IMG/VR virus record: IMGVR_UViG_3300034355_000190
Span: 1 to 30,456 of that record
DNA from: a virus
Lineage: Duplodnaviria > Caudoviricetes
DNA length: 30,456 nucleotides
Strand: one strand, 5' to 3'
The notes under the pieces: generated by a model
What the model saw: the letters and a program-made list of their open reading frames with translations, nothing else
The model's database searches: none
What the model was told of the DNA's origin: nothing
Program-made: the position numbers and the translations under genes
In this document: positions 1 through 30,456 of the stretch, one piece after another
Layout: the number at the start of each line of letters is the position of its first letter
Position numbering within the stretch: position 1 is the first letter of the stretch

Positions 1-3000
1 CCAGCCACGGTACGGCCAATGCCAGAGGTGGGAGGCTTGGGCTTTCCGAGGCGGTTTCCAGTGGGGGGAGGCTTGGGACGGCTCTCTGCCTTTCCTCCAC
101 CGAAGCGGACAATCTGCTGGTCGTCGGGAACGTCTTGGGTTTCCCAAGGGCGACGGGCGCGGCGTTCTTCCGGCGTCATGTCGCGGCGGGTCTGGACGTT
201 GCGGGCTTCGGTTTCTCCAGCGAGACGGCGGTAGGCGGCATAGGGGCTAAGTTCAGCCTTTGCCTTTTCAAGAGCTTGCTTGAATGTCATGCCATCAGAT
301 TGGTATTTTGTTGTTAGCGCGACGACCTCTTCTTGTTGTTGCATGAGGTCTGGCATTTTTTCGGGTGACCCGCCGCGCGCAAACCCTTCTCGCGCCTGAA
401 TGCCATGCTGATACTCATGCAGCGCAATGGAGCGAGGATCAGACGAGCCCTTGCCGATGTGAAGGCTTTCGATGGGCGAACCCGACCCCATGAATGCGCC
501 TTCGTCCGCTCTGCCCGACCGCATGACGCGAACGTCGCCCAAGTCCTGCATTCCAGGTACGTCGCGGTATGCTTTGAACATGCCGTCAGGGTGGGTAAGG
601 TAGTCCCGTCCATTGCCAATTTCGTTGAACGTGGAGCGGCTATCATCAATCTCAAACCGCGCCTTGCCATCGGGCGAGTGCTTGCCCGCAACAGCGCCAG
701 CATAGGGAGTGCCTTCCAGATGCTTCGACGTAGCGTCCCAGATTTCATCGCGCGAGGCTCCACGCGCCGCCATCTGTTCCGCCATGTCGAGGGCCTGCTG
801 CGGACGCTTCTCGCCCTTCGCTGCGAGAGTGTCAGCGCCGCGACGGCCTCCGAACGTGCCTTGATCTGGCGTCCTGCCCCTTGGCGGTCCCTTCGCCCCA
901 CCCGCCCCACCGAGGCGGTTGCCAATTGCACGAGCGCCGCGACCCATGACGCCGCCAGTGATAGCCGCACCCGCACGCTCGCCAAAGCTGACCTCTCCAT
1001 CGCCGTCAGCGTCAGGCGCAAAGACTGTACCAAGGCCAGCGCCTATCGCCTCGGGCTGGCCTCTCACACCAGCTAGAAGCTTGGAGCTTTGTGTTTCTGA
1101 GGGGTCGAAGGCGGCGTCAGGTGAGCGAACATTCTTCGGGTTGAAAATGACGGTTTCCTGCCCGTCTCCGATGCCGCGAATGCCCTTGAAGCCAGCCGCC
1201 TGAATGACCTCGCTGGCTCTGGCGTCGGCTAGTATTTTATCATCTCCATCGACGGAGCGACGGAGCGCCTCCCAGAATGCCTCGCCCTCTCGCTTGTACC
1301 AGTTTTTCAGCGCGGCAAGCTTCTCGCGCTCGTTCGGTTTAAGTTGCTTGATGATACGCTGTTCGACATCATCACTCAACGAGTTCCAGCTTGGCATGGC
1401 GTCGAAAAGCTGGTCATTCGTCGGCACAACGTAAGGTTTCGCCTCGCCGTACTTACCCGCAACGCCGGGCTGTTCCGAGAAGTAAACGCCGGGACCAAAA
1501 CGCCCACGCTCTGACGTTTGGAACTCGTCAAAGCCGCCGCTTTTGCTGCTTCCGTGATAGACGCGATTATCGACATCAAACCCCTGCTCTCTCGCTCTCT
1601 GCATTCGAGAGGGCTCATCCATAGGCAGAGATGGCTTCCCGCCTCCGAGGCCGTTCCTCACTGGTGGGGGCCTTGAAGCGCCAGAAGCAGGAGGCGGTCC
1701 CTTGGGCGTGGAGCCCCTCGCGAGACGGCCTGCACCAGCGCCGAGAGCGCCACCGCCCGCAGCGCCGAACAGCGCGTTCATGAGCTGCTGGTTCTCGTCA
1801 TCGGCAGGAGCCATAGCCCCAAGGACGCCGCCAGCAACTATGCCCGTGCCGGTCGCAGAGGCTGACGAGGTCGTGCCGGGCGGGCTGCCACCGGGGCCAC
1901 GCGGGCGGCGACGCGGAGCAGGAGGCGGTGCAGCAACCGCAGCAGGTTGAGCCGGAGGGATCAACCCCTTCTCAGCCATGCGCGCTTCAACGCGACGGAT
2001 GACCTCGTTGAGATTGCCCTCGGTCATCGGCTTCCCGATGAGCGGGATCAGGGCGCGGTTCACTTCCTCATCGTAGACGCCAGGATAGCGGAGACGCTGG
2101 TAGATGTCCTTCGCCGTGCGTGCGATCGGCTTGACGGCCACATCGTTGACAAGGCCCGGCAGAGAGAACTGGTTGCCCGAGGTTTCGACACGGTCGAGCA
2201 CGCGCGTGACGGCGTCCTCGCCTTCCATGCCGGCGTCACGGATAGCAGCCTGACGCATCGCCGTGTCAGAACCACCTGCAACGCGCCTGCCCCACTCACG
2301 GTTTGCGCCAAGCCTGCGGATTGTCTCCTCGAACATATCGGCAGCCTTCTGGCTACCGAGCGCCGTCGCCATGTTCTTGAGCGCCTTGTCCTTCAGGAGC
2401 TTTGTCAGCGCGCTCTGGTTGTTGGCCTCGATCAGATCCTCGATGTTGCGGGCGACGCCCATTGCAAGGGCTTCGATCTCGCCTGCGGTCCAAGGCGAGC
2501 CATTGCGGCCTTTCGCCATGTCGCGCTGAAGTTCCCACGTTTTCTTGTTCAGCGCCTGAGTGCCGACATCAAAGGCATCTTCCAGACGTTTGACATCCTC
2601 AAACACGCCGAGCGCATTACCGTACTCGCCGCCCGTGGCTTGGCTCACGCTGTCGGCAAAGTTGCGCTTCGTTCCGCCAACAATGCGGGCTGTGTCCGAA
2701 CCAAATCCAGCATTTGCGATGACATCGTCAAAGGCGCGCTTTGTGTAGTCCAGCGCCATCGTCGTCGGAATGGCTGTGCCGCGAACAGGATCGGCCATGA
2801 AGTCGTCGATCGACTTGACCGCTGCCTGAGCACGCTGCGATTCCATAGTGGCACGCTCAGACGCCCCGCGCGCCGCACGCGCCTGAAGGTCAGCCGCTAC
2901 TGAAGCAAGGTTGTTGCGAGCAGCCTGAAGGGCCTTCTGCCCGCTCGGCGTGTTCAGAACCGGCACGATCTCGTTGGCAAACACCTGCGGATCAACGGGG

Positions 3001-4652
3001 GTGGCATAGGCTGTGTCATAGGCTGGGGCCGCTTCAGTGCGGAGACGCGTTTCCAGCTCGTCCAGCGTGGCGACGGCGTTGTCAGCCTTCTGGCCCGTCG
3101 CGCGCGTCGCGCCCCGGCTGAGACGAGGCGACAGCTTGTCGGTGTTCTGGTTGACGAGGCCAACGAGCGCCTCTTGCAGCGGTCCCGGAGCGGCTCCACC
3201 GGCCATCTGGAGGCCACGCAGGTTCGCGCCAGAGGACTTGTCCGTCAGGGCTGCGATTTCGCCAATCGTCTCATAGACGCCGCTGTCGCCACGGCGGGCA
3301 AGCCTCGCCTGGATCTTGCGCACGTCATCCATCGTGATGCCGTCTGCCGCCAGTTTCTTTATCAGCAGATCGTCGGCGCGCTGTTCGGCGCGGGAGCGAG
3401 CGGGAACGGGCTGTGGTGCGCCTGCCGTGACCGCTGGTGCGTTTGGCGGTGTCGGGGGTACTGGCGGGGCCGTGGCGGTTTGCGGCTGTGTGGGGACTTG
3501 CTGGGCGTTCTGCGTGGCAGCGACGGCAGGGGCCACGGGAGGCATCTGCGGGGCTGGCTGACGCAGATTTGCGCCGCCCGCGTTGGTTGGCGTGGCGGGA
3601 GCGTCCAGCGCCTTGAGTGCGCGGGGGACAGCACGAGCAGCTTCGATGCTAACGTAGTTGAGCGGGTCAGCAGCGCTCCGCGTGCCGGCCATGTTGCGGT
3701 CAGACCCCGCAGGCGCAGCGCCTGCGCCCACTCCGTAAGCCAGAGCCGCGTTCTCGCCAGTCTCAACGCCAACGCCACGAAGCGTCCGCGACATCCCCGG
3801 AACGGTCGCTAAAGTCTCGCTGAGCGCTTTACCCCCTTTGAGAACCGGCGCTCCAAATCCGGTAAAGATAGAAGCGCCAATACCCGTAACATCGGCAAGC
3901 ATTTCCCCCGGTGTGGTGGCAGCAGGTATCGGAAGGCTAGGAAGAATATCGTTCATGGCTTGCTGGCTGTTCTCAACATAGCCGCCCTGCGTGGCCGCAG
4001 TCGCCAGACGCTCGGGCGCATCGCTATCGCCCCTGTAAAACTCCTGCGCAGCGACCGCGCCGCCCATGGCTGGATCAAACGCAGCGCCATAAGCGTTCGC
4101 AGTATTGAGGCCCAATTGGCCGAGCGTGTTTGCAACGCCGATGTTGGAGTTGACGAACGCACCAGTAGCACGGCCAGCAAATCGATCCGGTCGCTCCTGG
4201 TTCAGCTCAAGCGGTCCATCCGGTCCCGTGTTCTTGAACGGGATCGGAGACGCCGCGTTCATCAGCGCAAGTTCTTCGTTGTACTTGCGCACCCTTCCGG
4301 CTTGATCGCGCTCCGGTTGCGTCGCCATCCGTTGTGCGGGCGACATCACCGGACCACGCGGCGCAGGCGGGGGCTTCAACCGCGTCGGCTGGCCTGATGT
4401 CAGCGTGCGAGCGCCCGGCATCAGCGGCAGGTTCATCGGGTCTGTCTGCGGCTTGCGGGCGTACATATCATCAAACGCCTGACCGTCGCCCCACGGGGTC
4501 GCGTCGGGCTGGGACATGGGCGCCGGCATGGTCTTCAGCATACTCGCCAGCTTGCGAGCATCAGCAGCGGCTTGCTGGTCGCCAGCCGTGGCGGCAGCGT
4601 CAGCGTTCTTCAGCGCCGCGAGAAGTTCTTCCCTGCTCAACGGTTGCTCCAT
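1..4652 (-). CDS. Giant DNA-ejection / polyvalent protein, >1550 aa, truncated by the window edge; ART-like, LPD23-like and HExxH metallopeptidase domains
   Basis: Absent from the ORF track because there is no stop in the window. Starts at ATG 4652 (MEQPLSREELLAALKNAD) or TTG 4640 after GGAG. I translated most of 1-1860 and several upstream blocks by hand without meeting a stop, and the track has no closed ORF in this frame. Motifs: VYHGS..GPGVYFS..GFKGI..QETVIFNPKNVRSPDAAFDP; EIWDAT..DGKARFEIDDS; LHEYQHGIQAREGFARGGSP; YRRLAGETEARNVQTR. Lies directly after two ejection-type genes. Confidence 0.88.
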   Translation of the reverse strand, partial: MEQPLSREELLAALKNADAAATAGDQQAAADARKLASMLKTMPAPMSQPDATPWGDGQAFDDMYARKPQTDPMNLPLMPGARTLTSGQPTRLKPPPAPRGPVMSPAQRMATQPERDQAGRVRKYNEELALMNAASPIPFKNTGPDGPLELNQERPDRFAGRATGAFVNSNIGVANTLGQLGLNTANAYGAAFDPAMGGAVAAQEFYRGDSDAPERLATAATQGGYVENSQQAMNDILPSLPIPAATTPGEMLADVTGIGASIFTGFGAPVLKGGKALSETLATVPGMSRTLRGVGVETGENAALAYGVGAGAAPAGSDRNMAGTRSAADPLNYVSIEAARAVPRALKALDAPATPTNAGGANLRQPAPQMPPVAPAVAATQNAQQVPTQPQTATAPPVPPTPPNAPAVTAGAPQPVPARSRAEQRADDLLIKKLAADGITMDDVRKIQARLARRGDSGVYETIGEIAALTDKSSGANLRGLQMAGGAAPGPLQEALVGLVNQNTDKLSPRLSRGATRATGQKADNAVATLDELETRLRTEAAPAYDTAYATPVDPQVFANEIVPVLNTPSGQKALQAARNNLASVAADLQARAARGASERATMESQRAQAAVKSIDDFMADPVRGTAIPTTMALDYTKRAFDDVIANAGFGSDTARIVGGTKRNFADSVSQATGGEYGNALGVFEDVKRLEDAFDVGTQALNKKTWELQRDMAKGRNGSPWTAGEIEALAMGVARNIEDLIEANNQSALTKLLKDKALKNMATALGSQKAADMFEETIRRLGANREWGRRVAGGSDTAMRQAAIRDAGMEGEDAVTRVLDRVETSGNQFSLPGLVNDVAVKPIARTAKDIYQRLRYPGVYDEEVNRALIPLIGKPMTEGNLNEVIRRVEARMAEKGLIPPAQPAAVAAPPPAPRRRPRGPGGSPPGTTSSASATGTGIVAGGVLGAMAPADDENQQLMNALFGAAGGGALGAGAGRLARGSTPKGPPPASGASRPPPVRNGLGGGKPSLPMDEPSRMQRAREQGFDVDNRVYHGSSKSGGFDEFQTSERGRFGPGVYFSEQPGVAGKYGEAKPYVVPTNDQLFDAMPSWNSLSDDVEQRIIKQLKPNEREKLAALKNWYKREGEAFWEALRRSVDGDDKILADARASEVIQAAGFKGIRGIGDGQETVIFNPKNVRSPDAAFDPSETQSSKLLAGVRGQPEAIGAGLGTVFAPDADGDGEVSFGERAGAAITGGVMGRGARAIGNRLGGAGGAKGPPRGRTPDQGTFGGRRGADTLAAKGEKRPQQALDMAEQMAARGASRDEIWDATSKHLEGTPYAGAVAGKHSPDGKARFEIDDSRSTFNEIGNGRDYLTHPDGMFKAYRDVPGMQDLGDVRVMRSGRADEGAFMGSGSPIESLHIGKGSSDPRSIALHEYQHGIQAREGFARGGSPEKMPDLMQQQEEVVALTTKYQSDGMTFKQALEKAKAELSPYAAYRRLAGETEARNVQTRRDMTPEERRARRPWETQDVPDDQQIVRFGGGKAESRPKPPPTGNRLGKPKPPTSGIGRTVA

Positions 4653-6250
4653 TTCCGGATCAGGCTTTCGTCGTCATCGACAGGGGGCGGTGCTTGCGGC
4701 AGAGCCGCCTGAACACGCTTGCCAATGAATGAGTTGATCGGAGGCGCGTTGCCCATCTTGACGTCGAGCCAGTCCTTGAACCGCGGCGGGGTTTTCACCT
4801 CGCCCGTTTTCGCATCAAACATCGGGTTTTCATTGGCATAGGCCAGCCATATCCGGTTGGCGTTCTGACGCGACTTCGGATCGTTCGGCTCGATGGCGTC
4901 GCTGAGATAGCTGACGTATTCCTTGTTGCGAGCGGCAAGCGCCTGCGCGCCCTTGGCAAACCTGACGTTGGCTTCCTTTGGGTTGTTGATCGACACAACG
5001 CTGGACTTGAACATCGCCACGTCGGCATCCGAGTTGCCGCCCGAGCCAGGTTCGCGTATCAGCGGCGCGATCGTGTCGGTGAGCTGCTTGAGGCTGGTCG
5101 TGTCCATGCTCAGAGCTTGGCCGAGGTCGTTCCACCAGCCTTCGCCTTGGCTGTTCCAATCCTTCGAGTCATCGACAAACTGCGAGGCGGTTCGTGCGAT
5201 CGTATCAAGCCTGCGCTGGTCCTTCATGGCGGCGTCAACCGCATCCATGCTGTCGGCGTAAATCTTCGCACGCTGCGGATCGTCAAACAGTCCGTTGGCC
5301 GATGCTTCCGCTTTCGCCTCTGCCTCTGCCTTTGCGGCTGCTTGCTCAATATTGAACTGCCGGATTTGCTCGTCCAGTTGCGCACGCGTAAGACCAGACG
5401 TCGTCCTGAACTGATCGGCGTTCTGATCCATCGTCGCGTTGAACTGACTGCCGTCCTGTTCATAGGACTTCCGCCATTGATCAGCCGCACGTTCCGCATC
5501 GGTACGGCCCGCACGGAAGTTTCTGGCGTCAACGCCGCGCCCGTAGTTCTTATCGTCCACGTACCGCTGATCTTCGATCTGCTGACGTTGCAGCTCCCGC
5601 CCGAAGTCCATCGCGCCTTGCACGTCGCCCGTCAGGTCAAAGCGCTGCTGAACCATAGCGTTGATGTCCATCTGCGGGGCTTGCGGGGCCTGCGGAGCAC
5701 GCTCTGGCATGTTGCCCATAAGCAGGCTGCTCATGTTGGCAATCCTGCTGCTCACGCCCTGCGGTTGCGCTGTGGCCGGTGCGGGGGTCATTGCCGGCGT
5801 AGGCGGTTGCATCGCAGCGTCGGGCGATGCGCTGGTCATCGCGAGCAGATCGGCCATCTTCGCCACGTTGGGGATTGGAGCCTCGGGGCCAGCGCCAGGA
5901 GCAGGAGCGTTTCGAGCAGCCATGAAAGCTGCGCCCCGTTTGCGTGGATCTGATGGCACGGCAGCGGCTGCATCAGGCGCACCCGGAGCGCCGAACGGCT
6001 TTTGCGAGAGGAACAGGCCCAGCATCTTCTTCTGGTTGTCCCCATAGGCGGTCTCAGCCTTGTCGGCCCTGTCCATCGCGCCTTTGGCGAGGAAGGCTTC
6101 TCCCAGCGAAGCAATGCCGGTTGCAATGCTGCGGGGCTGGCTTCCCATTGCGTTCTGCTGGAGCAATTCGGCCATCTGTCGCGCACGCTCAACCTTGGCG
6201 CGTTCAGGGTCGCCGTAGCCCGCCCCATATCCTTGATAACCCGTAGCCAT
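4637..6250 (-). CDS. DNA-ejection (internal virion) protein, 537 aa
   Basis: Ala/Gln/Pro-rich helical protein with an N-terminal ARQMAELLQQ..GIASLGEAFLA segment typical of podoviral ejection proteins; position between tail genes and the giant ORF. Confidence 0.7.
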   Translation of the reverse strand: MATGYQGYGAGYGDPERAKVERARQMAELLQQNAMGSQPRSIATGIASLGEAFLAKGAMDRADKAETAYGDNQKKMLGLFLSQKPFGAPGAPDAAAAVPSDPRKRGAAFMAARNAPAPGAGPEAPIPNVAKMADLLAMTSASPDAAMQPPTPAMTPAPATAQPQGVSSRIANMSSLLMGNMPERAPQAPQAPQMDINAMVQQRFDLTGDVQGAMDFGRELQRQQIEDQRYVDDKNYGRGVDARNFRAGRTDAERAADQWRKSYEQDGSQFNATMDQNADQFRTTSGLTRAQLDEQIRQFNIEQAAAKAEAEAKAEASANGLFDDPQRAKIYADSMDAVDAAMKDQRRLDTIARTASQFVDDSKDWNSQGEGWWNDLGQALSMDTTSLKQLTDTIAPLIREPGSGGNSDADVAMFKSSVVSINNPKEANVRFAKGAQALAARNKEYVSYLSDAIEPNDPKSRQNANRIWLAYANENPMFDAKTGEVKTPPRFKDWLDVKMGNAPPINSFIGKRVQAALPQAPPPVDDDESLIRKWSNR

Positions 6251-6272
6251 TTTCTCTTGTGCTCGTTATCAT
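6244..6272 (+). promoter_or_regulatory. Candidate sigma70-like promoter for the antisense lipoprotein gene
   Basis: TAGCCA (6244-6249), 17-nt spacer, TATCAT (6267-6272), upstream of GAGG and ATG 6301. Confidence 0.3.
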
Positions 6273-6300
6273 TCCGCGTTTTCACGCAGAGGGTTGGTCA

Positions 6301-6543
6301 ATGAAAAGTCTTTGGCTTGTTGCGGTTCTTGCGGTCGGCGCGTGTGCGTCAACTCAGAGCTTGACGCTTCCTGATGGCCGGGTCGCGTCAGTGGTCGATT
6401 GCAGCAATACGTGGTCGTCGTGGCCCGCCTGTCATGAGGCGGCGCGAAAATCGTGCGGCGGAAATTACGAAGTGGTCCGGCAGACCGAATACGCGCGCGG
6501 CATCAAGCCAATTCGAGAATTGACTTACGTGTGTGAGGCTTAG
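6301..6543 (+). CDS. Small lipoprotein, 80 aa (moron, possible superinfection exclusion)
   Basis: ATG 6301 with GAGG at 6289-6292; MKSLWLVAVLAVGA-C signal peptide and lipobox; four further Cys; fills the gap between two minus-strand genes. Confidence 0.8.
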   Translation: MKSLWLVAVLAVGACASTQSLTLPDGRVASVVDCSNTWSSWPACHEAARKSCGGNYEVVRQTEYARGIKPIRELTYVCEA

Positions 6544-7634
6544 GCTTTCATCGCTCCAAGCCCGACAAGGCCGAGCTTGCCATAGTCCACCGCCTTGCCG
6601 ATGGGCGTATTGATGACGGCGTCGGGACGGGTCTTCTCCACTTCCTGCGCCATGACGCCGACATGCTTCGGCGCGTCGTCATCTTCATTCTGGTAGCGAT
6701 AGCTGTAGACCTTGTGGCCTTTAGCAACGCCCATCGGTTTGATGTCTTTCTTGAACCGTTCGTCTGACGCCATGATCGCAGAACGGCCAAGTCCGAAGAG
6801 ACCCCCGATCGTGTCCTGATAGTTCTGGTTCTTGATCTGGTAGTTCTGCATCTGCTGGCCGTAGCCTTGGTTGATCAGAGACGAAACGTCCGTCGTCGCG
6901 ATCTGGCCGGGCTGGTAGGTTTGATACTGCGGCTTGGAGACTTGCGATCCAGAAAGGAGTGCGCTCAAGCGGTTTATCGGTTCGTTGGCCGCACCTGTGC
7001 GTTCACCTAAAAGCTGGGCTCTCGCGGCACTGTCCAGTCCAGCCATTCGTGATTGTTCTTGTCCACCTGCCAGAATGGCTTGCATCCTTGCATCGTTTTC
7101 GTTCTGACCAACGCCTTCCATCGCTCGATCGTAAGCCGCCGAGCCAATGCGTATGCCACGATTGGCAAGGTCTGTTTCGCGCGACGCCCTAGCCCTCTCC
7201 AGTTGCGGATTGAGGCGCGAATAAATGGCGTCTTCGGTGCTTTTGCGCGTGGCTTCATAGCCGCCAGATCCGGCGAGTTCTGGAAGCCCGTCGTAGCTTA
7301 CTGGCTGCCCTGCCGTGCTTTCGATCTGTCCGGAAAGCAGCTTGGCGATATTCGCCATGTTTTGCTGCGCGGCATTGGTCGTATCAAAGCGCTGCTGCGC
7401 TGTTTCAGAAAGCTGCGTCACCGCTTCGTAGCGAGGGATCATCTTGCCCGTGGATGGGTCCATGTAGGAGCCCACCTGATTGTATGTGAGGCTGCCATCC
7501 GGGCCGCGCTGATTGACCATGCCGCCCGCATTGGTCGCATTGTACGCGTCAATAGTGGCGCCGGTCTGAGCCTTAGCAGTCTCAGTTGGAGACGGCGGCG
7601 CGGGAGCCTTCGGTTTTGCCAGTGTAGCCTCCAT
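6540..7634 (-). CDS. Ejection/pilot protein with C-terminal peptidase S74-type intramolecular chaperone domain
   Basis: N-terminus KPKAPAPPSPTETAKAQ; Gln-rich middle; C-terminus SDERFKKDI..YSYRY..GVMAQEVEKTRPDAV..VDY matches the S74 chaperone signature. Confidence 0.75.
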   Translation of the reverse strand: MEATLAKPKAPAPPSPTETAKAQTGATIDAYNATNAGGMVNQRGPDGSLTYNQVGSYMDPSTGKMIPRYEAVTQLSETAQQRFDTTNAAQQNMANIAKLLSGQIESTAGQPVSYDGLPELAGSGGYEATRKSTEDAIYSRLNPQLERARASRETDLANRGIRIGSAAYDRAMEGVGQNENDARMQAILAGGQEQSRMAGLDSAARAQLLGERTGAANEPINRLSALLSGSQVSKPQYQTYQPGQIATTDVSSLINQGYGQQMQNYQIKNQNYQDTIGGLFGLGRSAIMASDERFKKDIKPMGVAKGHKVYSYRYQNEDDDAPKHVGVMAQEVEKTRPDAVINTPIGKAVDYGKLGLVGLGAMKA

Positions 7635-8073
7635 CGGCTTGTCGCGCGTGAAACTTGCCCGCGCGAAAGGCTTCTTCAGTCATCGTCCAATACACGCCGT
7701 CTTCATCGCGCCCGAACATGCGGGGAATGTCGAAGCGGTCAAATCCGTAAGCTGCGAGCTGTCGATGCAACCGCTTGTTTGTCCCGCTGTTGCGGGTGAC
7801 CAGCATCTGCACGCCAACGTCATCGAATGCGTAGCTGAACATGCGGTCGAGAATATGCGGCGTCAGCCATTTGGGCGTTCGCGCCGCGCCTGAGAACTCT
7901 ATCGTCCCTGCTTCGGGCCACCAGTGATGAAACACCATGCCGCCGACAAGCAGGCCGTCAGCGTCGATTACTCCGATGGCCTTGCACTCTCCGAAGCCGT
8001 GCGCGCGAACCTGGGGGATCAGGTCAGCGACGAACCTGGAAACTGCTGCGTCATGCCCATAGAGCAGCCGCAC
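7582..8073 (-). CDS. GNAT-family (RimJ/RimL-like) acetyltransferase of the podoviral tail module
   Basis: AIGVID..LVGGMVF..KWLT..MFSYAFDDVGV..N..L...GF pattern; usual position just after the tail nozzle gene. Confidence 0.7.
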   Translation of the reverse strand: MRLLYGHDAAVSRFVADLIPQVRAHGFGECKAIGVIDADGLLVGGMVFHHWWPEAGTIEFSGAARTPKWLTPHILDRMFSYAFDDVGVQMLVTRNSGTNKRLHRQLAAYGFDRFDIPRMFGRDEDGVYWTMTEEAFRAGKFHARQADGGYTGKTEGSRAAVSN

Positions 8074-9663
8074 TCAGTTCACCACCGAGCCCATCTCAAG
8101 CTGAAGATCGATCGCCGCCAATTCCGCATCTGGGGACGGCGTCACGCCGAAAGTTGCTTGAAGCTGGATCGCATGGACAAAGCCTGCGCCGACCATGCTG
8201 ACCCAGCGCGTTGACGTGACTTGCTCGCTCGATGATGCATCCCACAGCGCCGTATCCCACACGCCGACGTCCCATGTGTCCTCGGCGTAATCCATCACCG
8301 AGGATGGGGGAGCCGGGAAGCTCTGCGCGTAGTCCACGCTTGACGATAGCTGCGGCAGGAATTGCGAGGATGCACGGAACGTCGCCCGCGCCTGCTTCAG
8401 CGTCTTGAACTGGCCGGGGCTCCCGAAATGATCAAACGGCAGCGCCAGCCTGCATGTGTAGGCAATGCCATCATCCGAGCCGGTTGTATTGCCCTGCATC
8501 ACCTTGCCGGTTGATGTTCCGAAATAGAGATTGTCATCATGCACCGCCAGCGAGCGGACGTCCCAGCCCGTGAACCTTGCCCACGCGCCCGTCTCGGTAT
8601 TGACGATAAACACGTAATCATCGGTCGTTGAGTCAATGACCGGCAGGCCGATTACCGCCAGGTTCTCCTCGTCCCACTTCTGCACCGACCACGCCACGGA
8701 CTGACGCGTCACCGCTTCACGGCGCCAGTTGGGCTGGATGTTGCGGCTTACCGCGGCAAGCGAGAGTGCAGCCGGATCTTTGCTCAATGCGGCGCTCAGA
8801 GGCACAAGGCCGTCCGTCGTGGCAATGAGCAAGTCGCCGCCTGCCCGCATGTACGCAGACTTGCCCAACGGCCTGCCGCCGAGGTCGTAGCGGCCAACCA
8901 GCGCCCAATCTGTCGGGTCGGACGGATCAGAGCCCTCGTAGATCGCAATCTCGCCCTGCGTCGAGACAAACACGCACTTGTCGTCAACGCCATCGCCCGC
9001 ATCGATCGACCATGTTGCCCCAAACAGGAGCGAGCCGCCACGCTGGAACACGCCGGCAAGGGTGAGGTCTGCGGCAGCGCCCGAGATGCTGTCCACCGCG
9101 AGATACCACGCCTTCATCGACGTGCCTTGAACGAAGAAAAGCCGGTTCTTGTAGGCCCATGTCTGCGACAGGGTTGACGTGGTGACGCCGGTAATCGCGC
9201 CTGCGCTCACCCCGGTAATCGCCAGCCAGTTCGTTCCATCGTAACGCTGGAGCGAATCGGTTCCATTGGCTGCGAAGAGATACGTGCCGCCGCTCGTTTC
9301 GAACTGGATCGTTGAGTATTCGCCGCTTGTCTGGCTCGCGACATCCTCGGTAGGCGTCGCCGTGATGTTCCAGATCTTCGTCGTGCTGGCCGCAAACAGC
9401 TTGCTCGTGGTTCCAGCCTTGTAAGTGAACAGCGAGGCAATGGCTGCTGATGCGCCGCTGTCATAGAACTCGGATGAGCCGGAACGGAACTTCACCCCGG
9501 TCTGCGTCGGGATGCAGTTGTCCATGACCAGCGCAGAGCCGGGCGCTGATGCGCTCAGGTTCTCGTTCGTGACCCAGCCGCGCACGGGGGCGGGGATGGT
9601 CACGGAACGCGATCGGGACTGGCCCCGAGAGGCTACAGCGGCGCGTCTGAGGCCAACTCTCAT
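8074..9663 (-). CDS. Tail tubular protein B / nozzle (P22 gp10-like DNA stabilization protein), 529 aa
   Basis: PAPVRGWVTNENL start, beta-propeller-like composition, YKNRLFF and GEIAIYEGSDP motifs; follows the adaptor gene. Confidence 0.75.
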   Translation of the reverse strand: MRVGLRRAAVASRGQSRSRSVTIPAPVRGWVTNENLSASAPGSALVMDNCIPTQTGVKFRSGSSEFYDSGASAAIASLFTYKAGTTSKLFAASTTKIWNITATPTEDVASQTSGEYSTIQFETSGGTYLFAANGTDSLQRYDGTNWLAITGVSAGAITGVTTSTLSQTWAYKNRLFFVQGTSMKAWYLAVDSISGAAADLTLAGVFQRGGSLLFGATWSIDAGDGVDDKCVFVSTQGEIAIYEGSDPSDPTDWALVGRYDLGGRPLGKSAYMRAGGDLLIATTDGLVPLSAALSKDPAALSLAAVSRNIQPNWRREAVTRQSVAWSVQKWDEENLAVIGLPVIDSTTDDYVFIVNTETGAWARFTGWDVRSLAVHDDNLYFGTSTGKVMQGNTTGSDDGIAYTCRLALPFDHFGSPGQFKTLKQARATFRASSQFLPQLSSSVDYAQSFPAPPSSVMDYAEDTWDVGVWDTALWDASSSEQVTSTRWVSMVGAGFVHAIQLQATFGVTPSPDAELAAIDLQLEMGSVVN

Positions 9664-10670
9664 GTGCCGCCCGGTACAGTAAGCGGATAGGCGAGATTGA
9701 CGCCCTTGGGCCAGCGAGCCCTGCCCTGACGCATGATCGTCGCGCCCTTGTCGCGGGCGATCAGCTTCTCCTTCAGGATTTCATAGTCGTTCTGGAACTC
9801 GGCGTAAGGCAGGCCCTTGTCCTGCTTCCACAGGTAGATGATCGCCTTGCGCAGCAGCTCGTCGTCAATGCGGAACGTGTCGGTATCCAACGTGAAGGTG
9901 GACTTGGCCGTGCCCGTGGCCGGCTGCACTGAAGCCGTGCTCTGGTAGAAGTGATTGGCGACCTCGCCGCTGTCCAGAGCAGGCGTGAAATGGATCTGAC
10001 CGCCATAGATGATCCAGGCGTTCGTCCCCGGATTGAAGTTGCGCACGTCCATCGCGAGCCAGTCGTCGAGGCTATGGACCGGCAGCAGCGGGATTTGCGC
10101 TGTCGAGGACCATACCTGCTGATCGTCGGGCATGAAGCCGAAATCATCCGGCAGGTCATAGTCCACCGTCGAACCATCGCCCGTGTAGGTCGCGCGCTGC
10201 ACCAGCTTGCGCCAGCGGTGCGCCTTGTTGATCATGTCGAGCGCCGCGTTGGCGACTTCAGCCAGTTCCTGCGCCGTCCTGTCGGTCGAGGCGTAGAGCG
10301 CGTCAGGCGGCTCGATGCCGAGCGGTCGTTTGGCAACCTGCTGGATGATGCCGAGAATGGAGGTAGCGGATGCGCCGGAAAGCTGTTCGGACGTTACAGC
10401 CGTGATGCTGGCAGCGCCCGCGCCGTCTACCGTCCAGATGCCTTGGATGGCAAGTTCAGCCTGGTCGCCGTCAATGACAACCGTATCGTCGGAATCCAGA
10501 TAGTCGGTAAAGCCACCGGATGACGATGACGCCGTGCCGCTGCCGAACAGGAAATAGAGCCGGTTGGCATCGGTGTTGACGATGGTGACGCTTGACCGCG
10601 TCGTGTCCGCTGCAAGCAATTGCGTGCTTGTCGTTGTCGAGTTGACGGAGGTGGTTGCGCTAGTGACCAT
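9660..10670 (-). CDS. Head-tail adaptor / tail tubular protein A with an extra N-terminal beta domain, 336 aa
   Basis: From about residue 102: SILGIIQQV..LGIEPP..HRWRKL..YDLPDDF..WKQDKGLPY, adaptor-like; position between tail fibre and nozzle. Confidence 0.7.
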   Translation of the reverse strand: MVTSATTSVNSTTTSTQLLAADTTRSSVTIVNTDANRLYFLFGSGTASSSSGGFTDYLDSDDTVVIDGDQAELAIQGIWTVDGAGAASITAVTSEQLSGASATSILGIIQQVAKRPLGIEPPDALYASTDRTAQELAEVANAALDMINKAHRWRKLVQRATYTGDGSTVDYDLPDDFGFMPDDQQVWSSTAQIPLLPVHSLDDWLAMDVRNFNPGTNAWIIYGGQIHFTPALDSGEVANHFYQSTASVQPATGTAKSTFTLDTDTFRIDDELLRKAIIYLWKQDKGLPYAEFQNDYEILKEKLIARDKGATIMRQGRARWPKGVNLAYPLTVPGGT

Positions 10671-13600
10671 CAGACTACCTCTAGCGCCATCGCGAACACT
10701 CCGGCGTCGTTTGCCAGCGTGTCGGAACCGTTACCGCCCTCGCGATCAATCGCAAAATGCAGCAGCCTGTCAGCGGTGACCGTAAATGGGTCAGCGCGCG
10801 TTATCTTCAGCACGTCCTGCGCGGGTGCCGCTGTGACGGCAAAATTGACAAAAGTGGCAACGGTTTCTGTCGCTCCGCCGTCAGTCGAGTGGTGGTAGCT
10901 GTAACGCCACACCACGTTTCCTGATCCGGCCCCGTTGTTCGTCCAATACAGGACCGGAACCAGCCTGACGCCAACCAGATTTTTCGGAACGCGGATAGTT
11001 GTGGCAATGCGCTCCGTGCCTGCCGCATCGAACAGCCACATGGAGCGGGTGCTGGCGCTGTTGAGGCCAACAACCGGGGAACCGTTCTGCGCGACCCAGT
11101 CCTGAACCCCAAGGCGGATCGGTGTCGCCCACTGCACCAGGCTGATGTCTACAGGGGTCGCAAGGCTGGTGTTCGCTGTGACGTTTCCGACGCCAAAGTC
11201 GTGATCGTTTGCGATGAACGTCGCATCGTTGCTCGCGCCGTTGGTGACGATGCCATAGTTCTGCGAGCGAATCTGCTCGATGGTGAACTCGACAATCGTA
11301 ACCGCCTGACCGGAAAGGTCGGGGCTGAACGCCGTCAGCAATGTTCCCGCAGTGGCCCCACCAGCGCTGTCGATCAGCGAATAGTTTGAGCCGTTCTTCA
11401 AATACATGCGGCTGGTGATCTGCGTCGTGAACAACGTGCTTGTGCCGGTCAGCGTGGTGCCGGTAGTGCTGACCGTTCCCGTCTTGGTCGCGGTCGGGAA
11501 AGTGATGATGTCTGTGTGGATCGTCAGGGCGTCGCCAGCAATCGAGACGATGTACGTCTTGAGATCGGCGCTGGCTGTACCGCATCCGTTGAGCTTGATC
11601 CACTGGCCCTTGCGATACTTCGCGGGATTGCGAACGTACACAACGCGCGGGGCGCTCGGTTGAGCCGAGCCGATGCCGTAATACAGCGCAAACGACAGGC
11701 TGGTTGTTCCAATGGTGCCGTCTATGGGCGAGGCGCTGGTGTAGTATTGCCCGACGCTGGCCGTGCCGCCCGTTACCGGGACGATGGCCCCGGCGGTCTC
11801 CGACCACACATCCATGTCGGTGGCACGAGCCCATGCACCAGCAGCGCTGACATAGATGCCGTTCTGCGATGCCGTCGTCTGATTCTTGACAAGCACGCGG
11901 CTAGCCGATGTCAGTGTTCCATCAATCGTCTGCTCGCCCGAGAGCGTGATGTTGGCGGTCGTCGCCAACGCCACTGCTGACTTGAGCGACGTGCTCCGCT
12001 GCGAATCCTGCGTGCGGCAGTCCAGCAGTCGCGGGTCCAGACGCTCAACGATCGGAAAGCCAGCGGTGCCCGCGTCATCCTTGGAGTAGTATCCCGCCGC
12101 CTCGATGGCATCGATTGTCTCGACTGCGAAGCGCGTTGTGCCCGCAACAGTCGCGTTGCGCGCTTGCCCGTTGTTGTCAAAACGGCAGTTGTTAAGCAGC
12201 GTTCTGGTCCCGCCCTCGTCGTAGAACCCCGCGCCCTCGTTGTAGACGAAGTCGCAGTTATCATAGCCCCCGTCTTCCGTGACTTGCGTCTCAGCGGTTG
12301 GGAAGGACTCGTTGACGTTGCTGCTTTCTTGAAAAACGCCGTAGAGGTTGCCCTCAAAGACAGTGTTTTCGACACGCATGCCGCTGCCGATGTAGGTCCG
12401 CATTCCCGGCCCAAGGTGGCCGGTGACCATGTTGAACTCCACATGGCAGTTGATGTTGGGAGCAAGGACGCGGGCGCGCGATGCGTAGAGCCCGCCGTTG
12501 ATCGCGTGAATGCCATTGCCCTGTGTTGAAGCCGATGGCGGCCACATGGTTGCGTCAGGCGCGAGATAGCCGCCGTCGATCACGTCGCCCTTGACGGTGA
12601 GATTGCGGCATCCGCCAATCTCAAGGCCGACAGAGGTGTAGCGCTCGCAGGTGACGTTGGTGATCGAGGCGTCCGTCACATAGAGCAGCGAAATGCCGAC
12701 CGACTTGGTCATGGCCGTGTCGTTGAGCGCCGTCACCCGCCAGTTGTTGCCGTGGAATTTGCGGACGTTGATGATACCAACGCCTTGGAACCAGTCACTA
12801 CGCGTATTGCCAGTCGTGGTCGTGTATTTGTAGTACCCAGACTGATTTTCTATGAGCAGGTTGTTGCACTCGGCAACGTCCCCATCCTTGATGTCGATGG
12901 CGTTCGGGGAGATCAGCCAAGCATCATTGTCGATATCGACGAGCTTGATGTCGTTCGCTTTGCATGTCGTGAAGTTCTTGATGATGATGCCAGCGCCGGA
13001 ATCTTCGACCGTTGTGCCGCTCACATCGACGTTGTTGGCGTAGAGCGAGGCCACGGCGTAATCGGCTGAGTTGATGACCTTTGTGCAGATTCGAATGTTC
13101 TCGATACGCACGGAGTCGGATGTGCCGAGCACATAAACCGGCCAGTATGTTTTGACTGCCGCGCCGGTTGCAGCGTTGTAGGCCGCGCGCCCCTGATTAT
13201 CCCGGTTGAAGTCGATGATGCCGCCAATGAGTGAGCTGTTGGACCCACGCAGGCGGAACACGTACTTGGCATCGCCGCTCTCGGATGCACTGTCCTTCAG
13301 TTTGACCGTGACGCCGGGGTCCAGAATGATGTTGACGGTGCTGGCGCAATCCTGAACGCCGGTAAGATACGAGCCCGTGCCTTTGCGGAACCGCACTGGC
13401 TTGCCGCTGGACATGCCCAGCGCCAGAGCGGCGGTTATGCCTGTCGTGTTGTCCGTAGCGCCGTCCACGGTTGCGCAGTGATCAAGCACGTTGATTTCGT
13501 CTGCGCGGTGAGCCTCGATTGTGCGGGCAACGCTGCCGCCCGTGGCTGTGACGCTCTTGGCGCTGATGGTCTGCGCAGACGCGGTGTCCACCATCGTGAC

Positions 13601-15712
13601 GCGACCAGCGCCCGTGCCGATCGTCAGCTTATCGTCGTCCGAATCCCAGACGGCAGAACCCTCGGCAGTCTGCGCCGGGCTGGCTGCTGCCGGCAGGACA
13701 ATCGTTCCGCTGCCCGCGTTGACGACAGGGTTAGTAAGCGTCGGCGTGGCTAGGGTCGGAGACGTAGCAAAGACAAGCGCGCCAGAGCCGGTCTCGCCGG
13801 TAACGGCAGCGGCAAGGTTGGCACTCGATGGGGTCGCGAGAAACGTGGCGACGCCAGTACCAAGGCCAGACACGCCCGATGAGATGGGCAGGCCGGTAGC
13901 ATTGGTGAGGACCGCCGCCGATGGCGTGCCGATGTTCGGCGTGACCAGGATCGGATCGGTCGCGAAGACAAGCGCGCCTGACCCTGTTTCGTCGCTGACG
14001 GCTGTCTTGAGATTTGCGCTGCTCGGGGTTGCGAGGAACGTGGCGACGCCGCTGCCAAGACCGCTGACGCCCGTCGAAATAGGCAATCCGGTTGCGTTGG
14101 TGAGTGTTGCGCTGGTCGGAGTTCCGAGAACTGGCGTCACCAGCGTGGGCGAGGTCGCAAACACGAGCGCGCCAGAGCCTGTCTCATCGGTGATGGCGGC
14201 TGCAAGGTTGGCGCTGGACGGTGTAGCCAGCAAAGTGGCAACGCCAGTGCCTAACCCGCTGATCCCAGTCGAGACAGGAAGCCCAGTGGCGTTGGTCAGG
14301 ACGCCGCTGGTGGGCGTGCCGAGTGCGGGGGTAACCAGGGTCGGTGATGTTGCAAACACCAGCGCGCCGGTTCCTGTTTGGTCTGTGATGGCTGCGAGCA
14401 GGTTGGCGCTGGTGGGCGTCGCGAGGAACGCCGTAACGTTCGCCCCCGGCGTGAGGCCCGCCCACGTTGCAAGGTCAGCGTCGTATGCCTGAACGTCCGT
14501 TCCGATCACCGCGCCTGCCAACGTGCGCAGGGCGGCGGCATCAGCAGAGGTGAGAACGCTGCGCCCGTAGGCGGTTGTGGTCAGGGCCGCGATTTCGGTC
14601 AGGTCGCTGTCCAGCGGTTGCAGGCCCGATGTCGTAATCAGCAGCGTGAACGTAAAGCTGGTGACGCCAATCGTGCCGCCCGTCACTGCGGTCGAAACAA
14701 ACACCTTGGAGCCGTTGGCCGTGCCAGAAGTGACCGGCACAATCGCACCGATGGTTTCCGACCATGCGTCCATGTCCGTTGCGCGCGACCACGCGCCCGC
14801 CGCGACGACATAGATACCGTTCTGGCTGGCCGTGCTCTGGTCCTTGGCGAGTACCCTGTCGCCCGCGATGATGGTGACGCCGTCAACAGAGGCGGTGCCA
14901 GAGAGCCCAAGGTTGCCGGTGGAGGCGCAGAGTGCGGCGGTCTTAGGCTGAAGTCCGACAGCAACGCTATCGACGTATGCCTTGTTGGCCGCCTGCGTCG
15001 AGGTTGTAGGCGTCGGGACTGTTGGTGAAGTCGAGAACGCCCACGCGCTGGCGACGGCTGGCGTGCCTGCAATGGTGCCGGTGAATGTAGGCGAGGTCAG
15101 TGATTTGTTGGTCAGTGTCGAGGTAGAGCTGATCGTTGGAACGGCAACGCTCGCAACCGTCAGCGCGCCAGACACATCCATCGTGGCGTTGACATCGATG
15201 GCCGTGGCGTCGAGCTGGATTTCAGTAACAGTCGTGCCGCTGCGCGTAACGGAAATCGCGTTGACGTTGGTCAATTCATCGTCAGAGGATAGCCGAAGCA
15301 CGAAGATGCCGTTGGCGCAAGAAAGCGACCACCGCTGGTTATCCGCCGCCCTATCTGTTTCCTGAAACTTCAGAGTGGCGGTTGTGGTAGAAATTATGGG
15401 AGCGGCATTGAACGTCCATGTACCGGAAACAGTTGGCGTCCCGGCAATGTTGCCAGACATGGTCGGCCCGCTGAACGTGCCGCCCGTTATCGTCTTGCCG
15501 GTCAGCGTCAGCGCAGAGGGAATGCTGAGCGTCGGATTGCCGCTGACGCCGTCGCCGTTCGTGACTGTCAGCTCGTTGGCCGTGCCCGTGATGGTCCGCG
15601 CAGCGCCGGTTCCAGCGCCCGTGCGGACCCAGATGCCGTTCGTCTCGTTGTCCGCAAGCGCAGTGACGTCAGTATCGGTCGAAACCGATGCGCGGGTGAC
15701 ACGATAGGCCAT
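10670..15712 (-). CDS. Tail fibre / tailspike with a pectate-lyase-like beta-helix (putative depolymerase), 1680 aa
   Basis: Thr/Ser/Gly-rich; fibre motifs AANKAYVD, QPLDSDLT, DVQAYDADL; 65-aa tandem repeats; INVLDHCATVDGATDNTTGITAAL resembles the beta-helix cap motif; Asn-rich rungs follow. Confidence 0.85.
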   Translation of the reverse strand: MAYRVTRASVSTDTDVTALADNETNGIWVRTGAGTGAARTITGTANELTVTNGDGVSGNPTLSIPSALTLTGKTITGGTFSGPTMSGNIAGTPTVSGTWTFNAAPIISTTTATLKFQETDRAADNQRWSLSCANGIFVLRLSSDDELTNVNAISVTRSGTTVTEIQLDATAIDVNATMDVSGALTVASVAVPTISSTSTLTNKSLTSPTFTGTIAGTPAVASAWAFSTSPTVPTPTTSTQAANKAYVDSVAVGLQPKTAALCASTGNLGLSGTASVDGVTIIAGDRVLAKDQSTASQNGIYVVAAGAWSRATDMDAWSETIGAIVPVTSGTANGSKVFVSTAVTGGTIGVTSFTFTLLITTSGLQPLDSDLTEIAALTTTAYGRSVLTSADAAALRTLAGAVIGTDVQAYDADLATWAGLTPGANVTAFLATPTSANLLAAITDQTGTGALVFATSPTLVTPALGTPTSGVLTNATGLPVSTGISGLGTGVATLLATPSSANLAAAITDETGSGALVFATSPTLVTPVLGTPTSATLTNATGLPISTGVSGLGSGVATFLATPSSANLKTAVSDETGSGALVFATDPILVTPNIGTPSAAVLTNATGLPISSGVSGLGTGVATFLATPSSANLAAAVTGETGSGALVFATSPTLATPTLTNPVVNAGSGTIVLPAAASPAQTAEGSAVWDSDDDKLTIGTGAGRVTMVDTASAQTISAKSVTATGGSVARTIEAHRADEINVLDHCATVDGATDNTTGITAALALGMSSGKPVRFRKGTGSYLTGVQDCASTVNIILDPGVTVKLKDSASESGDAKYVFRLRGSNSSLIGGIIDFNRDNQGRAAYNAATGAAVKTYWPVYVLGTSDSVRIENIRICTKVINSADYAVASLYANNVDVSGTTVEDSGAGIIIKNFTTCKANDIKLVDIDNDAWLISPNAIDIKDGDVAECNNLLIENQSGYYKYTTTTGNTRSDWFQGVGIINVRKFHGNNWRVTALNDTAMTKSVGISLLYVTDASITNVTCERYTSVGLEIGGCRNLTVKGDVIDGGYLAPDATMWPPSASTQGNGIHAINGGLYASRARVLAPNINCHVEFNMVTGHLGPGMRTYIGSGMRVENTVFEGNLYGVFQESSNVNESFPTAETQVTEDGGYDNCDFVYNEGAGFYDEGGTRTLLNNCRFDNNGQARNATVAGTTRFAVETIDAIEAAGYYSKDDAGTAGFPIVERLDPRLLDCRTQDSQRSTSLKSAVALATTANITLSGEQTIDGTLTSASRVLVKNQTTASQNGIYVSAAGAWARATDMDVWSETAGAIVPVTGGTASVGQYYTSASPIDGTIGTTSLSFALYYGIGSAQPSAPRVVYVRNPAKYRKGQWIKLNGCGTASADLKTYIVSIAGDALTIHTDIITFPTATKTGTVSTTGTTLTGTSTLFTTQITSRMYLKNGSNYSLIDSAGGATAGTLLTAFSPDLSGQAVTIVEFTIEQIRSQNYGIVTNGASNDATFIANDHDFGVGNVTANTSLATPVDISLVQWATPIRLGVQDWVAQNGSPVVGLNSASTRSMWLFDAAGTERIATTIRVPKNLVGVRLVPVLYWTNNGAGSGNVVWRYSYHHSTDGGATETVATFVNFAVTAAPAQDVLKITRADPFTVTADRLLHFAIDREGGNGSDTLANDAGVFAMALEVV
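13730..14440 (-). repeat. 195-bp (65-aa) tandem repeat, about 3.6 copies, inside the tail fibre gene
   Basis: (F/L)LATP(S/T)SANL..A...ETGSGALVFATSPTLVTP..GTP...LTNATGLP...G.SGLG.GVAT recurs, with equivalent DNA positions at 14421, 14226, 14031 and 13836. Confidence 0.92.
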
Positions 15713-15723
15713 CTGTCAGAACC

Positions 15724-16524
15724 TCAAGCGGCCACGGACTGATCAGCTTGCAGCTTGGCTGCAACGCGATCGGCAATCTCGATCAGCTTGGCCTTCCCGG
15801 TCTTGTGGTGCGGCTCGGGCTCGCTCGGGTCGGCGTCCTTGATCCAGTTCTTGATGTCCTCGGCGTCCCAGCTATCGAAGGGCGACGGCTTGGCCTTGGC
15901 AGGAGCGGGCTTCGCGGCTTGCGGCGCCGGAGTGCTGCCAGACAGCAGCATGTCCATCTGCGCACGCAACGCGGCCATCTCGGCGCGCATCTCGTCCTTC
16001 TCGCGCTCGTGGCGCACGTCCAGTTCCGTACCCTTGGCGCGCTCCAGGTAGTTCTGCGCCTGCTTGCAGAGGTCGCCCATCCCGAAGCCGTACTTGCCGA
16101 TCTGCGCGCCCGTGAGGCTCGCCAGTTGCTCGGCAGAGTGGATGTTGATGGCGCGGAGTTCGGCCCTGCGGCCTTCGGTGAGGAAGGGAAGCTCGGACAG
16201 CGGAGTGCCCTGCACAGTGCCGCCCTGACCAGCCTTGAACGCCTCGTAAGCTTTGGCGAAATCCGGGTGATCCTTCCACGCCACGTAGTAGCGGTCATTG
16301 TTCTCGGGGTTGCGCAGCGGACGATCGCAGCGGTCCTTGGCCGGCGCGTGCAGTTCGGACTTCGTGTTGCCCGCCCACTTGATCTCCAGCATCTCGATGT
16401 CATCGAAGATCGGACGGCCTGCCTCTTTCGACTTCAGGTCGTTCTGCGTCAGTCCCATGTAGAACCTTGGAACTGCCTGCGTGTGGATCATATCGCCCGG
16501 AGCGACGGGTTGTTGAATAGCCAT
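15724..16524 (-). CDS. Phage hypothetical protein with helix-hairpin-helix-like and coiled-coil segments, 266 aa
   Basis: Strong AAGGAGG SD; GTPLSELPFLT..AELRAINIHSAEQLASL motif; located in the structural operon. Confidence 0.65.
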   Translation of the reverse strand: MAIQQPVAPGDMIHTQAVPRFYMGLTQNDLKSKEAGRPIFDDIEMLEIKWAGNTKSELHAPAKDRCDRPLRNPENNDRYYVAWKDHPDFAKAYEAFKAGQGGTVQGTPLSELPFLTEGRRAELRAINIHSAEQLASLTGAQIGKYGFGMGDLCKQAQNYLERAKGTELDVRHEREKDEMRAEMAALRAQMDMLLSGSTPAPQAAKPAPAKAKPSPFDSWDAEDIKNWIKDADPSEPEPHHKTGKAKLIEIADRVAAKLQADQSVAA

Positions 16525-16538
16525 GCTGGCCTCCTTCG

Positions 16539-17087
16539 TTATCGGATGAACTTCAGAAGCGTCATTGGCTTCTGGTAGTGCTCGTAAATCTCTGTCGCGG
16601 CCTGGATCAGCACGAAGCCGTGCGCCGCAAATGCTTCGGCGTATTCGGACGGCTCGCGGTTGAAGACGGGCGGATCACCCTCACGCCGCCACTCCCTGCC
16701 CATCATCTCGCTGACGTAGACAACCGGCGCTTTCATCCGGCCAATCAGCGCGTCCAGTTCGTCGTCAGGGACGTGCATCAGGACGGTATGGATCAGGTAC
16801 ACGTCGCCTTGCGGAAACTCGTCCTGCACCACGTCAAATGCATGGAGAGGGTTTCTCTCGATCGCCTCGGCAATGCTCCGCTCGTTCAGGTCAACGCCAA
16901 GGTAGGCGTGCGGCTTGAATGCGCAGGCCAGTCGTCCCGGCCCGCATCCGATCTCGACCACGAAGCCATGCGAGGCGACTTCAGCAAGATACGGCAGCAG
17001 CCACGCGCCTTCCGGGTTAGCCTTGCCTGCTGGGGTAATGTGGCGAACGCCGTTCTGTGCTCGCCAGAAATCCGCAGCTAGTTCCAT
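16539..17087 (-). CDS. Class I SAM-dependent methyltransferase, 182 aa
   Basis: VVEIGCGPGR (motif I), YLGVDL (motif II), HTVLMHVPD. Confidence 0.85.
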   Translation of the reverse strand: MELAADFWRAQNGVRHITPAGKANPEGAWLLPYLAEVASHGFVVEIGCGPGRLACAFKPHAYLGVDLNERSIAEAIERNPLHAFDVVQDEFPQGDVYLIHTVLMHVPDDELDALIGRMKAPVVYVSEMMGREWRREGDPPVFNREPSEYAEAFAAHGFVLIQAATEIYEHYQKPMTLLKFIR

Positions 17088-18451
17088 AAGGCTGTCTCAT
17101 GTGGCCGCGGCTGGCCGTGATAGAAGACGACACGCGCATCGTCAGGAACACCGTCCCCGCATTGCGCCTTGAAGCTCACAAGCTGGCCCGGCACGATGTC
17201 CTGTAACCGCATCGCCATCGGCATGTGCTGCCCGATGAACGCCTGATCTCCACGCGGGTCATCGGTCGGGCAACCAGCGTCCTGCCATGCCTGCCAGACA
17301 TGATCCGCCTCGCCTGCCGTCCAGCTCATGATGCCTGAGCCCATCTGGCCCGGCTGCCACACGTCACGCAGGCCAGCGAACGGGCCGTCGTAATCCATGA
17401 GGTCGGTCAGATCCCCGGTGATGACCGTGTCCAGATCGAAGTAGACGCAGCGCTCGCCCTTGTTGAACCGGCCAGGCTCAAACATCTGCATCTTTGCCCA
17501 CCAGTTCGCAGGCCCTTCACGCAGGACATGGAACTTGGCCTTGCCCTGATAGTTCTTCGCCACACCGCTGAGCAGGTGCGAGACGTAGTCCTCGCCCCGT
17601 CCGAGATAATTTCCCGTGGCGACGCATATGACGTTCAGCGGCTTCGTCGAGGCCCGGCGCGGCCAGTTGGCGATGAGGTTAGCGCGCTCCCGCACCATGC
17701 TCTGAAGCAGCCCGTCGCCGTGGAAGTTGACCACAGGCTTGTCCGCATCCAGCGCGAACACTTCCTGCATCTGGAACCAGTCCGTGCATTGCGTCAGGAA
17801 ATTGTTGTCCGTGACGTAGCCGTTGATCTCGATCGTTCCGACCGTGCCATCCCTGCTGTCGGGATAGGCATGGGTCTGTGCGCCGCGATACGACGAATCC
17901 AGCCCGTGCATCTCGAATTTGCGGAACCCCATGTAATGACCGAGGTTGAGCCAGCGGATGCCCATCGTGGTCCCGCCTGCAATCATCGGCGTGCCGCGGG
18001 GGAGTGTTTCGCTGATCCCAGGGGCTCCGCTCGGATGCCAGAGGACGACCTTGCTGGTCTTCAGCTTGTCAAAGACGCTCGGATGGCAGGTGGACGCCAC
18101 GAAGTAGAACACGTCAGGATGCGGCTCGATCAGGTCCGCGATGTGCGGGCGAGCGTCCAGCAGGCCACAGGCCCAAGGCGTGATGGATTGCTCCAGAAGA
18201 TAACCCAGACCCGCATTGGCCGTGACAATGACGCCTTTGAGGTCATGGACTGTGTCCCTGAGAGAAGGGCCACCGCCCGCAACAGTCAGGGTATGACCGT
18301 GCGGGCGGCAGTGTTGCGGCATAGGCAGGCCCCGCCCCAGCGCCGAACGGACGTGCTCAAGCATCGTCTTGTTCGGCGTGGATACTTTCGGCGGGACCAT
18401 CGAGAGGACACGGGCAGCCGCGCCCGCGCCTCCGTCAGTTGCTCTCATCAC
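17078..18451 (-). CDS. Two-domain glycosyltransferase: Maf/DUF115-like N-terminal domain fused to a GT8-like GT-A domain, 457 aa
   Basis: N-domain: VAGGGPSL..TAN..LDAR..ASTCHP..GGTT.G..GFRKFEMHGLDSSY. C-domain: WWAKMQMF..YFDLDTVITGDL (DxD)..GDQAFI..VVFYHGQPRPHE. Confidence 0.78.
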   Translation of the reverse strand: MMRATDGGAGAAARVLSMVPPKVSTPNKTMLEHVRSALGRGLPMPQHCRPHGHTLTVAGGGPSLRDTVHDLKGVIVTANAGLGYLLEQSITPWACGLLDARPHIADLIEPHPDVFYFVASTCHPSVFDKLKTSKVVLWHPSGAPGISETLPRGTPMIAGGTTMGIRWLNLGHYMGFRKFEMHGLDSSYRGAQTHAYPDSRDGTVGTIEINGYVTDNNFLTQCTDWFQMQEVFALDADKPVVNFHGDGLLQSMVRERANLIANWPRRASTKPLNVICVATGNYLGRGEDYVSHLLSGVAKNYQGKAKFHVLREGPANWWAKMQMFEPGRFNKGERCVYFDLDTVITGDLTDLMDYDGPFAGLRDVWQPGQMGSGIMSWTAGEADHVWQAWQDAGCPTDDPRGDQAFIGQHMPMAMRLQDIVPGQLVSFKAQCGDGVPDDARVVFYHGQPRPHETALWN

Positions 18452-18942
18452 GAGATGATGGAGACGCGGTCAGCAACATACGGGCGGTTCAGTTCGAAAT
18501 CCGCCACGTTGGAAGAGGCAACCGTCGTGCTGGCGCCGAGGGCGTTCCAGACATAGTTTCCGGCCACAGACGCATCATCCACCGAACCGGCGGTGCCGGT
18601 GATGTAGACGCGCCCGTTGTCGGCGAACGAGGTCAGGCACGAGCCGATCGCCTTGCCCGCGATCTGGAACCAGCCCCAATACGAGGCCGTCAGTGTCGCC
18701 ATCGCGACGCCAACAGCGCCGATCTGGTCGGCCACGAGACGGGTCACACTCCCGTCGTCGTGGTTCAGCGTCACCCAATTGCGGATGGCGCACGAGGCGA
18801 CACCCTTCATGTAGATGAACTCGCCAGCGCCATAGTCCGGGTCTTTGCACGGAACGATGGTGCCGGTGTCGTGTCTCTTGATTGCAGAACGTTCGGCAAT
18901 TGGCTGCCCAAGCAGGAAATTGCCAGCAGGTGTCCAAGTCAT
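18448..18942 (-). CDS. Probable head decoration / cement protein, 164 aa
   Basis: Small beta-rich protein (DPDYGAGEFIYMKGVA..WGWFQIAG) immediately downstream of the major capsid gene. Confidence 0.6.
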   Translation of the reverse strand: MTWTPAGNFLLGQPIAERSAIKRHDTGTIVPCKDPDYGAGEFIYMKGVASCAIRNWVTLNHDDGSVTRLVADQIGAVGVAMATLTASYWGWFQIAGKAIGSCLTSFADNGRVYITGTAGSVDDASVAGNYVWNALGASTTVASSNVADFELNRPYVADRVSIIS

Positions 18943-18991
18943 TGGATCAATCCTATTGGGGGTTGGTGGATTTGCTCAGTTCAGCTCAGGT

Positions 18992-19803
18992 TCAAGGCGA
19001 AGAATCGTAGATCTTGAACGTGTGGACCGGGTTCTTCAGGACGACTTCGCCCATGAAGCCCAAATGTTGCACAATTGCATCCTGGTTGATCGGCATCTGC
19101 CGGCCACCGAAGCGCTCGAAGTTCCGCTGCGGGTTGTAGAAGAACTTGAGGTCTTCCATTGAGACGCCGTAGGTCACGTCATCCGGCATGGCCGAGCCAA
19201 CGCCGCCTTCGAGCACCACGTCGATCGACTTGCCAGCCCCATAATATTTCATGGCGCTGAAACCGCCTTTGCCGAGGCCGTTCTCATCGTTGATCCGCTG
19301 GATCGCCGTGAGGGCCGCGTCATACGCCTGATAGTGCTGCGTGGAGCAGACCAGCAGGTCGGGGCCTTTCTTGCCGCGCGAACGGGCGAACACCGCGTTG
19401 TTGAACAGCGGGCGGATGGTCGTCGATGTGACCGCCGTAATCGCCGTGCCGGCAACAGTGATGGAGTTCGCGTTGTAGGTCGTCGTGCGCCACTGGGTAT
19501 TGCTTACCCGGCTGATGCCGCCATACGAACCCGTCGAGGTCGTCGTCGGGATGGCAAGCTGCAAGCCGCCGATCTGGTTGTCAGCCGAACCTGCCGAGTG
19601 CATGTCTTCAACGAAGCGGTCCTGAAGTTCGGTTTCCGCCGCGTCGATGTGCATCTCGAACACGTCTTCAAGCTGGTTCGATCCGGCGTTTTGCAGGATC
19701 TCCTGGCCGGTCAGCATCATCGAAACGGCGCCCATCTTGGGGGTAAATTCCGCATCATTGAAGAGGTCGGTCGGGTTGGGTGAGAGGAATTGCGCGCCTT
19801 GGT
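18992..19803 (-). CDS. Major capsid protein, exon 2
   Basis: The frame extends upstream of the track's ATG 19735 as (T)AC CAA GGC = Y-QGAQFLSPNPTDLFNDAEFTPKMGAVS; capsid-like GQEILQNAG, IGGLQ, YGGISR...WR, PINQDA. The joined CDS is 199+812 = 1011 nt = 336 aa. Confidence 0.9.
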
Positions 19804-19983
19804 CAGTATTGTTATCGCGCGGCGTTTAAGCAGCGCTTCTGCATCTTCCGTAACGTTGATGCAGCTCAGACTATATCATCGCCGTTGTTGCGGCGTCGGG
19901 CGCTCGTGGGCGGGTTATTCTTTCGTCACCGCCTAGTCGTTGCACCTTCCGCATCCCTGACCCTTTCGGGCTACGTATGCGGC

Positions 19984-20012
19984 TTGGCTCAGGATTGTCG
20001 ATCCGGTATAAC
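19984..20012 (+). promoter_or_regulatory. Candidate sigma70 promoter for the intron HNH gene, antisense to the ribozyme
   Basis: TTGGCT (19984-19989), 17-nt spacer, TATAAC (20007-20012), about 75 nt upstream of the GTG start. Confidence 0.6.
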
Positions 20013-20086
20013 AAGAACGGTTCTTGCTCTGCCGGGATACGTCGGTTTTCCCTGAGTTCACCCGATTATTCGATTTGGAGTCGTCC

Positions 20087-20842
20087 GTGCCAAAGATCGT
20101 CAAGACGTGTGTTCGATGTGGTGATGACTTCTCAGTCTGGCCCTCGCGCGTGAAGTGGCAGGAAGCGCGTGGCCTTGAGGTCAAGTTCTGCTCTCAAGCC
20201 TGTACCGCAGCAGCGCGGTCTGAAGGCTTGATCGCTTCCCGTAAGCGCGAGGGCGAAGAGGTGCCGTGCGCGACGTGCGGTAAGCTGGTCTACATGAAGC
20301 AGTTCAGGCTGAAGACAAACACTCTTCACTTTTGCTCTCAGAAGTGTCGCACGAAAGCGATTTCCGAGAACCGCGTTGACCGCAAATTCGAGCAGGCGAG
20401 CGAGAAGAAGAGGACCGGCAAGTCATTCGCCTGCCGCATATGCGGCGAGAAGAAGTACCAGCGGATTTCCTATTACAACCGGAACGTCAACAAGACTTGC
20501 GGCAAGAGCGAGTGCGTATCTGCCTATGCCCGTAGTCGCTGGGGTCTTCCGCCCTGTTCGACCAACCATAGAAGAAGGTCAGCCGCGAGAGGAAAACTGC
20601 CACAACCGAAGCGAGCATCCAACTTCACAGCCAAACAGAAGGTTGAGTGGTTGGGTTGTAAGTGCGCTCGCTGCGGCACGACCGAGAACTTGGCTCTTGA
20701 TCACATCCTTGCAGTTTGTGCAGGCGGACTATCGACCAGGGACAATGCCCAGACGCTTTGTCAGCCGTGCAATAACTGGAAGTCTAAACACGTCGATATG
20801 CCCTTGGCGCGGGCAAAGAACAAACTCCGAAAAGCGGCTTAG
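20087..20842 (+). CDS. Intron-encoded HNH homing endonuclease with three N-terminal zinc-ribbon units, 251 aa, antisense to the host gene
   Basis: GGAG 20077-20080 then GTG 20087; three CxxCG..C...C units; C-terminal CARCGTTENLALDHILAVCAGG..DNAQTLCQPCNNWK HNH-type motif. Confidence 0.88.
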   Translation: MPKIVKTCVRCGDDFSVWPSRVKWQEARGLEVKFCSQACTAAARSEGLIASRKREGEEVPCATCGKLVYMKQFRLKTNTLHFCSQKCRTKAISENRVDRKFEQASEKKRTGKSFACRICGEKKYQRISYYNRNVNKTCGKSECVSAYARSRWGLPPCSTNHRRRSAARGKLPQPKRASNFTAKQKVEWLGCKCARCGTTENLALDHILAVCAGGLSTRDNAQTLCQPCNNWKSKHVDMPLARAKNKLRKAA

Positions 20843-20861
20843 TGGAGGCGATCCACGGTTA

Positions 20862-21060
20862 ACCGAGTATACGAGCCCGTCTCGTTGTAGAGCTGACGGA
20901 CGCGGATGGTTGGGCCGGAGTAGGTCTTGAAGCCCCCCCGGTTGCGCATGACGAAGAGGATGGCGTTGGCGTTGCTGACGAGGTCTTGCGTCCCCGGAGC
21001 ACGGTATTCCAGCGCCAGCGAGAAAGCTTCTCCAAGCTTCTCAACTGTTGTGAGTGCCAT
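20862..21060 (-). CDS. Major capsid protein, exon 1
   Basis: MALTTVEKL..DLVSNANAIL..KTYSGPTIRVRQLYNETGSYTR plus one T; directly follows the scaffold gene and joins exon 2 in frame. Confidence 0.9.
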
Positions 21061-21084
21061 CTAAGGCTGTTCCTTTGTTGATGA

Positions 21085-22416
21085 TTAAGCGCCGCTGCCC
21101 ATGCCCATCTTGGATAGGGCCATGCGTGCAGCTTCGCGGGCTGATGATGCGACCGGGCGTTTGCCTGCGGGGGTTGAGCCCGATGGAGCGCCGGTAATTG
21201 ATGCGGTGCCACGACGGGATTGAACCGCCGCGTCTTGGGCCGGAAGATCCGGCGCCGGGGGTGAGAGGGACGGCGGAGGGTTGAGCTTCGCGACCTTCTC
21301 GTATGCTTTGCTGAGGCGCTGGATGGGGTCTTTTCCCGCCTCGAATCTCGGGTTGTGCAGTTCAACTTCGATCTGCTCGTACAGCTCGTTGAACCTGTCG
21401 TTCTTGTTGGCGAAATCCGCGATCTGCTCTTGCAGCATGTTGGTGGAGCGCTCCCGCTCCTGCTGCTGGCGCTGCGTCTCGCGCTCGCTGAAGCCGTTCT
21501 TGAACTCGGCAAGCTGCTTCTTCACGTCAGCCAGTTCGCGCTGAAGGTCAGCTTGTGGGTTCTGGAAGGATTCGACGCCCTGCTGTGATTGCTCAAGCAC
21601 GTACTGAGCAAGCGTCGGCATGTCCCAGTTGTATTCGTTGCCATCGACCGCCGTGTATTTCATCTGGGATACCAAGCGCTCCAGCGTGGCAAGCTGGGTG
21701 TCGGGATTGCCGAGGCCGCGGTCCAGTTCCACGTAGCGCTCAAGCGTCGCCTTCAGCGGCTGCCGGTAGACCTGTTGCGAGAGGTCTTCGTATTCGTTCA
21801 GTTCAGCCCAACGATCAGCTTTCGTCTTGACCTCAGCGAAGCCCTTGTCGAACGCCTCAGAGCGCTTGACGACTTCCTCACGGACGACTTCAGGCAGCTT
21901 GGCCCATTCGGCGGCTGACTGCTTGGTCATCCACTTCGGGGCTTCGGGATGCTTTGTCTCGACCGTGGCGGGCTTGGCTTCAGGGGCCGGCGCAGGCTGT
22001 TGCTGGGGCAGTGCCGCCTTAACGGCTTCGGATACCTGCTCTGCCGTGCGTTCCTCGGCCTTGGCCTGCTCGGCATTGGCGCGGCGGGTTTCCCAGCCCT
22101 TGCGTGCGCGCTCGGCAGCGTCGTTGACGGCCTTCTCGGCATCCGTCGCCTTGGTGACTGCGTCCTTGTGTGTGGCGTCCAGCTTGTCGTCTGCGCCAGC
22201 GCCTTCCTTCAGCACGGCAGCAGCGCGATCGGTTTCGCCAGGCGCACGCGCCATGACTTCGCTCAACGCTTTGGAGGCGGCTTCCCTGCCCGATAGCGGT
22301 TTGTCTGCGGACTTGGAAGCCTCGGAGGCGGGGGCGGATGTGGTGTCAGCTTGAGCAGGCGCAGGTGCGGGCTCGCTCGCGCCCATTGAAGGGGCGGCGC
22401 TAAGGTCGTCGGCCAT
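21085..22416 (-). CDS. Capsid scaffolding protein, 443 aa
   Basis: Ala/Glu/Lys-rich helical protein with EAPKWM...AEWAKLPEVVREEV motif, immediately upstream of the capsid gene. Confidence 0.78.
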   Translation of the reverse strand: MADDLSAAPSMGASEPAPAPAQADTTSAPASEASKSADKPLSGREAASKALSEVMARAPGETDRAAAVLKEGAGADDKLDATHKDAVTKATDAEKAVNDAAERARKGWETRRANAEQAKAEERTAEQVSEAVKAALPQQQPAPAPEAKPATVETKHPEAPKWMTKQSAAEWAKLPEVVREEVVKRSEAFDKGFAEVKTKADRWAELNEYEDLSQQVYRQPLKATLERYVELDRGLGNPDTQLATLERLVSQMKYTAVDGNEYNWDMPTLAQYVLEQSQQGVESFQNPQADLQRELADVKKQLAEFKNGFSERETQRQQQERERSTNMLQEQIADFANKNDRFNELYEQIEVELHNPRFEAGKDPIQRLSKAYEKVAKLNPPPSLSPPAPDLPAQDAAVQSRRGTASITGAPSGSTPAGKRPVASSAREAARMALSKMGMGSGA

Positions 22417-22439
22417 GTGTGGTGTTTCCCTAACGAGTT

Positions 22440-22462
22440 CGGCGCGGGTTTGAGCCGCGCCG
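22440..22462. promoter_or_regulatory. GC-rich stem-loop upstream of the scaffold start
   Basis: CGGCGCGG-7 nt-CCGCGCCG perfect inverted repeat in the intergenic gap; no U-tract on the coding strand. Confidence 0.45.
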
Positions 22463-22490
22463 TTAGGTGGTTGAGTTTTGTACGTACAGC

Positions 22491-22754
22491 CTAAACGGGC
22501 TCGTCGAAGTTGCTCTCGATTGTGCGCCAGAGATCCTCTTCAGGCTTGCTGTCGCCAAGCATGAGGCTGGTTAAATCAAGGTCGTGTCCGTCGTTGGCAA
22601 TCTTTAACGCCAACGCCGATTGCAAACTACCCGCGTATCTTACCCGATCCTTACAGAGATTGGCCCAATACTCATCGTCGCCGCTAAGATACGAAACTCG
22701 CGTGTAGTCCCAACCCGAACTCGTGCGCGTCGATAGGATTCTCAACTCGCTCAA
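22491..22754 (-). CDS. Hypothetical protein, 87 aa, lower GC than its neighbours
   Basis: 4-bp overlap with the upstream ORF; co-oriented with the operon. Confidence 0.55.
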   Translation of the reverse strand: MSELRILSTRTSSGWDYTRVSYLSGDDEYWANLCKDRVRYAGSLQSALALKIANDGHDLDLTSLMLGDSKPEEDLWRTIESNFDEPV

Positions 22755-22963
22755 TTCGGCCTTCCCTGCGGCTGCCAGTCGATCAGAATATGCACCAGTT
22801 GCTGTGACTGGTTATCGATGCCGTACAGCTCGCAGTCCACAGCGCCGCAGAGGACGTTCGCCGCAAACGATGCAAGCGGCATTGTCGGGTCCAGCATGTC
22901 GCGGAGACGGACCAGCGCCTCGATCTCGTCAGTGTCCAGCGTGAGTGAGACGCGGCGGTTCAC
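22751..22963 (-). CDS. Hypothetical protein, 70 aa
   Basis: 4-bp overlaps at both ends; co-oriented with the operon. Confidence 0.55.
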   Translation of the reverse strand: MNRRVSLTLDTDEIEALVRLRDMLDPTMPLASFAANVLCGAVDCELYGIDNQSQQLVHILIDWQPQGRPN

Positions 22964-23499
22964 TTCGCGACAGGCCCGAAGGCGTTTGGCGCTCGCTTTG
23001 CCCGTTTCCTGTACGCCGTCGCAGTCGCGCCCTCATGCTCCACCTGCCACGTCGCGCGCCTCACAGCGTCACGGATGGCCTTGCGGTCGGGCTTGGGCTT
23101 CTTGCGTTCGGGGGCCTTGTCGTTGCCCATCTCGGTCAGACCGCGAGCGCGGTAATCAGCACGCAGGCGGCTCTTGCTGGTATACATGCGCCCATCGGCC
23201 ATCGACTGAATGCCGTTGACGCCGCCGATCGATTCCAGGCTGTCCGAGATGAACGACCTGCACACGTCAAGGTCGCTCTCCAGCCAGTTCTTCTCGGGCA
23301 TGCAGTTCATGCCCCACGCGTTCAGGGGATGCCATCCACCGCACGTCTTGCAGAGGCGGATCGGATCGGCGTCACAGTACGCCTCGCAGTATTCCTTGAA
23401 CTCGTCCTCTGCGTGCCAGTCCATGTGGGCGGTGCAGTAGCGCTTGGGCTTGTCGAACAGCGTGCAGCGCTTGTCTTCTTCGTGCTCGGTGTCAGCCAT
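22960..23499 (-). CDS. Phage protein with two C..WH putative metal-binding motifs
   Basis: Likely start MADTEHEE; YCTAHMDWH and LCKTCGGWH; FISD..IQSMADGRMYTSKSRLR..GND motif, which I recall from genes between portal and scaffold in such phages. Confidence 0.65.
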   Translation of the reverse strand: MADTEHEEDKRCTLFDKPKRYCTAHMDWHAEDEFKEYCEAYCDADPIRLCKTCGGWHPLNAWGMNCMPEKNWLESDLDVCRSFISDSLESIGGVNGIQSMADGRMYTSKSRLRADYRARGLTEMGNDKAPERKKPKPDRKAIRDAVRRATWQVEHEGATATAYRKRAKRAPNAFGPVAK

Positions 23500-23704
23500 C
23501 CTTGGGCTCTCCCAGCGCAGCAATCTCGGCTTTGTCGATTGCCTTCTCTATGGCGTCCAGCACGTCATTTTCCGTGTCAGCGTCGGTCAGCATGTCCAAT
23601 TGGGTGACGTCCAAGTGTTTGCGGACAAGCGCTGCCGGAAGCTCAGTCATGGCAGTTCGCCACTCCAGCACGGTGGCGACGGTTTCGCGTATGCGGTCAA
23701 TCAT
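23492..23704 (-). CDS. Hypothetical protein, 70 aa
   Basis: Tightly packed, co-oriented ORF. Confidence 0.55.
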   Translation of the reverse strand: MIDRIRETVATVLEWRTAMTELPAALVRKHLDVTQLDMLTDADTENDVLDAIEKAIDKAEIAALGEPKDG

Positions 23705-23710
23705 CCGGAA

Positions 23711-23923
23711 TTACCTCGCTTCCCCTTCTTCGCCCGGCAGCACCAGCTTCCCATCCCCGTCGATCATCCCGCGAATCCGCAGGGGCTTGCCGCCGTTCTC
23801 GATGCGCGGGTCTGTGTCGCCCGGCTTGCGGGTCTTGAGCCATTCGGCGTAGCGCGCGTCGTTGGCGTCCTGCATGTCGTCCAGAACAGTGCGGACGCGG
23901 GCGTGCTCTTGATCGTCGGTCAT
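23711..23923 (-). CDS. Hypothetical protein, 70 aa
   Basis: ATG directly abuts the previous stop codon; co-oriented. Confidence 0.55.
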   Translation of the reverse strand: MTDDQEHARVRTVLDDMQDANDARYAEWLKTRKPGDTDPRIENGGKPLRIRGMIDGDGKLVLPGEEGEAR

Positions 23924-24580
23924 TTACGCCGCCAGAAGCAGCAGGATGATTGCATCGTCATAGTCGCGTATTTCCTGCCTGATCCGTTCCGCCAGTGCGC
24001 GGGCTTCTTCCCTCGCCTGACGATCGGCCTCGATCAGCGCCTTGCGTTCGCGCCGGGCTTTGAAATCGATCAGCGACGGCTTCGTCAGGATGGGCTTGGG
24101 ATAGTCCAGCAGCGCCGTGATTGCCTTCAGCCTCGCCTGGCTGATCTCGATCGCGATCTGTGCCGGCGCTTCTTCCGGCTCAGTTCCAAGCGCCCTTGAA
24201 ATAGCCCGGCGTCGGTTTGCCCTGTCTGCTTCCTGCCTGCGTGCGGCTTCCTGCCGGTTGGCGTCCTCTTCCGCCCACCTGCGGCGAAGCTCTGCCATGT
24301 CCTCGACAATGGGCGCCTTGCGGCGGGGCCATCCATCGTGGCCGTCGATCTGCTGTGTTGGCTCGTCAGCCGTTCCAGTGAAGGTGAGGTCTGCCGTGAA
24401 CGTCGAGGTTCCGGCGAACGAACCGGAGATGGCCCCAGCCGGAAGATCCAGCGTGCCGGTGAAGCTCGCAGATCCCGCGAACGTTCCGCGCATTGCGTTG
24501 GGGTCAACAGCAGTTGCCTGCCCACCCACCGCTTTGAAGTAGAGTGCTTTCCAGTAGTTTGCGCTGAAGAAGTTAGCCAT
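23924..24580 (-). CDS. Hypothetical virion-associated protein, 218 aa
   Basis: Two G(T/S)FAG beta repeats, then a charged coiled coil ending DDAIILLLLAA. Confidence 0.65.
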   Translation of the reverse strand: MANFFSANYWKALYFKAVGGQATAVDPNAMRGTFAGSASFTGTLDLPAGAISGSFAGTSTFTADLTFTGTADEPTQQIDGHDGWPRRKAPIVEDMAELRRRWAEEDANRQEAARRQEADRANRRRAISRALGTEPEEAPAQIAIEISQARLKAITALLDYPKPILTKPSLIDFKARRERKALIEADRQAREEARALAERIRQEIRDYDDAIILLLLAA

Positions 24581-24605
24581 GTCAGCCCACGGTTAGATAA
24601 TCGCT

Positions 24606-24695
24606 CTAATTCGCCTCGCGCGATCCTGCCGCGAACATAGCCGCAACAAGCACACCAAGCGCAGCGCCAACCCACAAACCAGCAAGGAACGTCAT
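24606..24695 (-). CDS. 29-aa single-transmembrane peptide (below the ORF track cutoff)
   Basis: GGAGG SD, then MTFLAGLWVGAALGVLVAAMFAAGSREAN-stop; fills the intergenic gap. Confidence 0.6.
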   Translation of the reverse strand: MTFLAGLWVGAALGVLVAAMFAAGSREAN

Positions 24696-24707
24696 GCTAG
24701 ACCTCCG

Positions 24708-25496
24708 CTAGTCCAGATCATACGCGATCGCCGTTCTATTCCCATCGGTATCGACGGTTGCAATGATGCGATCCACATCATCTGCAACCGCGTTCGTGAT
24801 GGTGACTGTCGCCGTGCCGCCGCCTGCAATCTTGCCCGCAGTCGCCGCTGCCACGAGCCGCAAAGCCTGCCGCAGAGTCAGACCGGTCTCGATGTCCTCC
24901 TGGTCAAGCAGGTAGCCAGAGAAGCCCGCAGCCTCCAGCGTGATTGCCGGTGCGAACGACCCAGCCATGCTGCCGGTCGCGTATCTGATCGCCACGAATG
25001 ATGCGACGCCTGCAAACGTACCCGTGGCGTGCGCAATCGCTGTGGTAGTTCCAGACCAGCTTGCAACACCTGCAAATGTCCCGACCGCATTGAGCGCCGC
25101 TGTGACGTTGCCTGCGAACGCTGCAACGCCAGCAAACGAACCGATGCCCGAGACGACTAGCTGGCCCGTGCCCGTGAAGACCGCAGCGCCATCGAACGTG
25201 CCCGCGATGTTCCGGCCCGCAGCAATCCCGCCAGACCAGCTCGCAACGCCTACCGCCCCGCTATGACTCGACAGACCACCAGGCTTTTGAGGCAGCATCC
25301 AGCTTGAAGGATGCAGGTGGCCCGCAGGAATACCCGACTTGGGCGAGTAGCCTTGAGCTGTGAAAATGTTCCGTTTCGGACCCGTCAGATTGTTGTTTTG
25401 TTGCAGCGCCGATGGGTAGGCGTTGTTACTCTGCGTTGCCCCGAAAAAACGGATACCGGCAGAGGCGTCCCGAAATCCGTTCTGGAGCAAAGCCAT
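24708..25496 (-). CDS. Virion accessory / fibre-like protein with 20-aa repeats, 262 aa
   Basis: G(T/S)F(A/D)G repeated at a 60-bp period; C-terminus LTLRQALRLVAAATAGK..RIIATVDTDGNRTA. Confidence 0.65.
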   Translation of the reverse strand: MALLQNGFRDASAGIRFFGATQSNNAYPSALQQNNNLTGPKRNIFTAQGYSPKSGIPAGHLHPSSWMLPQKPGGLSSHSGAVGVASWSGGIAAGRNIAGTFDGAAVFTGTGQLVVSGIGSFAGVAAFAGNVTAALNAVGTFAGVASWSGTTTAIAHATGTFAGVASFVAIRYATGSMAGSFAPAITLEAAGFSGYLLDQEDIETGLTLRQALRLVAAATAGKIAGGGTATVTITNAVADDVDRIIATVDTDGNRTAIAYDLD

Positions 25497-25648
25497 CAGA
25501 GCGCATCCGCTGCTTCCTGAAAGCCCGCATCGATCAGGCGCTGTTTAACCAGTTCCGTATGCTGCGCAATAAGAAGCGCGGCCAGGGTGAACGGGTTGCC
25601 CCGCCAGCTTGCGAAATCGCTAATGATGTCGAGCAGAGATTTGTCCAT
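25496..25648 (-). CDS. Hypothetical 50-aa protein (below the ORF track cutoff)
   Basis: MDKSLLDIISDFASWRGNPFTLAALLIAQHTELVKQRLIDAGFQEAADAL; TAATG and TGATG stop/start coupling at the two ends. Confidence 0.75.
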   Translation of the reverse strand: MDKSLLDIISDFASWRGNPFTLAALLIAQHTELVKQRLIDAGFQEAADAL

Positions 25649-26544
25649 TAGCCGCCATAGCCCCAATCAAAATCAACCATGATCGATCCGGCAGAGGTCG
25701 TGGCGCCGGTCTGAAACAGCAGAAACTGAATGTTCGCCCCGTCCCTGATGCGCGGCAACGATGGGAAAGCGTTCACGAAGTCCAGCTTTGTATAGAGGCC
25801 CGTCGCCGGGACCGGGATTGTCCACAGCGGCCGGCACAGGCCGATGATGACCGTGCCTGATGCGTGCGCCGTGCCCGCCCAGACCAGCGAGACGATGTCG
25901 GACACGCCCGTGTCGCCCGCCGCAAGCGGAAGGAACGGGTTGTACTTGTTGGCCGCAGTCCCAGAGTTGAGCAGTTGACCCACGCCGAGCGAGGCCGTGC
26001 TTGTGAATGTGGTAGTCGCACCAGCGCCGCCGCCCGTGTCCAGATAGTTCACAATGCAGGTCGGAGCGTTGGCGCCCAGCGCCGTGTCTGCCGCCACGAA
26101 CATTTGCAGGCCCGTGCCGTTGGCGTAACGGTCGCCCGTGCTGGCCGTGGCTGCAATTGCCGTCATCGTCACGGTCTTTGTGCCAGTCGTCGAAACGTTT
26201 GTTCCCGACAAGGGCACATAGCCAACCAGGTCAATCGCCATCAGATACCACGGCGCACCCGCAGCCGCGACCACTGTCGCGCCAGCCGTCAGGAAGTGCT
26301 TCGTCGCTGTCGAGACGTTGCCACCATGATAAAGCGTTCCCTCGCCCCATGTGTCATCGGTCGCTACATAGGTGAGGTCCGCTCCCGCAAACGTCGCAGC
26401 CGCAGGGAAGCCCGCATGGCCAGCAAGCAGCGTCCAGTGACCAGCCGTTCCGGCAGATGACAGCGTCTTGTTGGAGAATGCGTTGCCGTACTTTGCGTTA
26501 GTGGTGATCTGGTTGATTAGATCGTCCTGTGAAGACCATCCCAT
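25648..26544 (-). CDS. Beta-rich virion accessory protein, 298 aa (paralog of the neighbouring gene)
   Basis: Gly/Thr/Ala-rich; PFLPLAAGDTGVSDI..CRPL..PRIRDGANI. Confidence 0.65.
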   Translation of the reverse strand: MGWSSQDDLINQITTNAKYGNAFSNKTLSSAGTAGHWTLLAGHAGFPAAATFAGADLTYVATDDTWGEGTLYHGGNVSTATKHFLTAGATVVAAAGAPWYLMAIDLVGYVPLSGTNVSTTGTKTVTMTAIAATASTGDRYANGTGLQMFVAADTALGANAPTCIVNYLDTGGGAGATTTFTSTASLGVGQLLNSGTAANKYNPFLPLAAGDTGVSDIVSLVWAGTAHASGTVIIGLCRPLWTIPVPATGLYTKLDFVNAFPSLPRIRDGANIQFLLFQTGATTSAGSIMVDFDWGYGG

Positions 26545-26547
26545 GTG

Positions 26548-27441
26548 TCAGTTCCACGTTGTTTCAAGGATGCCCGCAAGGAACGAGCCCGCAAGCGAGC
26601 CCGCGTGACCGCAGGCGAAGAGATTAAGCACAGCTCCGTCCTTGATCTGGCGCGGCCTGTGATGGATGACGGAGGCGAACTCATCGCACGCACCGAAACT
26701 TTCAGGCGCTGTCGAGCGGCGACACTCCTGCGTGATATGGCATTCCAAAATCGGCTGCACGATAACCAGCGCCATCAGGCCGCCGCCGCCCGCCGTGAAT
26801 GTTACGCCTTCAATCGACTTGACCCCATAGTCGCCAGCCTGAAGCGACAGGTAAGGGTGATAACTCGTGGAGCTGCCGACACTCGACGCCACCACCTGAC
26901 CGCCCGCAGACACCGCGAATGTGAAATGGTTCTGGCTTGTCCGTCCCGCAACACCGTTTTGATTGGTATAGCTGAACGTGAACTGCCCGGTCGTGGATGA
27001 CGTTGATTGGCCTACTGCGATGACGTTCCCATAATCGTAGCGCGGCAGGGTAACGCTGTTGACCATGTCCTGTTGCGAGCCGACCGCGTCCGTGTCCACA
27101 AATGGATAATACATCAGCAGGTCTGCCAGAATGATCTGCTGGCGTCCGTTGGCCGTCACACCCGCGCCAGTCGATCCCGACATGAGCTTGAGATTGCGCA
27201 ACCATTGCGTCGCAGGCAGCACGCTGGGGACATAGATGCCGCGCGAGGCGGAGACGACGGCGGCTTCAAGCGGAGACGATGCATAAAAGTTAGCCGCTGG
27301 GGCGCCCGGGAAATAGCTGTAATCAACCCATCCGTCTGTCGTTGTGGCCGAGTTGGATACAGCCTTGCGGAACCCAGTAACGCGGTACTGCCCGAGGTCT
27401 TCCGCGTCCGTCCACGCGCGAAGGTTGCGAAAGCCTGCCAC
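26548..27441 (-). CDS. Beta-rich virion accessory protein, 297 aa
   Basis: DLLMYYPF..SYTNQNG..PYLSLQAGDYGVKSI..VQPI..RQIKDGAVL. Confidence 0.65.
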   Translation of the reverse strand: MAGFRNLRAWTDAEDLGQYRVTGFRKAVSNSATTTDGWVDYSYFPGAPAANFYASSPLEAAVVSASRGIYVPSVLPATQWLRNLKLMSGSTGAGVTANGRQQIILADLLMYYPFVDTDAVGSQQDMVNSVTLPRYDYGNVIAVGQSTSSTTGQFTFSYTNQNGVAGRTSQNHFTFAVSAGGQVVASSVGSSTSYHPYLSLQAGDYGVKSIEGVTFTAGGGGLMALVIVQPILECHITQECRRSTAPESFGACDEFASVIHHRPRQIKDGAVLNLFACGHAGSLAGSFLAGILETTWN

Positions 27442-27443
27442 GT

Positions 27444-27884
27444 TCAGTCCTCAGTGCCGTCCAGGTCGCCTGCGCCAAACTGCGGCTGAATGCCTGAGCT
27501 GATCGCCAGCGAAGCCGACAACGCACCCTTGTAGAGTATCTTCCCCGTGCTGGTTGACGCCGTGCCGATGGCGAAATGCGAGGCCGTCTCAGAGCCGCCC
27601 GTGCATTGCGGGAACTGCACAAGCGCGGCGTTGGTCACAGCGTTGCCGCTGATCGTCCATCCACCCGCTGTCCGCGCCACAGCAACGCGAGCGTAGCTCG
27701 TGTAAGCGCATTCGCTCGTGGTCTGGTTTCCAGCTTCGCCAGGGTCGCCCGTGTGCAGCGACACGTAGAGCGAGCCAGCCGTGGACGAGCCACGAAGGCC
27801 GGTTGCGTCACCGATCAGCGCCGCGTCGGTGTTGTTAAAGACCAGCGTTAAGAGTTCCGTCTCCCACGTATTACCCTTGCTCAT
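27444..27884 (-). CDS. Small phage structural protein (fibre-associated type), 146 aa
   Basis: LYVSLHTGDPGEAG..E..YTSYARVAV..W..N...QFP motif; ATGA overlap with the portal stop. Confidence 0.65.
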   Translation of the reverse strand: MSKGNTWETELLTLVFNNTDAALIGDATGLRGSSTAGSLYVSLHTGDPGEAGNQTTSECAYTSYARVAVARTAGGWTISGNAVTNAALVQFPQCTGGSETASHFAIGTASTSTGKILYKGALSASLAISSGIQPQFGAGDLDGTED

Positions 27885-30400
27885 TGAATGCCGACAGGCC
27901 GCCCTTCTGAGTTGAACTTGATGGTCTTGGGTCTGGACATGCTTTCAGCCAGCGCCTGTTGAGCCTGCGCGACCGTCTCAAGCCCTTGAGACAGGCTTGC
28001 GAGGACAGCGTTCATCGCCTCATCGCGCTTCGATGACTTGGCCTCGCCGTCCGACCGGAACGCCGTCTCGCGGCCCTCGCGCTCGAACTCCTTGGCCTCG
28101 GCCTGCGCTTCTTTCTCTTGCTTCTCGCGCTTGGCCTCTTCGGCCTGCTCAGCCATCGACATGATCTTCAGGCGCTCGGTGTCCATCGCTATGCGCGCCA
28201 TCATCAGGTCGATGTTCCGCATCATGGCGTCGTGCTCAGCCTTGCGGGCAGCCTCGGCAGCCTTGCGATCTTCATCCTGCATCTTCAGAGCGCGGTCTTC
28301 CATCGCCTGCTGGCGCTTGACCATCTCGTCCTGACGCTTGCGCTCGGCTTCCTCTGCCTGACGCATCGCATCCTGGTTGGCCTTCATGCCCTCGGCTTCC
28401 TGCGCCTTGGCAGCCTGCGCCAGCTTGGCGTCTCGCTCGGCCTTGCGGTCCTCGACATCCGCCATCTTCGCGGCCACGTCTGCTTCCAGCTTCTTGCCCT
28501 CAAGCTCAGCGGTCTTCATCAGCGCTTCGGCTTCAGGATTGGGCGGCGGCGGCTGGCTCGCCTTCTCCGTCATGTTGTCCACGAACTCCTCGATCACCTG
28601 CTCCATCTCGCGGCCTGCCCTGAACGGGGCCAGCACGAATTTGAGCATGGCGCCCGACAGCGGAGCCGCTTCCTTGGGAGCGGCCTGCATCAGTGGAGCC
28701 AGAGCACCTGACATCTGAGCAAACGCCATGGCGAACTCTGAGCGCGCTGCCTTCTCAGCGTTTTCATCAGGCTGGATGGTCGAATCCGTCGCGATCTGGA
28801 GCACGAACGGCCTGATCCGCTCTGCCTTGAGCAGCTCGAAGACCTTCTCGACCGTGACGACTTCCGCAATCTCCTTCTGATGCTTCAGGACGATGGCCTG
28901 CTTGGCCTGCTCGATCTGCTGCGGATTGGGCGGAGGCTGGCCCTGCGCCATGCCCTGCTCAACCTGTTGAACAGCGGCCATGATCTCCTGCATCATCGCC
29001 TGCTGATGCTGGGCGAGGACGTCAGCCTGTTTCGGCAAGTCCGTCTGGCTGAGCGAAATCATCGTCTGCGGCGCGAAGTTCTCCGACATGATCTCGCCGG
29101 CAAGGTTCAGGATCGCATCGCAAAGGCGAACCATCTCGTTCTGGCGGTCCTTGATGCGGATAGAGCCGTACTGGCTCTTGAGTTGTTGCGCTCCAAGCGT
29201 CTCAGAGGCGTCCGTCTCGCCGCGCATGATGTCGGATACGCCGCTGATCTGGTAGACGTCGCTGATCAGTTCGCGGCGCAGGGCAATAAGCTGCGTGATG
29301 GTCGCGGCCACCTTATCGACAGGCATTTCCCAGATTGCGTCCTGAAGCTTGCCACCCGTCTGCATCGCGAGATTGCCCAGACCGGCCACAGGAACCCACG
29401 TCCTGCGATTGTCCGTCTGCGCAATGGCTGCTTCGACCGCCTCACCAACGCCCTCGGCCCCTGCCGGGTAGATCACCACCAGTCGCAGGGCCTCAGACAG
29501 CGATGAGATGCGGGCCGTCAGTTCGTTGATCTCTTCGAGCTGATCCTTGTAGAAGCAGCCATCGGGCACGGGCACGAGGCTGTCATCCTCGACCGTCGCC
29601 AGCGCAGGACGCGGGCATGGGAAGAAGCCATCGAGGTCCAGGTGCGGCGCGTTGATGTCCAGCACGGTCTTTGAGTTTGGGTGGAGCCAGATGACCAGAT
29701 CCTTGGTCTTGTTCCACATCTCCCAGACGCGGGCCTTCTTCTCCACATTGTACTCAGTCGCGGTGTCCTTGGCCTCTTCATAGGTGATATCATCACCCCA
29801 AGCCTCGCCGAAACGCTTCTGGCCCTGCTCCTTCGTCAGCCACGTTCCACGGCAGACCCAGCCAACCTCTGACCAGATGCGCGCTGGCTCGTGCAGGAAG
29901 TCCTTGCGATGCACCCATTCGTAACGGACGGATTCCTTGAGTTCCTCGCCCTTCTCGTATGTCTCGTATCGCGCCCAGATGACGCCGCGACCGAACAGGG
30001 CGAGGTCATCACGGACCCGCTTCATCGTCTCGTGGACGTGCTCGACGTCGAAGCTGGTGACCAGCGCGCGTTCCAGCATCTCGGATGCCTTGCGCGGAAC
30101 GGGCTTTCTGTCTTTGAACCGCGGGACCACGACAGGTTGCGGCGCGCGGCTGTAGATCGAGGGCTTCACCACCTCCAAATTCGCATAAAACATTTGAAAT
30201 TCGCGGTCGGTGCGAGACGATGCCAGGCGCTTGAGGTTGGCGAACTCCTTCGCGAGATTGTCGCAGGTCTTGTGCCACTGATCGAACGCCTTCTCGGCGT
30301 GCTCGATCATCTTGAGGTACGGACCACTGTCGCGGTCGAACTCGGGCTGTAGCTCTTCGCCGTCTCCCCCGCCCGTTGCCTCGCCCTCCTCGTCCGACAT
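27881..30400 (-). CDS. Portal protein with a long C-terminal coiled coil, 839 aa
   Basis: FYANLEVVKPSIYSRAPQP, DFLHEPAR.W.EV.W, FFPCPRP, YQISGVSDIMRG, ETLGAQQLK; size and position fit a podoviral portal. Confidence 0.88.
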   Translation of the reverse strand: MSDEEGEATGGGDGEELQPEFDRDSGPYLKMIEHAEKAFDQWHKTCDNLAKEFANLKRLASSRTDREFQMFYANLEVVKPSIYSRAPQPVVVPRFKDRKPVPRKASEMLERALVTSFDVEHVHETMKRVRDDLALFGRGVIWARYETYEKGEELKESVRYEWVHRKDFLHEPARIWSEVGWVCRGTWLTKEQGQKRFGEAWGDDITYEEAKDTATEYNVEKKARVWEMWNKTKDLVIWLHPNSKTVLDINAPHLDLDGFFPCPRPALATVEDDSLVPVPDGCFYKDQLEEINELTARISSLSEALRLVVIYPAGAEGVGEAVEAAIAQTDNRRTWVPVAGLGNLAMQTGGKLQDAIWEMPVDKVAATITQLIALRRELISDVYQISGVSDIMRGETDASETLGAQQLKSQYGSIRIKDRQNEMVRLCDAILNLAGEIMSENFAPQTMISLSQTDLPKQADVLAQHQQAMMQEIMAAVQQVEQGMAQGQPPPNPQQIEQAKQAIVLKHQKEIAEVVTVEKVFELLKAERIRPFVLQIATDSTIQPDENAEKAARSEFAMAFAQMSGALAPLMQAAPKEAAPLSGAMLKFVLAPFRAGREMEQVIEEFVDNMTEKASQPPPPNPEAEALMKTAELEGKKLEADVAAKMADVEDRKAERDAKLAQAAKAQEAEGMKANQDAMRQAEEAERKRQDEMVKRQQAMEDRALKMQDEDRKAAEAARKAEHDAMMRNIDLMMARIAMDTERLKIMSMAEQAEEAKREKQEKEAQAEAKEFEREGRETAFRSDGEAKSSKRDEAMNAVLASLSQGLETVAQAQQALAESMSRPKTIKFNSEGRPVGIQ

Positions 30401-30456
30401 CAGGTCCAGTCTTTCTTGTTTCCGCGCACAGGCTCAGGAGCGCCGGGGAGGTAGAC
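30400..30456 (-). CDS. 3' end of the upstream gene, probably terminase large subunit (partial)
   Basis: VYLPGAPEPVRGNKKDWT-TGA overlaps the portal ATG (TGATG); identity inferred from gene order only. Confidence 0.45.
   Translation of the reverse strand, partial: VYLPGAPEPVRGNKKDWT

Follow-up and report, generated by a model that had tools for sequence, protein, structure and literature searches.

The locus raises the question of what divides a phage major capsid gene into two parts, and of how a second gene carried on the opposite strand of the dividing element could be expressed. The window (the whole stretch of DNA that was analysed, a partial virus record of 30,456 bases) contains a podophage head-tail module on its minus strand, comprising portal, head protein, capsid, tail adaptor, and long unannotated genes, and the sequencing runs with matching sequence are lake and freshwater metagenomes. 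The major capsid gene occupies two exons on the minus strand, at 20862..21060 (66 codons plus one base, ending in U) and 18992..19803. The second exon matched the major head protein profile phrog_9953 (E 6.5e-57) and was 99% identical to P0002, an intronless relative of 336 aa that matched the same profile with E 1.8e-65. On the basis of the profile matches (phrog_9953 and, distantly, SU10_MCP, PF17236) and the position of the gene in the head module, the product was assigned as a podophage major capsid protein; PF17236 matched two relatives and not P0002 itself, and no solved capsid structure matched the window capsid in sequence. The capsid family matched 51 annotated phage records, and 39 of the 40 cultured-phage matches listed among these 51 were single pieces. 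The nearest named capsids were from Agrobacterium (64%) and a Rhizobium phage (44.5%), and from these capsids only we infer an alphaproteobacterial host. Of the near-complete relatives, the closest two differ in whether they have the intron, and both encode tyrosine integrases; none was found in the partial 30-kb record. The window phage is likely a temperate freshwater podophage. A search of four records for a T7-type RNA polymerase found none, and the positive controls also gave no signal. Two further features of the module were noted: a methyltransferase plus MptE-like/glycosyltransferase fusion between the capsid and tail genes (16539-18451), possibly serving virion modification, and a lone plus-strand frame of 94 aa (6259-6543; phrog_5685, function unknown) among the minus-strand virion genes, its N-terminus being lipoprotein-like as judged by eye.

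Excision of positions 19804..20861 (minus strand, 1058 nt) gave a capsid protein of 336 aa that was identical to the intronless P0002 at 330 of 336 positions. Among the 20 in-frame joins in the vicinity that yield 336 aa, 20862|19803 was the single best match to P0002, with the neighboring joins reaching 326 to 329 identities. This junction leaves U as the last base of exon 1 and G (19804) as that of the intron, and it restores the host frame. The original prediction of a group I intron in the major capsid gene, including its exact boundaries and the 336-aa spliced product, was therefore upheld by the join, the terminal U and G, and the covarying core described below. The same alignment runs continuously across the join, as that prediction anticipated for homologous capsids, and the intronless alleles that it proposed to look for were found in P0002 (99% over exon 2) and in an intronless contig in run X8. 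The 73-aa stub expected from unspliced RNA was also recovered, the unspliced frame (20839-21060) stopping after 73 aa. The claim that capsid synthesis depends on splicing held in part: it follows from the finding of no second capsid gene in the window, itself a partial 30-kb record, but the splicing that it presupposes is inferred. The junction peptide that had been suggested as a diagnostic is identical in the intronless P0002 and therefore cannot prove splicing in a mixed population, and RNA runs X15-X20 contained 13-28% of the sequence words and provided no evidence on splicing. Guanosine-initiated, two-step splicing of the capsid mRNA is nevertheless predicted with high confidence. The exon-intron boundary (20855-20864) is also a perfect 10-base palindrome, which is shared with the related locus L266.

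The predicted ribozyme, all of whose elements lie on the minus strand, begins with P1 (20835..20865), in which the end of exon 1 (20865-20862, CGGU) pairs with the guide sequence (20838-20835, GCCG) to give a U.G pair at the splice site; an L1 hairpin (20856-20842) lies within the P1 region. P1 was present in the minimum-energy fold, which was no better than the folds of shuffled sequences (z -0.74) and so proves little alone. The 5' strand of a predicted P10 (20846..20850) pairs with exon 2 bases +5 to +9 (19799-19795), with five contiguous pairs in the window, six pairs including a two-sided compensatory change in L266, and a variable pattern elsewhere in the family. The 5' strand of a predicted P2 (20812..20828) pairs with 20091-20077; the duplex was calculated at -17.9 kcal/mol, a value equally low in 2 of 95 control pieces, and a P2 was predicted at p<=0.05 in 8 of 18 family introns. 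The core (19839..20065), defined by covariation and RNAalifold, comprises P3 (20065-20059/19902-19896), P4 (20055-20050/19994-19989), an extended P5 (20049-19995), P6 (19988-19987/19943-19942), P6a (19982-19977/19954-19949), P7 (19938-19934/19873-19869), P7.1 (19933-19929/19913-19909), P8 (19895-19891/19884-19880), and P9 (19864-19859/19844-19839). An extra 3' hairpin resembling P9.2 (19817..19836), in which all four of four pairs showed two-sided changes, precedes the terminal G.

RNAalifold applied to 17 related introns returned the same helices. When P7 was added to the core, 93.8% of 933 alignment cells paired and 38 of 55 pairs had two-sided changes, whereas none of 500 shuffles reached the observed value and slid controls paired at 34-38%; the structure was derived from the same 17-intron alignment, so the pairing test leans towards it. 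P7 was invariant in all 17 introns, and the other core helices covaried. The P, Q, R, and S elements of a group I core were found together with helices P3 to P9, so that the fold, the alignment, and the covariation agree with the earlier listing of P1 with its U.G pair, P3, P7, P8, P9, and P/Q/R/S. The group I model search proposed as a check gave a divided answer: RF00028 matched 19839-20112 on the minus strand with E 9.1e-11 in E-value mode, but its 47.8 bits fall below the gathering score of 50, and the default Rfam scan at that threshold returned no intron match. The true P1 sits 750 nt away, behind the HNH gene described below. By all sequence tests run, the window element is a true group I intron, which we take to be IA-like. 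It is not IA2, the T4-type class defined by P7.1 and P7.2 joined by G-U-A (PMC3428280), as a single P7.1 hairpin lies between P7 and the 3' strand of P3.

The rarity of capsid genes as intron hosts, implied by the original prediction, was overstated. The 819-bp intron in the major capsid gene of LittleE was shown to splice by RT-PCR and N-terminal sequencing (Pope et al. 2013, PMC3706429), a Tuc2009 capsid intron is cited in the same paper, and capsid genes of crAss-like phages carry group I introns (Yutin et al., PMC7886860). Among 56 distinct frames directly behind related IMG/VR cores, 20 best matched major head protein families (six PHROGs) and 7 matched DNA polymerase, in a sample biased by the derivation of the search motifs from a capsid intron. 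The capsid gene is thus not a rare host for group I introns. Apart from the window's own family, related cores precede head protein frames of five further PHROG families as well as tail sheath, tail tube, and head decoration genes (L015, L027, L030, L010, L020, L041, L048, L049, L064, L077, L086, L043, L066, L046, and L083).

The earlier reading missed three things: an HNH gene antisense to the ribozyme, the family of antisense HNH introns in this capsid family to which the window intron belongs, and a predicted promoter in P5 together with a partial copy of the target. The probable homing-endonuclease gene (20087..20842, plus strand; 251 aa from a putative GTG start) spans 756 nt, about 70% of the intron, and lies between P1 and P3 in loop L2, on the strand opposite the ribozyme. 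The protein matched Pfam HNH_5 and HNH above cut-off, together with zf-FCS, and is composed of three Cys-rich zinc-finger modules and a C-terminal HNH nuclease (model pLDDT 86, pTM 0.39). The closest solved sequence was 4h9d (E 3.4e-9), the catalytic His/Asn residues H206, N220, and N229 were invariant in 37 sequences, and dN/dS values of 0.18 versus L186, 0.16 versus L266, and 0.13 versus L187 indicate purifying selection. A ribosome-binding site, GGAG (20077..20080, plus strand), was recognized from the sequence and occurs at the same place in L266; the complement of the P2 3' strand is this site together with the start codon. At the other end of the gene, the final codons overlap the guide sequence (IGS). 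In all 18 family introns the HNH frame ends <=23 nt from the 5' splice site or past it, and in 8 of the 18 its stop codon exactly spans that site. The overlap of frame and ribozyme is like the 'core creep' of endonuclease frames into ribozyme sequence described in PMC3073962, but here it occurs on the antisense strand. A longer frame of 272 aa from TTG 20024 was rejected, as the homologues start at the column of GTG 20087 and the extensions read P3/P4 antisense. The enzyme is encoded in an intron at a site for which intronless alleles exist, and it very likely nicks or cuts intronless capsid genes near that site, the intron then being copied in by repair. By analogy with I-PfoP3I (PMC3428280), nicking would be the expected activity.

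To place the window intron among its relatives, family loci were fetched with the HNH alignment, taking rows of at least 72 bits as strong; the rows include duplicates of one contig. In 44 of 54 strong rows a group I core lay immediately upstream of the HNH gene, on the other strand, the remainder consisting of 8 that lacked upstream DNA and 2 true negatives (L286 and L218). The same capsid family lay opposite the HNH gene in 43 of 45 loci (several with weak scores), and the capsid was split near residue 60-71 where the contig had both exons. The best unconstrained in-frame join had the U and the G in 18 of 24 family loci, compared with about 5% of candidate joins; the splice sites of L197, L287, and L203 were set by a motif-constrained search and are not independent. 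Six loci (L220, L221, L222, L209, L193, and L186) were left out of the later analyses of family introns because of a weak join, another site, or near-duplication. Two insertion sites 9 nt apart were distinguished, A (that of the window) and B. Exon 1 ended in NGGU in 7 of 7 intron-bearing alleles at site A and in 6 of 73 intronless genes, in keeping with the pairing needed for P1. Several loci of the family are unusual. A second split of the capsid was seen in L195 and L198 (residues about 107-134), in L196 and L208 (about residue 266), and also in L194, L267, and L288, with a second group I core nearby at some of these seven. In L221 and L222 the capsid is split near residue 60 and the antisense HNH is more distant, possibly reflecting another intron subgroup; the core profile detected no core in these two. 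The database proteins P0007, P0012, and P0065 resemble exon-2 calls that were cut short, and in P0007 and P0065 the N-terminus reads like an intron 3' end at site A. Judged by eye, introns in distant members of the capsid family at L045 and L059 seem to contain endonuclease frames of other kinds, upstream of P3 in one case and within the core in the other.

The distribution of the intron is patchy, and core identity was related to HNH similarity (rho 0.37) and not to capsid identity (rho 0.01; 153 non-independent pairs), a pattern that bears indirectly on homing. In a FastTree phylogeny, the window capsid and the L266 capsid each lay beside an intronless sister, within a seven-row clade containing five intronless members. 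Intron pieces were found in four runs from four studies, one possibly being the source sample. Run X8 contained both alleles in one sample, as intron pieces and as an intronless contig joining 19795 to 20862. Within the three codons that directly follow the site (window 19796-19803), this contig shows three synonymous changes, one of them disrupting a predicted P10 pair, compared with 5 changes across about 386 bases elsewhere (p about 6e-5, from one contig); this suggests either co-conversion of the flank or escape from cutting. Contig depths in X11 were about 65 for the exons and 14.5 for the intron, values that are not readable as allele shares. Among cultured phages (the GenBank set), no family HNH was found, apart from two weak unrelated matches, and no DNA match to the ribozyme core. 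A short-type member of the family (types are described below), L287, comes from the isolate Sinorhizobium sp. CB7, where it lies within a phage head module on a contig of 42.5 kb. A free-standing HNH homologue of 48% identity occurs in a Rhodobacterales genome (L286:4001-4717), with neither intron core nor capsid gene; it adjoins a resolvase-like gene, as read by eye.

A simple sigma70 matrix was applied to the P3-P6 region on the HNH strand. In the window it marked a predicted HNH promoter at 19984..20012 (plus strand), with a -35 element TTGGCT (19984-19989), a 17-nt spacer, and a -10 element TATAAC (20007-20012) lacking the last T. The site is weak (score 7.2, shuffle p 0.105); the sequence at the same place in L266, with TACAAT, scored 12.0 (p 0.005). 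In alphaproteobacteria, the T at -7 is absent from most sigma70 promoters (PMC8407463). Scores of at least 10 were obtained for 17 of 30 HNH introns and for none of the 40 control cores or 30 sense strands. With the -35 element anchored at the base of P5, TAnnnT followed 16-18 nt on in 16 of 29 HNH introns versus 0 of 18 parsed controls, and the promoter spacers among the HNH introns were only 33% alike; 21 of 39 controls and 1 of 30 HNH introns were unparsed in this test, and some anchors were misplaced. Control introns contain TTGGCT as well, the -35-like hexamer being partly a by-product of conserved ribozyme sequence, and the window lacks a promoter at the usual position of the family. An automated promoter scan missed the site at 19984-20012; its sole result, a minus-strand promoter at 20093-20065, was taken as chance (1 found versus 0.6 expected).

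The predicted promoter overlaps a partial copy of exon 1. Positions 20007..20026 (plus strand), starting at the -10 hexamer, are identical at 13 of 20 positions to exon 1 bases -28 to -9 (20870..20889, minus strand), with which they are in codon register; the copy is a predicted operator and the exon stretch is the predicted binding part of the homing site. The window copy matches the L267 exon as well as its own, and the L266 copy (11/20) is not the best match in its own gene. An initial comparison of P5 with the insertion-site zone gave a combined p of 8e-5 versus 0.64 for the other strand (18 loci, two of them mis-cut). Among 510 capsid offsets, the six long-type introns matched best at -28 (z 6.6; the best reverse-strand value was z 4.4), and a locus's own exon beat other exons (p 0.017). 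For the 13 short-type introns, the promoter spacer matched the start of the locus's own exon 2 at offset +4/+5 (z 4.9), with 6.5 of 10 matches for own exons versus 4.9 for others and 0 of 20,000 permutations reaching this difference. The p values are optimistic, given that the loci are related to one another and that the sizes and registers of the compared segments were settled after inspection of the data, and per-locus scans of the whole gene were weak, the best match falling within -35 to +15 in 9-11 of 19 loci versus 4-7.6 expected. Two enzyme types with different DNA-binding regions would so keep copies of opposite flanks. At the family level, a partial copy of the homing site overlaps the endonuclease promoter. 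We consider it reasonably likely that the antisense strand of P5 is both a promoter and an operator of the I-TevI type, at which the HNH gene would be transcribed and would repress itself.

Taken together, these features suggest a self-splicing capsid intron with an antisense HNH gene, a promoter in P5, and repression through a copy of the target, a composite that we regard as probable. In late capsid mRNA the ribozyme would splice itself out, while the HNH enzyme would nick or cut intronless capsid genes and repair would copy the intron into them, so that it spreads. The HNH gene would be transcribed from the host-type promoter in P5 and would be self-repressed through the bound target copy. 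Given the antisense placement, the HNH protein would be neither translated from the abundant capsid mRNA nor amplified by it, and since the gene is antisense to that mRNA, ribosomes would presumably stay out of the ribozyme; in T4, translation of the endonuclease from within the td intron impairs splicing (PMC2988022).

The copy in P5 might instead act as RNA, its loop pairing with the exon and docking the splice site like an extra P10, in an intron whose antisense HNH gene is equally real. RNA pairing fits the short-type pattern, where most of the copy falls in the P5 loop and the mismatches favor G.U pairs 7 to 0 (counted in the 8 of 13 loci with at least 6 of 10 matches), and the copy-exon duplex of the window was calculated at -12.5 kcal/mol. 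In the long type, to which the window belongs, 13 transitions break a pair whereas 8 keep a G.U, the hairpin of P5 itself (-14.5 kcal/mol) takes up 14 of the 20 copy bases, and the copy has the same first base as the -10 hexamer. A DNA operator is favored for the long type because the G.U pairs are mostly broken and the copy lies in the P5 hairpin, and we consider the RNA reading improbable. We assign a similarly low likelihood to the copy being a functionless recombination scar left by the arrival of the HNH gene, with the gene expressed from another promoter or by read-through. The low identity of the copies (13/20 in the window and 11/20 in L266), the weak window promoter, and the presence of TTGGCT, partly conserved ribozyme sequence, in control introns are all compatible with a scar. 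However, the copy follows the capsid sequence of its own phage in a set of capsids with only 28-46% identity, as the permutations showed, which argues that it is not a scar, and correctly spaced -10 elements accompany 16 of 29 HNH introns and none of the 18 parsed controls, with spacers that are so little alike.

The intron could also be dead or poorly spliced, marking the allele of a defective or helper-dependent phage. Its Rfam score below the gathering threshold would agree with this, and antisense transcription through P5, P3, and P1 could conceivably block folding. Against it, all core helices are intact with P7 the same in every one of the 17 introns, intron pieces recur in four runs from four studies, an orthologous intron with a compensatory P10 is retained in a capsid 83% identical (L266), and the HNH gene is under purifying selection; moreover, the LittleE capsid intron, with its bottom-strand endonuclease, is spliced in vivo (PMC3706429). 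A dead intron is thus very improbable, and the self-splicing intron with a self-repressed antisense HNH gene remains the preferred reading.

A more speculative extension of the preferred reading concerns lysogeny. As close relatives encode integrases, a host-type promoter could fire in a lysogen, and self-limitation would then be useful. We tentatively propose, as a set of ideas unlikely to be correct jointly, that P5 has a dual role as an RNA scaffold for capsid splicing and an antisense-strand DNA promoter/operator; that the prophage makes low, self-limited amounts of HNH enzyme while the capsid gene is silent; that incoming intronless relatives have their capsid gene cut by the enzyme and are thereby blocked or converted; that the antisense RNA damps leaky capsid splicing; and that the P5 copies give, purely from sequence, the binding sites of about 40 uncharacterised zinc-finger HNH enzymes. 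PhiPA3 gp210 provides a precedent for use against incoming relatives (10.1101/2023.09.30.560319). For nuclear introns, PMC9548176 describes as unsolved the question of how expression of a gene that lies antisense to its ribozyme can spare the host RNA, and the window family makes this question testable, with the short-type CB7 member amenable to culture. The P5 copy would predict the DNA target of each HNH enzyme, normally a slow step. In genome annotation, introns of this kind narrowly miss the Rfam threshold, and the capsid genes that they interrupt are called in truncated form, examples being P0007, P0012, and P0065.

Parts of this arrangement have counterparts in known systems. The accessible portions of PMC3706429 describe LittleE as having, like the window, a capsid-gene intron with U at the exon end and a terminal G, a bottom-strand endonuclease (gene 14), and an intronless sister phage. 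LittleE is a Mycobacterium siphophage with a different capsid family, the type of its intron is called unclear, its enzyme is HNH in a legend and LAGLIDADG-like in the text, and those portions of the account describe no promoter, operator, or family; in the window, by comparison, covariation resolves the core, and the layout recurs throughout the family. The group I introns in capsid genes of uncultured crAss-like Delta and Zeta phages (PMC7886860) are similar in host gene, but the phages and the capsid differ, and the accessible text gives neither the orientation nor the regulation of an endonuclease. I-TevI of the T4 td intron (PMC2988022) resembles the window in the partial copy of the homing site over the endonuclease promoter (15/20 there, 13/20 here). 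However, I-TevI is a GIY-YIG enzyme encoded on the sense strand under a phage late promoter, whereas the window has an antisense HNH gene with a host-type promoter, and in the window the reverse complement of ribozyme helix P5 supplies both the predicted promoter and the copy. I-TevI was shown experimentally to bind and repress at its operator (PMC2988022); the window operator is a prediction.

I-DirII and I-DsqI (PMC3073962, PMC9548176) share with the window an endonuclease gene antisense to the ribozyme, theirs with its own promoter, but they belong to myxomycete nuclear rDNA introns, in a eukaryotic setting with RNA polymerase II, spliceosomal introns, and rRNA as the host gene; I-DsqI, unlike the window enzyme, is a His-Cys protein encoded in P9 of an IE intron. 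I-PfoP3I of cyanophage Pf-WMP3 (PMC3428280) is likewise encoded in a phage group I intron, has a C-terminal HNH, and has a frame overlapping structural elements. It nicks its target; its intron, by contrast, interrupts a DNA polymerase gene and is IA2 with P7.1 and P7.2, and the frame runs through P6a-P7.2 rather than lying in L2. Within the literature as far as it was accessible, neither an antisense-strand promoter/operator in a ribozyme helix nor the HNH-intron family of the window was found, supplementary intron tables being a place that could bear on the point, and in the accessible text of PMC3984707 and PMC11878797 neither 'antisense' nor 'capsid' occurs. Capsid introns, an antisense endonuclease in one capsid intron, and the I-TevI operator are known separately; what appears to be new is their combination, conserved across a family of uncultured podophages, with the predicted promoter and target copy placed in the P4-P6 domain and the guide sequence written by the last HNH codons.

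Follow-up and report, generated by a model that had tools for sequence, protein, structure and literature searches.

Endonuclease genes carried by group I introns have been described in arrangements that partly resemble the locus of this study. In the mycobacteriophage LittleE, the major capsid gene harbors a group I intron with an endonuclease gene (gene 14) on the opposite strand, and splicing was shown for this phage (Pope et al., 2013; PMC3706429). The paper gives this layout without a promoter, the word itself being absent from its main text. In phage T4, I-TevI, II and III of the td, nrdD and nrdB introns have their own promoters mapped by primer extension, which are of the middle or late class and subject to autorepression via an operator (PMC2988022). 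Both inverted endonucleases within capsid introns (LittleE) and promoters inside introns (T4) are already known. Moreover, the myxomycete rDNA introns encoding I-DirII (Dir.S956-2) and I-DsqI (Dsq.L2066) carry the endonuclease antisense to the group I ribozyme under a separate promoter (PMC3073962; PMC9548176). Term look-ups of PMC11878797, PMC10914365 and PMC3428280 returned nothing on the inverted-ORF layout. In the literature searched, which comprised few subscription papers and no supplements, there was no description of a promoter across the reverse strand of a phage group I core. A cyanophage antisense RNA reportedly links psbA to an endonuclease, to judge from the title of a reference.

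Here, we analyzed a viral DNA stretch of 30,456 nucleotides (in the following “the window”), in which the reverse strand of the P4-P6 domain of a capsid-gene group I intron is likely a host sigma70-type promoter of an inverted HNH endonuclease gene, a reading to which we assign a probability of roughly 0.7. The LittleE ORF is located 3' of the core and has the intron 3' end and exon 2 as its upstream DNA, whereas the ORF of the window replaces P2 and has the P3-P4-P5-P6 core as upstream DNA (PMC3706429). The T4 genes are oriented in the intron sense and use phage-type promoters, whereas the window site is, judged by its sequence, of host type and located on the opposite strand across the catalytic domain (PMC2988022). 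The myxomycete systems differ in being eukaryotic, with polymerase II, spliceosomal introns, poly(A) and, in the case of I-DsqI, an endonuclease of the His-Cys family (PMC3073962; PMC9548176).

The window represents a 71% complete virus record with its structural operon on the minus strand, including portal, a scaffold-like gene, major head and tail genes. This operon also contains, at 17078-18451 (minus strand), a gene whose product of 457 aa has an MptE-like domain (E 5e-12). The major capsid gene and its insert are organized as follows:

18992 to 19803, minus strand: exon 2 of the major capsid gene (PHROG 9953 major head protein, E 7e-57)
19804 to 20861, minus strand: group I intron of 1058 nt (RF00028 match; boundaries from the in-frame join and a contig joint)
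19869 to 19942, minus strand: P7 strands, enclosing P7.1, the P3 3' strand and P8 (motif coordinates, Rfam alignment and fold)
19997 to 20050, minus strand: P5 extension of 54 nt between the P4 strands (fold and core parsing)
20050 to 20065, minus strand: P4 5' strand (20050-20056) and P3 5' strand (20059-20065), complementary to the predicted leader
20087 to 20842, plus strand: inverted HNH endonuclease gene, 251 aa, GTG start (Pfam HNH_5, E 1.1e-7; HNH; zf-FCS)
20862 to 21060, minus strand: exon 1 of the major capsid gene (in-frame exon join; contiguous in intronless relatives)

Joined, the two exons encode 336 aa in frame, and excision of the insert restores the capsid frame with a U as last base of exon 1 and a G as last base of the intron, as in group I introns. 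The RF00028 alignment to the insert reached 47.8 bits (E 8.7e-11), slightly below the gathering score of 50, and an Rfam search of the window at the gathering threshold gave no match; the P3-P7 catalytic core with P, Q, R and S elements is present in this alignment, and P4/P5 covariation is seen in relatives. No match to the intron core was obtained in the cultured phages searched.

A contig from an RNA library (X16) shows the exact exon joint of 19803 to 20862. This joint fixes the boundaries, not splicing, because an intronless capsid allele exists (P0001, 101 members), which is 98% identical to the joined exons (330/336 aa); X16 is therefore not taken to prove splicing, and the joints X17 and X18 are from contigs that are diverged or have a replaced junction. 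The P0001 allele further indicates that intron-plus and intronless capsid alleles coexist in close relatives. Among 40 capsid relatives fetched, an insert matching the intron core was found in two (L006 and L030), while the others with an exon-1 match were contiguous. A comparison of the insertion site of the window (20862/19803) with those of L030, L187, L259, L265, L406, L407 and L408 showed that the intron family occupies at least two capsid-gene sites three codons apart, each within a tyrosine codon. In several viral contigs (L076/L077, L078, L088, L094, L110 and L406), a stretch of about 1 kb contains two related group I cores.

The HNH ORF is intact inside the intron, its HNH_5 and HNH domains score above the Pfam cut-off, and it sits at the position of the P2 hairpin of ORF-less relatives. 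Only two matches were obtained for the HNH, both weak; the HNH protein of the sister intron L002 is 71% identical to that of the window. The protein is predicted to act as a nuclease on the intronless allele. In L030 (1630-2240), a 9-nt direct repeat resembling an insertion footprint is found at both ends of the inverted ORF; its counterpart in the window is only loose. The gene faces against the whole structural operon and its start codon follows the P4 5' strand by only 36 nt; its promoter must therefore be located in the core or further upstream. Within the core, a promoter-like site is found, followed by a putative ribosome-binding motif:

19984 to 19989, plus strand: -35-like TTGGCT, i.e., AGCCAA on the intron strand (P4 3' end, P6 and J6/6a; Rfam alignment)
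20007 to 20012, plus strand: -10-like TATAAC at a 17-nt spacer from the -35, without -7T, within the 3' arm of the P5 extension
20017 to 20020, plus strand: predicted transcription start, about 20019, placed by the -10 position
20077 to 20080, plus strand: Shine-Dalgarno-like GGAG, 6 nt before GTG; the same GGAG precedes the TTG start in L002

A preliminary description of this DNA had recognized TTGGCT as the reverse complement of AGCCAA at the 3' end of the Q element and TATAAC exactly 17 nt away in the variable P5 extension. Coordinates and Rfam alignment agree with the former, since AGCCAA within AAUCCUGAGCCAA covers the final two bases of the P4 3' strand as well as P6 and J6/6a in the RF00028 alignment, and the latter was located in the 3' arm of the 54-nt P5 extension. 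RNA polymerase would use the ribozyme-fixed TTGGCT as -35 and the TATAAC of P5 as -10 and initiate at about 20019, giving a 68-nt leader up to GTG 20087, which ends in GGAG. A leaderless start at TTG 20024 was considered and rejected, since GTG 20087 has the GGAG and agrees with the starts of the relatives. Within the predicted leader, GGAG can fold into a small hairpin (20076-20087), which might damp translation. A second promoter-like site (TTGGCA-17-AATAAT, 20093..20065, minus strand) lies inside the HNH start and faces the antisense site; it has no -12T, its spacer is 18 in L002, and it is hence possibly due to chance.

Taken alone, the window site is suggestive of a promoter. TATAA occurs a single time in the 30 kb window on either strand, and TATAAC is unchanged in L183, L206 and full-length contigs from three runs, all runs analyzed being unstranded contigs. 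In dinucleotide shuffles of 19804-20086, such a -35/-10 pair (TTG-start -35 with at least 4/6 and -10 with at least 5/6 matches, thresholds that were chosen after the site was seen) arose in 0.85% (spacer 17) or 2.3% (spacer 16-18) of cases. Under an E. coli-type matrix the site scores 7.2 and a shuffle of P5 only gave p=0.107, because the -10 has no final T; for the same reason, a stock promoter scanner requiring T at the last -10 position omits it. Ranked with our own matrices, the site is 25th in the window when -7T is required and first when the -7 position is uninformative. It has the TTG -35 (4/6) and the 17-nt spacer of E. coli-type sigma70 promoters without their -7T, and it shows the TTG-start -35, the TA-start -10 and the free choice of the -7 base of the alphaproteobacterial type. 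In alphaproteobacteria, -7T is missing from most sigma70 promoters (Myers et al., 2021; PMC8407463), which pair a -35 beginning with TTG and a -10 whose last base is not T, as is the case for TATAAC; this comparison extends as far as the host of the window can be deduced from distant capsid matches, and a dependence on CarD would be speculative. The capsid matched at 64% a protein named from Agrobacterium and at 45% that of a Rhizobium phage as best cultured match, and also matched Myxococcus, Microcystis and Stenotrophomonas phages; an alphaproteobacterial host is thus possible.

The case for a promoter is carried by the relatives of the intron. Viral, metagenome and genome collections were scanned with patterns and proteins, which yielded at least 419 loci and, after parsing, 263 distinct cores; two of the scans covered the best 121 of about 340 and the best 120 of about 470 matches, with flanks for 80 loci each. 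A plus-strand ORF of at least 100 aa was present in 36 of the 263 cores (33 of them Pfam-scanned, the other three being the window and two close copies), and one inverted-HNH family in capsid genes accounts for 14 rows. Whatever their ORF, the cores carry TTGGCT (165/263) or TTCGCT (77/263) as Q hexamer. Since the hexamer is fixed by the ribozyme, the conservation of TTGGCT is uninformative on transcription and was rejected as promoter evidence; the test is the -10. A pairing rule (TT-start -35 with at least 4/6, TA-start -10 with at least 4/6, spacer 16-18, -10 inside P5), which was set after several members had been seen, was passed by 12/14 inverted-HNH introns vs. 18/249 others, some of which could hide an inverted ORF because the flanks are short. 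Counted among these 249 is L234, which has an inverted HNH of another family and a promoter outside the core: the unrelated HNH_3 gene (989-1429, minus strand) lies in the intron of a phage structural-type gene, and the near-consensus TTGACA-17-TAAACT sits in its own insert.

The association was also seen in narrower comparisons. For loci with a GC content of at least 50%, the rule was passed by 11/13 inverted-HNH introns vs. 0/87 others; by lineage, the numbers were 10/12 vs. 0/7 nearest relatives without the gene, and in the dereplicated set, where the failing member L406 is merged into another row, 10/11 vs. 10/94. The inverted rows in these counts are not independent, because they represent one HNH family with two sister lineages in a weakly supported tree, and Fisher p-values are accordingly too optimistic. 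Read on the intron strand, the same region scores far lower. L184 and L406 have intact-looking HNH genes, yet failed the rule: L406 has TTTACT-17-TACTGT and L184 lacks the A at the usual -11 column. That the site expresses the HNH gene, as the preliminary description had proposed, is consequently held here as likely, with promoter-like pairs in nearly all inverted-HNH relatives and a start known by prediction.

Alternatively, the site could be a latent and inactive look-alike, in which the TTG hexamers come free from the ribozyme, the -10 is due to chance or inheritance, and the HNH gene is either transcribed from a more distant upstream promoter or hardly expressed. This is what the presence of TTGGCT or TTCGCT in 242/263 cores and the P5 shuffle would suggest, as does another plus-strand site at 19720, which scores 7.4 on the E. 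coli matrix and is thus as good as the window site. Similar motifs occur without the gene as well: a scan for TTGGCT-(16-18)-TA[ACT]AA gave 83 stretches, among them 17 distinct intron-like viral loci, of which one (L002) has an inverted HNH. The remaining 16 show none, one of them having a short flank and one a 96-aa ORF outside the Pfam scan; all 16 are at or below 46% GC (14 under 42%), and they include one TATAAC at 16 nt and one TATAAT at 18. The expectation of the preliminary description that the -10 is confined to introns with the inverted ORF thus fails. Moreover, the score of 7.2 was matched by 11/94 other introns, including the ORF-less sister L196 (TTGGCT-18-TACGTT, 7.3), and the sisters L200 and L267 score 8.6-8.7 (TTGGCT-18-GATAAT in L267, which likewise has no ORF), while the ORF-less sister L066 has TTGGCT-17-TAGATC. 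The reverse strand of these cores is hence already near a promoter, which weakens any single match and at the same time explains how an inverted gene could gain one. In addition, segD of T4 is an inverted endonuclease beside a capsid gene with no promoter found, according to PMC2988022. Against a look-alike stand the GC-rich introns, which pass the rule in 11/13 cases with the gene and in 0/87 without, the turnover of the -10 sequence while TA and spacing stay, and the use of three different -35 registers. On balance, we regard an inactive site as rather unlikely and a working promoter of the HNH gene as the preferred reading.

The three registers also bear on how this promoter may have evolved. 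The Q hexamer serves as -35 only in the lineage of the window (L001, L183, L206 and L002; 4/14 rows), where P5 is 52-54 nt long; the sister L002 has TTGGCT-17-TACAAT with -7T present, despite differing at 16/55 P5 alignment columns. In most other inverted-HNH relatives (P5 of 36-38 nt), the -35 is usually TTGACT at J5/4 and the P5 3' arm, 11 nt further on, followed at 16-18 nt by TATAGT, TAGACT, TATTAT, TATAAA or TACAAG; TTGAC at J5/4 was found in 7/11 inverted vs. 1/94 other introns of the dereplicated set. L259 represents the third register, with TTGGCT 5 nt upstream of Q and TATACT at 16. The proposal of the preliminary description that a -10 arising in P5 recruited the Q hexamer as -35 may consequently apply to the sub-lineage of the window, but not to most relatives, which use the J5/4-P5 -35. 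In the HNH tree, the two lineages are weakly supported sister groups, and the cores form a polytomy in theirs, so that there were at most two or three independent origins; neither tree gives the direction.

Across ten relatives that belong to the other lineage, -12T is kept in 10/10 and -11A in 8/10, compared to 4-7/10 for neighboring P5 columns, and 6/8 P5 pairs show two-sided changes. The invariant -12T column together with these two-sided changes indicates that the helix and the TA are both kept while the rest turns over. The hexamer lies within the predicted P5 stem and internal loop and could be kept for RNA structure, e.g., a P5 loop or a tertiary contact, instead of transcription. It is, however, part of the 3' arm in the lineage of the window and of the 5' arm in most others, with a different pairing each time, and P5 is much shorter in most related introns, all of which makes a purely structural role hardly credible. 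Rather, the same DNA would be under dual constraint, with the P4/P5/P6 fold on one strand and likely polymerase binding on the other.

As stated in the preliminary description, a transcript from this site would be antisense to the intron, its predicted leader being complementary to the P5 5' arm, P4 and P3. No T run of at least 4 is found within 200 nt past the stop in the window, L002, L030, L187 and L406, which makes read-through over the splice site possible and, together with the leader complementarity, the antisense overlap unavoidable. The transcript could in principle be a regulator, whose leader pairs with P5, P4 (5' strand) and P3 (5' strand), blocks splicing and delays the capsid until late, and whose read-through product would in addition pair with P1, the 5' splice site and exon 1; antisense interference has been raised for the eukaryotic antisense endonuclease genes (PMC9548176). 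We consider such a splicing gate quite improbable, since what speaks for it is the geometry of the overlap, which follows from the inverted layout alone, and intronless as well as ORF-less relatives make capsid without such an RNA. Late in infection, the capsid message should also far exceed the endonuclease message, which counts against a gate. The overlap would rather be a by-product of the promoter, with abundant capsid RNA more likely to silence the HNH message than the reverse.

A T4-type operator, i.e., a homing-site mimic over the promoter, was not found: the best 14-nt match in the window had p=0.37, and 1/14 rows was under 0.05 in a test that includes three poorly placed junctions. 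A 7-nt match of the L002 junction to its -10 was rejected as an operator, as it is not general.

Freed from the late capsid operon, the HNH gene could be expressed earlier or in the prophage, and its product would cut intronless capsid alleles for homing. Integrase genes were found in 3/11 records, among which are those of the L002 phage and of an intronless relative, and were absent from the partial record of the window and from two complete ones, so that prophage expression is possible for some members. It is also conceivable, although a long shot, that P4-P5-P6 is two-faced as ribozyme scaffold and promoter, with the 16-18 nt spacer dictating how long P5 is, the -35 shifting between fixed ribozyme positions, and a mutual switch in which the HNH message would prevent the core from folding early on or in the prophage, while HNH would be silenced late by the capsid message.

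Without a splicing gate, the locus is an elegant variation on established intron biology rather than a new system. As such, the family offers a testable answer to how an opposing endonuclease gene gets expressed, i.e., by one or two base changes in P5 that complete a promoter half-supplied by the ribozyme. If true, this would explain the survival of an inverted insertion with only about 15 nt of upstream sequence of its own, and it would clearly exemplify how a DNA signal for protein binding can be overprinted on a catalytic RNA domain.

Follow-up and report, generated by a model that had tools for sequence, protein, structure and literature searches.

How can a homing endonuclease gene that lies backwards in an intron of a major capsid gene be expressed, and what holds it in that orientation? 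The question is raised by a virus record of 30,456 bases (the window, meaning the whole stretch of DNA analyzed), which carries a minus-strand structural module with portal, head protein, capsid and tail genes and a probable scaffold gene, assigned by position. Sequence analysis and comparison with relatives establish the group I intron, the antisense ORF, the purifying selection acting on it and a covarying P2 helix. Beyond these, we consider it probable that the ORF, a zinc-finger HNH gene lying backwards in P2, has a host-type promoter of its own, predicted in P5, and likely represses itself through a copy of its target, in a capsid intron of a likely temperate podophage.

The intron and its host gene

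The best match of the capsid protein among annotated phages is from a Rhizobium phage (45%). An integrase is encoded in the record of L042, the nearest relative to share the nuclease, and two members of the nuclease-intron family (L380 and L383) come from records with a provirus classification. From these three points, the source is likely a temperate podophage of an alphaproteobacterium. Elsewhere in the window, a large open-ended protein (3-4652, minus strand) matches LPD23 and, below threshold, ART-PolyVal, as is typical for polyvalent virion proteins, and MptE-like and methyltransferase genes (16539-18451, minus strand) are inserted in the structural module right after the capsid and decoration genes.

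The capsid gene is split on the minus strand into exon 1 (20862..21060; 66 codons and the first base of a Tyr codon), delimited by splice reconstruction and aligning with the N-terminus of intronless capsid genes, and exon 2 (18992..19803), which matches the PHROG 9953 major head protein (E 6.9e-53) and 40 related loci. Between them lies a group I intron of 1,058 nt with a P7.1 insertion (20861-19804, minus strand), recognized by Rfam RF00028 and by pairing and covariation in seven introns. The Intron_gpI hit on the minus strand (E 2.1e-9) was the single Rfam match in the window and scored 47.8 bits against a gathering score of 50, and six relatives score above the gathering score. We take the intron to be IA-like. 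Its catalytic core, P3-P9 with a conserved P7, occupies 19839..20065 on the minus strand according to Rfam and the alignment of seven introns; blastn gave 0 matches to the core among annotated phages. Removal of the intron restores the host reading frame. Nine U/G boundary pairs would do so, and the pair 20862/19803 yields a 336-aa protein with U at position -1 and a terminal G, and the junction in this protein conforms to the Arg-Tyr-x-Gly pattern seen in intron-free relatives.

Covariation was assessed on a MAFFT alignment of the seven introns, not fitted to structure. For 54 named pairs in 10 helices, including P1, P3, P4, P6a, P7, P7.1, P8 and P9, 97.8% of the cells pair, and two-sided changes were found at 22 of the 54 pairs against 9.7 in shuffles; the pairs were named from the window's own sequence, which biases the count in its favor over slid controls. 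The internal guide sequence, the 3′ strand of P1 (20835..20838, minus strand), pairs with exon 20862-20865. The U-G at the splice site is present in all seven introns, and the guide pairing includes a C-G to A-U change in two of them. Read on the plus strand, the guide sequence lies in the last two codons of the HNH ORF, as described in the initial annotation, and in many relatives the HNH stop codon lies at or past the 5′ splice site. A canonical P10 was not established for this intron. Directly after the nuclease stop is a small P1-loop hairpin (window 20842-20856), kept in the closest relatives and without a U tract on either strand.

In three contigs from riverine metatranscriptomes the two exons are joined, with no coverage of the intron. 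Upstream of 20887 two of them are 99.5% identical to the window, but they mismatch it at 10 of the 27 bases around the junction and over about 6% of exon 2; for the third contig the count is 6 of 15 bases. Because their junctions differ from this allele and the intron is not covered, they are best read as derived from intron-free alleles, apparently relatives rather than spliced copies of this intron. The local divergence at the junction could reflect a co-conversion tract or, alternatively, escape from cutting. One contig from an RNA library covers both intron and nuclease at about 92% identity, carries no strand information and may be DNA, and none of the 24 RNA runs listed contained half of the query words.

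The antisense HNH gene

The ORF (20087..20842, plus strand) is intact and lies opposite to the intron strand, between P1 and P3 as first described and within P2, and has Pfam matches to HNH_5, HNH and zf-FCS. It encodes a putative homing endonuclease of 251 aa, with three Cys4 zinc-finger modules followed by an HNH domain (D205, H206, N220, N229); the assignment draws on Pfam, aligned homologs, dN/dS and a structural model. The GTG start at 20087 is preceded by a Shine-Dalgarno-like (SD) GGAG (20077..20080, plus strand; 6 nt before the GTG) and agrees with most homologs in one search, which returned 44 homologs, 41 of which were aligned. A longer start at TTG 20024 is disfavored because most homologs begin at the GTG position. 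The promoter and terminator scan of the window listed no terminator after the gene.

In the predicted structure (pLDDT 86, pTM 0.54), three small zinc modules are joined to a C-terminal HNH domain. The best PDB sequence match is 4h9d (E 2.9e-9), titled nicking endonuclease, and since this match is an HNH nickase, the putative nuclease likely nicks DNA. Zinc-ribbon HNH nickases of this kind share an HNH domain with two CxxC motifs but are short and have 3-7 bp specificity, according to the part of the source consulted (PMC3592412), whereas the present protein has three extra zinc modules and is encoded in an intron. Foldseek returned 0 matches at E 0.001 or better, and a search of annotated phages with the HNH protein gave only two weak HNH matches.

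A long-range P2 helix built from the ends of the gene

It had been proposed that the two ends of the ORF pair on the intron strand, in a stem that includes the complement of the SD and of the GTG. The basal part of this proposal stood. Five base pairs, 20824-20828 with 20077-20081, take up the complement of the SD and have pair probabilities of 0.62-0.84 in the whole-intron partition function. The covariation check suggested for the stem was positive at this helix, where all five pairs show two-sided changes across the seven introns and 34 of 35 cells pair in the MAFFT alignment. The inner register first proposed, 20812-20815 with 20088-20091, gave way in the whole-intron ensemble to a pairing of 20802-20812 with 20085-20095 (probability 0.94-0.99, 20809 unpaired), with further pairing of 20788-20794 with 20104-20110. 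The stem is therefore longer than first proposed and still covers the start-codon complement, which falls in the favored inner pairing. The 20802-20808 part is kept in five of the seven aligned introns and shows little covariation. The 5′ arm of P2 (20788..20828, minus strand) is thus the complement of the HNH C-terminal codons, and the 3′ arm (20077..20110, minus strand) that of the SD, start codon and first codons.

The arms were further compared across loci by duplex energies, using 20 of 28 candidate loci (six had no parsed P4 motif and two no assigned guide). A locus's own arms gave -27.2 kcal/mol, compared with -17.8 kcal/mol for cross-locus arms (P 1e-6), and with 45/40-nt windows they beat the mean of the other loci's arms in 20 of 20 cases. 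Dinucleotide shuffles were beaten in 15 of the 20 loci, and the intron strand was favored over the mirror strand (P 0.001, 20 loci). Against other windows of the same ORF, the P2 duplex was significant in only 10 of 20 loci, and the window's own locus was modest in this control (P 0.03-0.11). A held-out lineage has a P2 of different sequence with an energy of -34 to -37 kcal/mol. We conclude that the basal P2 helix is genuine, and the comparative evidence establishes P2 as a covarying helix that would bring P1 beside P3 across an insert of about 750 nt.

A predicted promoter within the ribozyme

A sigma70-type promoter of the nuclease gene is predicted on the plus strand at 19984..20012 by our own consensus scan, with a -35 TTGGCT (19984-19989), a 17-nt spacer and a -10 TATAAC (20007-20012). 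It lies inside ribozyme helices P6/P4/P5, approximately 75 nt before the start codon, and with our own consensus weights its score has a shuffle P of 0.01. When the best antisense site in P4-P6 was scored in the same way, it beat shuffles in 15 of 26 family introns and in 2 of 72 control introns (P 1e-6), where the weights are again our own and conservation of the ribozyme sequence accounts for part of the -35. This test left out four near-duplicate cores, the motif missed one family intron (L043), and the controls came from a pattern scan covering 20 of 64 parts of the viral collection. Sense-strand promoter scores showed no difference between family and control introns (P 0.58), and two nuclease-free introns of the same capsid family included in the control set (L231, L244) scored at chance. 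Many relatives read TTGAC-17-TA..T.

A stricter standard promoter scan listed no plus-strand promoter and one minus-strand site (20093-20065) in the window; it misses the 19984-20012 site because TATAAC lacks the last T. The last T of the -10 box is absent from many alphaproteobacterial promoters. Transcription from this promoter-like minus-strand site, which is on the strand of the intron, would run towards that from the predicted nuclease promoter; such sense-strand sites are not enriched in the family.

Orientation across the family

Three profile scans yielded 167 loci, for which the metagenome scan supplied the best 80 of 181 matches and the genome scan the best 80 of 84. Forty-three of the 167 (rows including duplicates) also have an intron core or capsid exon, and among these the nuclease is antisense in 42, sense in none and scrambled in one (L094). 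In the last, the locus occurs twice on one contig, in copies that are opposed and frameshifted, and the contig looks like an assembly artefact. The remaining loci are nuclease-only, mostly distant HNH domains and some short contigs. A full-length homolog (49%; L142:2501-3256) is free-standing beside a resolvase in a Rhodobacterales genome, where no intron core, capsid exon or clear upstream target look-alike was detected.

The insertion sites cluster at three nearby positions. The nuclease tree splits a zinc-finger clade from one that includes NUMOD3 members; in the core tree the window clusters, with modest support, with introns of the latter. The incongruence of nuclease and core trees suggests that nuclease parts have been exchanged between introns, as far as the modest tree support goes. 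Two divergent introns (L052, L097) occupy a third site in this capsid region, in phase 0, and have a distantly related antisense HNH; Rfam did not detect these two introns. What is likely an independent case comes from an apparently distinct capsid family (L361): an HNH ORF of another type is antisense to a related group I core (at about 1501, plus strand), sits immediately 5′ of it and has TATAGT directly before its start codon.

Capsid genes of the present family often have two or more group I introns (L043, L047, L070, L074, L348), some with sense-strand GIY-YIG ORFs, making the gene an intron hot spot. In a partial scan, group I introns also adjoin exons of three other capsid families, Gp10A-like, SU10 and Phage_capsid_3 (L229, L266, L271, L272, L277, L278, L233, L238, L242), and on this partial scan capsid-gene introns look common in uncultured phages.

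Inverted intron nucleases had been called rare, and in the control set they are indeed uncommon. Among ORFs beside control intron cores (82 of 100 listed ORFs scanned, by adjacency to the core and not by intron boundaries), nuclease-family ORFs were sense in 12 cases (11 loci) and antisense in one, a LAGLIDADG_2 ORF located 5′ of a group I core (L234:669-1421, minus strand). This rarity, and independent antisense cases in capsid introns (mycobacteriophage LittleE and probably L361), speak for the possibility that the orientation was selected mainly to keep a toxic nuclease off the abundant capsid mRNA. The same idea was put forward in the initial annotation as an uncoupling of the nuclease from strong capsid transcription. 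The idea is plausible, as antisense nucleases associate with capsid introns; uncoupling is not a requirement, since sense GIY-YIG ORFs sit in other introns of the same capsid genes (L043 above, L074 below the Pfam cut-off). Moreover, removing the controls of I-TevI did not reduce T4 viability, according to the portion of PMC2988022 that deals with it. We regard toxicity as the main selective force as conceivable but doubtful, and it is compatible with a gene that is autonomously expressed and self-limited.

It is somewhat unlikely that the orientation is a frozen accident without advantage, in which an ancestral nuclease landed backwards in P2 by a ready-made -35 and the promoter, the stem and the operator predicted below are later accommodations. 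All family members have one position and orientation in common, which is consistent with one origin; TTGGCT or TTGAC-like hexamers are found at the same place in control introns; and a nuclease-free intron at the same capsid site (L244) has a short insert at the place of P2. However, the layout persists across zinc-finger and NUMOD3 DNA-binding domains, across at least three insertion sites and across the incongruent nuclease and core trees (modest support), and unrelated nucleases reached antisense positions in other capsid introns. Our own reading is that the reversed gene, by selection or by accident, gained autonomous, self-limited expression.

A look-alike of a candidate exon-1 target at the predicted promoter

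The predicted self-limitation would come from a 17-bp look-alike of an exon-1 site, which starts at the -10 box (20007..20023, plus strand) and may serve as an operator. Its counterpart is exon-1 positions -28 to -12 (20873..20889, minus strand), which offset scans and a held-out lineage point to as the putative binding part of the homing site. In the window 12 of 17 positions are identical, and no other site on either strand of the intron matches as well; this single-locus match is not significant, because 14 sites in the window, the site itself included, match the 17-mer at 12 or more. In six loci of the zinc-finger clade, 10-13 of the 17 positions of the exon 17-mer at -28 are matched in P5, and in five of them this is the single best match in the intron. 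The sum over these loci at offset -28 was 71, compared with 50.2 ± 1.9 elsewhere; the look-alike had been spotted by eye, post hoc, in the same six loci. In the held-out lineage, which is near-clonal, -28 ranked top of 180 exon offsets in five of six records examined (of eight), with a match of only 8-10 of 17 that is not the best in its intron. The related intron-free RNA contigs differ from the window at 6 of the 17 positions of exon-1 -28 to -12.

As a family-wide feature the operator was rejected, since the unanchored and anchored tests were weak or negative. The unanchored test over both clades was individually significant in 2-4 of 20 loci (L044 was mis-parsed and scored 0), and the anchored test, over 16 of 20 loci with four skipped for short exons, gave a Fisher P of 0.31. 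The NUMOD3 clade had no look-alike signal in the offset scan. Three loci (L043, L064, L065) lack a good -35 placed cleanly 17 nt from the look-alike.

The look-alike might instead be no operator at all: it could pair as RNA with the 5′ exon, be left over from the original site of invasion, or simply arise from the promoter consensus. The intron-strand segment is complementary to exon 1, the TA is forced by the -10 box, and the lack of signal in the NUMOD3 clade and the weakness of the general tests agree with such a view. Against it, G-U is possible for only 8 of the 31 mismatches, with no wobble bias, and the commonest change breaks the pairing. In addition, own targets match better than permuted ones (P 0.014, partly driven by two subgroups), and the match begins at the -10 box. 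We thus judge a non-operator origin unlikely, and lean towards an operator role of the look-alike in the zinc-finger clade, as suggested by these sequence matches.

Selection on the gene and its translation

Pairwise comparisons of the ORF with three relatives gave dN 0.013 and dS 0.067 (L062), 0.222 and 1.24 (L042) and 0.077 and 0.54 (L063), that is, dN/dS of about 0.14-0.19 over the whole ORF. In the 41 aligned sequences H206, N220 and N229 are invariant and D205 nearly so, and the zinc-binding residues are also conserved. These substitution rates establish purifying selection on the HNH ORF. That the gene is silent or decaying, with only its ends kept for P2, is very improbable given a dN/dS well below 1 across the whole ORF, conserved catalytic and zinc-binding residues and a conserved promoter signal, although the mRNA was folded at four lengths and the predicted structures have a paired SD in every case.

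We also considered whether translation could begin in a kinetic window that precedes formation of the mirror stem on the mRNA. The foldings do not support this, as even short transcripts are predicted to have a paired SD; what varies with mRNA length is the start codon alone, from 0.67 to 0.0 unpaired.

Discussion

In the explanation we prefer, the late capsid transcript would splice, and host RNA polymerase would transcribe the nuclease gene separately, on the plus strand, starting at about 20019. In the encoded protein, the N-terminal zinc fingers would bind exon-1 -28 to -12, and the C-terminal HNH domain would nick near the insertion site of intron-free alleles, which would start homing. 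In the donor, the intron would remove the cleavage-side sequence. Protein bound to the look-alike in P5 would cover the -10 box and limit expression, which may matter most in the lysogen.

A precedent for an inverted intron nuclease had been placed in the DNA polymerase introns of T7-like phages, but this was not confirmed in the two phages examined. Both phiL7 and Pf-WMP3 have, as here, phage group I introns with HNH genes, but the HNH gene of phiL7 is annotated on the polymerase strand, and that of Pf-WMP3 is sense by its described ribosome-binding site in P6b and is never called opposite in the text available. The existing precedent is the capsid intron of mycobacteriophage LittleE (PMC3706429; JF937101). 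In the accessible part of that report, a probable group I intron in the major capsid gene has an endonuclease ORF, gp14, on the opposite strand, as in the present locus, and splicing is demonstrated by RT-PCR and protein sequencing (PMC3706429). The LittleE ORF is described as LAGLIDADG-related (PMC3706429) and is located on the 3′ side of the core, with a start that is turned towards the 3′ splice site (record JF937101), whereas here the ORF lies in P2, encodes a three-zinc-finger HNH protein, overlaps the guide sequence and has a promoter predicted in P5. With nuclease type and ribozyme position both different, the present family is not of the LittleE lineage. The word "promoter" does not occur in the LittleE text available to us (PMC3706429).

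For the predicted regulation, the closest parallel is I-TevI of T4, in which a look-alike of the homing site likewise overlaps the nuclease promoter, with 15 of 20 positions identical compared with 12 of 17 here (PMC2988022, in part). I-TevI is a sense-strand GIY-YIG nuclease with a phage late promoter and proven repression (same source), whereas the promoter predicted here is host-type, antisense and overlapping ribozyme helices, with an operator that is a candidate. Antisense His-Cys box genes in the nuclear rDNA introns Dsq.L2066 and Dir.S956-2 are expressed from a separate internal promoter, as is predicted here, but these are eukaryotic systems with RNA polymerase II and an rRNA host gene, and the gene of Dsq.L2066 lies in P9, as given in the sections consulted of PMC9548176. 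The Hausner review, the Bastillevirinae intron paper and the LUZ24 text, each in the part available, have no passage addressing antisense orientation, and a full-text search, with most subscription journals and all supplements outside its scope, found no paper on this antisense HNH intron family. What the present locus contributes is a P2 helix, supported by covariation, that is built from the SD and the last codons of the nuclease gene, a predicted promoter in P5 that was compared with control introns, and a candidate operator from which the target can be predicted.

More speculatively, and in our estimate with less than an even chance of being right, one stretch of catalytic RNA may be read in three ways: as the P4-P5-P6 helices, and on the opposite strand as a host promoter and as an operator that mimics the capsid target. 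A temperate phage could in this manner keep a self-limited pool of nuclease in the lysogen, which would nick incoming intron-free capsid genes before late transcription, and alleles would diversify at this position to escape.

How an antisense intron nuclease is expressed without harm to the host transcript is described as an open question for nuclear introns (PMC9548176, in the part consulted) and is unaddressed for LittleE. The present family offers testable bacterial answers, namely a predicted promoter that lies within the ribozyme, an operator and a 17-bp recognition site, both likewise predicted, and a helix, supported by covariation, that takes in the SD and last codons. Since one member is found in a cultured Sinorhizobium genome (L143) and others in proviral records, such tests are feasible, and the three-finger HNH protein may prove to be a new long-site nickase.
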